Shown: piece after piece, positions 1 through 43,841 of the stretch
Numbering within the stretch: the first letter of the stretch is position 1
Layout: the number at the start of each line of letters is the position of its first letter
Assembly: GCA_046540175.1 (NCBI GenBank)
Contig: JBKHFO010000003.1
Span: 1-43,841 of the forward strand
Origin: Candidatus Hydrogenedentota bacterium
Lineage (GTDB): Bacteria; Hydrogenedentota; Hydrogenedentia; Hydrogenedentales; SLHB01
Length of the DNA: 43,841 bases
Direction: 5' to 3'
Notes under the pieces: generated by a model
Told to the model about the DNA's origin: nothing
Databases searched by the model: none
The model's input: only the letters and a program-made list of their open reading frames with translations
Made by a program: the position numbers and the translations under genes

Positions 1-14
1 AACCACCACGAAGT

Positions 15-43
15 AAGCCCCCGGGGAGGCCCCGGGGGCTTTT
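15..43. terminator. Rho-independent terminator-like hairpin, probably bidirectional
   Basis: Perfect 12-bp stem AAGCCCCCGGGG/CCCCGGGGGCTT with a 3-nt loop and a T run on +; lies about 65 bp past the PEP-CTERM stop. Confidence 0.7.
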
Positions 44-108
44 GGAGATTGATCTACCCCGCGGAGAGACGAGGTGTTTTCAAGCGCGAGGCGTAACGCC
101 GCTAGGTG

Positions 109-912
109 TTAGGCTTTCTTGCGGCTCATGAACCGCCGCGTGGCGAAGCCCGCCAAGCCAAGACCAAGCAACGTCATCGACGCCGGCTCGGGAACGACAT
201 GGACGCTCATGGCGAGATGGTCACGCCCTTCTGTCCAGGAACCATCGCTGCCGTTTTGGTCATCGCTCCAAAACTGAGCAAAGGGCAAATCTGCCTCACC
301 AATGCCCGGAGGTTCTACGCCAGCGAGCCACCGAATACGGTCTCCAGCTTCCCAGTACCCATTGCCATTATCGGCATTTGGGTTACCTGTAACACTCATC
401 CAATAGTCTCCCGATTCACCGGGGTCCCATGTCGAGTCGAAATTGCCGCCAATACGGAAGCCTGTAAAAGCCCCGAATTCCTCTTGAGATTCTCCAGACG
501 TCGGATTCCATTGGAAATCCGTTACAGTGGCGCTAAACACCGGGGAATCGTCATCCTCGGCCGGACTTCCCGAGTCGTCCGTATAGAAACTGAACGTGAA
601 ATCGTCGAACAGGTCGTCAAGATTCGCGTCATTCAACGAGTCGGACGTCGCAGTATCGATACCAGCCCAAAACGTCGCGCCGTTTATCGCTGGTGTGCCT
701 GCTTCCCAATTGAATGGAGATGCCCACGACTCCTCTCCAAGCTCCACGTTGGCCCTCGGAAAGTTTCTGCCGTCTTCTACTGGGACCCAGTCACGCTCGT
801 GGATCACCTCTCCACCGATAGGCGACGGTAAGTAGTTAGCGTCCGCAGGACCTGCGGCGAGAAACGCGCCCGCGAGGGCTAGCGTCATTACTGTTAGCAT
901 TTTCTTGTACAT
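109..912 (-). CDS. PEP-CTERM sorting-domain surface protein
   Basis: Signal peptide MYKKMLTVMTLALAGAFLAAGPADA; acidic body; C-terminal VPEPASMTLLGLGLAGFATRRFMSRKKA (PEP + TM + basic tail); AAGGAG RBS supports a start at 912 rather than 981. Confidence 0.93.
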   Translation of the reverse strand: MYKKMLTVMTLALAGAFLAAGPADANYLPSPIGGEVIHERDWVPVEDGRNFPRANVELGEESWASPFNWEAGTPAINGATFWAGIDTATSDSLNDANLDDLFDDFTFSFYTDDSGSPAEDDDSPVFSATVTDFQWNPTSGESQEEFGAFTGFRIGGNFDSTWDPGESGDYWMSVTGNPNADNGNGYWEAGDRIRWLAGVEPPGIGEADLPFAQFWSDDQNGSDGSWTEGRDHLAMSVHVVPEPASMTLLGLGLAGFATRRFMSRKKA

Positions 913-1169
913 TTGGTTCTCCTTATCGTTCGGTGTGAGTTGCCATTGCCGCGGCCACACCCCGATTGGGCCGCACTTCATTGCTCATGTGTTTCCCACC
1001 TCGCTCTCCCCGCGATGTGTGTTTAGCCTTCCGGTATCTTTGCCACTGCTACCTCCTTAGGTGGTACGTTGGCTCACTGGATAGGAACCGTGAACGCAAC
1101 GTAGCAGACCAAAATTCCCGCATCCCGGGACCGCTATGAGATGCGGACCCGTGACTACACCCTTAATGT

Positions 1170-1186
1170 AGCAAGGTTTATGCCAA
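1170..1186 (-). promoter_or_regulatory. Sigma54 -24/-12 promoter of the PEP-CTERM gene
   Basis: Minus strand TTGGCATAAACCTTGCT = TGGCA...TTGCT with exact GG-N10-GC spacing. Confidence 0.8.
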
Positions 1187-1204
1187 AACGAAGCTGTTGA
1201 TGCT

Positions 1205-1258
1205 AACCACAATATATAGTCACTTAACAAAGCACAACCACACTATATAGTGCTTAAC
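1205..1258. promoter_or_regulatory. Tandem operator-like repeats resembling NrdR boxes
   Basis: CCACAATATATAGTCA (1207-1222) and CCACACTATATAGTGC (1238-1253), 31 bp apart, each followed by CTTAAC. Confidence 0.45.
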
Positions 1259-1537
1259 GACCGATATAGTTATGGTCAGTGTCTACCAAAAGCCGTGTTA
1301 GGGTGGTAGGACTCCAGCCACTACTGAATGAGAGTTGTTCACAGGTGACAATATATTGCACACCCCCTTGGCGGCGTTTGGCAACGAAACGTTTTTTGCG
1401 GCGCACAGCCATCGTTAGGCGTGCCGAGCCTCCTTACGCGCTTGGTTCTTTCCGCCTTCGCCCCGCCGCCTTTCAGCAAACGCCGCGCCGGGGGCGCTTT
1501 TCGTGGCGCCGCGTTGTGGCGCCGCGTTGGGTAGGCT

Positions 1538-2488
1538 CTACAGGTTATGGCCGGCGGTGAGGCGTCCGCGCGAGGTGAAGACAGTGTCGCTGTAGTCGAG
1601 GCCGTCGGCGAGGGTTACGCCGGGCAGCACGACGCAGCGTTCGAGCCGGGCGGGCTTCGCGATGACGGCGCCATCGCCCACGACGGTCTCGGAGAGTTCG
1701 GTCCCCTCGGCGATCTGGCAGCCAAGGCCGGTCAGGCGGGAAACGCCGAGGCGGCGCAGTTGATGCCGGCAACAATCGATCAGGTCCCCGACGTAGGTGA
1801 TGTTCATGTCCCATTCCACCACCGAGCCGGCGTGGACGGGGTATTCGTAGTCGATGAGGATCTGGATGGAATCCGTGAGTTCGTACTCGTCGCGCATGGC
1901 CGTGCGGGGGGTTCGGCGGATGGCGTCGAAAATGGGCAGGTCAAAAAGGTAGATGCCGCATCCTTTGAGAAGGTTGGGGACATGGCGGGGTTTCTCGATC
2001 ACCCGGCGCACGGTTTCGTCGTCATTGAGCAGGACAGAGAAGTTGCGCTTGACAGCCTCCGGGTTCTCCTCTTCTTTCACGGCGACGACCGCCGTGGCGT
2101 CTTTCTGCTCCATGATATCGGCCATGGCGCACAGGCCGGGAACTTCGAAGAAGATGTCGCCAAGGATGAGCAGGAACGGGCGATCGATGAAGGGTTCCAC
2201 TTGGCCGACGGCGTGGGCGATCCCGAGGCGCTGATCCTGTTCGACATAACGGAGGCGCACCCCATACGCTTCCCCGTCGCCCAGCGTCCGGGTGATGACA
2301 TGGCCGAGGTGGCCAATGACCACGATAACCTCTTCGATCCCGAACCGCCGCATGTGTTCGAGATGATAGGCCAGAAGCGGTTTGTTGCAGATGGGCACGA
2401 CCGGTTTGGGCACTTCCTCGCCAAAGGGTCCCATGCGGGCGCCCTGGCCGGCGGCTAGAATCACGCCTTGATACGCTGGTTCGGTCAT
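1538..2488 (-). CDS. Sugar-phosphate nucleotidyltransferase (glucose-1-phosphate thymidylyltransferase-like) with LbH tail
   Basis: GVILAAGQGARM, PKP, EQ..LGIAHAV, LGD, EKP, RDEYELTD motifs; C-terminal hexapeptide-like repeats. Confidence 0.9.
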   Translation of the reverse strand: MTEPAYQGVILAAGQGARMGPFGEEVPKPVVPICNKPLLAYHLEHMRRFGIEEVIVVIGHLGHVITRTLGDGEAYGVRLRYVEQDQRLGIAHAVGQVEPFIDRPFLLILGDIFFEVPGLCAMADIMEQKDATAVVAVKEEENPEAVKRNFSVLLNDDETVRRVIEKPRHVPNLLKGCGIYLFDLPIFDAIRRTPRTAMRDEYELTDSIQILIDYEYPVHAGSVVEWDMNITYVGDLIDCCRHQLRRLGVSRLTGLGCQIAEGTELSETVVGDGAVIAKPARLERCVVLPGVTLADGLDYSDTVFTSRGRLTAGHNL

Positions 2489-2512
2489 GATGGGGACATT
2501 CCTTCGGGCGGG

Positions 2513-3124
2513 TTATCCCGCCAGCTTTCTTGTGATTTCCGCGACCCAGCGGCCTTGCGTGCGGGCGATGGCGAGTTCATTCTCGCTGGGCTGGCGCGAA
2601 CCGTCGCCTCGCGTTATCGTGCTTGCGCCATACGGGCTTCCGCCGGTGATTTCGTCCATGTTCACCAGCCGCTGCTCGGAGTACGGCACGCCGACGATAA
2701 TCATGCCATGATGGAGCAACGTGGTGTGGACACTGGTGAGCGTCGTTTCCTGGCCCCCGTGCTGCGAGGCCGTGCTGGTAAACACGCTGCCCACCTTCCC
2801 AATCAGCCCGCCGTTGGCCCACAGTGCGCCGGTTTGGTCGAGGAAGTTTCGCATCTGCGCGCACATGTTGCCAAAACGGGTGGGCGTCCCAAAGATAATC
2901 GCGTCCGCCTGGCTGAGTTGCGCTGGTTCCGCCGGGGGCACGTGGGCGAACGCTTGCCGGGCCTGCTTCGCGCCGGACCGCTCAAGGGCCTCGTCCGGCA
3001 TCAACTCGGCGACCTGATACAGATTCACCTCGGCGTCCGGATGTTCCCGCGCGCCTTCCGCCACCGCCTCCGCCATGGTGTACACATGCCCGTACATGCT
3101 GTAAAAAACGACGTCGATTCGCAT
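2513..3124 (-). CDS. wrbA: NAD(P)H:quinone oxidoreductase WrbA
   Basis: [38 protein letters not shown] motifs; start at MRIDVV. Confidence 0.96.
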
Positions 3125-3268
3125 CGGTATGTCCCCTTCCATTGTTCAGTGTTCCTGGGGTATCCACGCGTTGCGCGCGCCTAGACCCCAAGCTACTCGC
3201 TATCGCGCCTCTGGGGCGGACGTGGCCCGCCATCGGATCCAGGCGCCTCATCTCGAAAGGCGCCCTGA

Positions 3269-3473
3269 CTAGTGCTTGTTCTATTCCAAAATTGTGAGTA
3301 ATCCCGCCGCCCCTCGTCATCCCCGCGAAAGGGGATGACGGTGAGGTGCGCGGAATGGTGATTGTCAGGAACTCTCATGTGGTCCAATTGGCCTCACAGA
3401 AAGGTTCAAGGGGAGTATCGATCCTCTGTTTCAGCCGGCATGCTCCACAATTCTAGAATAGAAAGAGCACCAG
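3269..3473. mobile_element. Putative MITE (about 205 bp, non-autonomous)
   Basis: Imperfect 28-bp terminal inverted repeats CTAGTGCTTGTTCTATTCCAAAATTGTG vs CTGGTGCTCTTTCTATTCTAGAATTGTG (reverse complement of the right end; 23/28 identical); internal hairpin CGTCATCCCC-GCGAAA-GGGGATGACG at 3315-3340. Confidence 0.6.
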
Positions 3474-3478
3474 GGGGA

Positions 3479-4117
3479 TCACTTCAACGCATCCTTGGCC
3501 AGGCGGCTGGCGTCTCTCACGAGATGAGCCACTTCCTTGGCGTATTTGAGCACCTCCTCTAACCGGTCGTGATGGGGAAAATCGGGCGAGACATTCATGG
3601 CGATGATGTCGACCGACCCAAAGATTCCTTGCAAGGGGTTGCTTACCTGGTGGGAGAGTTTCGCGAAGGTTTGCAGCGCCTCCGTGGGAAGGCCGCCATG
3701 GGACTCAGCGGGTCCCTCTTCCGCCATCGGCGGCGGCATGCCGAGCGGCCGCACCGCCTCGATCCACGCCGCCAAGGTCACGTCATCGGCGGGCCAGCTC
3801 AACAGTCCCTTGGCGCCCGAAGCCATGGCCTGCCGCGCCAACGCAGGCCGACTGCCGGCCGGGGCGACCATGATGACTGGCGGCTGGAATTGGAGCGTGA
3901 AGCGGCTCAGCATCCGGCAAAACTCAAAACTGTCATCATCGAAACCTTCCGCCGCCAGAAAGAGCGCATCCAGTTCCGTGTAATCCCCAAGCGTCTCACG
4001 CGTTTTTTCGAAGCTATCGACCCAGCGCGCGGCGATTCGCAGCCTCGTTAGCGCCCGCTCAAGGGCGGACGCGCGCTCCCCATTTGGGTCTGCAATCAGG
4101 ACGGTTCCTCCCGTCAT
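3479..4117 (-). CDS. Receiver-like domain fused to HisKA (DHp) helix, no HATPase domain
   Basis: N-terminal VLIAD...PPVIMV...AMASGAKGLLSWP receiver fold; C-terminal H-box KLSHQVSNPLQGIFG. Confidence 0.75.
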   Translation of the reverse strand: MTGGTVLIADPNGERASALERALTRLRIAARWVDSFEKTRETLGDYTELDALFLAAEGFDDDSFEFCRMLSRFTLQFQPPVIMVAPAGSRPALARQAMASGAKGLLSWPADDVTLAAWIEAVRPLGMPPPMAEEGPAESHGGLPTEALQTFAKLSHQVSNPLQGIFGSVDIIAMNVSPDFPHHDRLEEVLKYAKEVAHLVRDASRLAKDALK

Positions 4118-4431
4118 TCTAGTGTTTTCGCCTTTCCATGAAAATGCTGGGTTCGTCTTCGCCCTGGCCGCCCCCCGAAGCTAGCCGGGGCAGGATGGGG
4201 TAAGAACGGTATCATTGTGAAGATATCGATGGCTCAAGTTCAAGCATCGCTTCACATCAGTATATACGAAAGGCAACCGCGCCACTACAAAACCCGTCTC
4301 TTTCCAGAGAATTCGCGCCCAGTTGGGGTTTATTCGAAACCAAGAACTGCGGTACGATCACCTGCTGGCGGCGTGGGCGCAAAACGCATGACCCGCAGCC
4401 AAAACAGAGGGTATACACGATAGGAAGGAGA

Positions 4432-5652
4432 TTGGTGATGTGGAACGGAGTCAGACTCTTGCGCATGAGCGCTGCCTGTCTCGCGGCGTTCGTATGTATA
4501 GCGGCCGCTGGCGGAGCCCCGCGCGTATTTCTTCATGACGCCGAGGCCCTTGAAACCCTACGCGAAGAAATCCAAGAAGGCGAGACGGAGTTCGACGCGG
4601 CGTTGGAGGAAGTGCGCGACGATGCGGAGGAGGCCCTCGAACGCGGCCCTTGGTCGGTGACGGATAAGGAGGAGACGCCGCCAAGCGGGGAGAAGCGCGA
4701 TTACATGAGTCAGGGACCGTATTGGTGGCCCAATCCAGACACGGAGGACGGCCTCCCCTACGTCCGCCGCGACGGCGAACGCAACCCCGAGACGGATGCC
4801 CTGGACCGGCGTCCCATGGGACGCATGATCAACGCCGTGGAGACCTTGGGCTGGGCCTACTATTTCACGGGCGAGGAGCGCTTTGCCGGCCGGGCCGCCC
4901 GCCTGTTGCGGACCTGGTTCCTCGACGAGGACACCGGAATGAATCCGCACCTCGAATACGGCCAACGGATACCCGGCCGGGTGGAAGGCCGGGGCATCGG
5001 CATCATCGACACGCGGGGCCTCGTCAATGTCGTGGAGGCGGTGGGCCTGCTGGCGGAATCGGACGCGTGGACGGATGACGATCAGGACGGACTGGAGCAG
5101 TGGTTCGAGCAGTACCTGGAATGGCTCATCGAAAGCGATCACGGCCAGGACGAACGGCGCCATCCCAACAATCACGGTACGTGGTATGACGTGCAAGTGG
5201 CCAGCTTCGCGCTCTTCACCGGGCAAGACGATGTAGCGCGGGAGGTGTTGGAAGAGAGCCGCGAGCGGCGAATTCAGGAACAATCCGAACCGGATGGCCG
5301 CCAGCCCCGGGAGTTAGACCGGACCCTGCCCTGGAGCTACAGCGTAATGAATCTACGAGGCTACATGGCCCTCGCGCACCTCGGCGAACGCGCCGGCGTG
5401 GACATCTGGGGTTGGGAAAGCGAGGAAGGCCACGGGCTGCGGCAAGCGCTGGAGTACCTGCTCCCCTACGCCACGGGAGAAGCGGAGTGGACCTACGAAG
5501 GAATCCGCGACCCTGATTTCAGCCGGCTCGCCCCGTTGCTCTGGAAGGCCGGCCTGGAATACGGAAGCGCCGAGTACAAGAAAATCGCCCGAGAACTTTT
5601 GGACGAGGAAGACTGGGAGACGGCCCGTTTCCGGCTCCACTATCCTGAGTAA
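4432..5652 (+). CDS. Secreted alginate lyase family protein (PL5-like)
   Basis: Signal peptide; DYMSQGPYWWP, RRDGERNP, MNPHLEYGQ, GIGIIDT, NNHGTWYDVQ, QPRELDRT motifs; start could also be 4438. Confidence 0.9.
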   Translation: MVMWNGVRLLRMSAACLAAFVCIAAAGGAPRVFLHDAEALETLREEIQEGETEFDAALEEVRDDAEEALERGPWSVTDKEETPPSGEKRDYMSQGPYWWPNPDTEDGLPYVRRDGERNPETDALDRRPMGRMINAVETLGWAYYFTGEERFAGRAARLLRTWFLDEDTGMNPHLEYGQRIPGRVEGRGIGIIDTRGLVNVVEAVGLLAESDAWTDDDQDGLEQWFEQYLEWLIESDHGQDERRHPNNHGTWYDVQVASFALFTGQDDVAREVLEESRERRIQEQSEPDGRQPRELDRTLPWSYSVMNLRGYMALAHLGERAGVDIWGWESEEGHGLRQALEYLLPYATGEAEWTYEGIRDPDFSRLAPLLWKAGLEYGSAEYKKIARELLDEEDWETARFRLHYPE

Positions 5653-6060
5653 CCAGGATCACGTCCGCTTACTTCATCGGCTAAGCCGCCTTCGCCGACG
5701 CCCACGCCACGTGGCTTAACATGAGGATTGGGCCACGTGGGGTCGAATACAAACACTATGCCAATTTAGGCGAGGCCCCCCATAGAATCGAGGCGCCCAT
5801 TTTCTAGCAATTGCTCATGAAGGGCGCCGCCGATTTTCGTCAAATACCAACGGGGTGTGTCACTTTTTGTTAGTGAGCGGTCATTACCTTGCAGGTGAGT
5901 CACATCACTCGTCCCGCGCCGTATCCTTCCGTTAACCCCTTTTCAAGACCAACATGAGCCGTAAAACGCTTTGTTGCCTCCCCCTTTGTTGCCTCCAATG
6001 AATTGATTGTATCTCCCCACGGGATTGCTGCGATCTCGCGGCGGGGGGGCGATTGCCCTA

Positions 6061-6077
6061 TTGGCGCCATTATTGCT
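6061..6077 (+). promoter_or_regulatory. Sigma54 promoter of the pilin-like operon
   Basis: TTGGCGCCATTATTGCT with exact GG-N10-GC spacing, about 110 bp before the first pilin start. Confidence 0.6.
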
Positions 6078-6184
6078 CCCTCTTATCAGAAAACTGGCGG
6101 CCGCGGCCCCCATGAAGTTCCACTTCAGGAGACTTGCACATGGTTCGAAAGACACTTTTTGGCATAGCGCTAAGACCGCCGGTA

Positions 6185-6619
6185 ATGCAGACGCAAAACC
6201 GGGGTCTTAAAGCAACCGGCCGGACCGGCCGGGATGGTTTCTCGCTTCTGGAAGTCATGATCGCGCTCGCCATTATCACCGCGGTTCTCGGCGCCACCGC
6301 CCAAGCACTCATAAGATTCCATACCCAAATCACATTTCAGCATCAAAGAGTCTCAGCCATGCAAAACTGCAGGAGCGTCTTGGACGAAATGCGTGCGCTG
6401 CGTGATCACTCCCCGGACGAGTTTCCCGAGAACATAACCGAACAGTGGACGGACGGCCTCGCCCTCGGCGACATCGGAACATTACCGAGCGAGGTTGTTA
6501 CGGTAACCTATCAAGACGCGAACGCCAATCCACTGGAAGTTCGGGTAACTAGCGAATGGCGAGATCCCCGAAACCGCGTGGTCTCTATCAGCTTATCCAC
6601 GGTGATCACCGATGAATAG
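6185..6619 (+). CDS. Type IV minor pilin / pseudopilin (PilV/GspI-like)
   Basis: Prepilin motif G|FSLLEVMIALAII with Glu5; C-terminal VRVTSEW beta pattern; start uncertain (6134-6185). Confidence 0.88.
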   Translation: MQTQNRGLKATGRTGRDGFSLLEVMIALAIITAVLGATAQALIRFHTQITFQHQRVSAMQNCRSVLDEMRALRDHSPDEFPENITEQWTDGLALGDIGTLPSEVVTVTYQDANANPLEVRVTSEWRDPRNRVVSISLSTVITDE

Positions 6620-7208
6620 GCCATGCGTAAAGCGAAACACGAACGGCTTTTCTCTTCTCGAGCTGATGCTATGCATCACCATACTGACCGTCCTGGGCGC
6701 GCTCATCTATATTGCGGCGAGAAGCTCATCCGCTTCCATTGGCGTATCTACGACCCAGGCCCATGTGCAAAATGAGGCGCGCAACGTGCTGCATGCGATT
6801 CGTCAAGAGATTCAACTGGCCGCGAAGCAGCCGAATTCCTCGCTTACTCCACCTCTCAACACGATACAGATACTCGAGAACCCAAGTGACAACTGCGCCT
6901 TGGAAGTACGTTTTCAAATCCCTCAAGACCATTCCGGAGATACGTGGAGCGAACCGATACGCTTTCGCCATCTCATGGAAGGCGACGTACTTTCCGGTGC
7001 AGGAAGAGGGCGAGTAGTCCGTGTGGAGCGAGTGAATGGCGTGGAACAAGAAACGCTTGTCGCGGGGGCAAACCGAATTGCGGAATTGAGCGTTGTGCGA
7101 GATGGACATGTCCTGACAATCTCGGTGACAGCCGTGCAATCGATTGGGCCCACCAATGGCGCGACCATTCGCGCTACCACCCGTGGGCGTGTATATCTCG
7201 TTAACTGA
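6612..7208 (+). CDS. Type IV minor pilin / pseudopilin (PilW/GspJ-like)
   Basis: G|FSLLELMLCITIL; overlaps the upstream stop; ends GRVYLVN. Confidence 0.88.
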   Translation: MNRPCVKRNTNGFSLLELMLCITILTVLGALIYIAARSSSASIGVSTTQAHVQNEARNVLHAIRQEIQLAAKQPNSSLTPPLNTIQILENPSDNCALEVRFQIPQDHSGDTWSEPIRFRHLMEGDVLSGAGRGRVVRVERVNGVEQETLVAGANRIAELSVVRDGHVLTISVTAVQSIGPTNGATIRATTRGRVYLVN

Positions 7209-7232
7209 TGGCTACCGTTGAAGGATAAAGCT

Positions 7233-9455
7233 ATGCACATCACCTCGCAAGCGTATAAGAGAACCAACTTGTCTCGGAACAATTGCAGCGGGATGGCTCT
7301 CGTCTTTGCCCTGCTCGTTATCATGATCATCGCCACAGCAGTTACGGTCACAACACAACGCGTGCTGAATGAACGACGCATCGCCGATGCCGGGGTCCGC
7401 GAGATCTTTCTTGAGGAGGCTTGCCGAGCTGGCATCGATCTGACCATCGAGCAGATTTGGAATCAGTATATACACGGATTGGGTAACACCACGGGCAATC
7501 TTTCATCCTATCGAGTCTTTATTGATGATATCGTGGAGCACAACGAGGATCTTAGCTCCAACGGAACCCAAGACGGAAACGAATACGATTCCAACGGGAA
7601 TGGGGTCTTCGACATCGCTACACCAGTTATACTTATCGATGAAGACACGCCGTATTCCCTGCCTAGTGGTGGCGAGGTGATACGGCTTACCCTGGAACGC
7701 ACGGACGACCTAACAGGGACCACCATTACGATCCGTTCCACAGGCCGGATGCAGGGACACACTCGTACAGCGGTTCAGACGGTGCGTGTCGGAGGGGAGC
7801 CCTTTGATGGTTTCGATTACGCGGTATTAGCTAACAACATCAACTGTATTCTTTGCCATGCGGAGTTTCGCTCTCTCCATATGCACCGTAACGAAAACTC
7901 GCAGAGGTGGGGATCGTTCGACCGTGTCAAGATCGCATCTCTTGAATCACTGATGATTCGCCCAACCGGCAGCGATTCGGCATACAGTAATGTCGCTGGA
8001 ACCGTCTATACCCGCGGCGAGGTATACGATCCGAAAGGCCGCTCCATAGACCAGGATGGGCTAGCCTCATCAACGTTCGGAGGATATATCTTCGACAGAA
8101 CGAACGGCAAGCTTCATCAAGACTCACAGGGAGACATGGTAGCCACATCTTTGGTTAAGGCTTCCTTAGATGAAGACGGCTTGCCAGAACAGTTCGCCAA
8201 TTTTTATCGAAATTATCCCACAGAAACTCAAGCAATGACAGACGGGAATCTGCCCGACTCCTTTCCTTCTCCTTTTCCCAATGAAGATGGAAGCCGCACC
8301 GTTACCGCCAGCGACTTTTCTCAAGTTATGAACGCAGCCAACGGTTCGATTTCAGGTGGTGTGGCTTATGGTGTACCGCATGGAGCCGCCTATTCCGATA
8401 ATGCATTGCCAAGTGCATCCAACAGTGCAGTCAATGACCTCGAAAACGGGAACTACGAGGGCAACCTTATCTTGACAGGAACCGAGGATAATCCTATCGT
8501 CATCGATCAGTCGGTGGCGGTAAACGGGGATCTAATCGTTGAGGGGCCGATTAAGGGCGAGGGACAGTTGCTTGTACGCAACAATGTGTACGTAACCGGT
8601 GATGTAACCTATGCTGACGCCGAGGGCAAGTTCGGAGAGGCGGCTGACGGCGAAACCAACGCTTTGGCTGTCACTGCAGGGGGAAGCATCATGATGGGCG
8701 ACTATTTGACCATTCGATCCAAGAATAACGAAGGGGACAATGGGCGCTGGCAAGGGCGTTTCATTGATGTACGCGAACCCCACAAGACGGTTGACATGAA
8801 CAACGGTGAGACAACCGAGGTAGGCTATTTTGATGAAGGCGTAGTCGATGCGGGCTTTCCCCAAGGTGACGAAGGCATGTTTAGTTTTACCACTTCGGAG
8901 CTAATGATATTCAACCGAATGGAATACCTAAAAGCGCAAAGCGACTCAAATTATGTACCGAGGTACTATCGGCTTCGTCCGTCTCAGCCGATTTACCAGT
9001 ACACAGGTAACGAAGAACACGCTATCTCCTACTTTGATCCCGGCGTAGAATTGGTGCCAGACCTCACGGACGCGGTGATTCATGATCTAAATCCATCGGA
9101 TTTCTGGATATCCGAAGACCAACTTCGCGAGTTCTGGTACGCGGACGAAATGCAACGGACCTCCGGCCCGGATCCTTTTCGATTTGATGGGCTGCTTTAC
9201 AGTAACAACAGCGTCTTCGCACTGACGCGCAGTAAAGGACGACACAATTCAAACACGTTCGGACAGATGATTGTGCGCGGAGGCATCGTGGCCGCGGATT
9301 TAGGCATGCTGATACCAGGCGCCGATTTTAACGTCCCGCGCGATGCGCTTCGCGTGTACTACGATCCACGTGTCGCCGATTTCCTTCGCGTGGAAGATAC
9401 GTCCGAGGTTGAATTTCGCAGGCAAATTTTTCGCAATACAGGGAGGATGCTGTAA
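7233..9455 (+). CDS. Large PilX/GspK-like minor pilin with extended C-terminal domain
   Basis: G|MALVFALLVIMII (no Glu5, as in PilX/GspK); ITIRSTG and FDYAVL PilX-like motifs; CILCH motif; repeated GNL/GDL/GDV beta-solenoid turns; terminal YYDPR. Confidence 0.82.
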   Translation: MHITSQAYKRTNLSRNNCSGMALVFALLVIMIIATAVTVTTQRVLNERRIADAGVREIFLEEACRAGIDLTIEQIWNQYIHGLGNTTGNLSSYRVFIDDIVEHNEDLSSNGTQDGNEYDSNGNGVFDIATPVILIDEDTPYSLPSGGEVIRLTLERTDDLTGTTITIRSTGRMQGHTRTAVQTVRVGGEPFDGFDYAVLANNINCILCHAEFRSLHMHRNENSQRWGSFDRVKIASLESLMIRPTGSDSAYSNVAGTVYTRGEVYDPKGRSIDQDGLASSTFGGYIFDRTNGKLHQDSQGDMVATSLVKASLDEDGLPEQFANFYRNYPTETQAMTDGNLPDSFPSPFPNEDGSRTVTASDFSQVMNAANGSISGGVAYGVPHGAAYSDNALPSASNSAVNDLENGNYEGNLILTGTEDNPIVIDQSVAVNGDLIVEGPIKGEGQLLVRNNVYVTGDVTYADAEGKFGEAADGETNALAVTAGGSIMMGDYLTIRSKNNEGDNGRWQGRFIDVREPHKTVDMNNGETTEVGYFDEGVVDAGFPQGDEGMFSFTTSELMIFNRMEYLKAQSDSNYVPRYYRLRPSQPIYQYTGNEEHAISYFDPGVELVPDLTDAVIHDLNPSDFWISEDQLREFWYADEMQRTSGPDPFRFDGLLYSNNSVFALTRSKGRHNSNTFGQMIVRGGIVAADLGMLIPGADFNVPRDALRVYYDPRVADFLRVEDTSEVEFRRQIFRNTGRML

Positions 9456-10360
9456 TGAAATGGCATACGTATACGTCTTTCGTGTTACTCTTCTTCGCGC
9501 TCGTGGGACCCGCCACCGCTGACACCATTCACCTCCAAAGCGGGGCCTCTCTAGACGGCAAGCTCGAAGAACTCAACCAACACGCCGTTGCCCTCGTAAC
9601 ACCGAACGGACGGATGGTTTTTCAGCGAAACACAATTGAGCGGATTGAAGAGAACGATCGGCAGGGAGACACCGGCGAAGCTTCCCCGAACCCTATGGCT
9701 AAGCTTCACGAGGAACGGCTCGATAGGATTACCGGTCTGAACGCCGAGCAAAGGGCTCGGGTTAGGCAACTGATTGAGCCCTTGCGCTTGGCGGATTCCC
9801 CCCGTCGAAAAGCTGCTGTACGAGCGTTGGTGGCCTATGGTGCGGAGAATCCCATTTACGACTTCATTGAATACAACTTGAAGTTTATGAGTCAGCGATT
9901 CGCACCTGATTTGCTCACCGTGCTGGTGGCACTAGACGAAGAGCGCGCCCAGCCTTTAGTGCGGGCGCGGGTTGAAGATGTATTTACCCAGGTGCGAGAG
10001 CGGGCGATCGAACTGCTTGCACAAACCGAAGGCAAAGGCGCTGTCCGCCTCATTGCGCGTGGCGCTATCGACTACCATGCCGATGTCCGGATGCGCGCCT
10101 TGTCCGCCCTTGGGAAACTAGACGCCCGCAGGGCTACGCCCGTACTATTGCACGGCCTGAACAGCGGCGATCGGCGTGTTGCCAATGCGGCCCGCCGCGC
10201 ACTCGAGGACATATGGAATACAGAGCACGAAGAGGACACCGAATGGTCTAGCTTCTGGGAAAGCCGCCGTGATTCGTTAACAAATCCTCTCCAACCTGAA
10301 GAACTGGATCCTTTGGTTGACGAACAACCAAAAGAAACAGCTACCTATCATTACGAGTAA
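9455..10360 (+). CDS. Secreted HEAT-repeat protein
   Basis: Signal peptide ending ATA-DTIHLQSG; repeats VRERAIELL, VRMRALSALG, VANAARRAL; TAATG coupling to the PilX-like gene. Confidence 0.85.
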   Translation: MKWHTYTSFVLLFFALVGPATADTIHLQSGASLDGKLEELNQHAVALVTPNGRMVFQRNTIERIEENDRQGDTGEASPNPMAKLHEERLDRITGLNAEQRARVRQLIEPLRLADSPRRKAAVRALVAYGAENPIYDFIEYNLKFMSQRFAPDLLTVLVALDEERAQPLVRARVEDVFTQVRERAIELLAQTEGKGAVRLIARGAIDYHADVRMRALSALGKLDARRATPVLLHGLNSGDRRVANAARRALEDIWNTEHEEDTEWSSFWESRRDSLTNPLQPEELDPLVDEQPKETATYHYE

Positions 10361-10749
10361 GATGCGACACAAAGCACGGCAACGCCGGCCTCCCTATCGG
10401 AATTCGTAATGCTAATACAAGAATTCCAATGGCCTGCATTGGCGCACGCATGCAACTTAATGGGATTCCTCTAGCTTTACCCCGTCTATTTTCGATTATA
10501 TCGAAAATACTAGAATTTCTAGCAACTTGCTACCTTTATTCGAGAGCTGTCACGGGCCGTTGCAGAACGGCGCGTTTCGCGTTCCGGCATCCCGGTAGGA
10601 CTCGACGCCTCCGCTCCGGCCAATGGCACGCCTTTTGGAACGCCTAATGCAAACTGAAGATCGCCGCACATAATACATATACTTCAACGTATAGGCATTT
10701 CTGAAGTCCTTTCTTGTTAATAAAAGGAAACAGAGTTGTCCCCGTATTG

Positions 10750-11382
10750 TCACAGTTCTTTGATGCGGACATTCCGATACCAGACCCGTTTGGCTTCGTC
10801 CTGAAAGCTGATGTAGCCCTCGGACGGGCGATCCTTCATCGCTGATTCACTGAGGTCCAGGTCGATGATTTGTTCGCCGTTGAGGACGACCTTCAGCCTG
10901 TTGTCGATCACGGTGATCCTATATCGATTCCATTCGCCCGCGGGCTTCACCATGTTCTTGGATGGAGCAGCCGTGTTGATTACCCCGCCGCAATCGTGGG
11001 GCCCTACGTTTTCCTTGCCGTGGGTATCGAGGATCTGAACTTCTATACCGTTATCGACCTGATCCTTGGGGTCCCCGACCCGCAGAAAGACGCCGGAATT
11101 GCCGTTCTCCTCGAACTTGAATTCCAGTTCCAGAATGAAGTTGCCGTATTTGCGCTCCGTAGTGAGGTAGTCCCCGTAACGCTGCCATCCTTGTTCCCCC
11201 GGTCTGGGTTTCAGGGTGATGACGTTGTCTTCCTCAACGATCCAGTTCCCCGTCGTGTTCCATCCGCTCAGATCCTTGCCGTTGAACATCGGAACAAATT
11301 CCGCTATGTCGCTGGCCCAAACATTGGTGGACAGGAGAAGAGTTCCTGTCACTACGCTAATAATGATTCTCTTTGTGTTCAT
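10750..11382 (-). CDS. DUF1080 / 3-keto-disaccharide hydrolase family secreted protein
   Basis: MFNGKDLSGW, GNSGVFLR, EVQILD, GEWN, GYISFQD, YRNVRIKEL; signal peptide. Confidence 0.92.
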   Translation of the reverse strand: MNTKRIIISVVTGTLLLSTNVWASDIAEFVPMFNGKDLSGWNTTGNWIVEEDNVITLKPRPGEQGWQRYGDYLTTERKYGNFILELEFKFEENGNSGVFLRVGDPKDQVDNGIEVQILDTHGKENVGPHDCGGVINTAAPSKNMVKPAGEWNRYRITVIDNRLKVVLNGEQIIDLDLSESAMKDRPSEGYISFQDEAKRVWYRNVRIKEL

Positions 11383-11609
11383 TGTCTATCCTTTACTAAC
11401 CGTAGCTCAACCTTTGCCATTGATCTTAGATACTTGGAACCTGAATCCAGCATAGACGCAGATACACGTCGACAAACTATACGGTCCCCAAACCGTCTCG
11501 TAAGGTTTTGGGCGCGGGGTAGCGTTTGGACCATCGCCCGTTTTTTCGCCGATTCGCCCGCACCTCCCCACACCCTTTAGGGAAGGTGCGTTTATCATGG
11601 TTTCCGGCG

Positions 11610-12503
11610 TCAACGCTCTTCGATCACCGCGTTTTCCCGCAGCCCGTCGATGAATTCATCGAGAATGCGCTTGCGTTCGTCTTCCTTTATTTGCCCGGCG
11701 ATCCGTTCCTTGACATCCTCGAAGGGGACCGGTCCCGCCGGTTTGTGTTCGTACACGGTGGCGATGTGGTAGCCGAATTCGGTCTCGAACACCTCGCTGA
11801 TCTCACCCGGCTTGAGCGAGAACACAATCTTCTCGAAACTCTCCACCATCCGGCCGCGCGTAAACCAGCCAAGATCGCCTCCCCCGTCGTCGCACTGAGA
11901 ATGCTCCCGGGCGACGGCCGCGAAATCCGCCCCTTCAGTCGCCTTGCGCCGAACCTCGACCATCTCCATGAAGCACTCGTCCTTGGAGCTGCCGGGCGCG
12001 GGTTGGCGGACGATATGGGCGGCGTGGACAGCCTCGGGCGCCATGAAGTTGGACCGGTTGGCGTCGTAGTACTCCCGGCACGCCTCTTCGCTCGGCTCTT
12101 CAATGCCGGCGTACAACTCCTCCGATAGCCGATCAAACAGCAGCTCATCGCGCACGCTCTCCTGGATGCGGCGCAATTCGTCCTCGCTCAGCTCCCGCTC
12201 ATCATTGCCTTGTTTACGCAATTCCTCGACGCGGGCGTTCACTTCATCTTCGGAGACCTCACAGCGTTTCCGGGCCTCCTGAAGGAGCAAGGTCTGCTCA
12301 ATGGCGTTCTCCCGGGCTTCCCGCCGAATGCGCGTGTCTGGCACGCTGCCGCGTCCCATCGCCTGGTTGTAGCCTTGGCGCAAGCTTTGGGCATGCGCAT
12401 CCAGCACGTGCGGCTCGATCTTCTCCCCGTTAACATACAATGCCGTGGCGGCCTCCGCGCCGCCCCTTCCCGTCTTGCTCTCTGTCGCGCCTTTGTTTGC
12501 CAT
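11610..12503 (-). CDS. PpiC/parvulin-type peptidyl-prolyl isomerase with SurA-N-like region
   Basis: VHAAHIV, FAAVAREHS, GGDLGWF, GEISEVFETEFGYHI motifs. Confidence 0.92.
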   Translation of the reverse strand: MANKGATESKTGRGGAEAATALYVNGEKIEPHVLDAHAQSLRQGYNQAMGRGSVPDTRIRREARENAIEQTLLLQEARKRCEVSEDEVNARVEELRKQGNDERELSEDELRRIQESVRDELLFDRLSEELYAGIEEPSEEACREYYDANRSNFMAPEAVHAAHIVRQPAPGSSKDECFMEMVEVRRKATEGADFAAVAREHSQCDDGGGDLGWFTRGRMVESFEKIVFSLKPGEISEVFETEFGYHIATVYEHKPAGPVPFEDVKERIAGQIKEDERKRILDEFIDGLRENAVIEER

Positions 12504-12828
12504 TTAAACCGTCCTCTTTCACGCGCCTATGACCAGCGCGTCCTCAATACGGGAGATACTCCCTCGTGTGTACAGCGTCTTATGGGGAATCGCCTTAACT
12601 CGCAACGCCCCCTATCTAACCATAGCCGGTTCCCGTAGTACAAACCATATGGGCAACAGTTTAACACACGGCCTCCGGATCGCCATGCAGGAGATTCCCG
12701 GGTTGAGTACGTTTTTGATACATAGAAGCGAAAAGTCATACACTACCCCAGCGGACCGGCTTGCTGGGAGGGTCTTGCGGGAGTTAAAAAAAGGCGTGGC
12801 GGACCGCAAACCTAGAAGGAGTGTACAT

Positions 12829-14418
12829 ATGTTCAGCCGATGCTTCCCCCTCGTTTTGTCGAACGCTCTCACGTTGGCGCTGTTGCCCAGTGTCCTCGCG
12901 CTGGCGGGGGCCGTCCCTGCCGTGGCGGAGGACGCGGAAACGCTGTCGTTCACGATCCGCGAACGGCAGCCCGCGGACGAAGCCCTTGGCGGATTCCGTG
13001 TCACGCATGAGCGCACCCAGTGGGATCCCGCCAAGACGGCCGCAGTGGTCTGCGACATGTGGGACGAGCACTGGTGCGAGGGAGCGGCCCGCCGCGTGGC
13101 CGAAATGGCGCCCCGAATGAATGAACTGTTGAACACGCTCCGGGACCAGGGAGTGCTTATCATCCATGCCCCCAGCGGGACCATGGACCATTACGAGGGG
13201 ATGCCGCAACGCGAACGCGCCCAAGCCGCGCCGCCCGTGGAGACGGAGGTCCCGGTGGAGCATTGGATGGGCCTCGACCCGGAGCGGGAAGCGCCGCTGC
13301 CCATCGACGACTCGGATGGCGGCTGCGGCTGCGAACCCCAGTGCGAGCAAGGAAATCCGTGGAGCCGTCAGATCGCGGCCATCGAGATCGCGGAGGAAGA
13401 CGCCGTAACCGACAGCGCCGAGGCGTATTACCTTATGCGGGAGCGCGGCATCGAGAACGTCTTCGTCATGGGCGTCCACACCAATATGTGCGTGCTTGGC
13501 CGTCCGTTCGCCATCCGCCAAATGGTGACGCAGGGGCAGAACACCGTGTTGGTGCGGGACATGACGGACGCCATGTACAATCCCCGGATGGAGCCGCGCG
13601 TCCCCCACGCCGCGGGAACGGACCTCGTGGCCGCGCACATCGAGAAGTACTGGTGTCCGTCCACCACATCGGCGTACTTCGTGGGGCAACCGCCGTTCCG
13701 TTTCGCCGAGGACGAGCGACCCCACATCGCGCTTATCGCGTCGGAAGATGAGTATCGCGCCGAAGACACCCTGCCCGGGTTCGGCCGGGAACTGCGCGAT
13801 GACCACGGCTTCAAGGTGAGCATGCTGCACGCCAACCCGGACGATCGCCACGACGTGCCCGGCATGGAGGCGCTTTACGGCGCGGACGCCGTCATCTTGT
13901 ACGCGCGGCGCCATGCCCTCAGACCCAACCAGATGGAGGCCTTGCGTGACTACCTCGCCGCGGGTAAACCGCTTATTGCCCTGCGCACGTCAAGCCATGC
14001 TTTCGACATACGGGGCGAGACGCCGGACGATCGCGTGGATTGGCCCGAGTTCGACGGCGAAGTGCTGGGCGGCAGCTATTCCGGCCATCATGGCTCCGAC
14101 ACGACCACCCGCGTGGATGTGGCCCCCGATGCTGGGGACCACCCGTTGCTCGACGGCGTCGAGCTTCCATTTGACAGCGCATCATGGCTCTACAAAGCCA
14201 GCCCGATCGCGGACTCCGCCGCCCCCTTGCTTCAAGGCGAAGTGCGCGAGCGCGAGGAGGAGCCGGAACCGGTGTTATGGACCCACACGTACGGAGACAG
14301 CCTCGTGGTCTACACGTCGCTGGGCCATCCCGAGGACTTCGGGAACGACAGCTTTGTCCAGCTTTTGCGCAATGCCGTATTCCACGTGTTGGAGAAACAG
14401 CCTCGCCCGCGAACATGA
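12829..14418 (+). CDS. Secreted isochorismatase/cysteine-hydrolase domain fused to ThuA-like domain
   Basis: AAGGAG RBS before ATG 12829; signal peptide; VVCDMWD and GVHTNMCV motifs; C-terminal LRTSSHAF...YTSLGHPEDF. Confidence 0.85.
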   Translation: MFSRCFPLVLSNALTLALLPSVLALAGAVPAVAEDAETLSFTIRERQPADEALGGFRVTHERTQWDPAKTAAVVCDMWDEHWCEGAARRVAEMAPRMNELLNTLRDQGVLIIHAPSGTMDHYEGMPQRERAQAAPPVETEVPVEHWMGLDPEREAPLPIDDSDGGCGCEPQCEQGNPWSRQIAAIEIAEEDAVTDSAEAYYLMRERGIENVFVMGVHTNMCVLGRPFAIRQMVTQGQNTVLVRDMTDAMYNPRMEPRVPHAAGTDLVAAHIEKYWCPSTTSAYFVGQPPFRFAEDERPHIALIASEDEYRAEDTLPGFGRELRDDHGFKVSMLHANPDDRHDVPGMEALYGADAVILYARRHALRPNQMEALRDYLAAGKPLIALRTSSHAFDIRGETPDDRVDWPEFDGEVLGGSYSGHHGSDTTTRVDVAPDAGDHPLLDGVELPFDSASWLYKASPIADSAAPLLQGEVREREEEPEPVLWTHTYGDSLVVYTSLGHPEDFGNDSFVQLLRNAVFHVLEKQPRPRT

Positions 14419-14564
14419 ACCACGAAGAAGGCCGCCACACGCCTCAGCCCGTTTCCGTGGCGGCGCGGCAACCGCATATAATGAAGGGGAAGAACGATCC
14501 CAACAACTTGGGGCTCATTCCCTTTTGCTACGCCAACTGAACACCAATGAAGGAAACTCCATCT

Positions 14565-16190
14565 ATGCGTTCGATTCTGTCTTGCTGTCTCGCGGCGGGC
14601 GCCGCCGCATTGTTTTTGACCGCCTGTGAACCAGGCGAAACCCGCGTGGAGCGAGGTACGCAGGAGGGCATCCTCCACTGGGGCAACGGCGCCGAGCCCC
14701 AGGGCCTTGATCCCCATCTCGTCACGGGCGTGCCCGAGCACATGATCCTCGCGGGATTGTTCGAGGGCTTGGTCATCATGGATCCAGAAACCCTGGAGCC
14801 CTTACCCGGCGTGGCGGAATCGTGGGACATCAGCGAGGATGATCTCGTCTACACGTTTCATCTGCGAGACGACGCCCGCTGGTCCAACGGGGATCCCGTC
14901 ACCGCCCACGACTTCGTGTATGCGTGGAATCGCATTCTTGCGCCGGAACTCGGCAGCGAATACGCCTACATGCTGCATTGCATCGAAAACGCGGAGGCCT
15001 ACAACGAGGGCGATCTCGATGACTTCGGCGAGGTAGGCGTGCAAGCGCTGGACGATCAAACGCTGGAGGTGACCCTCGAGGATCCCACGCCGTACTTCCT
15101 CGCCTTGCAGATTCACTACACGTTTTACCCCGTTCATCAAGACACCATCGAGGCGTTCGGCGCCATGGACGAGCGGGGCACGGAGTGGACCCGCGCGGGC
15201 AACATGGTCTCGAACGGTCCCTTTGAGCTAACCGAGTGGCAACCCAACCAAGTCATCCGCACGAAGGCCAACGAGCACTATTGGGACGCCGGAACGGTTC
15301 AACTCAACGGCGTCAACTTCTATCCCATCGACGACTTGCAGACCGAGGAGCGGTCCTTCCGGAACGGCGAACTGCACTGGACCGGCGATATGCCGATCAA
15401 CCGCATCGACTGGTACCGCAAGAACCGGCCCGAGGTCTTGGAGATCAACCCCTATCTCGGCACGTACTACTTCCGGTTCAACGTGACCAGGCCGCCCTTG
15501 GATGATGCGCGGGTCCGCCGCGCCTTTGCCATGGCTATTGATCGCGAGGGTATTGTCGAGAACATTACGAGGGGGGACGAGCAACCAGCCGCTCACCTCA
15601 CCCCGCCGGACACCGAAGGGTTCCTCCCAGGGCCGGAGCTTCCGTACGATGTCGAGCGCGCGCAGGAACTGCTGGCGGAGGCGGGCTATCCCGATGGCGA
15701 GGGGCTGCCATCCGTGGATCTGCTCTACAATACAAGCGAGAATCACCGCATTATCGCTCAGGCCATCCAGAATATGTGGCGGAACAACCTCGGCGCCAAG
15801 GTCAATCTGCTCAACCAAGAGTGGACGGTCTACCTTTCGTCGATGAGCAACCTGAATTACGACATCGCACGCGCGGGCTGGATCGGCGACGTAAACGACC
15901 CTATCAACTTTCTGGAATGTTTCGTGACGGATGGAGGAAACAACCGGACAGGCTACAGTTCGGAAGAGTACGACAGTCTCATCGCGGCCGCCCGGCGCGA
16001 GGCGGATCCCCAACGCCGCTCCGAGATCCTTCGGGAAGCCGAGACCATTTTGATGGAGGACGCGCCCATCGCCCCCTTGTATTTCTATACTCGCAAGAAT
16101 CTGCGGTCCCCTGATCTCCGGGGATTCGAGCCTAATATCCGGGGCTATGTGAACTACAAGTTCCTCTACCTTGAGGCGGAAGACGAGTAA
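14565..16190 (+). CDS. oppA: Peptide ABC transporter substrate-binding lipoprotein (OppA-like)
   Basis: Lipobox LTAC; EPQGLDP, PGVAESW, WSNGDPVTAHDF, SNGPF, YDIARAGWIGD motifs; start 14547 or 14565. Confidence 0.92.
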   Translation: MRSILSCCLAAGAAALFLTACEPGETRVERGTQEGILHWGNGAEPQGLDPHLVTGVPEHMILAGLFEGLVIMDPETLEPLPGVAESWDISEDDLVYTFHLRDDARWSNGDPVTAHDFVYAWNRILAPELGSEYAYMLHCIENAEAYNEGDLDDFGEVGVQALDDQTLEVTLEDPTPYFLALQIHYTFYPVHQDTIEAFGAMDERGTEWTRAGNMVSNGPFELTEWQPNQVIRTKANEHYWDAGTVQLNGVNFYPIDDLQTEERSFRNGELHWTGDMPINRIDWYRKNRPEVLEINPYLGTYYFRFNVTRPPLDDARVRRAFAMAIDREGIVENITRGDEQPAAHLTPPDTEGFLPGPELPYDVERAQELLAEAGYPDGEGLPSVDLLYNTSENHRIIAQAIQNMWRNNLGAKVNLLNQEWTVYLSSMSNLNYDIARAGWIGDVNDPINFLECFVTDGGNNRTGYSSEEYDSLIAAARREADPQRRSEILREAETILMEDAPIAPLYFYTRKNLRSPDLRGFEPNIRGYVNYKFLYLEAEDE

Positions 16191-16223
16191 GAACCGGCGG
16201 AAGCGAGAACCTTTATCACCAAC

Positions 16224-16253
16224 AACAGCGCCCCCGCGCGGGGCACTGTTTTT
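16224..16253 (+). terminator. Rho-independent terminator after oppA
   Basis: AACAGCGCCCC/GGGGCACTGTT stem followed by a T tract. Confidence 0.6.
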
Positions 16254-16344
16254 CCCGCGCCTTCGCGTGAGAGGAAGCCCCGCCTCTTGCGAAGGCGCAA
16301 AGACGCGAAGAAAACCGCGCCCCGCCATCAACCAAGGGCCGGGG

Positions 16345-19300
16345 TCACTCCGCCGCCGCCGCTGTTTCCATGTCGTATTGCTCGGCGATCGCGCCACGTT
16401 CAATAAGAAGTTGGGCCACTTCGCCGCGTCCCAACTCCAGCGCATAATCCAAGGGAGTACGGCGTTGCCGGCTCATCGCGTTTATCTGAGCGCCATGGTC
16501 GAGCAAGTAGGCCACCATCTCCGCATCCCCAAGGGCCGCCGCCATGTGAAGGGGGGTTCTCCAATTCAAATCGGAAGTCTGATGGCTCCCCTCCTCCACC
16601 AATTTCTTGACCATATCCAGATGGCCGTTCTGGGCCGCCAAGTGTATGGGACGGGCGCCTTCATTATTTCGTGTGTTGACGGATATCCCCACCTCAATGG
16701 CCAGGTCCACGACCCATACCCGGCCTTCCCGCGCCGCCCAATGGAGGGGAGTGTCGCCGTTCTCGTCGCCTTCCAGATACTCTTCGTTGTACCGTTCCAG
16801 TAGGTACTCCACGTCCCTTTCGGACTCTTTTTCCATCATCTGGCGCATCCAAGGAAACGGTTGAGGACCGAAAGCCCCCGATGGTTGCGGGGAACGCGAG
16901 GATGAGGTGGAGAAAACAGAAGCCCCCAGAAGGTCGGAGGTTTCCGCGCTGTTGGCCAACTGACGCGGATACCGCCCTCTATCGTCGGATGTATGCCGGT
17001 GAGCCCCATGTTCCATAAGCAACTCGGCGATATCGTGCCGCTCAAGGAAGGCCGCATAGTGAAGGGGGGTCTCGCCACCTTCGTTGCCCACGTTGGGATC
17101 CACGCCGTGCTCCGTTACCAGTTTTTCCACTAGATCCGTCATTCCGTAAATGACTGCGTAATGGAGCGATGTCATGCCGTCCGTATTGCTCCAGCTAGCG
17201 AGATCAGGATACTCCGCTATCAACTCTAGAATCGCTTCCATGTTCGCCGCGGCGATTGCTTCGCGGAAGCGATCGCCGGGGTGTTCCCCCTCCTCTTCGG
17301 CTTCCTCGGGTTCCTGCATCGCTTCAGGGGAAGCGGTAATAGCCTCATATTCTGATTGAAGGGCGGGCTCATGATTGACAAAAAGCTCCAGTATGGAAAG
17401 CCTTTCGGCCGAGACGGCGTAGTCCCACGGCGTCTCACCGCTTCTTGCTGCCGCCTCGAGTTGCGCTCCATGGTCCAAAAGCATTTGGATGACCTGTTCA
17501 TGACCTTGCGAAGCCGCCAAATGCAGCGGCGTTTCCCCCCTGTGATCCCCACCGGGGTTCGCGCCATTTTCCAGCAGTAACCGAACCACCGCTCCATGGC
17601 CTTCCCGAGCCGCGAGATGCAAAGGGAAACGCCCAGCGCCGTTGGTTACATCCACGGTGGCGCCGGCATTCAGAAGCCGTTGCACAACTTGGGTATGCCC
17701 TTGCTCGGCCGCAAGGTGAAGTGGCCGGGAGAGCGTCGCGTCGCGAAGGTCCACAACGCCGTCTTCCCGAATGAGAAGCTCCAAAACCGCCATCGCTCCC
17801 TCTCTGGCCGCCACATGCAAGGGGGATTGACCCTCGTTATCGCGGCGATTAACGTGCGCCCCGGAAGCCACCAGATGCTCCGCTATCGCGATGTGGTTCG
17901 CCGCGGCCGCCTTGTGCAGAGGCCGCGCATCATTTTCATCCGTGCTGTCCGGATCGGCGCCCTCATCAAGTAAATAGGCGGCGATATCAGCCTGGCCCCT
18001 CTCGGCGGCTATATGAAGCAACGTGCGCCCGCGGTTGTCCGCGAGTTCCAGGTCACCGGGCGCCCGTTGGAGATGACGCTTTACCGCTGGGAGGTCGCCG
18101 TCGCGCACAAGGCCGTGGATGGAAGGCGCACTCAATTCGGCGTTCTCTTCTAGAAACGCGGCCATGGCTTCCCGGCCAAGCGATTCCGCGTAATCCACCG
18201 GCGTTCTGCCGCCGCTATTCTCGGCGTAAACATCCGCCCCATGCTCCAACAGCAACTCGGCGATATTGGTGAAGTTGTACGCAGCGGCGATATGCAAAGG
18301 CGTGGTGTTATTATTGTCGCCCTCAACGACGGGCTCCGTTTCCAGAAGCAACCGCCCGATCGATGCGCGGCCCCTGTATACCGCCCAGTACAAGGGAGAG
18401 CGCCCATCGATGTCCCGCACATCAATGGAGGCCCCGAGATTGATAAGATACTCCACGGCCTCCTGGTGACCGTTCCTAACCGCCAAATGCAGGGGGCGGA
18501 GATAGTTTCTATCGCGGGCTTCGTAGGCGCCAGCAGCCTGGGCGAGGCTCCTTAAGAGCGGCACAGATCCGTTTTCCGCCGCCACGTGCATGGCGGAACG
18601 GCCCTGAACGTCCCGCGCATTTACTTGGGCTCTCTCCGACAACAGCCTGTCCACGATCTCCTCATGGCCGCCCGCCACAGCCTCATGGAGGGGCGTTCGC
18701 CAATCCTCATCCATGCTGTGCGGGTCCGCGCCTTCTTCGAGCAAATAGGAGGCTATCTCAGTGCGCCCGTGCACAACCGCCAAATGCAACGGAGTGCGGC
18801 CATGGACATCGGTCCGCTCCAGATCCTCTGGCTCCGCCTTGACCCAGTCTTGCACCCTTTCCAACGAGCCTTCCCGGGCCAACTGGTGTAAACGAGGCAA
18901 GTCAACATCCTCGCGAGCATCCTCTTCCGCCTGCGCATATTCTGGGAACAGAGGCAGAAGATGATGGAGCGCCGGTTCCTCGCGCGCCCACTCAAGCGCT
19001 GTTTGGTCCCGGTAATCGCGGACGCCTCTGGGCGCGCCCGCTTCCAGCAGCATCTCAACCACACCGCTTTGCCCGCTGATTACGCCATAGTGCAAGGGGG
19101 TATGGGATTGCCCGGTCTCAGCCTCGACATCCGCGCCTTGCTCCAATAAAAACGCGACGGCGTCTTCACGCCCGTATCCCGCGGCTATATGGAGCGGCGT
19201 CGGACGGCCTGCCTCTACCCTTGACTCAATCGCCTCCGGATCTTCCTGAAGAATACGGCGCAGCCACGCGACGTCGCCAGCCTTGGCGGCTTCGTGGATC

Positions 19301-20067
19301 TCCTCAAGCTCGGGGATTTCCGGCTCACGCCGGCTTAATGCTTGGCCTACAAAGTCCCTGAAAGCCGGCGTGGCGTCCATGTCTTCCATCAATTCTTCAA
19401 CAGCTTCGACATCGCCTTCTCCCATCAACTCCATTATCTCTCGCTGGGCGTCTTCGGACGTACCCTCCTCTGCGTCAGGCGTTTCCGAAAACGCTGCGCC
19501 TGGGAAGCCGAAGTCAGAAGGCGAAACCATCTCTTCGTCCGAAGATTCCGGACGGAACGGGTCGCTAGGAGCAGACCGTTCAGGGGTTCCCCATGGGATA
19601 TCTTCATCCCCATCAAGGGGCTCCATTATCATATGGACACCTTCCCTATCCTCCAACTCTTCTAACACACCTGAAGTATCGCTGGTGGGCATATCAGGGA
19701 TGGGGTCTTGAATCGAAGGCGCGCCTGGCTCTTCCCCTGAGGGACCATCGGGGACAAGTTGCTGAATCGCGGGGGCGCCCGCCCCTTGGCCGGGCCCTTC
19801 TGGCGCATCGTCATCAGGGACGCTGGGAATGACATCTTCTAGGGAGAAATCTTCCGCCGCCTCTTCCCCTTCCTGCGGCTGGAGAGCTTCCATGCCTGGG
19901 GAGGGCGAACCCTCTTCCGCGGCGGGTTGCCCTTGCTCTTGGGGAGGCTCTTCCCTCTGCTCAGAAGGAGACTCCTCCGCGGCAAGCAACATATTGTGCT
20001 GGCCAATAGCTATCGTCACCCCGAGTAGGAGAACGGCGATTATCCCCATCGCTACAGCGCGAAACAT
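16345..20067 (-). CDS. Large secreted ankyrin-repeat protein
   Basis: N-terminal hydrophobic signal; about 250-aa acidic/Pro-rich linker; many GxTPLHxAA...LLxxGA repeats in several blocks. Confidence 0.93.
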   Translation of the reverse strand: MFRAVAMGIIAVLLLGVTIAIGQHNMLLAAEESPSEQREEPPQEQGQPAAEEGSPSPGMEALQPQEGEEAAEDFSLEDVIPSVPDDDAPEGPGQGAGAPAIQQLVPDGPSGEEPGAPSIQDPIPDMPTSDTSGVLEELEDREGVHMIMEPLDGDEDIPWGTPERSAPSDPFRPESSDEEMVSPSDFGFPGAAFSETPDAEEGTSEDAQREIMELMGEGDVEAVEELMEDMDATPAFRDFVGQALSRREPEIPELEEIHEAAKAGDVAWLRRILQEDPEAIESRVEAGRPTPLHIAAGYGREDAVAFLLEQGADVEAETGQSHTPLHYGVISGQSGVVEMLLEAGAPRGVRDYRDQTALEWAREEPALHHLLPLFPEYAQAEEDAREDVDLPRLHQLAREGSLERVQDWVKAEPEDLERTDVHGRTPLHLAVVHGRTEIASYLLEEGADPHSMDEDWRTPLHEAVAGGHEEIVDRLLSERAQVNARDVQGRSAMHVAAENGSVPLLRSLAQAAGAYEARDRNYLRPLHLAVRNGHQEAVEYLINLGASIDVRDIDGRSPLYWAVYRGRASIGRLLLETEPVVEGDNNNTTPLHIAAAYNFTNIAELLLEHGADVYAENSGGRTPVDYAESLGREAMAAFLEENAELSAPSIHGLVRDGDLPAVKRHLQRAPGDLELADNRGRTLLHIAAERGQADIAAYLLDEGADPDSTDENDARPLHKAAAANHIAIAEHLVASGAHVNRRDNEGQSPLHVAAREGAMAVLELLIREDGVVDLRDATLSRPLHLAAEQGHTQVVQRLLNAGATVDVTNGAGRFPLHLAAREGHGAVVRLLLENGANPGGDHRGETPLHLAASQGHEQVIQMLLDHGAQLEAAARSGETPWDYAVSAERLSILELFVNHEPALQSEYEAITASPEAMQEPEEAEEEGEHPGDRFREAIAAANMEAILELIAEYPDLASWSNTDGMTSLHYAVIYGMTDLVEKLVTEHGVDPNVGNEGGETPLHYAAFLERHDIAELLMEHGAHRHTSDDRGRYPRQLANSAETSDLLGASVFSTSSSRSPQPSGAFGPQPFPWMRQMMEKESERDVEYLLERYNEEYLEGDENGDTPLHWAAREGRVWVVDLAIEVGISVNTRNNEGARPIHLAAQNGHLDMVKKLVEEGSHQTSDLNWRTPLHMAAALGDAEMVAYLLDHGAQINAMSRQRRTPLDYALELGRGEVAQLLIERGAIAEQYDMETAAAAE

Positions 20068-20114
20068 GGCTATATACTCCTAATTGCAGCTCGGTCCATT
20101 GTTGCTGCACCGGT

Positions 20115-20789
20115 TCACTCGCTGGTGAACTCAAACGGAGGGTTGTCCTCGGTTGACTCACCCACATCAACATAGTAGTTTTCCAATGGCAGCGGAGTCT
20201 CCAGAACACCGCGATACTCGCCGCTGGAATCACAAAGATAACGGCGGGTCATTCGATAGCGGCTACGCAGCGAGAACTCATTATCGCTTTCCGCAACCAG
20301 CTTCGGGTCTAAATCAAGGAGCATCCTGCCCAGCTCACTCTCGCGGGGAGGAGTGGTGTACCATTCATAATAATAGGTTATAACCATTTCCACTGGTGTC
20401 CGGTAGCTTTCGGACCTTAGAATATCATCAATGCTATACCCGGTGAACTTGCGATAGTCCTTCGCATACAGCCCTTCACCTTCCCGAAACGGCTGACCTG
20501 AAATCTCATGAAAGCGAACTTCGTTCCGATGCTCCTCTTCATACGACTCGAAGTACTCGTGTTGGCGATGGGCGAGGTCGTGAGCCCGTTGCTCCAGTGC
20601 GGCAATCAAGCGCGGATGGGGAAGTCCTTCCAGATACTCCTCGCCCTCCCGATCGCATCCCGCAAGGGCCCCGATGGTCATCAATCCAATAAGTACACAA
20701 CCGGTAATTCGCGCGCCACGTCCCTGCATAACTAAACGAGATTTCATAATCGCCCTCGTCTCCAACATAGCTTCACACCCATACATCAT
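20115..20789 (-). CDS. Hypothetical lipoprotein
   Basis: Hydrophobic stretch ending in lipobox LAGC; coupled to the upstream gene; true start may be further downstream. Confidence 0.75.
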   Translation of the reverse strand: MMYGCEAMLETRAIMKSRLVMQGRGARITGCVLIGLMTIGALAGCDREGEEYLEGLPHPRLIAALEQRAHDLAHRQHEYFESYEEEHRNEVRFHEISGQPFREGEGLYAKDYRKFTGYSIDDILRSESYRTPVEMVITYYYEWYTTPPRESELGRMLLDLDPKLVAESDNEFSLRSRYRMTRRYLCDSSGEYRGVLETPLPLENYYVDVGESTEDNPPFEFTSE

Positions 20790-21355
20790 TATTCACCTTT
20801 TCGCTGCAACTCGCCATCCGGCCCTTCATAAAGCTGTCCCGTTGGCATGGCTTCCACGCGCGCCTCAAAAAAGGCAAGCCGTATAGCATCATAGCCCCTC
20901 GCGCCCAGGTCATTGCTTTCCCGGATGGCCTCATAAAGCGTCCAGCGGCTATCGTTTTCCCGATATACAAGAGCCGCATGCTGCCGGCGCTGTTCCGGCG
21001 TGGTCTCGTTGCGGTAGTCCCGCCCGCGCCGCAACGCCAAGACGCCTGAACGCTGCTCATACGCCCATGGGGTATCGCGAAGCTCGTTGACTCGCTCGCC
21101 GCGTAGCACCCGCGTCCGAACCGTTTGGCGTATGAGTTCGGTATCCAGCATCAAGTCATCGCGGGCTTGGGGAACATAATCCTCATCCGCCGCGAGAACG
21201 GCCTCTTCAATTTCCCGTGCTGCTTGGCGAAGCGTCTGTTCAGGGACTGCATCGAAGTCCGGCCTAAGCTCACTGCCCACGCCCGGCACGGTAACACACC
21301 CCATCAAGGCTAAAACGCACACCAAACCCAAAACATATCGAGCCATCATTACCAC
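20789..21355 (-). CDS. Lipoprotein, possibly DUF1318/YdbL-like
   Basis: Lipobox LMGC; EQRSGVL, LVYRENDSRWTLYEAI and GQLYEGPDG resemble the DUF1318 pattern. Confidence 0.7.
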   Translation of the reverse strand: MVMMARYVLGLVCVLALMGCVTVPGVGSELRPDFDAVPEQTLRQAAREIEEAVLAADEDYVPQARDDLMLDTELIRQTVRTRVLRGERVNELRDTPWAYEQRSGVLALRRGRDYRNETTPEQRRQHAALVYRENDSRWTLYEAIRESNDLGARGYDAIRLAFFEARVEAMPTGQLYEGPDGELQRKGE

Positions 21356-21359
21356 TCCT

Positions 21360-23003
21360 TCACGAGCTTCCGACCACTACACGGTTCTTTCCTAACCGTT
21401 TTGCTTCATAAAGCGCATTATCGCTGACGCGTATCATAGCTTCGCCAGACGTCATTTTATCATGCTCCAAAACAGCCACCCCAATGCTTATCGTTACCTG
21501 CTGGTCTTCGGGCACCCCCTCAAACATCTTACTATTCACATGTTGAAGAAGGCGATCGGCTTCAACTTTGGCTCCTTCCACCCCCGTTTGAGGCAGAACC
21601 ACGATAAACTCTTCCCCGCCATATCGTGCGATGATGTCGCTCTTGCGCACCGACCCCGTAATGCGGCGCGCCAGTTCCCTCAGGATATGATCTCCCTGGA
21701 GATGACCCCACCTATCGTTAATCTGCTTGAAATTGTCGATATCCAAAAGCAAGCAGGAAAGGGGTAGGTGATAACGTTGCGCTCGCTCAAACTCCTCGTC
21801 CAACCGTTCGCGGATATGCCGGTGATTGTAAAGACCGGTAAGACCATCGGTAACCGCCAAATACTCCAGACGCTCATTGGCGCGTTGAATCGACTCAAAG
21901 AGGTGAGCCCGCTCCAGGGCGTTGGAGGCGGCCTCGGCGACGATTTCGCAGAAGTTGATCTCCCTGTCGGAAAAAGCGCCCTTTCGGCGGGCGGCCCGCA
22001 AGAACAGGGAACCCACGTTCTCATCGTGGAGGACAATCGGAATAACCAATATCGAAGCTATCTCGGCCGCGGCCAATTCCGCCGCGAACTCCTGCACCAG
22101 GGGGTCGGTTTGAACATCGTTTATGATAACTTTGGCGCCGTTATGCAGCACGTCCTGTAGTTCTGGGTATTTGCGAGTATCAATCAGTAGATTGTATACC
22201 TGGGAATCTTCATGGGACGCCAGCACATGCCCCATCTCGCTGCCGCCCCAAAGCCTCACGACGGAACACCGGTCAATCCCGATGATCTGCGCTATCTTTT
22301 CGACGAATACAAAAAGGATGTCGTGGCTGCGCCGCCGGGCTGAAATGGCTTTGAGTATCTCAAGCACACAAAAGAGGTCGCCTTTATCCACCGAGGCGTC
22401 CCGGCGCTGACGGGAAAGCACCTCGACATGGCGCGCCATCAGTTCGGTGGCCAAGGCCAAGCTGGCATCTGTTTGCGAAGGCGGGGAGGCCTCCATGGCT
22501 TGGGGCCACAGTCCCCCGGCTTGCTCACCGACAAGCTTTCCGAATCTCCAGACGAGGTCCTGCCGACACGTCCAGCCTCCGCACACACCCCCCCCAGCTC
22601 CCGTGGTGGAATTCGTGTAGAATAAGGCCACGGAATGAAGGGGAGAGAGCAGGATCAGCAGCCGCTCATGTTCTGGGACGATCCCGGACCCTTGAGGGTA
22701 TTCCTGAACATTGTCCGCCTCCGCCCAACCCGGCGGCGTCCGGCCCATTACCAAGACTTGCTCGGCGACGGAGCTGAAAGCCGCCAGTTCAGTCAAAGAG
22801 GCCGCCGTCACTTCGTCTACAATCAGATAGCAGTCGCCCGAAGTGTATTGCCAGCAGTTGCGTCCAACGGCGCGCGCCAACTCCTGAAACGAGTCTGGAT
22901 CCGTGATAGGAATCACTCCAGCAGAGCCGTCCTCTCCCGCCTTACATGTTCTCCACAGTTCCCTCGTAAGAGAGGGCGAACTTGACTTGTTCATATTCTC
23001 CAT
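21360..23003 (-). CDS. Diguanylate cyclase (DICT-like + GAF + GGDEF)
   Basis: TDGLTGLYN, DIDNFKQINDRWGH, RKSD I-site, ARYGGEEF; GAF ending ASNALERA; N-terminal ERLLILLSP...GGWT DICT-like. Confidence 0.92.
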   Translation of the reverse strand: MENMNKSSSPSLTRELWRTCKAGEDGSAGVIPITDPDSFQELARAVGRNCWQYTSGDCYLIVDEVTAASLTELAAFSSVAEQVLVMGRTPPGWAEADNVQEYPQGSGIVPEHERLLILLSPLHSVALFYTNSTTGAGGGVCGGWTCRQDLVWRFGKLVGEQAGGLWPQAMEASPPSQTDASLALATELMARHVEVLSRQRRDASVDKGDLFCVLEILKAISARRRSHDILFVFVEKIAQIIGIDRCSVVRLWGGSEMGHVLASHEDSQVYNLLIDTRKYPELQDVLHNGAKVIINDVQTDPLVQEFAAELAAAEIASILVIPIVLHDENVGSLFLRAARRKGAFSDREINFCEIVAEAASNALERAHLFESIQRANERLEYLAVTDGLTGLYNHRHIRERLDEEFERAQRYHLPLSCLLLDIDNFKQINDRWGHLQGDHILRELARRITGSVRKSDIIARYGGEEFIVVLPQTGVEGAKVEADRLLQHVNSKMFEGVPEDQQVTISIGVAVLEHDKMTSGEAMIRVSDNALYEAKRLGKNRVVVGSS

Positions 23004-23149
23004 CTACTCTCACCGGTGAACCTGCCAGTTAGCCGGGGAGTTCTCGGCCCCGGTTCCAGGTCAATATGCAAAACCCGCACGGCGTTCACAACCGTCCGGG
23101 CATGCGGAACTCCGTTAATGACCGAGCCGCTGCTGACAAGCATTAGCCA

Positions 23150-24379
23150 TCAGGCTGGACTAAACACTTCGACCACCTCCACGGGCGTCGCGCGAACTAC
23201 GAGGTCGTAGAGTTCCTCTACTTCCTCGGTATACATCCGAACGCATCCGTTGGAATCATACTCACCGATGGTCTCTGGAGCAATTGTGCCGTGGATCCCC
23301 AAATCCGTCGGGAGTCCTTCTTCCTCGGGCACCATCGGCATCCAACGCGTCGCCAATTCATTGCGAGGATCGTTAGCCGGGATAACACCATGTCCTGGCT
23401 TGAACCAGGCGGGATCCTTTTGTTTATTGCCCACCCGGTAACTGCCCAGAACCGTTTCCTGCCCCGGCCTGCCTAGCCCGACCTCGTACCGCTTGAAAAT
23501 GCCGTCGTTATCCAACAGGAACAACCGCCTTGTCGAGCGCTCAATCACGATGCGAAAGTCCTTGGGCGTATGCTTCAGCCGTTGCCCGACGCGCAAATTG
23601 GAAGGGTCTTCCATATTGTTGGCGCGCATGAGGAGGCCCTGCGTCGTGTTAAGCTCTACCCCGATCTTGGTCAAGTTATCCCCGGACTGAACTTCGTAAT
23701 AACGGCTTTCAGGGGTTTCCCGAGAGGAGAAGATCAACTCCACATTGGCCTCCCCCAACCCATCTAGCGCCTCCCCCCACGCTTCGCTGTTCCATTCGGC
23801 ATCTTCCAACGCCTTGGCATAGTAATCCCGCGCCTCCCAGAGTTCGCCTTCCCGTTCGGCTTGGCGTCCAAATGCCGTCAACGCCTCGGCGCGGAATTCG
23901 GGCGCCGCTGTATCCCGCACCTCGTCATACAGGGCCAAGGCCTGTTCCATATCCCCATTCTCTTCCAGGAGCCGAGCACACGCAAGCGCCGCCTTGGGGT
24001 GATGTGGACTGTTGGGAAACTCGGAGATGGCCCTTTTAAGGTAGGTTTCGGCTTGTTCGACGTTCCCCGCGGCTTGTTCAGCCTTCGCCAACAAAAACAA
24101 CGCCTCCGGCGTTATCCTTGAATCCGAAACCCGCGCCACAATGGGAGCAAGCAGCTCGCGGACTTCCGCACTGCGCTGTTCTTCCATGAGTTGCCGCGCA
24201 TCCTCGATCGCGGCGTGCGCTTTCGATTCCCAGCTCCCTACGAAGTAGTGACCCCGTAACGTCTCGGTTATCCACAACCCGCCATACACCACCGCGAAGA
24301 GAAACAGGAGCAGAGCGATTATCTTTCCCAGGCTCGGATCCCGGCGTGTGACATTCTTAAACGTCGGCTGACGCCGCAT
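23150..24379 (-). CDS. L,D-transpeptidase with TM anchor, TPR repeats and LysM
   Basis: N-terminal TM; TPR helices; YEVQSGDNLTKI LysM; YkuD motif GIHGT...SNGCVRM. Confidence 0.92.
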   Translation of the reverse strand: MRRQPTFKNVTRRDPSLGKIIALLLFLFAVVYGGLWITETLRGHYFVGSWESKAHAAIEDARQLMEEQRSAEVRELLAPIVARVSDSRITPEALFLLAKAEQAAGNVEQAETYLKRAISEFPNSPHHPKAALACARLLEENGDMEQALALYDEVRDTAAPEFRAEALTAFGRQAEREGELWEARDYYAKALEDAEWNSEAWGEALDGLGEANVELIFSSRETPESRYYEVQSGDNLTKIGVELNTTQGLLMRANNMEDPSNLRVGQRLKHTPKDFRIVIERSTRRLFLLDNDGIFKRYEVGLGRPGQETVLGSYRVGNKQKDPAWFKPGHGVIPANDPRNELATRWMPMVPEEEGLPTDLGIHGTIAPETIGEYDSNGCVRMYTEEVEELYDLVVRATPVEVVEVFSPA

Positions 24380-24388
24380 AGTCGCTCC

Positions 24389-25348
24389 TCAGATCCGTGA
24401 TTCTGCTACGCGCTGCAAATCCAACAGCAACTCTGTCACTGACTGATAACGCTTATCCGGCTTGCGCCGTAAACATTTCAGGATAACCCGGTCCAACTGG
24501 GGAGGAATTGCCGGGTTATGCTTGGAAGGGGGATCAAACCGGAATCGAGAATCCCGCAATTGCCGCATCATGTCATTCGCCGTCGGCCCATGACAAGGAT
24601 GTCTGCCCGTAAACAGTTCATACAGCGTCAAACCGAAGGAGAAAATGTCGGATCGCGCATCAAGGCTTCTTTTCGCCAACTGCTCGGGGGACATGTAGCG
24701 GCGGGTACCGCCGCCCTCCTTAAACCAACGCGTACGCCAACTCGAATCCGATTTGGAGAGGCCAAAGTCCACGATCTTCACCTTCGTCAGATCGCGAGAG
24801 AATAGGAAATTCTCGGGTTTGATGTCCCGGTGAACAATGCCGTGTTGGTGGAGAAAGTCCAGCCCCTGACAAAGCTGAATCGCCAAATCCACCATTTGCC
24901 GCATGCTCAGTTCCCGGTTCTCGATGAAGCGGCGGAGGTTGTGCCCATCCACGAACTCCATGATGAGGCACCGGCGGACGTTCCCGTTCCGGTCCTCCTG
25001 CTCGATAATCTGGTTGGACATGCGGATTACATTGGGATGATTCAGCTTGGACGCAATCAGAATCTCCCGGCCCAGGTAGTCCCGTTTACGCCGTTTCTTA
25101 TCCAGATCGTAGCGCCGATCCAGGACCTTGACGGCGACCGTGGTGTCCCGGCTGCGATCAATCGCTTTGTACACGGTCCCCATTCCGCCGCTTCCAATAG
25201 GCGCAATGATCTGGTAGGGACCAACGTGGGTCAACTCCAGCTCCGACTGGGCAGTGGCCGGTTGACCATTGCCTTCTTCCCGGCCTTCCTCTTCTTCATG
25301 TTCATGTCGTGCCGATTCGTCTTGCTTGGCGCGAAAGAATTTTTTCAT
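24389..25348 (-). CDS. Cytoplasmic Hanks-type Ser/Thr protein kinase
   Basis: IGSGGMGTVY, VAVK, HRDIKPEN, DFG, YMSPEQ, SDIFSFG; start at MKKFF after AAGGGA. Confidence 0.95.
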   Translation of the reverse strand: MKKFFRAKQDESARHEHEEEEGREEGNGQPATAQSELELTHVGPYQIIAPIGSGGMGTVYKAIDRSRDTTVAVKVLDRRYDLDKKRRKRDYLGREILIASKLNHPNVIRMSNQIIEQEDRNGNVRRCLIMEFVDGHNLRRFIENRELSMRQMVDLAIQLCQGLDFLHQHGIVHRDIKPENFLFSRDLTKVKIVDFGLSKSDSSWRTRWFKEGGGTRRYMSPEQLAKRSLDARSDIFSFGLTLYELFTGRHPCHGPTANDMMRQLRDSRFRFDPPSKHNPAIPPQLDRVILKCLRRKPDKRYQSVTELLLDLQRVAESRI

Positions 25349-26209
25349 CAGTCCCTTAAGAATGGCCCGGCATCCTTTCCCTTGCGGCGGGCGGCACAAT
25401 GTCGCCCCCCTCCACCCCTATCTTGCCCTTATTGTACGGATATCGCATCTCGCTACACTCAGGCGCTACGGAATTCCCTAGGCCTGAGCGACTTGCAAAA
25501 CTCAAGAGGAGGTCCGCCTTCTTGCGGTAACCAATTATGCTATTGAGTATTTCGAGCAATGTCCAGTAATTGTCAGCAACATTCATCCTCGATCGCGGAC
25601 GTCTGCACGTCGCTGGCCTCACTCGGATTATATCACGTAGGCGGTTCATGGCGGCGCTTTTGCGCCATTCCGTCTCCGCTGCCCCGTGTGCGCCTTTGGG
25701 CGGCTTTTCCAAAGCTGACAACACCCGGGTTCAGGACGCCGCCCACGTTCTCCTCTAACCCGTATGATAGCGATATTGCCGCTTCATGGCAAGAGCGAAG
25801 CGGGGTTCCAAATCATCCGGTGGGCTTAGAGTAGCGGAAGCGTCGCGGCGCCGGCGTCCATCTACTCGGGGACTCGCCGAGCCGTTAGGCGATTGACGGG
25901 CCGATTGCCGTTGTTGGGCAAGCTGCAAAGGCCGAATGACGCAGCTCGGGCGCCCGCCCCCACGGCGAGCTCAGCATGGAGGAGGGGGCTGGCTTGCGCC
26001 CCACGCTCTCTGGCGCTTGCTTACGAGCCCCGCACGGCGCCAGCGGACTCCGCGGTTGAATTCCCAGCCGCGTTGTCAGCCATGGGACGAGCTACTCCGT
26101 TAGATACGCCAAAGAGACATCGATGTCTTCATATCCTTAAAAGGGCGCGCTCCCGCTCGGAGAGTGAGCGGGGACAATTGATGAGGGCGCGCCATGTGAC
26201 GTATGATCG

Positions 26210-26641
26210 CTACTGCTTCTTCTTGGCCATCTCAAGAATATCGGACGGAACATCGCTGTAAGGATCCGCATCGGCCTCGATACACTTATCGACGATTTTA
26301 ACCACCTCGTCGCGGGCCATACCGGCGGCCTTGGCTTCGGCAACAACCTCATGCAAACGCTCAATGATACGGCGGCGGCATTCTTCGCGGCACTTCTGTT
26401 CAACGCCCTTGTTAATGAAAACCCCCATCCCGCGGCGGGTGAAGAGCAACCCCATCACTTCCAGGTCACGGTACGCCTTGGCCACTGTGTTAGGATTAAC
26501 GCCCAGCCGTTCGGAGAGTTCTCGCACCGAGGGAAGCTGGTCGCCGGGCTTAAGACGGCCGGAGGATATGGCGAATTGGACATGGTTCTCGATTTGAACG
26601 TAGACCGCTACGCTGCTGGTAACATCAATGTTTTCTAACAT
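26210..26641 (-). CDS. GntR-family regulator (YtrA-like)
   Basis: VYVQI, PGDQLPSVRELS, VNPNTVAKAYRDLE, RRGMGVF; short C-terminal helix. Confidence 0.93.
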   Translation of the reverse strand: MLENIDVTSSVAVYVQIENHVQFAISSGRLKPGDQLPSVRELSERLGVNPNTVAKAYRDLEVMGLLFTRRGMGVFINKGVEQKCREECRRRIIERLHEVVAEAKAAGMARDEVVKIVDKCIEADADPYSDVPSDILEMAKKKQ

Positions 26642-26784
26642 GGGGCGCCTTTCTGGAACACGTTTGAGCCGTGCGTGGAAGTATCAAACTGGTTAGCCCG
26701 GCTAAAACGCCGATGCAGCCATGAAGTCTATAGGGGAGTCTACAATCTATGTGTGATAAATATCAAGTTATTTGTGTAAGGGGG

Positions 26785-28611
26785 ATGGTTCACAAAACTC
26801 CCACACTGGGTCAGTTGCTCGCCGTTCTATGTGTGGCCCTAATGGCCGGGTGCGCCACCACGCCCAGCGAACAGACAGAGACGGATACAGAAACGGACTT
26901 CCAGCAAGCAACGTTTGACGCCGAGGCCGATTCCGGCGTGCCGGCTACCGTGGACGAAGACCGCCATATCCCCATTACCGAAAGGGAGCCGGACATCCCG
27001 GAAGGGACGCCCCGGGGGACGGTTGATGTGACGGTGCGTAACGTGTTTGGGCGGGAACTCCCAAGCCGGGTGCGGCTGGATGACGCCGACGAGAACCGGT
27101 TCTACCGCGAGGCTTCCGAAGGAACACTATCGGAGGAGTTCCCCGAAGGGTCCTACACAGCGTACATATATGTTTATTCCGACGAAGCGCCCATTCTTGT
27201 GCATGTGGAAGAGATAACTGTTCAGGAAGGGGAAACCGCGCGCATCGACGTCGAGTTGCTCGAAGGTTCGGATGGCGAGACCCCTCTCTGGGCCTTCGAC
27301 CAAAATATGAACTTGGTTCTGGATAGGGTGGAAAGCGAATTGGGCATGGACCCGCAGGACCCTTCAAGTATACCCGGAGAGCCCAAGCTGGAATGGGAGA
27401 ACCAAACGCTGTCTTCCGATGCCGGGTGGTATAAAGGGGAACTGCACGCGCGCTCTGAATATGGCGGCGGAACAGAATCCGTGGGAGAACTCATCGAACG
27501 GGCCGAGCAGCGGGGACTGGATTTTCTGGCCATCACTGACCGCAACACCATGGAGAGCATTAAGGATTCCGAGTACCATTCGGATGACGTGGTCTTGATT
27601 CCGGCCATGGAATGGGGAACGGATGACCGGGGCGTGGCGCTGATCTACGGGCCGCGCACGTTTCCCCATCTCACGTCCAGCCGGCCCGAGGCCCAGGCGC
27701 TCGCGCGTCTTGTGCAGGCTCAGGGCGGCGCTTTCGTTGTGGCGCATCCCACATTCCCCCCCGCTCCGTGGCAATGGGGCTTGAATTTCGCAAACGCCGT
27801 GGAAGTTTGGCTCAGGGAATGGCGGGGCGTGCCTCCGCTCTCTTTGCAGCATCTTGACGAAGAAAGCCGGGAGCGGGCAGACGGAGACACAGACCCGCTT
27901 GTGCGTTCGGTCGCCCAGGCCGCCGCCACGAGCGGGCTATCAGCGAACGGGCAGGCCGCGGTTTTCCATAATTACGAGTTGCGGCGCGGGCTTCGAGCGG
28001 GCGTCATCGGCGGAAGCATGTCAGGAGGCCCTCATATCCCCTTGGGCGAACCAGTTACCCATGTATATGCCGAAGAACTCTCGGTTGAAGGGATCCTGGA
28101 AGGGATTCGCATGGGACGAACTTATGTAAGCCGCGATCCCAATGGCCCCACCGTGCGTTTCCATGCCGATGGAGGCCAAACAGGGCAGATCGATGTCATG
28201 ATAGGAGGGATGATTCCGTTAGGCGTTGAGACGGACTTTGAAGTGCTCGTGAGCGGCGCCCGCGGCAAGAAACTGCAAGTCTTGCTGGACGGCCGTCCCA
28301 TCCTTTCTAAGGTAATAGAAGAGGACAATTGGCTGACGCGATTCACGCAAATGCCCGAACAATATGCGAAGTATCAAGTTCGGATCGTTGACATACCCGA
28401 TGAGCAGGGCTTTGGTCCCCTAGACGTGCATGCCCTTTCGAGCCCTATTTATGCCCACGACGTGTTCCCGGTTTTTGTTGACCCCGAAGAAGGGCTACAG
28501 GATACGTGGATACGCATTCACGGCGAGCCGGATCTCGAGTTGGAAGAACCTCCGGAGCAACCTGGGCCTGACGACCAAATTCAACAAATTGATCCGGACT
28601 GGCGTTTCTAA
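26785..28611 (+). CDS. PHP-fold (CehA/McbA-like) lipoprotein, probably catalytically degenerate
   Basis: Lipobox MAGC; WYKGELH, GLDFLAITD, VAHP, AVEVW, ILEGIRMGRTYVS and SSPIY match the family scaffold. Confidence 0.82.
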   Translation: MVHKTPTLGQLLAVLCVALMAGCATTPSEQTETDTETDFQQATFDAEADSGVPATVDEDRHIPITEREPDIPEGTPRGTVDVTVRNVFGRELPSRVRLDDADENRFYREASEGTLSEEFPEGSYTAYIYVYSDEAPILVHVEEITVQEGETARIDVELLEGSDGETPLWAFDQNMNLVLDRVESELGMDPQDPSSIPGEPKLEWENQTLSSDAGWYKGELHARSEYGGGTESVGELIERAEQRGLDFLAITDRNTMESIKDSEYHSDDVVLIPAMEWGTDDRGVALIYGPRTFPHLTSSRPEAQALARLVQAQGGAFVVAHPTFPPAPWQWGLNFANAVEVWLREWRGVPPLSLQHLDEESRERADGDTDPLVRSVAQAAATSGLSANGQAAVFHNYELRRGLRAGVIGGSMSGGPHIPLGEPVTHVYAEELSVEGILEGIRMGRTYVSRDPNGPTVRFHADGGQTGQIDVMIGGMIPLGVETDFEVLVSGARGKKLQVLLDGRPILSKVIEEDNWLTRFTQMPEQYAKYQVRIVDIPDEQGFGPLDVHALSSPIYAHDVFPVFVDPEEGLQDTWIRIHGEPDLELEEPPEQPGPDDQIQQIDPDWRF

Positions 28612-28640
28612 TTACGGGCCGGAGGCCCTGATCGCGAATA

Positions 28641-28678
28641 CCCCCCGTCCACCCTGTTTCTGAACGGGTGGAGGGGGG
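28641..28678. terminator. Hairpin between convergent genes
   Basis: CCCCCCGTCCACCC...GGGTGGAGGGGGG inverted repeat. Confidence 0.6.
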
Positions 28679-28710
28679 ATTACAAGCCTCTTGACGTGGT
28701 TAGTGTGGAC

Positions 28711-29406
28711 TCAGGGTTTGTGAATGCTGCGGGGATAGGATATGAATCCATCTTCCCCGTTCCTAAAAGAATGAACGGGTGCGGCCGAACCAGGCGTCCC
28801 CTCGGGACGAGATGTCTCCGAAGACGGGCGCTGGGCGCCGCCTTCCAACAACCCAAGGAGCTTGCATGCGAGTTCCGCGGCCTGGAGCTGGACCGGTTCG
28901 CTGACGCTATGGAGCAGTTTGTCCACGACCACCCGCCGCACGGTGCTCTCATCGAGTTGCCCGTTGGTCTCCGCCCCGCCGCCGGGCAAAGAGAGGTAGC
29001 TATCGGGCGAAGAGGACTCTCGGTATCCCCCCGCGCCACGCAAGGCCGCCAGGCATCGATCCCGTCCGCGTTCTATCTCGGAGTTGCCCGGGAATTGCTG
29101 GGCCAGCCCATTAAAGATAGCCAACGCCTCCGCGTAATGACGCCGGTAATAGAGGTCCACCGCCTCGCCAAACTTGCGTTTAGCGTCCTCGGTGGGACTC
29201 TGCCGCGCACCGCTCCAACCACCGCCCCCACCACCGGGAGGCGGCGCCGTATCGGGCCCGGCGCCTCTAACGGACGCCTGCGTGGTGTTCTCGGCTGTAA
29301 TCGGCACGGCCGCCCCGCAGCTTGGACACAGCCCCGTTCGTCCAATGGCTGAACGCGGCACCTGCATTCGCTGCCCGCACGAGCAGCTAAGGATAAGCTT
29401 CCGCAT
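28711..29406 (-). CDS. Zn-ribbon + TPR-like hypothetical protein
   Basis: CSCG...CPSC at the N-terminus; Gly/Pro linker; helix pair AVDLYYRRHYAEALAIF...FPGN. Confidence 0.78.
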   Translation of the reverse strand: MRKLILSCSCGQRMQVPRSAIGRTGLCPSCGAAVPITAENTTQASVRGAGPDTAPPPGGGGGGWSGARQSPTEDAKRKFGEAVDLYYRRHYAEALAIFNGLAQQFPGNSEIERGRDRCLAALRGAGGYRESSSPDSYLSLPGGGAETNGQLDESTVRRVVVDKLLHSVSEPVQLQAAELACKLLGLLEGGAQRPSSETSRPEGTPGSAAPVHSFRNGEDGFISYPRSIHKP

Positions 29407-29545
29407 ACCTACTTCCCATCCCAATAACCAGCCATACCGCCGATTTCGTTAAACGGCCCCCGCCGGCCGTGGCGTTCCCCGTATGCTCCGAACAGCGCCA
29501 AACCGGCGCCCGCGAGATCTGCCCGCAACGTTGAGCCCCCGTATC

Positions 29546-30739
29546 CTAGCCGGACTGCATAAAACGAAGCAAGGAGTCCAAGAGTTCACGCGGAGCAGGA
29601 TCCCGGCGCTGATCCACGACCTCGGGGAAAAGCGTGTTCTCTTCCGTCTTCTCTTGTGCAGGCTCCCCCTCCGCGCTTGGAGGGGCCTCCTTAGCGGCAT
29701 GGCTATCGGTGGCGAGTTCCTCGCGCTTGAGCCGGGCCGAATCGGCCCTCTCCAATGCCTCTTGAAGCCGCTGCAGTTTTCCATCCAAACCATCGATAAG
29801 GCGCAAGGCGTTGTCCCGTTCTTCCCGAGTCGCTTCCAGGGTGGCGCGCAACTCCGCCACTTCTTGCTCCTTCTGACGCCAAGCCTGATGCAGGTCCGCC
29901 GCGTCTTCGGAGACCCCGGCCAGCCGCTGCCTCTCCGCCTCAAGCGATTGAATACGGCCGTCCTTTTTCTTAAGTTCAGACTCCAGGCGCACGGCGGCGT
30001 TTTGCTGCTCTTCGCTACGTTGCTTTTCCTCGGCTAGCTCCGTCTGGGCTGCCTGCAGTTTGCGGCGCAACTGTTCAATCGTCTGCCGGGCGTCTTTCAA
30101 AGTGGCCGTGGTTTCACTATGTCGAAGGCGTTCGGTTTCCAGCCGTTCCCGCCCCGCCGCCAGTTCGCCGGAGAGTTCGTCATACTCGCTCTGCAAAGCG
30201 CTGTAACGCGACCGCCACCCCTCATTCTCGCGGATTTGCTCCTTAGCCTTCGCCAAGGCTTTCTCGGCCTCTTGCCGGGCGGACCGCTCCTCATCGAGTT
30301 CATGTTCCAGACGCGCCGCCTCAGCTTCCAAAGCTTCGAACGCTGCGTTATCGAAATCCCCCCCAGCTTGATCCGAGGCCAACTCCGCGTTCAGCCTGCG
30401 AATCTCGGCCTCCGCCTCCTCTAGCCGCTTGCGGCTCGCCTCGAGTTCGCGCGTATTTGCCTCGGGATCCTGGGCGGCTTGTTCCTTGGCCCGTTGTAGA
30501 CGGCGGTCTAGACGCCGAACACGCGCCTCGGCCTTTTCCAAGCGTTGAACCGCCTGCCGAAGGACATGACGCAACGTCTCCAACTTCTCATCATCCGGCA
30601 ACTCTTCAAAGGATGGCGTTCCGTCCGCCGCTGGAACCGAAATCACGTTCTTGCAGTTGGCGCACCAGCCGCTATGGCCAGCCAATCGGTCTTCTACCTC
30701 AAAACGGTAGGCGCAGTGTGGACACTCGAAGCGTATCAT
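29546..30739 (-). CDS. Zn-ribbon + long coiled-coil protein
   Basis: MIRFECPHC...WCANC followed by about 300 aa of E/R/A/L heptads. Confidence 0.85.
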   Translation of the reverse strand: MIRFECPHCAYRFEVEDRLAGHSGWCANCKNVISVPAADGTPSFEELPDDEKLETLRHVLRQAVQRLEKAEARVRRLDRRLQRAKEQAAQDPEANTRELEASRKRLEEAEAEIRRLNAELASDQAGGDFDNAAFEALEAEAARLEHELDEERSARQEAEKALAKAKEQIRENEGWRSRYSALQSEYDELSGELAAGRERLETERLRHSETTATLKDARQTIEQLRRKLQAAQTELAEEKQRSEEQQNAAVRLESELKKKDGRIQSLEAERQRLAGVSEDAADLHQAWRQKEQEVAELRATLEATREERDNALRLIDGLDGKLQRLQEALERADSARLKREELATDSHAAKEAPPSAEGEPAQEKTEENTLFPEVVDQRRDPAPRELLDSLLRFMQSG

Positions 30740-30860
30740 GGGCTTCACCCGTCAATTTGCTGTTCCCGTTCGTACGCGAAAACTCCACTCTTTCGCGGCC
30801 CCGGACCTTCCATTCGCTGCTATTATACCTTATCACACCCAGCCAGCTAATTCCCGCTCA

Positions 30861-31724
30861 TCAACGCTTCATAAGCATGGCGCGCATGCGAGCCCAGAAG
30901 AAAAGATGTTCCACGTATAGCGCGGCCCCCCAGAGGTCCCATGGAAAGAAATGCGGGATCCCAAAAGGAGCGCTTACGTACTTTAACACGGCTTTGACGC
31001 CCATGGCGACGCGGGCTGACGGCGTCTGGCAAAGATCCGGTCCCCGCCTCGCAGTGTCCCGCAGCGCCCGGTACACAGGACGCCATGTAGGTTTATAGCG
31101 ATGCGTGACCTTTACGGCGGGGTCGTAAAAGATGTGATAGCCAGCCTCGTTCAAACGGAAACACAACGCCCAATCCTCCAACGATTCCCAGGGCTCGCAG
31201 GGAAATCCGCCGGTTTCGTGAAAGATCGGGGCGGGAACGAGAAAATTTATCACAGGCGCCGCGCGAACCCACTTGGGCTTATCTCCAAAGAGCGCTTTCA
31301 TGCGGTAATACTGGTAGCGTTCGGCTGAAGTTTGCAGACGGTGCGCCTCAAAGCCTCCGCTTAAAGCGTCCGCCCCTCTACGGTGAAGGGTTTCCAGCAT
31401 GGTTTCAATCCAGTGTTTGGGAACGCGGCAGTCGTCGTCCGTAAACAATAGATATTTCCCCCCCGCCCGGGCGGCCCCCGCATTCCGCGTGAGGCCCGGC
31501 GCTCCATAGCTCCCTCGAACGACTTGAATGCGCCCGCCATGAGTCTGTCGATACATCTTCAGGATTTCCCGGGTCGCATCGGTGGAGGCGTCGTTCACGA
31601 CAATCACTTCATAAGGCTCGAAAGATTGCGCCAGCACGCTATCCAGACATTCCCGAAGTACGGGCGCGCGATTATGGGTAGGGATAACCACACTAACTTC
31701 TGGATTCCGTTCCAGCCTGGTCAT
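30861..31724 (-). CDS. Glycosyltransferase family 2
   Basis: VSVVIPTHNR, VVNDASTD, RNAGA, FTDDDC, EDW; ATGA overlap with the upstream GT4. Confidence 0.93.
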   Translation of the reverse strand: MTRLERNPEVSVVIPTHNRAPVLRECLDSVLAQSFEPYEVIVVNDASTDATREILKMYRQTHGGRIQVVRGSYGAPGLTRNAGAARAGGKYLLFTDDDCRVPKHWIETMLETLHRRGADALSGGFEAHRLQTSAERYQYYRMKALFGDKPKWVRAAPVINFLVPAPIFHETGGFPCEPWESLEDWALCFRLNEAGYHIFYDPAVKVTHRYKPTWRPVYRALRDTARRGPDLCQTPSARVAMGVKAVLKYVSAPFGIPHFFPWDLWGAALYVEHLFFWARMRAMLMKR

Positions 31725-32935
31725 GCCTCCCGGCTCCCCTCGGAATTCGTGGAGCAAACTCGCCCGCGGCGGCCCTCCACCGAGCCGAGTTCCTCATAAA
31801 GGGCGAGGAGTTCCTGGCCCACTTGGCGCCAAGAGAACTTCCCCGCCGCCAGTTCCCGCCCGGCTCCTCCCAGCGCGGCGGCCCGCTCCTGATTTTGAAG
31901 CAATTCAACCACGTGGCGCGCAAAGTCTTCCGCGTTATCACCTATGAGAATCTCCTCGCCGGGAACCGCTTCAATACCCCGGTTCGCTTCGCTTGTGGCC
32001 ACCACAGGCGCGCCGCAGGCCATGGCTTCCAACACCTTGGTCTTCACCCCGCCCCCCGCGTTCACCGGCGCGGCCGCGGCGGCGGCCCTTTGTAACTCGG
32101 GCACAATATCCGGCACAAGCCCTGTCACCGTGATCCGCTCCGACGCTAATTCTCGCGCCAGCCCTCGCGGGGCCGGGCCCACGATACGAAGCCGCGCCTC
32201 TGGGACTTGTTGACGCACGTAAGGAAAAATCTCGCGGGCCAGGCGCCAAGCAGCTTCGGCGTTTGGCCTGTACGCCAAGTTGCCAGTGAACACGATGCCC
32301 TCCCGTGGAGACGCCTCTGGACCAGGCGGGATGAAGCTGTCCACATCAACGCAATGGCGAACAACGCGCACTTGTGGTCCCAGCGCGGCCGCATCATGAG
32401 CGCTTACCGCCAGCGAGCACGATGCCCGGCGCGCCAATTCCTGCTCCCAAATCCGCAAGCGCCGGGCCTCCCCCGCCACTGCCGCGCTCATGGGCATGGA
32501 CATGGTGGCGCCCACGTCCCGGTAGGTCTGGGATAGGGCGTCAATGAAATCCACGACGAGCGGCACGGGACACGGCGCGGGAACGTTGCCGGCGATTCGA
32601 AGCGTATTGCAGTGAATCGCATCAACCCGCGGCAGCCACTTCCGCACGGCCTCCCGCATCGCCGATGATTCATAAAGCGCCGCTTGAAAGGGACGGCGCA
32701 TCGCCATGGCGCGGAACATCCCGGCGGTTCGCGCGGGTTTGCGAAAGGGAATCGTTTCGAGTTCGCAAAAGGAAGCCACCTCGCGCAGCCGGCCGCGTTC
32801 TTCCTCGGAAGCCACGTAGCTGAGCAACACAACGTCGTGAGCTTCGCTCAATAGGCGAATGAACTGCCAGGCGCGCAGCTTATCCCCCTTCACGGCCGGC
32901 AAGGGGAACCGGGGGGTCAAAAAAAGAATTCGCAT
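31721..32935 (-). CDS. Glycosyltransferase family 4 (resembles PEP-CTERM-associated sugar transferases)
   Basis: LTPRFPLPAVKGDKLR, FTGNLAYRPN, GGVKTKVLEAMACGAPVV, FSW. Confidence 0.9.
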   Translation of the reverse strand: MRILFLTPRFPLPAVKGDKLRAWQFIRLLSEAHDVVLLSYVASEEERGRLREVASFCELETIPFRKPARTAGMFRAMAMRRPFQAALYESSAMREAVRKWLPRVDAIHCNTLRIAGNVPAPCPVPLVVDFIDALSQTYRDVGATMSMPMSAAVAGEARRLRIWEQELARRASCSLAVSAHDAAALGPQVRVVRHCVDVDSFIPPGPEASPREGIVFTGNLAYRPNAEAAWRLAREIFPYVRQQVPEARLRIVGPAPRGLARELASERITVTGLVPDIVPELQRAAAAAAPVNAGGGVKTKVLEAMACGAPVVATSEANRGIEAVPGEEILIGDNAEDFARHVVELLQNQERAAALGGAGRELAAGKFSWRQVGQELLALYEELGSVEGRRGRVCSTNSEGSREA

Positions 32936-33283
32936 CGGACGATGTATCAATCTCCTGTCTTCGGCAGCAGTTCCACAGCACTTGAGGTAAACAATGGTAT
33001 CGGGCCAGACGCTCTGATGCAACGCAGCCCTCGGTGAAAGATGGGCAGGGATCGACTGCAGTAACAGGGAGAAACGAGCTCATATGCCTCACGTACTGTC
33101 GTCCCAAACCGTTGTAGGTGCGGGTCTTTTGAAGGCGCTTCGCTTGTCCGTGCGCCCATGGCCAGCGCCCCGGGGAGCAATCGAAATCCCCTTCCCGCCC
33201 CATGAAACTAAGTCATTAAACTTCGGTAAGCGCCGAACATACCGTTTGCGAGTAACTCCTTTTTTTGAGCGACAACATAGCTC

Positions 33284-33312
33284 TTGACACGGCTTGAGAA
33301 ACAGGGTAGGGT
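33284..33312 (+). promoter_or_regulatory. Sigma70-type promoter candidate for the MFS gene
   Basis: TTGACA-N17-TAGGGT. Confidence 0.45.
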
Positions 33313-33603
33313 ATGGACCGATGTAAGGCTGCTGCAGGGTATCCATATGGCCGGTCACCCAGTCGGTGGGGGCTGCGGGCGGAAGGATCCACTAGCCACA
33401 CAGGGTCGCCGTTCGCGGGATGCGCCTCGGCGGAAAAGCAATGGGTTATGTGTGCGCCGTACCAGGGGACCTGGCGGGATAGGGCGGATGGTGGCTGGAG
33501 AGCGCTCCATGCGCCACCGCAATAGCCCTTCGGTTCAGCCGGACGGCAAGGCAGGCAAGGGGCGCGTATTGACGCCCCGCAAACACCGATAGGGGGAAGT
33601 ATT

Positions 33604-34812
33604 ATGGAAGCAGTAACACCAATAGTATCGTTCGCGGGCGTGTTCGCGCTAGGTATCATTTTCGCCGTGCTCGGGGCCGTAAAGCTCCGGCTGGCGGAAA
33701 TCCTCCAGGTGGACGATGCCCAGTATGGGCGGCTCATATCTACCCTGATGTTCGCCAGCATGATAGCCGTCCTGATTATTGGGCCGCTGCAGGACGCAAT
33801 CGGCTATATGCCCATCGGCATAGTGGGCTTCGTGGCCGGCGGGGTTTGCCTTTGGATCCTGGCAAGCGCCAAGAACTATGGCATCGCTTTGCTGGCCTGC
33901 GCGCTGCTCGGCATTGGCGCCATGTGCGCCAACACCATCGGTAATACGCTTGGGCCAACGGTGCTTTTCGACGGCGACAACCCCGCGGCGGCGTCAAACT
34001 GGCTCAACGTGTTCTTTGGTATTGGCGCGTTTATCACGCCGGTCATCATAGGCAAGGTGATGGGCAAGCTTGGTTACCAGAAGACAGTGAGCATCATCGG
34101 CGCGATCGTGTTTGTTCCCGTGATTCTCGTCTTTCTTGCCGACTTTCCGGAGGCCGCGGGGGACTTCGAGTTGGCCGCGTCGCTTGGTCTACTGACGACG
34201 GGTTATGTCATTTTTGGCGGACTGTCCTTGTTCTGCTACATCGGCCTCGAAGCGTCGATGGCGGGATTTGTGAGCACCTACTTGAAAGGACAGGACCTCA
34301 CAGATGAGCAAGCCAATACCTGGCTCTCCGGTTTCTGGGTCGGTCTCATCGCCGCCCGCTTGGTCGCGGCCCTGTTGTTGGGTCCCCTGGATCCCATTTA
34401 TCATGCGCCGGTCATTCCCGCGTTGGGCGTCCTGGCGGTCATCTCTATCTCGCTCATGGTAATCGCCAAGACCTCCAAGGCCGGTATAGTCGGCACGGTG
34501 CTGACCGGTGTGGCCCTTGGTCCGATCTTCCCCACCATCGTGGGTGTAACCTTCAGCAAGAGCGCGGCCATTGACGCGGGCATCGCAGGCAGCGTGTTCG
34601 GCTGGATCTTCGCGATTGGCCTCCTGGGCGGGACGCTTGTTCCGATGCTTATTGGTAAGCTGTCCGCCGAAGGCACCATTCGCCAAAGCATGAAGGCGGC
34701 CGTCGTTGTCGCCGCCGTGCTTATCGTGCTCAGCGGCATCCTGTGGCTTGGCGTTCCCGAAGCCGACCCCGAAGAGATCGGGGATGTCGTTGCGATGACC
34801 ATGGGACGGTAA
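33604..34812 (+). CDS. MFS transporter (FucP/TsgA-like)
   Basis: About 12 hydrophobic segments; LNVFFGIGAFITP, YIGLE, GPIFPTI motifs. Confidence 0.9.
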   Translation: MEAVTPIVSFAGVFALGIIFAVLGAVKLRLAEILQVDDAQYGRLISTLMFASMIAVLIIGPLQDAIGYMPIGIVGFVAGGVCLWILASAKNYGIALLACALLGIGAMCANTIGNTLGPTVLFDGDNPAAASNWLNVFFGIGAFITPVIIGKVMGKLGYQKTVSIIGAIVFVPVILVFLADFPEAAGDFELAASLGLLTTGYVIFGGLSLFCYIGLEASMAGFVSTYLKGQDLTDEQANTWLSGFWVGLIAARLVAALLLGPLDPIYHAPVIPALGVLAVISISLMVIAKTSKAGIVGTVLTGVALGPIFPTIVGVTFSKSAAIDAGIAGSVFGWIFAIGLLGGTLVPMLIGKLSAEGTIRQSMKAAVVVAAVLIVLSGILWLGVPEADPEEIGDVVAMTMGR

Positions 34813-34842
34813 CTAAGTCAATACGATAAGGCTCGCACATTC

Positions 34843-34884
34843 AAAGGAGACGTTCTTCCACGGGAGAGCGTCTCCTTTCCGTTT
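34843..34884 (+). terminator. Rho-independent terminator after the MFS gene
   Basis: AAAGGAGACGTTCTTCC/GGGAGAGCGTCTCCTTT stem with a T-rich tail. Confidence 0.65.
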
Positions 34885-34937
34885 GTCCATTGGACCGGCT
34901 TGTCCTTCGCGTTCCATTGTCTTATCATTGGATGCCC

Positions 34938-35306
34938 ATGAGCAAGTTCGGCGTAACTCCACAAAAGGAACAAGAACTCCATGAACGCATGGAGGCCTGC
35001 GGGATTCAGGAACGGGATTTGAAGGAGTCGTTTACGCGCTCCGGCGGACCCGGCGGGCAGAATGTGAATCGCACCGCCACGTGCGTGCATCTTGTTCATG
35101 CGCCGTCCGGCCTTGAAGTGAAAATGCAGCAGGCGCGCTCCCAAGGCCTCAACCGGTTTTACGCCCGGCGGCGGTTGTGCGAGCTGTTGGAAGCGCAACA
35201 ACAGGGGAAGGCAAGCCCCGAAGCCCGGCGCCAAGAGAAGATACGCAAGCAGAAGACTCGGCGGCGCCGGCGGCAGAAGAAACAAAAAGATGACGAGTCC
35301 GCGTGA
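34938..35306 (+). CDS. Peptide chain release factor-like ribosome rescue protein (ArfB/RF-1 domain)
   Basis: RSGGPGGQNVN, VHLVHAPSG, RSQGLNR; strongly basic C-terminal tail. Confidence 0.9.
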   Translation: MSKFGVTPQKEQELHERMEACGIQERDLKESFTRSGGPGGQNVNRTATCVHLVHAPSGLEVKMQQARSQGLNRFYARRRLCELLEAQQQGKASPEARRQEKIRKQKTRRRRRQKKQKDDESA

Positions 35307-35354
35307 GGTGTGTGTCCGGGTTTAAGGCCGGGCGTGACAGGAAGGGGAACGGTG

Positions 35355-35876
35355 ATGGGCTATGTCGACCGCAATCTTGAGCCGGGAGAAGAAGTGGTTT
35401 ACCGGGCGAGGCTTCATTGGATGCTGTTTCTGAAGCCTGTCGCGTGGTGGGTGGCCGCTATTGCGCTGTACGTTATCGCGGGCCGTCTCTTGTCCTTTCT
35501 CCCCGCTGAGGCGCACAGTGTTGGCCAAACGGCGCGCACGTGGGGCGGCCTTATTCTTTTCGCGTTGGCGTTTCTTCAAACGCTCAGCGTGCTGCTGACC
35601 TACATCAGCAGCGAATTCGCCGTCACCAACCGCCGCCTTATAGTTAAAGTAGGCCTGGTTCGCCGGGAATCTCTGGAAACGCTCCTCAGCCGGGTGGAGG
35701 GGCTGGACGTGAATCAAACCGTTCCCGGCCGCCTCCTTGACTACGGGACTATTGAGATTCGCGGCATGGGCGGCCATGTTAAGGCTTACGCCAACATTTC
35801 CCACCCTATTGAACTGCGTTCGGCCGTCTACCGCGAAGTGGAGGCCCGCCGCCAACAAACCGTCTACAATCCGTAG
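35355..35876 (+). CDS. Bacterial PH-domain (bPH_2) membrane protein
   Basis: YVDRNLEPGEEV.YRARLHW; two TMs; SEFAVTNRRLIVKVG, GRLLDYGTI; 13-bp convergent overlap with the next gene. Confidence 0.88.
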   Translation: MGYVDRNLEPGEEVVYRARLHWMLFLKPVAWWVAAIALYVIAGRLLSFLPAEAHSVGQTARTWGGLILFALAFLQTLSVLLTYISSEFAVTNRRLIVKVGLVRRESLETLLSRVEGLDVNQTVPGRLLDYGTIEIRGMGGHVKAYANISHPIELRSAVYREVEARRQQTVYNP

Positions 35877-37174
35877 GTGCGCAGTTTGTAGATCAGGTTG
35901 CGGCGGCTGATGCCGAGGAGTTCAGCGGCGCGGCTCTTGTTGCCGCCGGTTTTCTCAAGCGCTTCGAGAATCGCGCGGCGCTGGATTTCCTCCATGTCGC
36001 CCACAAGAACAGAGCCATCACCGGGCTTTTTTTCAGCCTTTTGGAGAGCGGGCGGCAAATCCGCGGGCAGGATGGTCTCCCCGTGAGCCATGATGGCGGC
36101 GCGGGTGATGACGTTGCGCAGCTCGCGGATGTTGCCGGGCCAATCGTAGGCCATGAGAAGGCGCTCGGCGGCGGGAGCGAGACGCTTGTGGTAGCCCTGA
36201 AGAAACTTGGCCGTCAAGGGGAGAATGTCGTCGCGCCGTTCCCGCAGCGGCGGCACGATGATGGCGAAGACGTTGAGGCGAAAATAAAGGTCTTCGCGGA
36301 ACCGGTCTTCCCGCACTTCCGTTTCGAGATCGCGGTTGGTCGCGGCGATAAGCCGCACGTCGCTGTGCAGCGGTCTGCTGCCGCCGATGCGCCGGAAGCC
36401 GCCGGTCTCGAGTACGCCCAAAAGCTTGGGTTGAAGGCTCAAGGGGATCTCCCCAACCTCGTCGAGAAACAACGTTCCGCCGTCGGCCTCTTCGAACCGG
36501 CCCGCACGGGCGTGGTCCGCGCCGGTATAGGCCCCCTTCTCGTGGCCGAACAACTCGGCTTCGATGAGGTTTTCCGGCAGCGCGCCGCAATCGACCCGCA
36601 CCAGGGCCTTGGCATGACGCGGGCTCTGCTCGTGGATGAACTGCGCCACGACCTCCTTGCCCGTTCCGCTCTCGCCAAGCACGAGGGCGCTGGCCTCCGT
36701 CGGCGCCACGCGGGCCGCTTCTTGGAACACCCGGCGTATCGCGGCGCTTTCCGCCACCACGCCCTCTGGCAGGGTCAGCTCACCTTCCTCTCCCCCCGTC
36801 ACGGGCCGGCCGTCTTGCGCAAGGGCGTCATCCACGGCGGCGATGAGTTCATCGAGATCCACGGGTTTTTCGAGGTAGTCGAGGGCGCCCGTTTTGATGG
36901 CGTTGACCGCGTCGCGCACATCGATGAAAGCCGTCAATAGAATGACGGGAAGGGCGGGATGGTCGCGTTTGAGCCGATCGAGCACTTCCAAGCCGCTCAT
37001 GCCGGGCATGCGCACATCCAGCAAGACAAGATCCGTTTGCGGGGCCACTTCCAGGGCTTGCGGTCCGTCCTCGGCGGACGCCACCTCGTACCCCGCCCGG
37101 CGCAGGGCGTTGGTGAGCAGTTGACGCTGACCAGGGTCGTCGTCAACCACGGCTATGGTGTGGTTTTCGGCCAT
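35864..37174 (-). CDS. Sigma54-dependent response regulator (NtrC family, ZraR/HydG-like)
   Basis: REC (VVDDD, LLDVRMP, KP); AAA+ GESGTGKE, GAYTGA, FLDEVGE, WPGNIREL; Fis-type HTH. Confidence 0.95.
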   Translation of the reverse strand: MAENHTIAVVDDDPGQRQLLTNALRRAGYEVASAEDGPQALEVAPQTDLVLLDVRMPGMSGLEVLDRLKRDHPALPVILLTAFIDVRDAVNAIKTGALDYLEKPVDLDELIAAVDDALAQDGRPVTGGEEGELTLPEGVVAESAAIRRVFQEAARVAPTEASALVLGESGTGKEVVAQFIHEQSPRHAKALVRVDCGALPENLIEAELFGHEKGAYTGADHARAGRFEEADGGTLFLDEVGEIPLSLQPKLLGVLETGGFRRIGGSRPLHSDVRLIAATNRDLETEVREDRFREDLYFRLNVFAIIVPPLRERRDDILPLTAKFLQGYHKRLAPAAERLLMAYDWPGNIRELRNVITRAAIMAHGETILPADLPPALQKAEKKPGDGSVLVGDMEEIQRRAILEALEKTGGNKSRAAELLGISRRNLIYKLRTYGL

Positions 37175-37178
37175 GCCG

Positions 37179-38519
37179 CTATTGTACCGGACGCAAGCCG
37201 CGCAACGTAACCCGGGTCCCCTGCTCCGGTTCAGACTCGACTTCAAGCTCCCAGCCATGGGCGCGAGCGATTTGGTCCACGATGGGCAGTCCGAGTCCCG
37301 AGCCGTTATGCGAGCGGGAGAAATAGGGCTCCACCACGTGCGGCAAGTCCTCCGGCGCGATGCCTTGACCGGTGTCCGACACAGCAATATCTACGTAGCC
37401 GTTCCGGCGTCGGGCCTCGATACGCACCACGCCTTCATCACCGCAGGCGCGAACCGCATTCGAGACGAGATTGAGCATGGCGCGGCGAAGGAGATCTTTA
37501 TCCGCCGCCACTTCCAACCCGTTGGGCTCATACTCCAGCTTTATGTTGGACCCCGCCGTCTCCGTCTCTAGCAAAGGAAGAAACTGTTGGAAAAAGGCGT
37601 CCAGCGCAACGGGTTTCTCTTGGGCTTCTTGCGGGCGCGCGAAGCTAAGGAAAAAGTTGATCTGGCCCACGGTCCGGTCGGCCTCGTCCACGATTTCGGA
37701 GGCCATCTGTTTGTTCTCCGTGCTGGTGTCCGGCGAACTCATAATGGACTGGGCCAACCCGCGCACGATGCCCAGCGGATTCTTGGTTTCGTGCGCCAGC
37801 CCCGCCCCGAGCCGGGCAAGCCGCTCATGCTGGGCCGCCCGTTCTTGGGCAAACGCCAACTCGGTTTGCATCTCCTTTTGCCGCATCCGGGACAATAGAA
37901 CGGTGGCGCCAAACGCGATCGCGGCCAACGCAACAGCGGCGTTTAACACAAAGTGGGTTTGCTCTTGCTGGATGGCTTCGTGCATGCCGGTGGTGTCCAG
38001 CACAAGGCCAAGCGTGAACGGCCCAGGCTGCATCCCGCGTTGGTCCGGGCCGCGGCGGCCCATACCCATGCCGCGTCCTCCCCCCCAGCCGTCTCCGTGG
38101 CCTTCTCCGATTCCCGCACCGCCCATGCGCATTCTTCCGGTTCGCGTCATGGCGAGCCAGGTATCGGTTTCCATTACGTTGCCATTGGTGATGGAAGGGA
38201 ACGATTCCGAGAACTCGCCCACCACTATCGGGTCCGCCTCGCCTGTGTCCACCTTCAGCGCCAAAACGTCCGGGGCTTCCGCGAGTTCTTCGAGAACCGT
38301 GCGCAGCCGTTCCGGCGTTTGCTGGCCCATCCGGCCTTGCGCGCGAACGCCGGCCCCCATGGCGTCAAGAATGGTCTCGGCACGCGCGACGGCGGTTTCG
38401 CGGTGATTAGCCGCTTGGGAGCGGTAATCCGCGTAAAGATAGGCCAACGCCATCCCGGCTAACAGGATGGCTGCCGCAATAATCGCCCCTTGCCGGCTGC
38501 GAAGCAAATCCGAAAACAT
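37179..38519 (-). CDS. Membrane sensor histidine kinase (ZraS/HydH-like)
   Basis: Two TMs; H-box LAHETKNPLG; NLVSNA, DTGQGI, GSGLGL boxes; start at MFSDLL. Confidence 0.94.
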   Translation of the reverse strand: MFSDLLRSRQGAIIAAAILLAGMALAYLYADYRSQAANHRETAVARAETILDAMGAGVRAQGRMGQQTPERLRTVLEELAEAPDVLALKVDTGEADPIVVGEFSESFPSITNGNVMETDTWLAMTRTGRMRMGGAGIGEGHGDGWGGGRGMGMGRRGPDQRGMQPGPFTLGLVLDTTGMHEAIQQEQTHFVLNAAVALAAIAFGATVLLSRMRQKEMQTELAFAQERAAQHERLARLGAGLAHETKNPLGIVRGLAQSIMSSPDTSTENKQMASEIVDEADRTVGQINFFLSFARPQEAQEKPVALDAFFQQFLPLLETETAGSNIKLEYEPNGLEVAADKDLLRRAMLNLVSNAVRACGDEGVVRIEARRRNGYVDIAVSDTGQGIAPEDLPHVVEPYFSRSHNGSGLGLPIVDQIARAHGWELEVESEPEQGTRVTLRGLRPVQ

Positions 38520-38608
38520 GATCGGGATCCTAACACGAAGGCCCCGAAGAGGGCGCGCTATCACACCCCCTTCGGGTACAACGGTTCAATTAGCGCAACT
38601 TGAACTGG

Positions 38609-39322
38609 TTACCGTTGACCAGCGCGGGGCCTCATCTGCCGGGGCGGACCAGCCTGTTGTTGACGCGGGGCCGCGCCTCGCGGTCCGCGTCCTTGCCAAC
38701 CCATGGGCGCGGCGTTTTCGGCGTCTTCATCCATCCAGACGCGGCCATAGCCTGGCCCGCCTTGGCCGCGGCCGATGCCGGGTTCGTCAGCCGCCTCGGG
38801 ATCATAATTATCGCAGATCCCATCATCGTCTTCATCCTCGAAGAATGGTCCCTGGCAGAATCCACTGCCGTAACCTGGGCCGCCTTGGCCCCGGCCCATG
38901 CGAGGTTCAGATTCCTCGCTTTCGGGCGCGATCCGCCTCGGCGCAGCTCCCCGGCCGCCAGGGCCCCGGCCCATGGGCGCGGCGTTTTCCGCGTCGTCAT
39001 CCATCCAGACACGGCCGTAGCCTGGCCCGCCTTGACCCCGGCCGATGCCCGGTTGCTCAGCCGCCTCGGGATCGTAATTGTCGCAGATCCCGTCCTCGTC
39101 TTCATCCTCGAAGAAAGGTCCCTGGCGGAATCCCCGGCCATAGCCTTGGCCACCTTGGCCCCGGCCCATGGGGCGCGGCGCGTCTGGAGCCGCGGCTTCG
39201 GCCTGGGCCGTCGTGTCTTGGGTTTGGCCCTCGGCAGTAGCTTCATCCTGCGCATTGGCTGTCAAACTCAGCGTAAGGCCGAGCGCCAACGCGGCTCCGA
39301 GATAACTCATCTTGTACCACAT
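38609..39322 (-). CDS. Secreted Gly/Arg-rich duplicated-repeat protein with DxDxDGICDN motifs
   Basis: AAGGAG RBS; signal peptide ending ANA-Q; two near-identical units spaced 90 aa. Confidence 0.85.
   Translation of the reverse strand: MWYKMSYLGAALALGLTLSLTANAQDEATAEGQTQDTTAQAEAAAPDAPRPMGRGQGGQGYGRGFRQGPFFEDEDEDGICDNYDPEAAEQPGIGRGQGGPGYGRVWMDDDAENAAPMGRGPGGRGAAPRRIAPESEESEPRMGRGQGGPGYGSGFCQGPFFEDEDDDGICDNYDPEAADEPGIGRGQGGPGYGRVWMDEDAENAAPMGWQGRGPRGAAPRQQQAGPPRQMRPRAGQR
38700..39170. repeat. Intragenic direct repeat: about 200-bp block twice, 270-bp period
   Basis: CCATGGGCGCGGCGTTTTC at 38701 and 38971; CCTTGGCCCCGGCCCATG ending at 38900 and 39170. Confidence 0.92.
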
Positions 39323-39513
39323 GGAACTTCTCCTTTCTTACGTGCTCCGTGAGGGGACTTCACGGAAACACCGTGGCCCTTATTAAACGTCTCAAACAGT
39401 CCAGCCTAAAGGAACCTCACTGAAGGCCTCGCAGATTCGCTCATCGCCCTGCGTTCCGATGCCCCGGTTCCGCGTGCTGTGAAACCGCTATTTGTTTGCA
39501 CCGAGTTTGCCGG

Positions 39514-39548
39514 CCCTGCTGTCTCGACCAAAAATCGGGACAGCAGGG
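39514..39548 (-). terminator. Intergenic hairpin after the 97-aa gene
   Basis: CCCTGCTGTCTCGA/TCGGGACAGCAGGG inverted repeat. Confidence 0.55.
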
Positions 39549-39558
39549 ACATAATGTG

Positions 39559-39852
39559 TTAGCGTCGACCGCCTTCACCAGCGCCACCGCCCTCGCCTAG
39601 GCCGCGTCCTGCAGGGTTACCCTGGCCTTGACCGCGCCGATTCACGCCTCGGCCTTGCACACCGTCACCGGTTCCCCGGCGGCCGCCACGGCCATCTCTG
39701 GCGCCATGGATGCACCGGCCATCCTCTGCCGGCTCAAACTGTTCGCAAGCGCCACGTTGTCCTCCACCGCCTCGGGGCGTTTCCTCGGGCACCGCCGAGA
39801 AGCTAAAGGCGAGCGTACAGGCCGCGAGGACCAACATCATCCGATACCACAT
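39559..39852 (-). CDS. Small secreted Gly/Arg-rich protein with a Cys pair
   Basis: AAGGAGGT RBS; signal MWYRMMLVLAACTLAFSFSA; CEQFEPAEDGRCIH; G/R-rich tail. Confidence 0.8.
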   Translation of the reverse strand: MWYRMMLVLAACTLAFSFSAVPEETPRGGGGQRGACEQFEPAEDGRCIHGARDGRGGRRGTGDGVQGRGVNRRGQGQGNPAGRGLGEGGGAGEGGRR

Positions 39853-39963
39853 GGTGTCACCTCCTTTCGTTTCGTTTTTCTATTGCCCGGTTCACTCGTT
39901 CGCCGGGTCTGCCGAACCTGGTGTCCCGTATCCCGGAACACCAGGGCAGAAACTCATGAAACG

Positions 39964-40302
39964 TTACCGCGCGTTGTTGCGGAGTCCGCGTCCGCCGCCA
40001 CGAGCACGGCCATCGCGGGGACCTACGGCTTGCCCACGGCCGGGGCCGCTGCCATCACGCGGCCCCATCGCTTGGCCGCGGCCGGGACCCGAGCCATCAC
40101 GCGGCCCCATCGCTTGCCCGCGGCCTGGTCCATAACCGGAACCATCTCGAGGGCCGTCGCCCTGACCGTCGCGAAGACCTTGGCCTTGGCCGCTTCCATC
40201 TCGCGGCCCCGATCCCGGCGGGTCACACTGAGCTTGCGCCACGGCCGCAAAGCTGAAGAGCAGCGTAAACGCCATCGCTACCACAAGCATCTTGTACATC
40301 AT
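39964..40302 (-). CDS. Small secreted GPRDGSG-repeat protein
   Basis: GGAGG RBS; signal MMYKMLVVAMAFTLLFSFAAVAQA; repeated GPRDGSG(P)GRGQAM. Confidence 0.82.
   Translation of the reverse strand: MMYKMLVVAMAFTLLFSFAAVAQAQCDPPGSGPRDGSGQGQGLRDGQGDGPRDGSGYGPGRGQAMGPRDGSGPGRGQAMGPRDGSGPGRGQAVGPRDGRARGGGRGLRNNAR
40009..40131. repeat. 42-bp tandem repeat, about 3 copies, encoding GPGRGQAMGPRDGS
   Basis: GCCATC(A/G)CG(C/G)GG units begin at 40009, 40051 and 40093. Confidence 0.85.
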
Positions 40303-40392
40303 TGTCTTATCCTCCGTACTACGTTGGTTCGCTTCGTTTTGCCCGTCCACCGGGCTTGCCAGCGGCTCCATTACCACCTGCACCTAAGAAAG

Positions 40393-40409
40393 GGCATATG
40401 CCGTGCCAA
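40393..40409 (-). promoter_or_regulatory. Sigma54 promoter of the secreted-repeat/TCS operon
   Basis: Minus strand TTGGCACGGCATATGCC, GG-N10-GC, about 90 bp above the first start. Confidence 0.78.
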
Positions 40410-40447
40410 CACAAATCCTGGGAAATCCGGGAGTATCGGCACGGCGC

Positions 40448-40495
40448 TATGCAAAACCCGCACAGGCGGGCCTGCAACTGTGCAAAGTTTGCAGC
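40448..40495. promoter_or_regulatory. Two candidate enhancer (bEBP) sites
   Basis: TATGCAAAACCCGCACA and TGTGCAAAGTTTGCAGC, both imperfect TGTGCAA-N3-TTGCACA palindromes, 31 bp apart. Confidence 0.55.
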
Positions 40496-40585
40496 GTTCA
40501 GCTCATGGAGCGATGTGTTCCCTGCATGTGTTTACATCTCCCCTGCCGCTTTTCCACTCTCCACCTGGCAAGTGAGACCTGGCAT

Positions 40586-40880
40586 GGCCTATGCGCACAT
40601 ATTAGATGGTACTGTAGCGCTGGCGGTGTTTGCGGTGTTGCTGGCGGGCTCGATAAGCGCCGCGCCGCCTTTTGGCGCGGTGATGGATTGGCAGGACGCC
40701 ATGAAGGATCATTACCGGGAGCAGGCCCCTGGCCGGGGTGGAGGCGGCAGAGGCCAAGGCCGTGGAGGAGGTGGTCAGGCCCAACTTGAAGACACGGAGA
40801 CCGCAGACGAAGAAGACGTGGCTTCCTCGGATCTTCCAAGCGATACGGGGTTGACGGTACGCTGGCGCGGCGGACGGTAG
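40586..40880 (+). CDS. Possible small secreted Gly/Arg-rich protein (divergent; may be a remnant)
   Basis: Hydrophobic VALAVFAVLLAGSISA, then GRGGGGRGQGRGGGG and an acidic patch; start uncertain; no clear RBS. Confidence 0.5.
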
Positions 40881-40896
40881 CCCCTCCATGGAACAA

Positions 40897-41061
40897 GCCC
40901 CCCTTGTCCCCCTTCAAGGGGGAATCGTACCGCCGGCATCTTGCCGGCACATTAAGCCAAGCCGGCAAGATGCCGGCGGTACGATTCCCTCCTCCAAGCG
41001 GGAAAATGAGAGCGGAACAATTCCCCCTTGGAAGGGGGTGGCCCGAAGGGGCGGGGGATGT
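40897..41061. repeat. Nested REP-like palindromic element
   Basis: Perfect 29-bp inverted repeat at 40920-40948 / 40961-40989, flanked by CCCCCTTCAAGGGGG and CCCCCTTGGAAGGGGG palindromes. Confidence 0.8.
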
Positions 41062-41165
41062 ACGCCTTGTCTAGCCAGCTCGGCCCTTTCGGGAACAAGC
41101 AAATGGCGCGGGCGTCTCCAAGAGATAGCCCACACCACCTGCATTCCGCACATAACCGATCGCGA

Positions 41166-42647
41166 TTACGCCCGTACGTTCCCTTCGTAGTCGAAGTGAT
41201 ACATCCGGGCGAAGGCCCGCCACCGCCGGGCTTCTTCGCGGTTGCCGCAGAATAGCACGGGATGGTGGCCCTGGTGGACGTCAAGCACGTCGTCGACACC
41301 GTCCATCTTCGCCAGGATTCGCGTCGCGCATCCGCCCGTGGGCGGCATCTCGGGCGATTCAATGATCTGGCCCGTCCAACACGCGAGTTTTCCTTCCCCG
41401 CTTTCGTAGCGCGTCAGCATGATAGGCTCGTCCGGGGGCCACTGCACGTCCAGCGCCGGCGTCTTGGGCAGTTGATGCGTGAACGGCCGGATCCAGAAGT
41501 CCGCCGCCGGGCCGTTCGGGCCATGGAGGTTCAGCGCGCACGTGCAGTGCGAGCCAAAGTACTGATTGTCTCTCAGGTTATAGCTCCGATTGTGCAGAAA
41601 ACCCGGGCGATCCATGAGCCAGCGCCCCAGCATCATCGTCAGCGTCGCGTTGAAATCGTTCTCGCACGCGGCCGGAACGAGATTGCCGTTGTTGAGGCAG
41701 AAGCTGATGCAGGGTTTCCGGTGCGCCAGCATCAGGCAGTCGATGGTGATGGCGTCCCCGCCGTACCGGTCCATGAGGGTGTTCACGGTCTTGTGGGCGC
41801 GCATGGCCTCGACGAAATACTCGTCCGCCACATCCACAACGCGGGCCGCTCGCTGCTTAAAGGCCATCGCTTCTTGCTCCATCTCGCTGTCCGGTTCGAT
41901 GGAGTCGAAGAGTTCGTTGTATTCCTCGGAAGGCACTCCAAGCACTTCCATGCCGAAGGCCTCTTCGACATGACCTTCCCACAGGTCCCCCGAACGCACC
42001 CGTAGCAAGCGGCTTTGGCCAAGCATCTTCCGCGCGCGGACCGCCCGCAACCCTTCTTCGATGCCGTCCCAGTCCTCGATGCCTTGAATGAAGTGAATGC
42101 CGTCCGTCCGGTACATGCCGCGAGGCAGTCCGTGTTGCGCGCCCAAGGGCTCGTACACGATGGCTGTTGGCGCCGCCTCCGTGGCGATGGCCTCCGCCGC
42201 GTTACCCAGCGTGTTGTAGAAATTGATCACCAAGACCGCGTCGGGGGCCTCATCGTTTGTGCGGTTGATGAATTCCTCCACCTTGGCTTCTTGCCAGATG
42301 GGATCCGGCGCAAACGACACCTCGACCCCAAGATTCCCGGCCATCTCTTCGATGTGTTGGGTGAACTTCGCCCGTTGCTCGTCAAATTTAAACAAGTAAG
42401 AAGGATACGTGAACCAGTTGTTGGCCGCCCACTGGTCTTCCATCTGGCCTTCGTGGACCACATTCTCCGGCGGATACAAAAACACCGCCTTCACTTTGGC
42501 GGCGTCTTTTTCGATCGGGGCGCGTTCCGCATTGGCGGCCGCCACCCCCGCCACGGTTGGCCCCATGAGCCCGGCCGCTGTTATCGCGCTGCTGGCCGCC
42601 ATGAATTGGCGCCGGTTCATCTGGTTGAACTCGCAAGATTCACACAT
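41166..42647 (-). CDS. Tat-exported L-fucose/L-arabinose isomerase-like protein
   Basis: MCESC..MNRRQFM twin-arginine signal; DAITIDC, PAACEND, SHCT, GCAT and GHHPVL motifs; AGGAGAGG RBS. Confidence 0.75.
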   Translation of the reverse strand: MCESCEFNQMNRRQFMAASSAITAAGLMGPTVAGVAAANAERAPIEKDAAKVKAVFLYPPENVVHEGQMEDQWAANNWFTYPSYLFKFDEQRAKFTQHIEEMAGNLGVEVSFAPDPIWQEAKVEEFINRTNDEAPDAVLVINFYNTLGNAAEAIATEAAPTAIVYEPLGAQHGLPRGMYRTDGIHFIQGIEDWDGIEEGLRAVRARKMLGQSRLLRVRSGDLWEGHVEEAFGMEVLGVPSEEYNELFDSIEPDSEMEQEAMAFKQRAARVVDVADEYFVEAMRAHKTVNTLMDRYGGDAITIDCLMLAHRKPCISFCLNNGNLVPAACENDFNATLTMMLGRWLMDRPGFLHNRSYNLRDNQYFGSHCTCALNLHGPNGPAADFWIRPFTHQLPKTPALDVQWPPDEPIMLTRYESGEGKLACWTGQIIESPEMPPTGGCATRILAKMDGVDDVLDVHQGHHPVLFCGNREEARRWRAFARMYHFDYEGNVRA

Positions 42648-42843
42648 GATGCCCTCTCCTTTGTTCCCGGTTTCGCCATGACGCTTCAACGGCGCCAGCG
42701 GCTTGATTTCCTCTCCCCGAAGAAAGCGCCTGCATTATTCCACGCCCTTTGTGGGCGGCGCAAACGGCTTCTTTGCTGGGCGGCAAGGCGCTGTCTGGGA
42801 AAGCGGCGGGCGCACGGTAGGTATAATGAGATTAAGGGGGGGA

Positions 42844-42872
42844 TTGACAAAGCGGTTGTTGTCGTTTACGCT
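42844..42872 (+). promoter_or_regulatory. Sigma70-type promoter
   Basis: TTGACA-N17-TACGCT, 57 bp before ATG 42930. Confidence 0.6.
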
Positions 42873-42929
42873 GTAGATAGGTGGTGTACTGTTGGCTTTG
42901 GGTTAGACTGACAAAGAAAGGGGCACGAG

Positions 42930-43841
42930 ATGAGCACCAACACAGCGCGCCAAACACGTTATGCCGGCAGACGGGGCGGCGTATGGATGGGCATTGCCGC
43001 GGCCGCAATCTGCGCGTTCCTCGCCGCGGCCGCCGGGGCGGAGGAACTGTCCGAGGAAGAGCAGTTGGACCTGCTGGAACAAGCGGAAGACTACGTCTTT
43101 GAAATGGACCGGGACACGGACACGGCCATCGCCTTGTACTTGGAGGTGCTTGAGAAGGTGGACCTGGATCCCCGCATCCGGCTGGAAATCGAGTTGCAGA
43201 TCGGCCACCTCCACCATTTCCACGCGCCTAGCGATAAGTGGGATCTTCCCACCGCCGTGGCCTGGTACGAGGCTGTCATCGACCGCTACCCCATAACGGA
43301 GCCAGACGTCTTCGACGCGCTGGGCCACCGGGCGCAGGCCTTCCGCCAAATGGATCGCTATGAAGACGCGGAGGAGGCCTATCTCGACATGCGCCAAGCC
43401 TATCTCAGTTTGCCAGAGGAAGACCAAGAGAAACTGGCGAACAGGTGGGACCGGTGGAACACGATGACACTGGTTCACCTCCTGACCCTGCACGCGAAGA
43501 ACGGCGCCGAGGGCGTGTCCGGGCTCCGGGCGATGAAGGAGGCCTATCCCGGCGACGAAAAGCTGGTGCGGGAAGCGGGCAAGGCCATTGACATCCTTGA
43601 ACAAGCCCACGAAACCCTGGCTCATTACGAGGACGGGGACGCGGAAGATCTGCCGGATTTGTTCCAGGCCTCCACGGAATTGCGGGAGAGCTACCTCGCC
43701 GGAAAAACGGCGCGGGAATGGAGAGAAGATGGGGAGGTGGCGGTCTCTGTCGCGCTGCAATTGGTATCCGGCGAGGCCCGCCGTATCAAGGACGTGATTG
43801 ACCCCACCCGCGAAGAGTTGCGGGAACTGCATCGGCAAGGG
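42930..43841 (+). CDS. Secreted acidic TPR-like protein (partial, runs off the window; absent from the ORF track)
   Basis: Read by hand: MSTNTARQTRYAGRRGGVWMGIAAAAICAFLAAAAGA-EELSEEEQ...AIALYLEVL...AVAWYEAVIDRYP...AQAFRQMDRYEDAEEAY; AAAGGGG RBS; GC3-rich codons. Confidence 0.82.
   Translation, partial: MSTNTARQTRYAGRRGGVWMGIAAAAICAFLAAAAGAEELSEEEQLDLLEQAEDYVFEMDRDTDTAIALYLEVLEKVDLDPRIRLEIELQIGHLHHFHAPSDKWDLPTAVAWYEAVIDRYPITEPDVFDALGHRAQAFRQMDRYEDAEEAYLDMRQAYLSLPEEDQEKLANRWDRWNTMTLVHLLTLHAKNGAEGVSGLRAMKEAYPGDEKLVREAGKAIDILEQAHETLAHYEDGDAEDLPDLFQASTELRESYLAGKTAREWREDGEVAVSVALQLVSGEARRIKDVIDPTREELRELHRQG

Follow-up and report, generated by a model that had tools for sequence, protein, structure and literature searches.

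Known relatives and layout of the locus

In ZraPSR, the zinc-associated envelope stress system of E. coli and Salmonella, the sigma-54 promoters are divergent and an accessory protein resides in the periplasm (PMC4987338). A second described relative is the ferrosome (fez), whose clusters hold DUF4405 and DUF2202 proteins, P1B ATPases and RxRxR-motif proteins, the R-rich motif being described as N-terminal (10.1101/2020.01.10.902569). DUF4405 cytochromes are associated with flavinylation, and DUF4405 is stated to bind haem b (PMC11334425). The layout of the locus considered here resembles that of the zinc-stress system ZraPSR, but its cargo is unstudied.

The window, that is the whole stretch of DNA analysed, comprises 43,841 nt and derives from an uncultured mat bacterium. 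Reading along the minus strand, a sigma-54 promoter is followed by g1, g2, g3, a ZraS-like kinase gene and the gene of an NtrC-type regulator. The architecture proposed in the initial annotation, with a promoter, two sites upstream of it, three signal-peptide genes, kinase and regulator, is thus borne out. The features are as follows.

35864-37177, minus strand: regulator, NtrC-type sigma-54 activator (Response_reg, Sigma54_activat, AAA_lid_14, HTH_8)
37179-38564, minus strand: sensor histidine kinase open reading frame, ZraS-like (HisKA and HATPase_c)
38609-39322, minus strand: g3, 237 residues, N-terminus MWYKM, signal peptide, two repeats of about 100 residues
39514-39548, minus strand: perfect 10-bp stem-loop directly 3' of the g2 stop codon
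39559-39852, minus strand: g2, 97 residues, N-terminus MWYRM, signal peptide, Gly/Arg-rich with the core ACEQFEPAEDGRCIHGARDG
39964-40302, minus strand: g1, 112 residues, N-terminus MMYKM, signal peptide, GPRDGSGPGRGQ(A/M) repeats
40394-40408, minus strand: sigma-54 promoter TGGCACGGCATATGC, TGGCAC-N5-ATGC, about 90 nt 5' of g1
40450-40493, no strand assigned: enhancer region with a perfect palindrome (40481-40493) and the imperfect TGCGGGTTTTGCA (40450-40462)
40580-40594, plus strand: divergent sigma-54-like site TGGCATGGCCTATGC, one mismatch
40586-40880, plus strand: DUF4405 gene remnant, last transmembrane helix followed by a Gly/Arg-rich tail

The M(W/M)Y(K/R)M N-termini and strong ribosome sites initially ascribed to the three small genes are both found, AGGAGG, AAGGAGG or AAGGAG lying 7-9 nt 5' of each ATG, and the signal peptides are of the Sec type (for example ...AVAQA/QC and ...LTANA/QDE). 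The kinase probably starts at the ATG at 38519, judging by orthologue alignment, and the ATG of the regulator lies 1 nt past the kinase stop codon. The stem-loop after g2 emerged from folding the 238-nt g2-g3 spacer, whose stability as a whole is not unusual (z -1.3); since it has no T-run, it was not called a terminator.

The analogy with ZraPSR is apt at several levels. The kinase matches the NCBIfam ZraS model best and over its full length (residues 26-454, 1e-53), and its best relative in the PDB is ZraS (9jfj, 6.7e-32, cytoplasmic part only). The regulator carries Response_reg (2e-32), Sigma54_activat (4e-68), AAA_lid_14 and HTH_8 domains, and the motifs GESGTGK and GAYTGA can be read in its sequence. 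As in ZraPSR, the kinase sits in the membrane and has its sensor in the periplasm, the sigma-54 activator is of the NtrC type, an accessory protein of the periplasm is co-regulated with them, and divergent sigma-54 promoters recur. However, the kinase (183 bits against a cut-off of 479) and the regulator (best NCBIfam models AtoC with 442 bits against 714, NtrC, and ZraR with 404 bits against 760) score far short of the equivalog cut-offs for ZraS and ZraR. Furthermore, the cargo here lies in the same predicted transcription unit upstream of the kinase, comes in up to three copies, is predicted to be mostly disordered and lacks the Metal_resist/CpxP fold, as a Pfam scan of g1, g2 and g3 matched no Metal_resist, CpxP or Spy model.

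The periplasmic domain of the kinase (37959-38435) was modelled as a PDC/Cache-like fold (pLDDT 81) whose Gly/Arg loop is disordered; within this loop an exact GRG occurs in 15 of 24 kinase orthologues. Positions of this sensor domain that are invariant or nearly so hold Arg, Gly, Ala and, once, Asp, and the aligned orthologues share no conserved His or Cys cluster, a pattern as compatible with an anionic or carboxylate ligand as with a metal.

Small genes, promoter and conservation across the phylum

Several lines of comparison indicate that the small genes are real and not chance open frames. Between g1 and its orthologue in a genome of the same genus (G001), identity is 81% with a dN/dS of 0.21 at pS 0.45; for g2 the dN/dS is likewise 0.21 at pS 0.34, and its core is 100% conserved at that divergence. 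Insertions and deletions that strains show within the genes, of 42, 75 and 2+4 nt, leave the frame intact, one strain having lost 42 nt of g1, which equals one repeat, and one strain 75 nt of g3. None of the three protein sequences queried has a record in the protein collection, which is equally true of 5 of 6 other proteins of the window, and the choice of start codons may be the reason.

The promoter at 40394-40408 is the sole match to TGGCAC-N6-TGC without mismatch in the window. With one mismatch, 14 matches were found where 12.4 are expected, so such sites are meaningless alone. The perfect palindrome reads TGCAAA-C-TTTGCA, and among 31 strict sigma-54-like sites genome-wide only the promoter of the locus has TGCA-N5-TGCA within 250 nt upstream, a pattern that occurs 43 times in the 3.5-Mb genome (expectation 0.003 per 260 nt). 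The genome contains rpoN.

The cargo family was found in 51 of 135 genomes of Candidatus Hydrogenedentota. Among the 29 best loci of the family in the phylum, 24 have the kinase within 1.5 kb; cargo homologues thus do co-occur with the two-component system, a point that the initial annotation had proposed to check. The 23 loci that were extended span five GTDB families; the kinase follows directly downstream in all of them and the regulator in 22, the contig of the remaining one (L072) ending before it. Regulator orthologues 59-71% identical are found in these 22 and also in L097 and L100, and in two genomes (G127 and G133) RDG-type cargo precedes the orthologous kinase. Sigma-54 sites 5' of the first cargo gene were recognised at 15 loci with the strict pattern and at 8 more by eye or with a looser pattern, and TGCA-N5-TGCA lies 5' of the promoter at 20 of the 23 loci, at -73 to -75 in 17 of these. 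The sigma-54 promoter and the enhancer palindrome of the initial annotation are thus footprinted across loci, and the gene layout is conserved in the phylum. In G021 promoter and palindromes stand directly 5' of the kinase gene. Three loci of the phylum have cargo without a two-component system, and since in G001 g1 and g2 are on a separate contig from the kinase, which there stands after a sulfatase gene, cargo and kinase do not always form one operon.

The secreted proteins and their repeat families

The initial annotation regarded the small proteins as one novel set, a view that does not hold. In g3 each repeat of about 100 residues bears FFEDEDEDGICDNYDPE and GRGQGGPGYGR. A phmmer search with g3 over 1.84 billion proteins gave 14 matches at E<=1e-3 (best 4e-8), and an hhalign comparison with 20 proteins labelled PF27309 reached 98% probability (E 1.6e-13). 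By these searches g3 belongs, as a divergent member, to a family of secreted proteins with DxDxDGxCDN repeats that is widespread and uncharacterised (PF27309, MJ0753_N, Pfam 38.1). It shares the invariant D..G.CD columns of the family but differs in having two motifs only, each with one Cys, and in its acidic stretches of Glu/Asp. In contrast, g1 and g2 lack the DxDxDGxCDN motif, g2 does not match the PF27309-type family significantly in profile comparison, and both are RDG(S/T)G-type relatives or derivatives, with a repeat type different from that of g3. A hybrid protein in G134 combines g1-type repeats with one DxDxDGxCDN motif.

The disorder initially suspected agrees with the AlphaFold2 model of g3, which has a mean pLDDT of 54.6 and reaches 78-85 in the two DxDxDGxCD motifs only, so that g3 is predicted to be mostly disordered. 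DxDxDG is the classical motif of Ca2+ loops, and the loops of thrombospondin type-3 repeats, the OprF linker, Excalibur and EF-hands have, like g3, DxDxDG and then Cys-Asp. The consensus of Excalibur, DxDxDGxxCE, has its Cys at another distance from the Gly than the cargo motif. When the family profile is compared with the PDB, an EF-hand protein comes closest, at an E value (0.96) that gives only a hint. The DGVCDN string of an OprF-OprI-PopB chimeric protein presumably sits in the OprF linker; it occurs in a paper on this P. aeruginosa vaccine protein.

The divergent open frame at 40586-40880, seemingly a fourth Gly/Arg protein, is a different case. It matches residues 103-140 of a G001 protein with 89% identity, and that protein is a DUF4405 protein (3.2e-14, 53.6 bits against a cut-off of 26.7). 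Relative to G001, about 390 nt including the DUF4405 domain are missing; contigs from three of four runs span the deletion junction without extra sequence and the fourth stops some 10 nt past this point. By this alignment the frame is the remnant of a truncated gene for a DUF4405 haem-b membrane cytochrome. Its translation is doubtful because its ATG sits inside the promoter-like site TGGCATGGCCTATGC, a one-mismatch match that is not significant alone and is identical in G001, where it precedes the intact DUF4405 gene. Divergent sigma-54 sites are also found in L058, L060, L064 and L068.

Possible functions

What might these proteins do? The neighbours of cargo genes include genes related to metals. 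At 2 of the 23 extended loci (L058 and L068) a DUF2202 ferritin-like gene is divergent, and at two Bacteroidota loci (L012 and L017) such a gene adjoins the cargo. In L012, from Bacteroidales, a Metal_resist gene of the ZraP/CpxP type shares an ECF operon with the cargo family, adding to the parallel with ZraPSR, and in other loci and phyla the family also stands beside ECF sigma/anti-sigma pairs. A CopA-type P1B ATPase lies directly upstream of cargo in L010 and L015. These genes point to Cu, Fe and Zn, with no single ion indicated.

The reading we prefer, and hold to be about evenly poised between right and wrong, is an autoregulated envelope metal-stress module in which disordered cation-binding accessory proteins play a ZraP-like role without being ZraP homologues. 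The operon, dependent on sigma-54, is probably self-activating. The membrane kinase with its PDC-like periplasmic sensor would phosphorylate the NtrC-type activator, which would bind the TGCA-N5-TGCA sites about 75-85 nt upstream of the -24/-12 promoter, and transcription would proceed through g1-g2-g3 and, by read-through, into kinase and regulator. The exported and largely disordered cargo, in g3 with thrombospondin-type-3-like DxDxDGxCD loops and Gly/Arg linkers between them, would most likely bind or buffer metal cations in the periplasm in a multivalent manner, buffering being one of the roles that the initial annotation put forward, next to those of chaperone and kinase ligand. Feedback could plausibly act at the Gly/Arg loop of the sensor, and the signal itself may be a metal or another ligand. 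If this is true, the job of ZraP would be done by an unrelated, unfolded type of protein.

The case for cation binding is weakest for g1 and g2, the genes nearest the promoter, which have one and two Cys, respectively, and no DxDxDG motif.

Alternatively, the two-component system could control a periplasmic iron-redox or iron-mineral module made up of DUF4405, DUF2202 and secreted proteins with Gly/Arg tails, the last of these scaffolding iron(-phosphate) or keeping it in solution outside the cytoplasm, much like the accessory proteins of ferrosomes. We consider this unlikely, albeit the DUF4405 haem-b cytochrome of G001 is the divergent sigma-54 partner and has the same Gly/Arg tail, and DUF4405, DUF2202, P1B ATPases and Arg-rich motifs come together among kin of the locus as they do in ferrosome clusters. 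However, DUF2202 or DUF4405 is found in a minority of loci only, and in four loci the divergent partner is an unannotated 131-residue secreted protein. Neither a FezB-type ATPase nor ApbE was seen at cargo loci, and unlike ferrosome proteins those of the locus are exported and under sigma-54 two-component control, their Arg-rich motif lying in exported regions and not in the N-terminal position given in the accessible ferrosome text. The genome studied would hold a reduced version with the secreted proteins only. Its DUF4405 domain is lost and no DUF2202 gene is present at 91% completeness, which counts against the metal-stress reading too, yet g1 and g2 are under purifying selection, which speaks against the iron module.

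It could also be imagined that calcium and not a transition metal is bound, TSP3-like Ca2+ wires stiffening or tethering the envelope or blocking carbonate or phosphate minerals in a hypersaline mat upon envelope stress. The likeness of the motif to Ca2+-binding loops, its being the sole confidently modelled part of g3, and the labels of the runs holding the locus (microbial mat or hypersaline lake metagenomes) would be consistent with this, but it appears quite improbable given that the TSP3_bac and Excalibur Pfam models stay below cut-off on every family member tested, that g1 and g2 are without the motif, that gut Clostridia and Bacteroidales have members of the family as well, and that the neighbours suggest other metals.

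Hydrophilin-like (LEA-like) protection of the periplasm under osmotic or desiccation stress, with the repeats mattering through composition only, is very improbable. The composition of g1, g2 and g3 is extreme in Gly, Arg, Gln and Asp, disorder is predicted, the repeat type turns over rapidly while regulation stays constant, and the habitat label is hypersaline; against this, the Asp, Gly and Cys of the motif do not vary between phyla, pointing to a specific site, and both the conserved g2 core and the metal-related neighbourhood speak otherwise.

That the frames are GC-rich non-genes, or cationic secreted peptides such as bacteriocins with a two-component regulator, has next to no probability: low complexity, cationic and variable sequences and the missing database records would suit it, but no transporter, immunity or maturation genes were found nearby, and purifying selection, in-frame indels, signal peptides, ribosome sites and conserved synteny largely refute the first version. 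A crude genome-wide screen for signal-peptide frames with at least 20% Gly and at least 7% Arg returned five, three of which are at the locus (g1, g2 and the divergent frame), g3 falling below the cut-off at 19% Gly.

Layout, control and conservation of the locus

The locus holds a genuine regulatory module, conserved and well defined, that combines ordinary control logic with unstudied cargo. On the minus strand between 35864 and 40500 a sigma-54 promoter is followed by three small genes for exported proteins, the cargo genes g1, g2 and g3, and then by the genes of a sensor kinase and its regulator:

40481-40493, perfect palindrome TGCAAA-C-TTTGCA, 85 nt upstream of the sigma-54 promoter
40450-40462, imperfect copy of the palindrome, 54 nt upstream of the sigma-54 promoter
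40394-40408, minus strand, sigma-54 promoter TGGCACGGCATATGC, the sole perfect match in the window
39964-40302, minus strand, g1, open reading frame, first gene after the promoter
39559-39852, minus strand, g2, open reading frame, second small gene
38609-39322, minus strand, g3, open reading frame, third small gene
37179-38564, minus strand, histidine kinase, start probably the ATG at 38519
35864-37177, minus strand, response regulator, its ATG one base after the kinase stop

The promoter has GG at -24 and GC at -12 in canonical spacing and conserved inverted repeats upstream, and rpoN is found in the genome. The 3.5-Mb assembly has 31 strict sigma-54-like sites, of which this promoter alone has the palindrome within 250 nt upstream. 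The initial annotation had placed a sigma-54 promoter with two palindromic upstream sites before three small exported genes, and comparative footprinting of these sites across loci of the phylum bears this out. Scans for terminators and sigma-70 promoters gave counts at or below shuffled expectation, and the RNA fold of the spacer between g2 and g3 has a z-score of -1.3.

The three small open reading frames, taken as genes in the initial annotation, are indeed real genes, as judged from substitution patterns and strain variation. Their products share the N-terminus M(M/W)Y(K/R)M and Sec-type signal peptides, are rich in Gly, Arg, Gln, Pro and Asp, and are preceded by good ribosome sites. A genome of the same genus, G001, encodes an orthologue of g1 (81% identical) and one of g2 behind the same promoter and palindrome, and dN/dS against it is 0.21 for both genes at a synonymous divergence of 0.45 for g1 and 0.34 for g2. 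In contigs from four public runs of two studies that cover the locus, all indels within genes are in frame, namely 42 nt (one repeat) in g1 and, in g3, 75 nt and 2 plus 4 nt.

Does the arrangement recur elsewhere in Hydrogenedentota? A profile of the cargo family, described below, matches 51 of 135 genomes of the phylum, and among the 29 best loci there are 24 with a gene homologous to the window kinase no more than 1.5 kb away, counts that are not independent because the genomes are related. When 23 of these 24 loci, which span five GTDB families, were extended for gene order, the kinase (34-51% identical) was directly downstream of one or two cargo genes in every one, and the regulator (59-70% identical) was also present in 22, the contig ending first in the remaining one. 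The co-occurrence of cargo homologues with the two-component pair, named earlier as a check, is thereby corroborated. With a strict pattern a sigma-54 site was found before the first cargo gene of 15 loci, and a looser pattern or inspection by eye added eight more; TGCA-N5-TGCA is found upstream in 20 of 23 loci, in 17 of them at -73 to -75, with 0.003 expected per 260 nt. Three further loci hold cargo without a two-component system, one of them keeping the sigma-54 site, and the cargo screen detected no cargo in G004:C63. At the same-genus loci L082 (G001:C105), L081 (G003:C391) and L083 (G002:C372) the contig is cut off at, or within, the 5' end of the kinase gene, or a sulfatase gene stands before the kinase; the latter is the case in G001, where the kinase is on a contig other than that of g1 and g2. 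The upstream repeat genes probably fragment these assemblies and, therefore, the absence of cargo in L081-L083 is uncertain.

The cargo proteins and their family

A word-indexed homologue search with g3 alone returned no protein at E<=0.01 among 8000 candidates, and a single-protein search in 41 relatives gave weak matches only (E>=0.002), which still pointed to loci. Exhaustive phmmer with g3 yielded 14 proteins, all small and secreted, in which Gly/Arg/Gln linkers separate repeats of the motif F-x-D-x-[DN]-x-D-G-[VI]-C-D-N; among them are P0003 and P0012, both labelled PF27309, a Pfam 38.1 family of secreted DxDxDGxCDN repeat proteins. A profile built from these 14 matched 673 of 8000 scored candidates at E<=1e-3, many of which bear the precomputed label PF27309 (MJ0753_N in Atlas), and members come from Clostridia, Bacteroidota, Ignavibacteria, Chloroflexia and Hydrogenedentota. 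In hhalign, g3 matches an independent alignment of 20 PF27309-labelled members with a probability of 98.0% (E 1.6e-13), and after its signal peptide it carries two copies of D-x-[DN]-x-[DN]-G-x-C-D. By its repeated motif and its profile similarity to labelled members, g3 can be classed as a PF27309-type protein. In a Pfam scan none of the three cargo proteins reached the threshold of any family. DUF5320 (PF17253) scored 15.7 bits on g3 (cut-off 27), Excalibur (PF05901) 18.2 bits on one family member only (cut-off 22), and TSP3_bac (PF18884) matched neither g3 nor the cargo of three other loci (L002, L006 and L055). Literature searches on the family (PF27309, MJ0753, DGVCDN/DGICDN, DUF5320, PF18884/TSP3_bac) found nothing relevant, but supplementary tables of ferrosome and flavinylation papers may list related proteins.

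The disorder initially considered probable for the cargo is predicted for most of g3, the AlphaFold2 model of which has a mean pLDDT of 54.6, with the exception of two small confident islands exactly on the motifs. The products of g1 and g2 have no copy of the motif after the signal peptide, and in hhalign comparisons with the family their signal peptides align and their mature parts do not (probability <1%). Nevertheless, we infer that g1 and g2 are a fast-evolving offshoot of the same cargo as g3, because they share the MWYKM-type N-termini, lie adjacent to g3, and because a hybrid protein in G134 combines one DxDxDGxCDN motif with g1-type repeats. Proteins with g1-like [RQ]DG[STRQ]G repeats also stand upstream of the orthologous kinase in G127 and G133. 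A genome query with g1 "matched" 80 of 135 genomes, nearly all of it low-complexity noise inside long unrelated frames, and only the matches in G001, G127, G133 and G134 were kept as g1-type. At many loci from different phyla the cargo C-terminus is a short basic tail (...GRNRR, ...GQGNR, ...GLRNNAR), which may be a sorting or anchoring signal.

The two-component pair compared with ZraPSR

The layout had originally been likened to ZraPSR, which has divergent promoters, an accessory protein in the periplasm and a sigma-54 activator (PMC4987338). To judge from sequence, the window locus would follow the same regulatory logic with a paired sensor and activator, and this part of the comparison stands; in contrast, kinase, regulator and cargo all fall outside the ZraS, ZraR and ZraP families. 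The kinase (Pfam HisKA and HATPase_c) has the architecture of ZraS, with a transmembrane segment, periplasmic sensor, second transmembrane segment, HisKA, HATPase_c and a paired sigma-54 activator, and ZraS (NF007688) is its best NCBIfam model (residues 26-454, E 1e-53), but at 182.8 bits it does not reach the equivalog cut-off of 479. The regulator is NtrC-type, with receiver, sigma-54 AAA+ and Fis-type helix-turn-helix domains (Pfam Response_reg, Sigma54_activat and HTH_8; E 2e-32, 4e-68 and 1e-16) and the motifs GAYTGA (GAFTGA-type loop) and GESGTGK. AtoC, NtrC and ZraR rank first among its NCBIfam models, all below their cut-offs (AtoC, NF008469, 442.1 versus 714 bits; ZraR, NF007689, 403.7 versus 760 bits). 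The Metal_resist family of ZraP, CpxP and Spy (PF13801), a helical LTxxQ-type fold, has no match at E<=1 in g1, g2, g3 or the divergent plus-strand open reading frame and, unlike that fold, the g3 model shows helical structure in the signal peptide only.

The periplasmic sensor domain (37959-38435), modelled from 24 orthologues (pLDDT 81), is built of one long and one short helix, a sheet of five strands and a helix at the C-terminus. Foldseek consistently places Cache/PDC sensors in its best rows at E 0.04-0.4, with no match at E<=0.001, and the sensor profile finds nothing below E 0.28 among PDB sequences, so that a Cache/PDC-class fold is only suggested by the model. Between the last two strands lies a disordered Gly/Arg-rich insert, with an exact GRG in 15 of the 24 orthologues. 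The alignment of orthologues contains no conserved His or Cys; invariant or near-invariant are Arg, Gly, Ala and one Asp. A complex prediction for the kinase sensor dimer with mature g3 scored 0.00 against a mark of 0.32, which gives no answer either way.

Neighbouring genes and possible functions

On the other side of the control region two features were recorded:

40580-40594, plus strand, divergent sigma-54 site with one mismatch, identical in G001
40586-40880, plus strand, remnant open reading frame of a DUF4405 gene, keeping only the part after the domain

In G001 this site precedes an intact DUF4405 gene (PF14358, 53.6 bits, cut-off 26.7), the product of which has a third transmembrane helix and a Gly/Arg tail at its C-terminal end. 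Relative to G001 about 390 nt including the DUF4405 domain with its conserved His are missing from the window, and the deletion junction is spanned without extra sequence by contigs of three of the four runs, the fourth ending about 10 nt beyond it. The Gly/Arg-rich frame is thus rejected as a fourth bona fide cargo gene. The divergent partner varies among the 23 extended loci: in two a divergent sigma-54 site precedes a DUF2202 ferritin-like gene, and in four (L060, 2417-2809 on the minus strand; L064; L077; L066) the partner is a 131-aa secreted protein of no Pfam or NCBIfam family, preceded in L060 and L064 by a minus-strand sigma-54 site.

Sixteen loci in other phyla were examined, of which one (L023) encodes an unrelated giant protein; NCBIfam, Pfam, ATPase and ECF details of neighbours were checked for the named loci, a subset of the 16. 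In four Firmicutes loci from Clostridia-type assemblies (L009, L018, L020, L021) the family gene is directly followed by genes for proteins of about 160 and 250 residues, identified in the one locus checked as ECF sigma factor and RsgI-like anti-sigma factor. This three-gene unit may be what corresponds to the sigma-54 arrangement in Gram-positive bacteria. In two Bacteroidales/Rikenella assemblies (L010, L015) a gene for a CopA-type heavy-metal P1B ATPase comes first, with the family gene about 115 nt behind it. One Bacteroidales locus has the order ECF sigma factor, anti-sigma factor, Metal_resist (ZraP/CpxP family), family gene and two DUF2202 genes, one Bacteroidota locus the order NtrC-type regulator, DUF2202 and family gene, and in one Chloroflexia locus the family gene lies upstream of a regulator and a kinase. 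Family proteins recur under envelope-signalling control, whether by two-component systems or by ECF sigma factors, and next to genes for copper, iron and zinc; the textbook regulatory half gives a handle on a large unstudied family.

What could the cargo do? We put at about even odds that the cargo proteins are disordered, bind metals in the periplasm and serve as accessory proteins in an envelope response to metal stress, a reading favored because the recurring neighbors are metal genes and because the motif is of the cation-loop type with an added Cys. If the cargo acted as disordered metal buffers or feedback ligands, it would do the job of ZraP, CpxP and Spy in a second, unfolded way, and would make it possible to test directly what intrinsically disordered proteins do in the periplasm of bacteria. 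Against such a metal-stress role speak that g1 and g2 are devoid of the DxDxDGxCD motif, that the G001 kinase stands behind a sulfatase gene on a contig other than that of g1 and g2, and that the conserved Arg of the sensor would also suit an anionic ligand. The main rival, which partly overlaps with it, is an iron-redox module resting on DUF4405 and DUF2202, domains known from ferrosome clusters and outward electron transfer (10.1101/2020.01.10.902569; PMC11334425), a ferrosome preprint being all that was found in the literature on DUF2202. The window genome, at 91% completeness, lacks an intact DUF4405 domain as well as any DUF2202 gene, which also counts against the metal-stress reading. 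A further observation is that GRGxG occurs in every extracytoplasmic part of the regulon, i.e., the cargo linkers, the loop of the putative PDC sensor and the tail of the DUF4405 cytochrome. It is a long shot that GRGxG is a shared assembly tag by which exported Asp/Cys and Arg/Gly polyampholytes assemble around sensor and cytochrome into a metal-dependent coacervate or mineral-control matrix in the periplasm, with the kinase reading the loading state of the cargo instead of free ligand; if true, this would be a new two-component sensing principle and the first bacterial periplasmic RG-motif condensate.

Several features flank the module. Between the DUF4405 remnant and a convergent gene at 41166-42689 (minus strand) lie short REP-like repeats with internal inverted repeats (40881-41100), which give 295 BLAST matches across the contigs of the genome and a summed contig depth of 54-1257 as compared to about 7 on the flanks. 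The convergent gene encodes a 507-aa protein with a twin-arginine-like signal (Pfam TAT_signal, 18.2 bits, cut-off 22.7) and no other Pfam family. At the opposite end a gene for a 138-aa RF-1-domain protein of ArfB-like size (34890-35306, plus strand) is directly followed by one for a bacterial PH-domain membrane protein (35310-35876, plus strand), which is convergent with the regulator gene.
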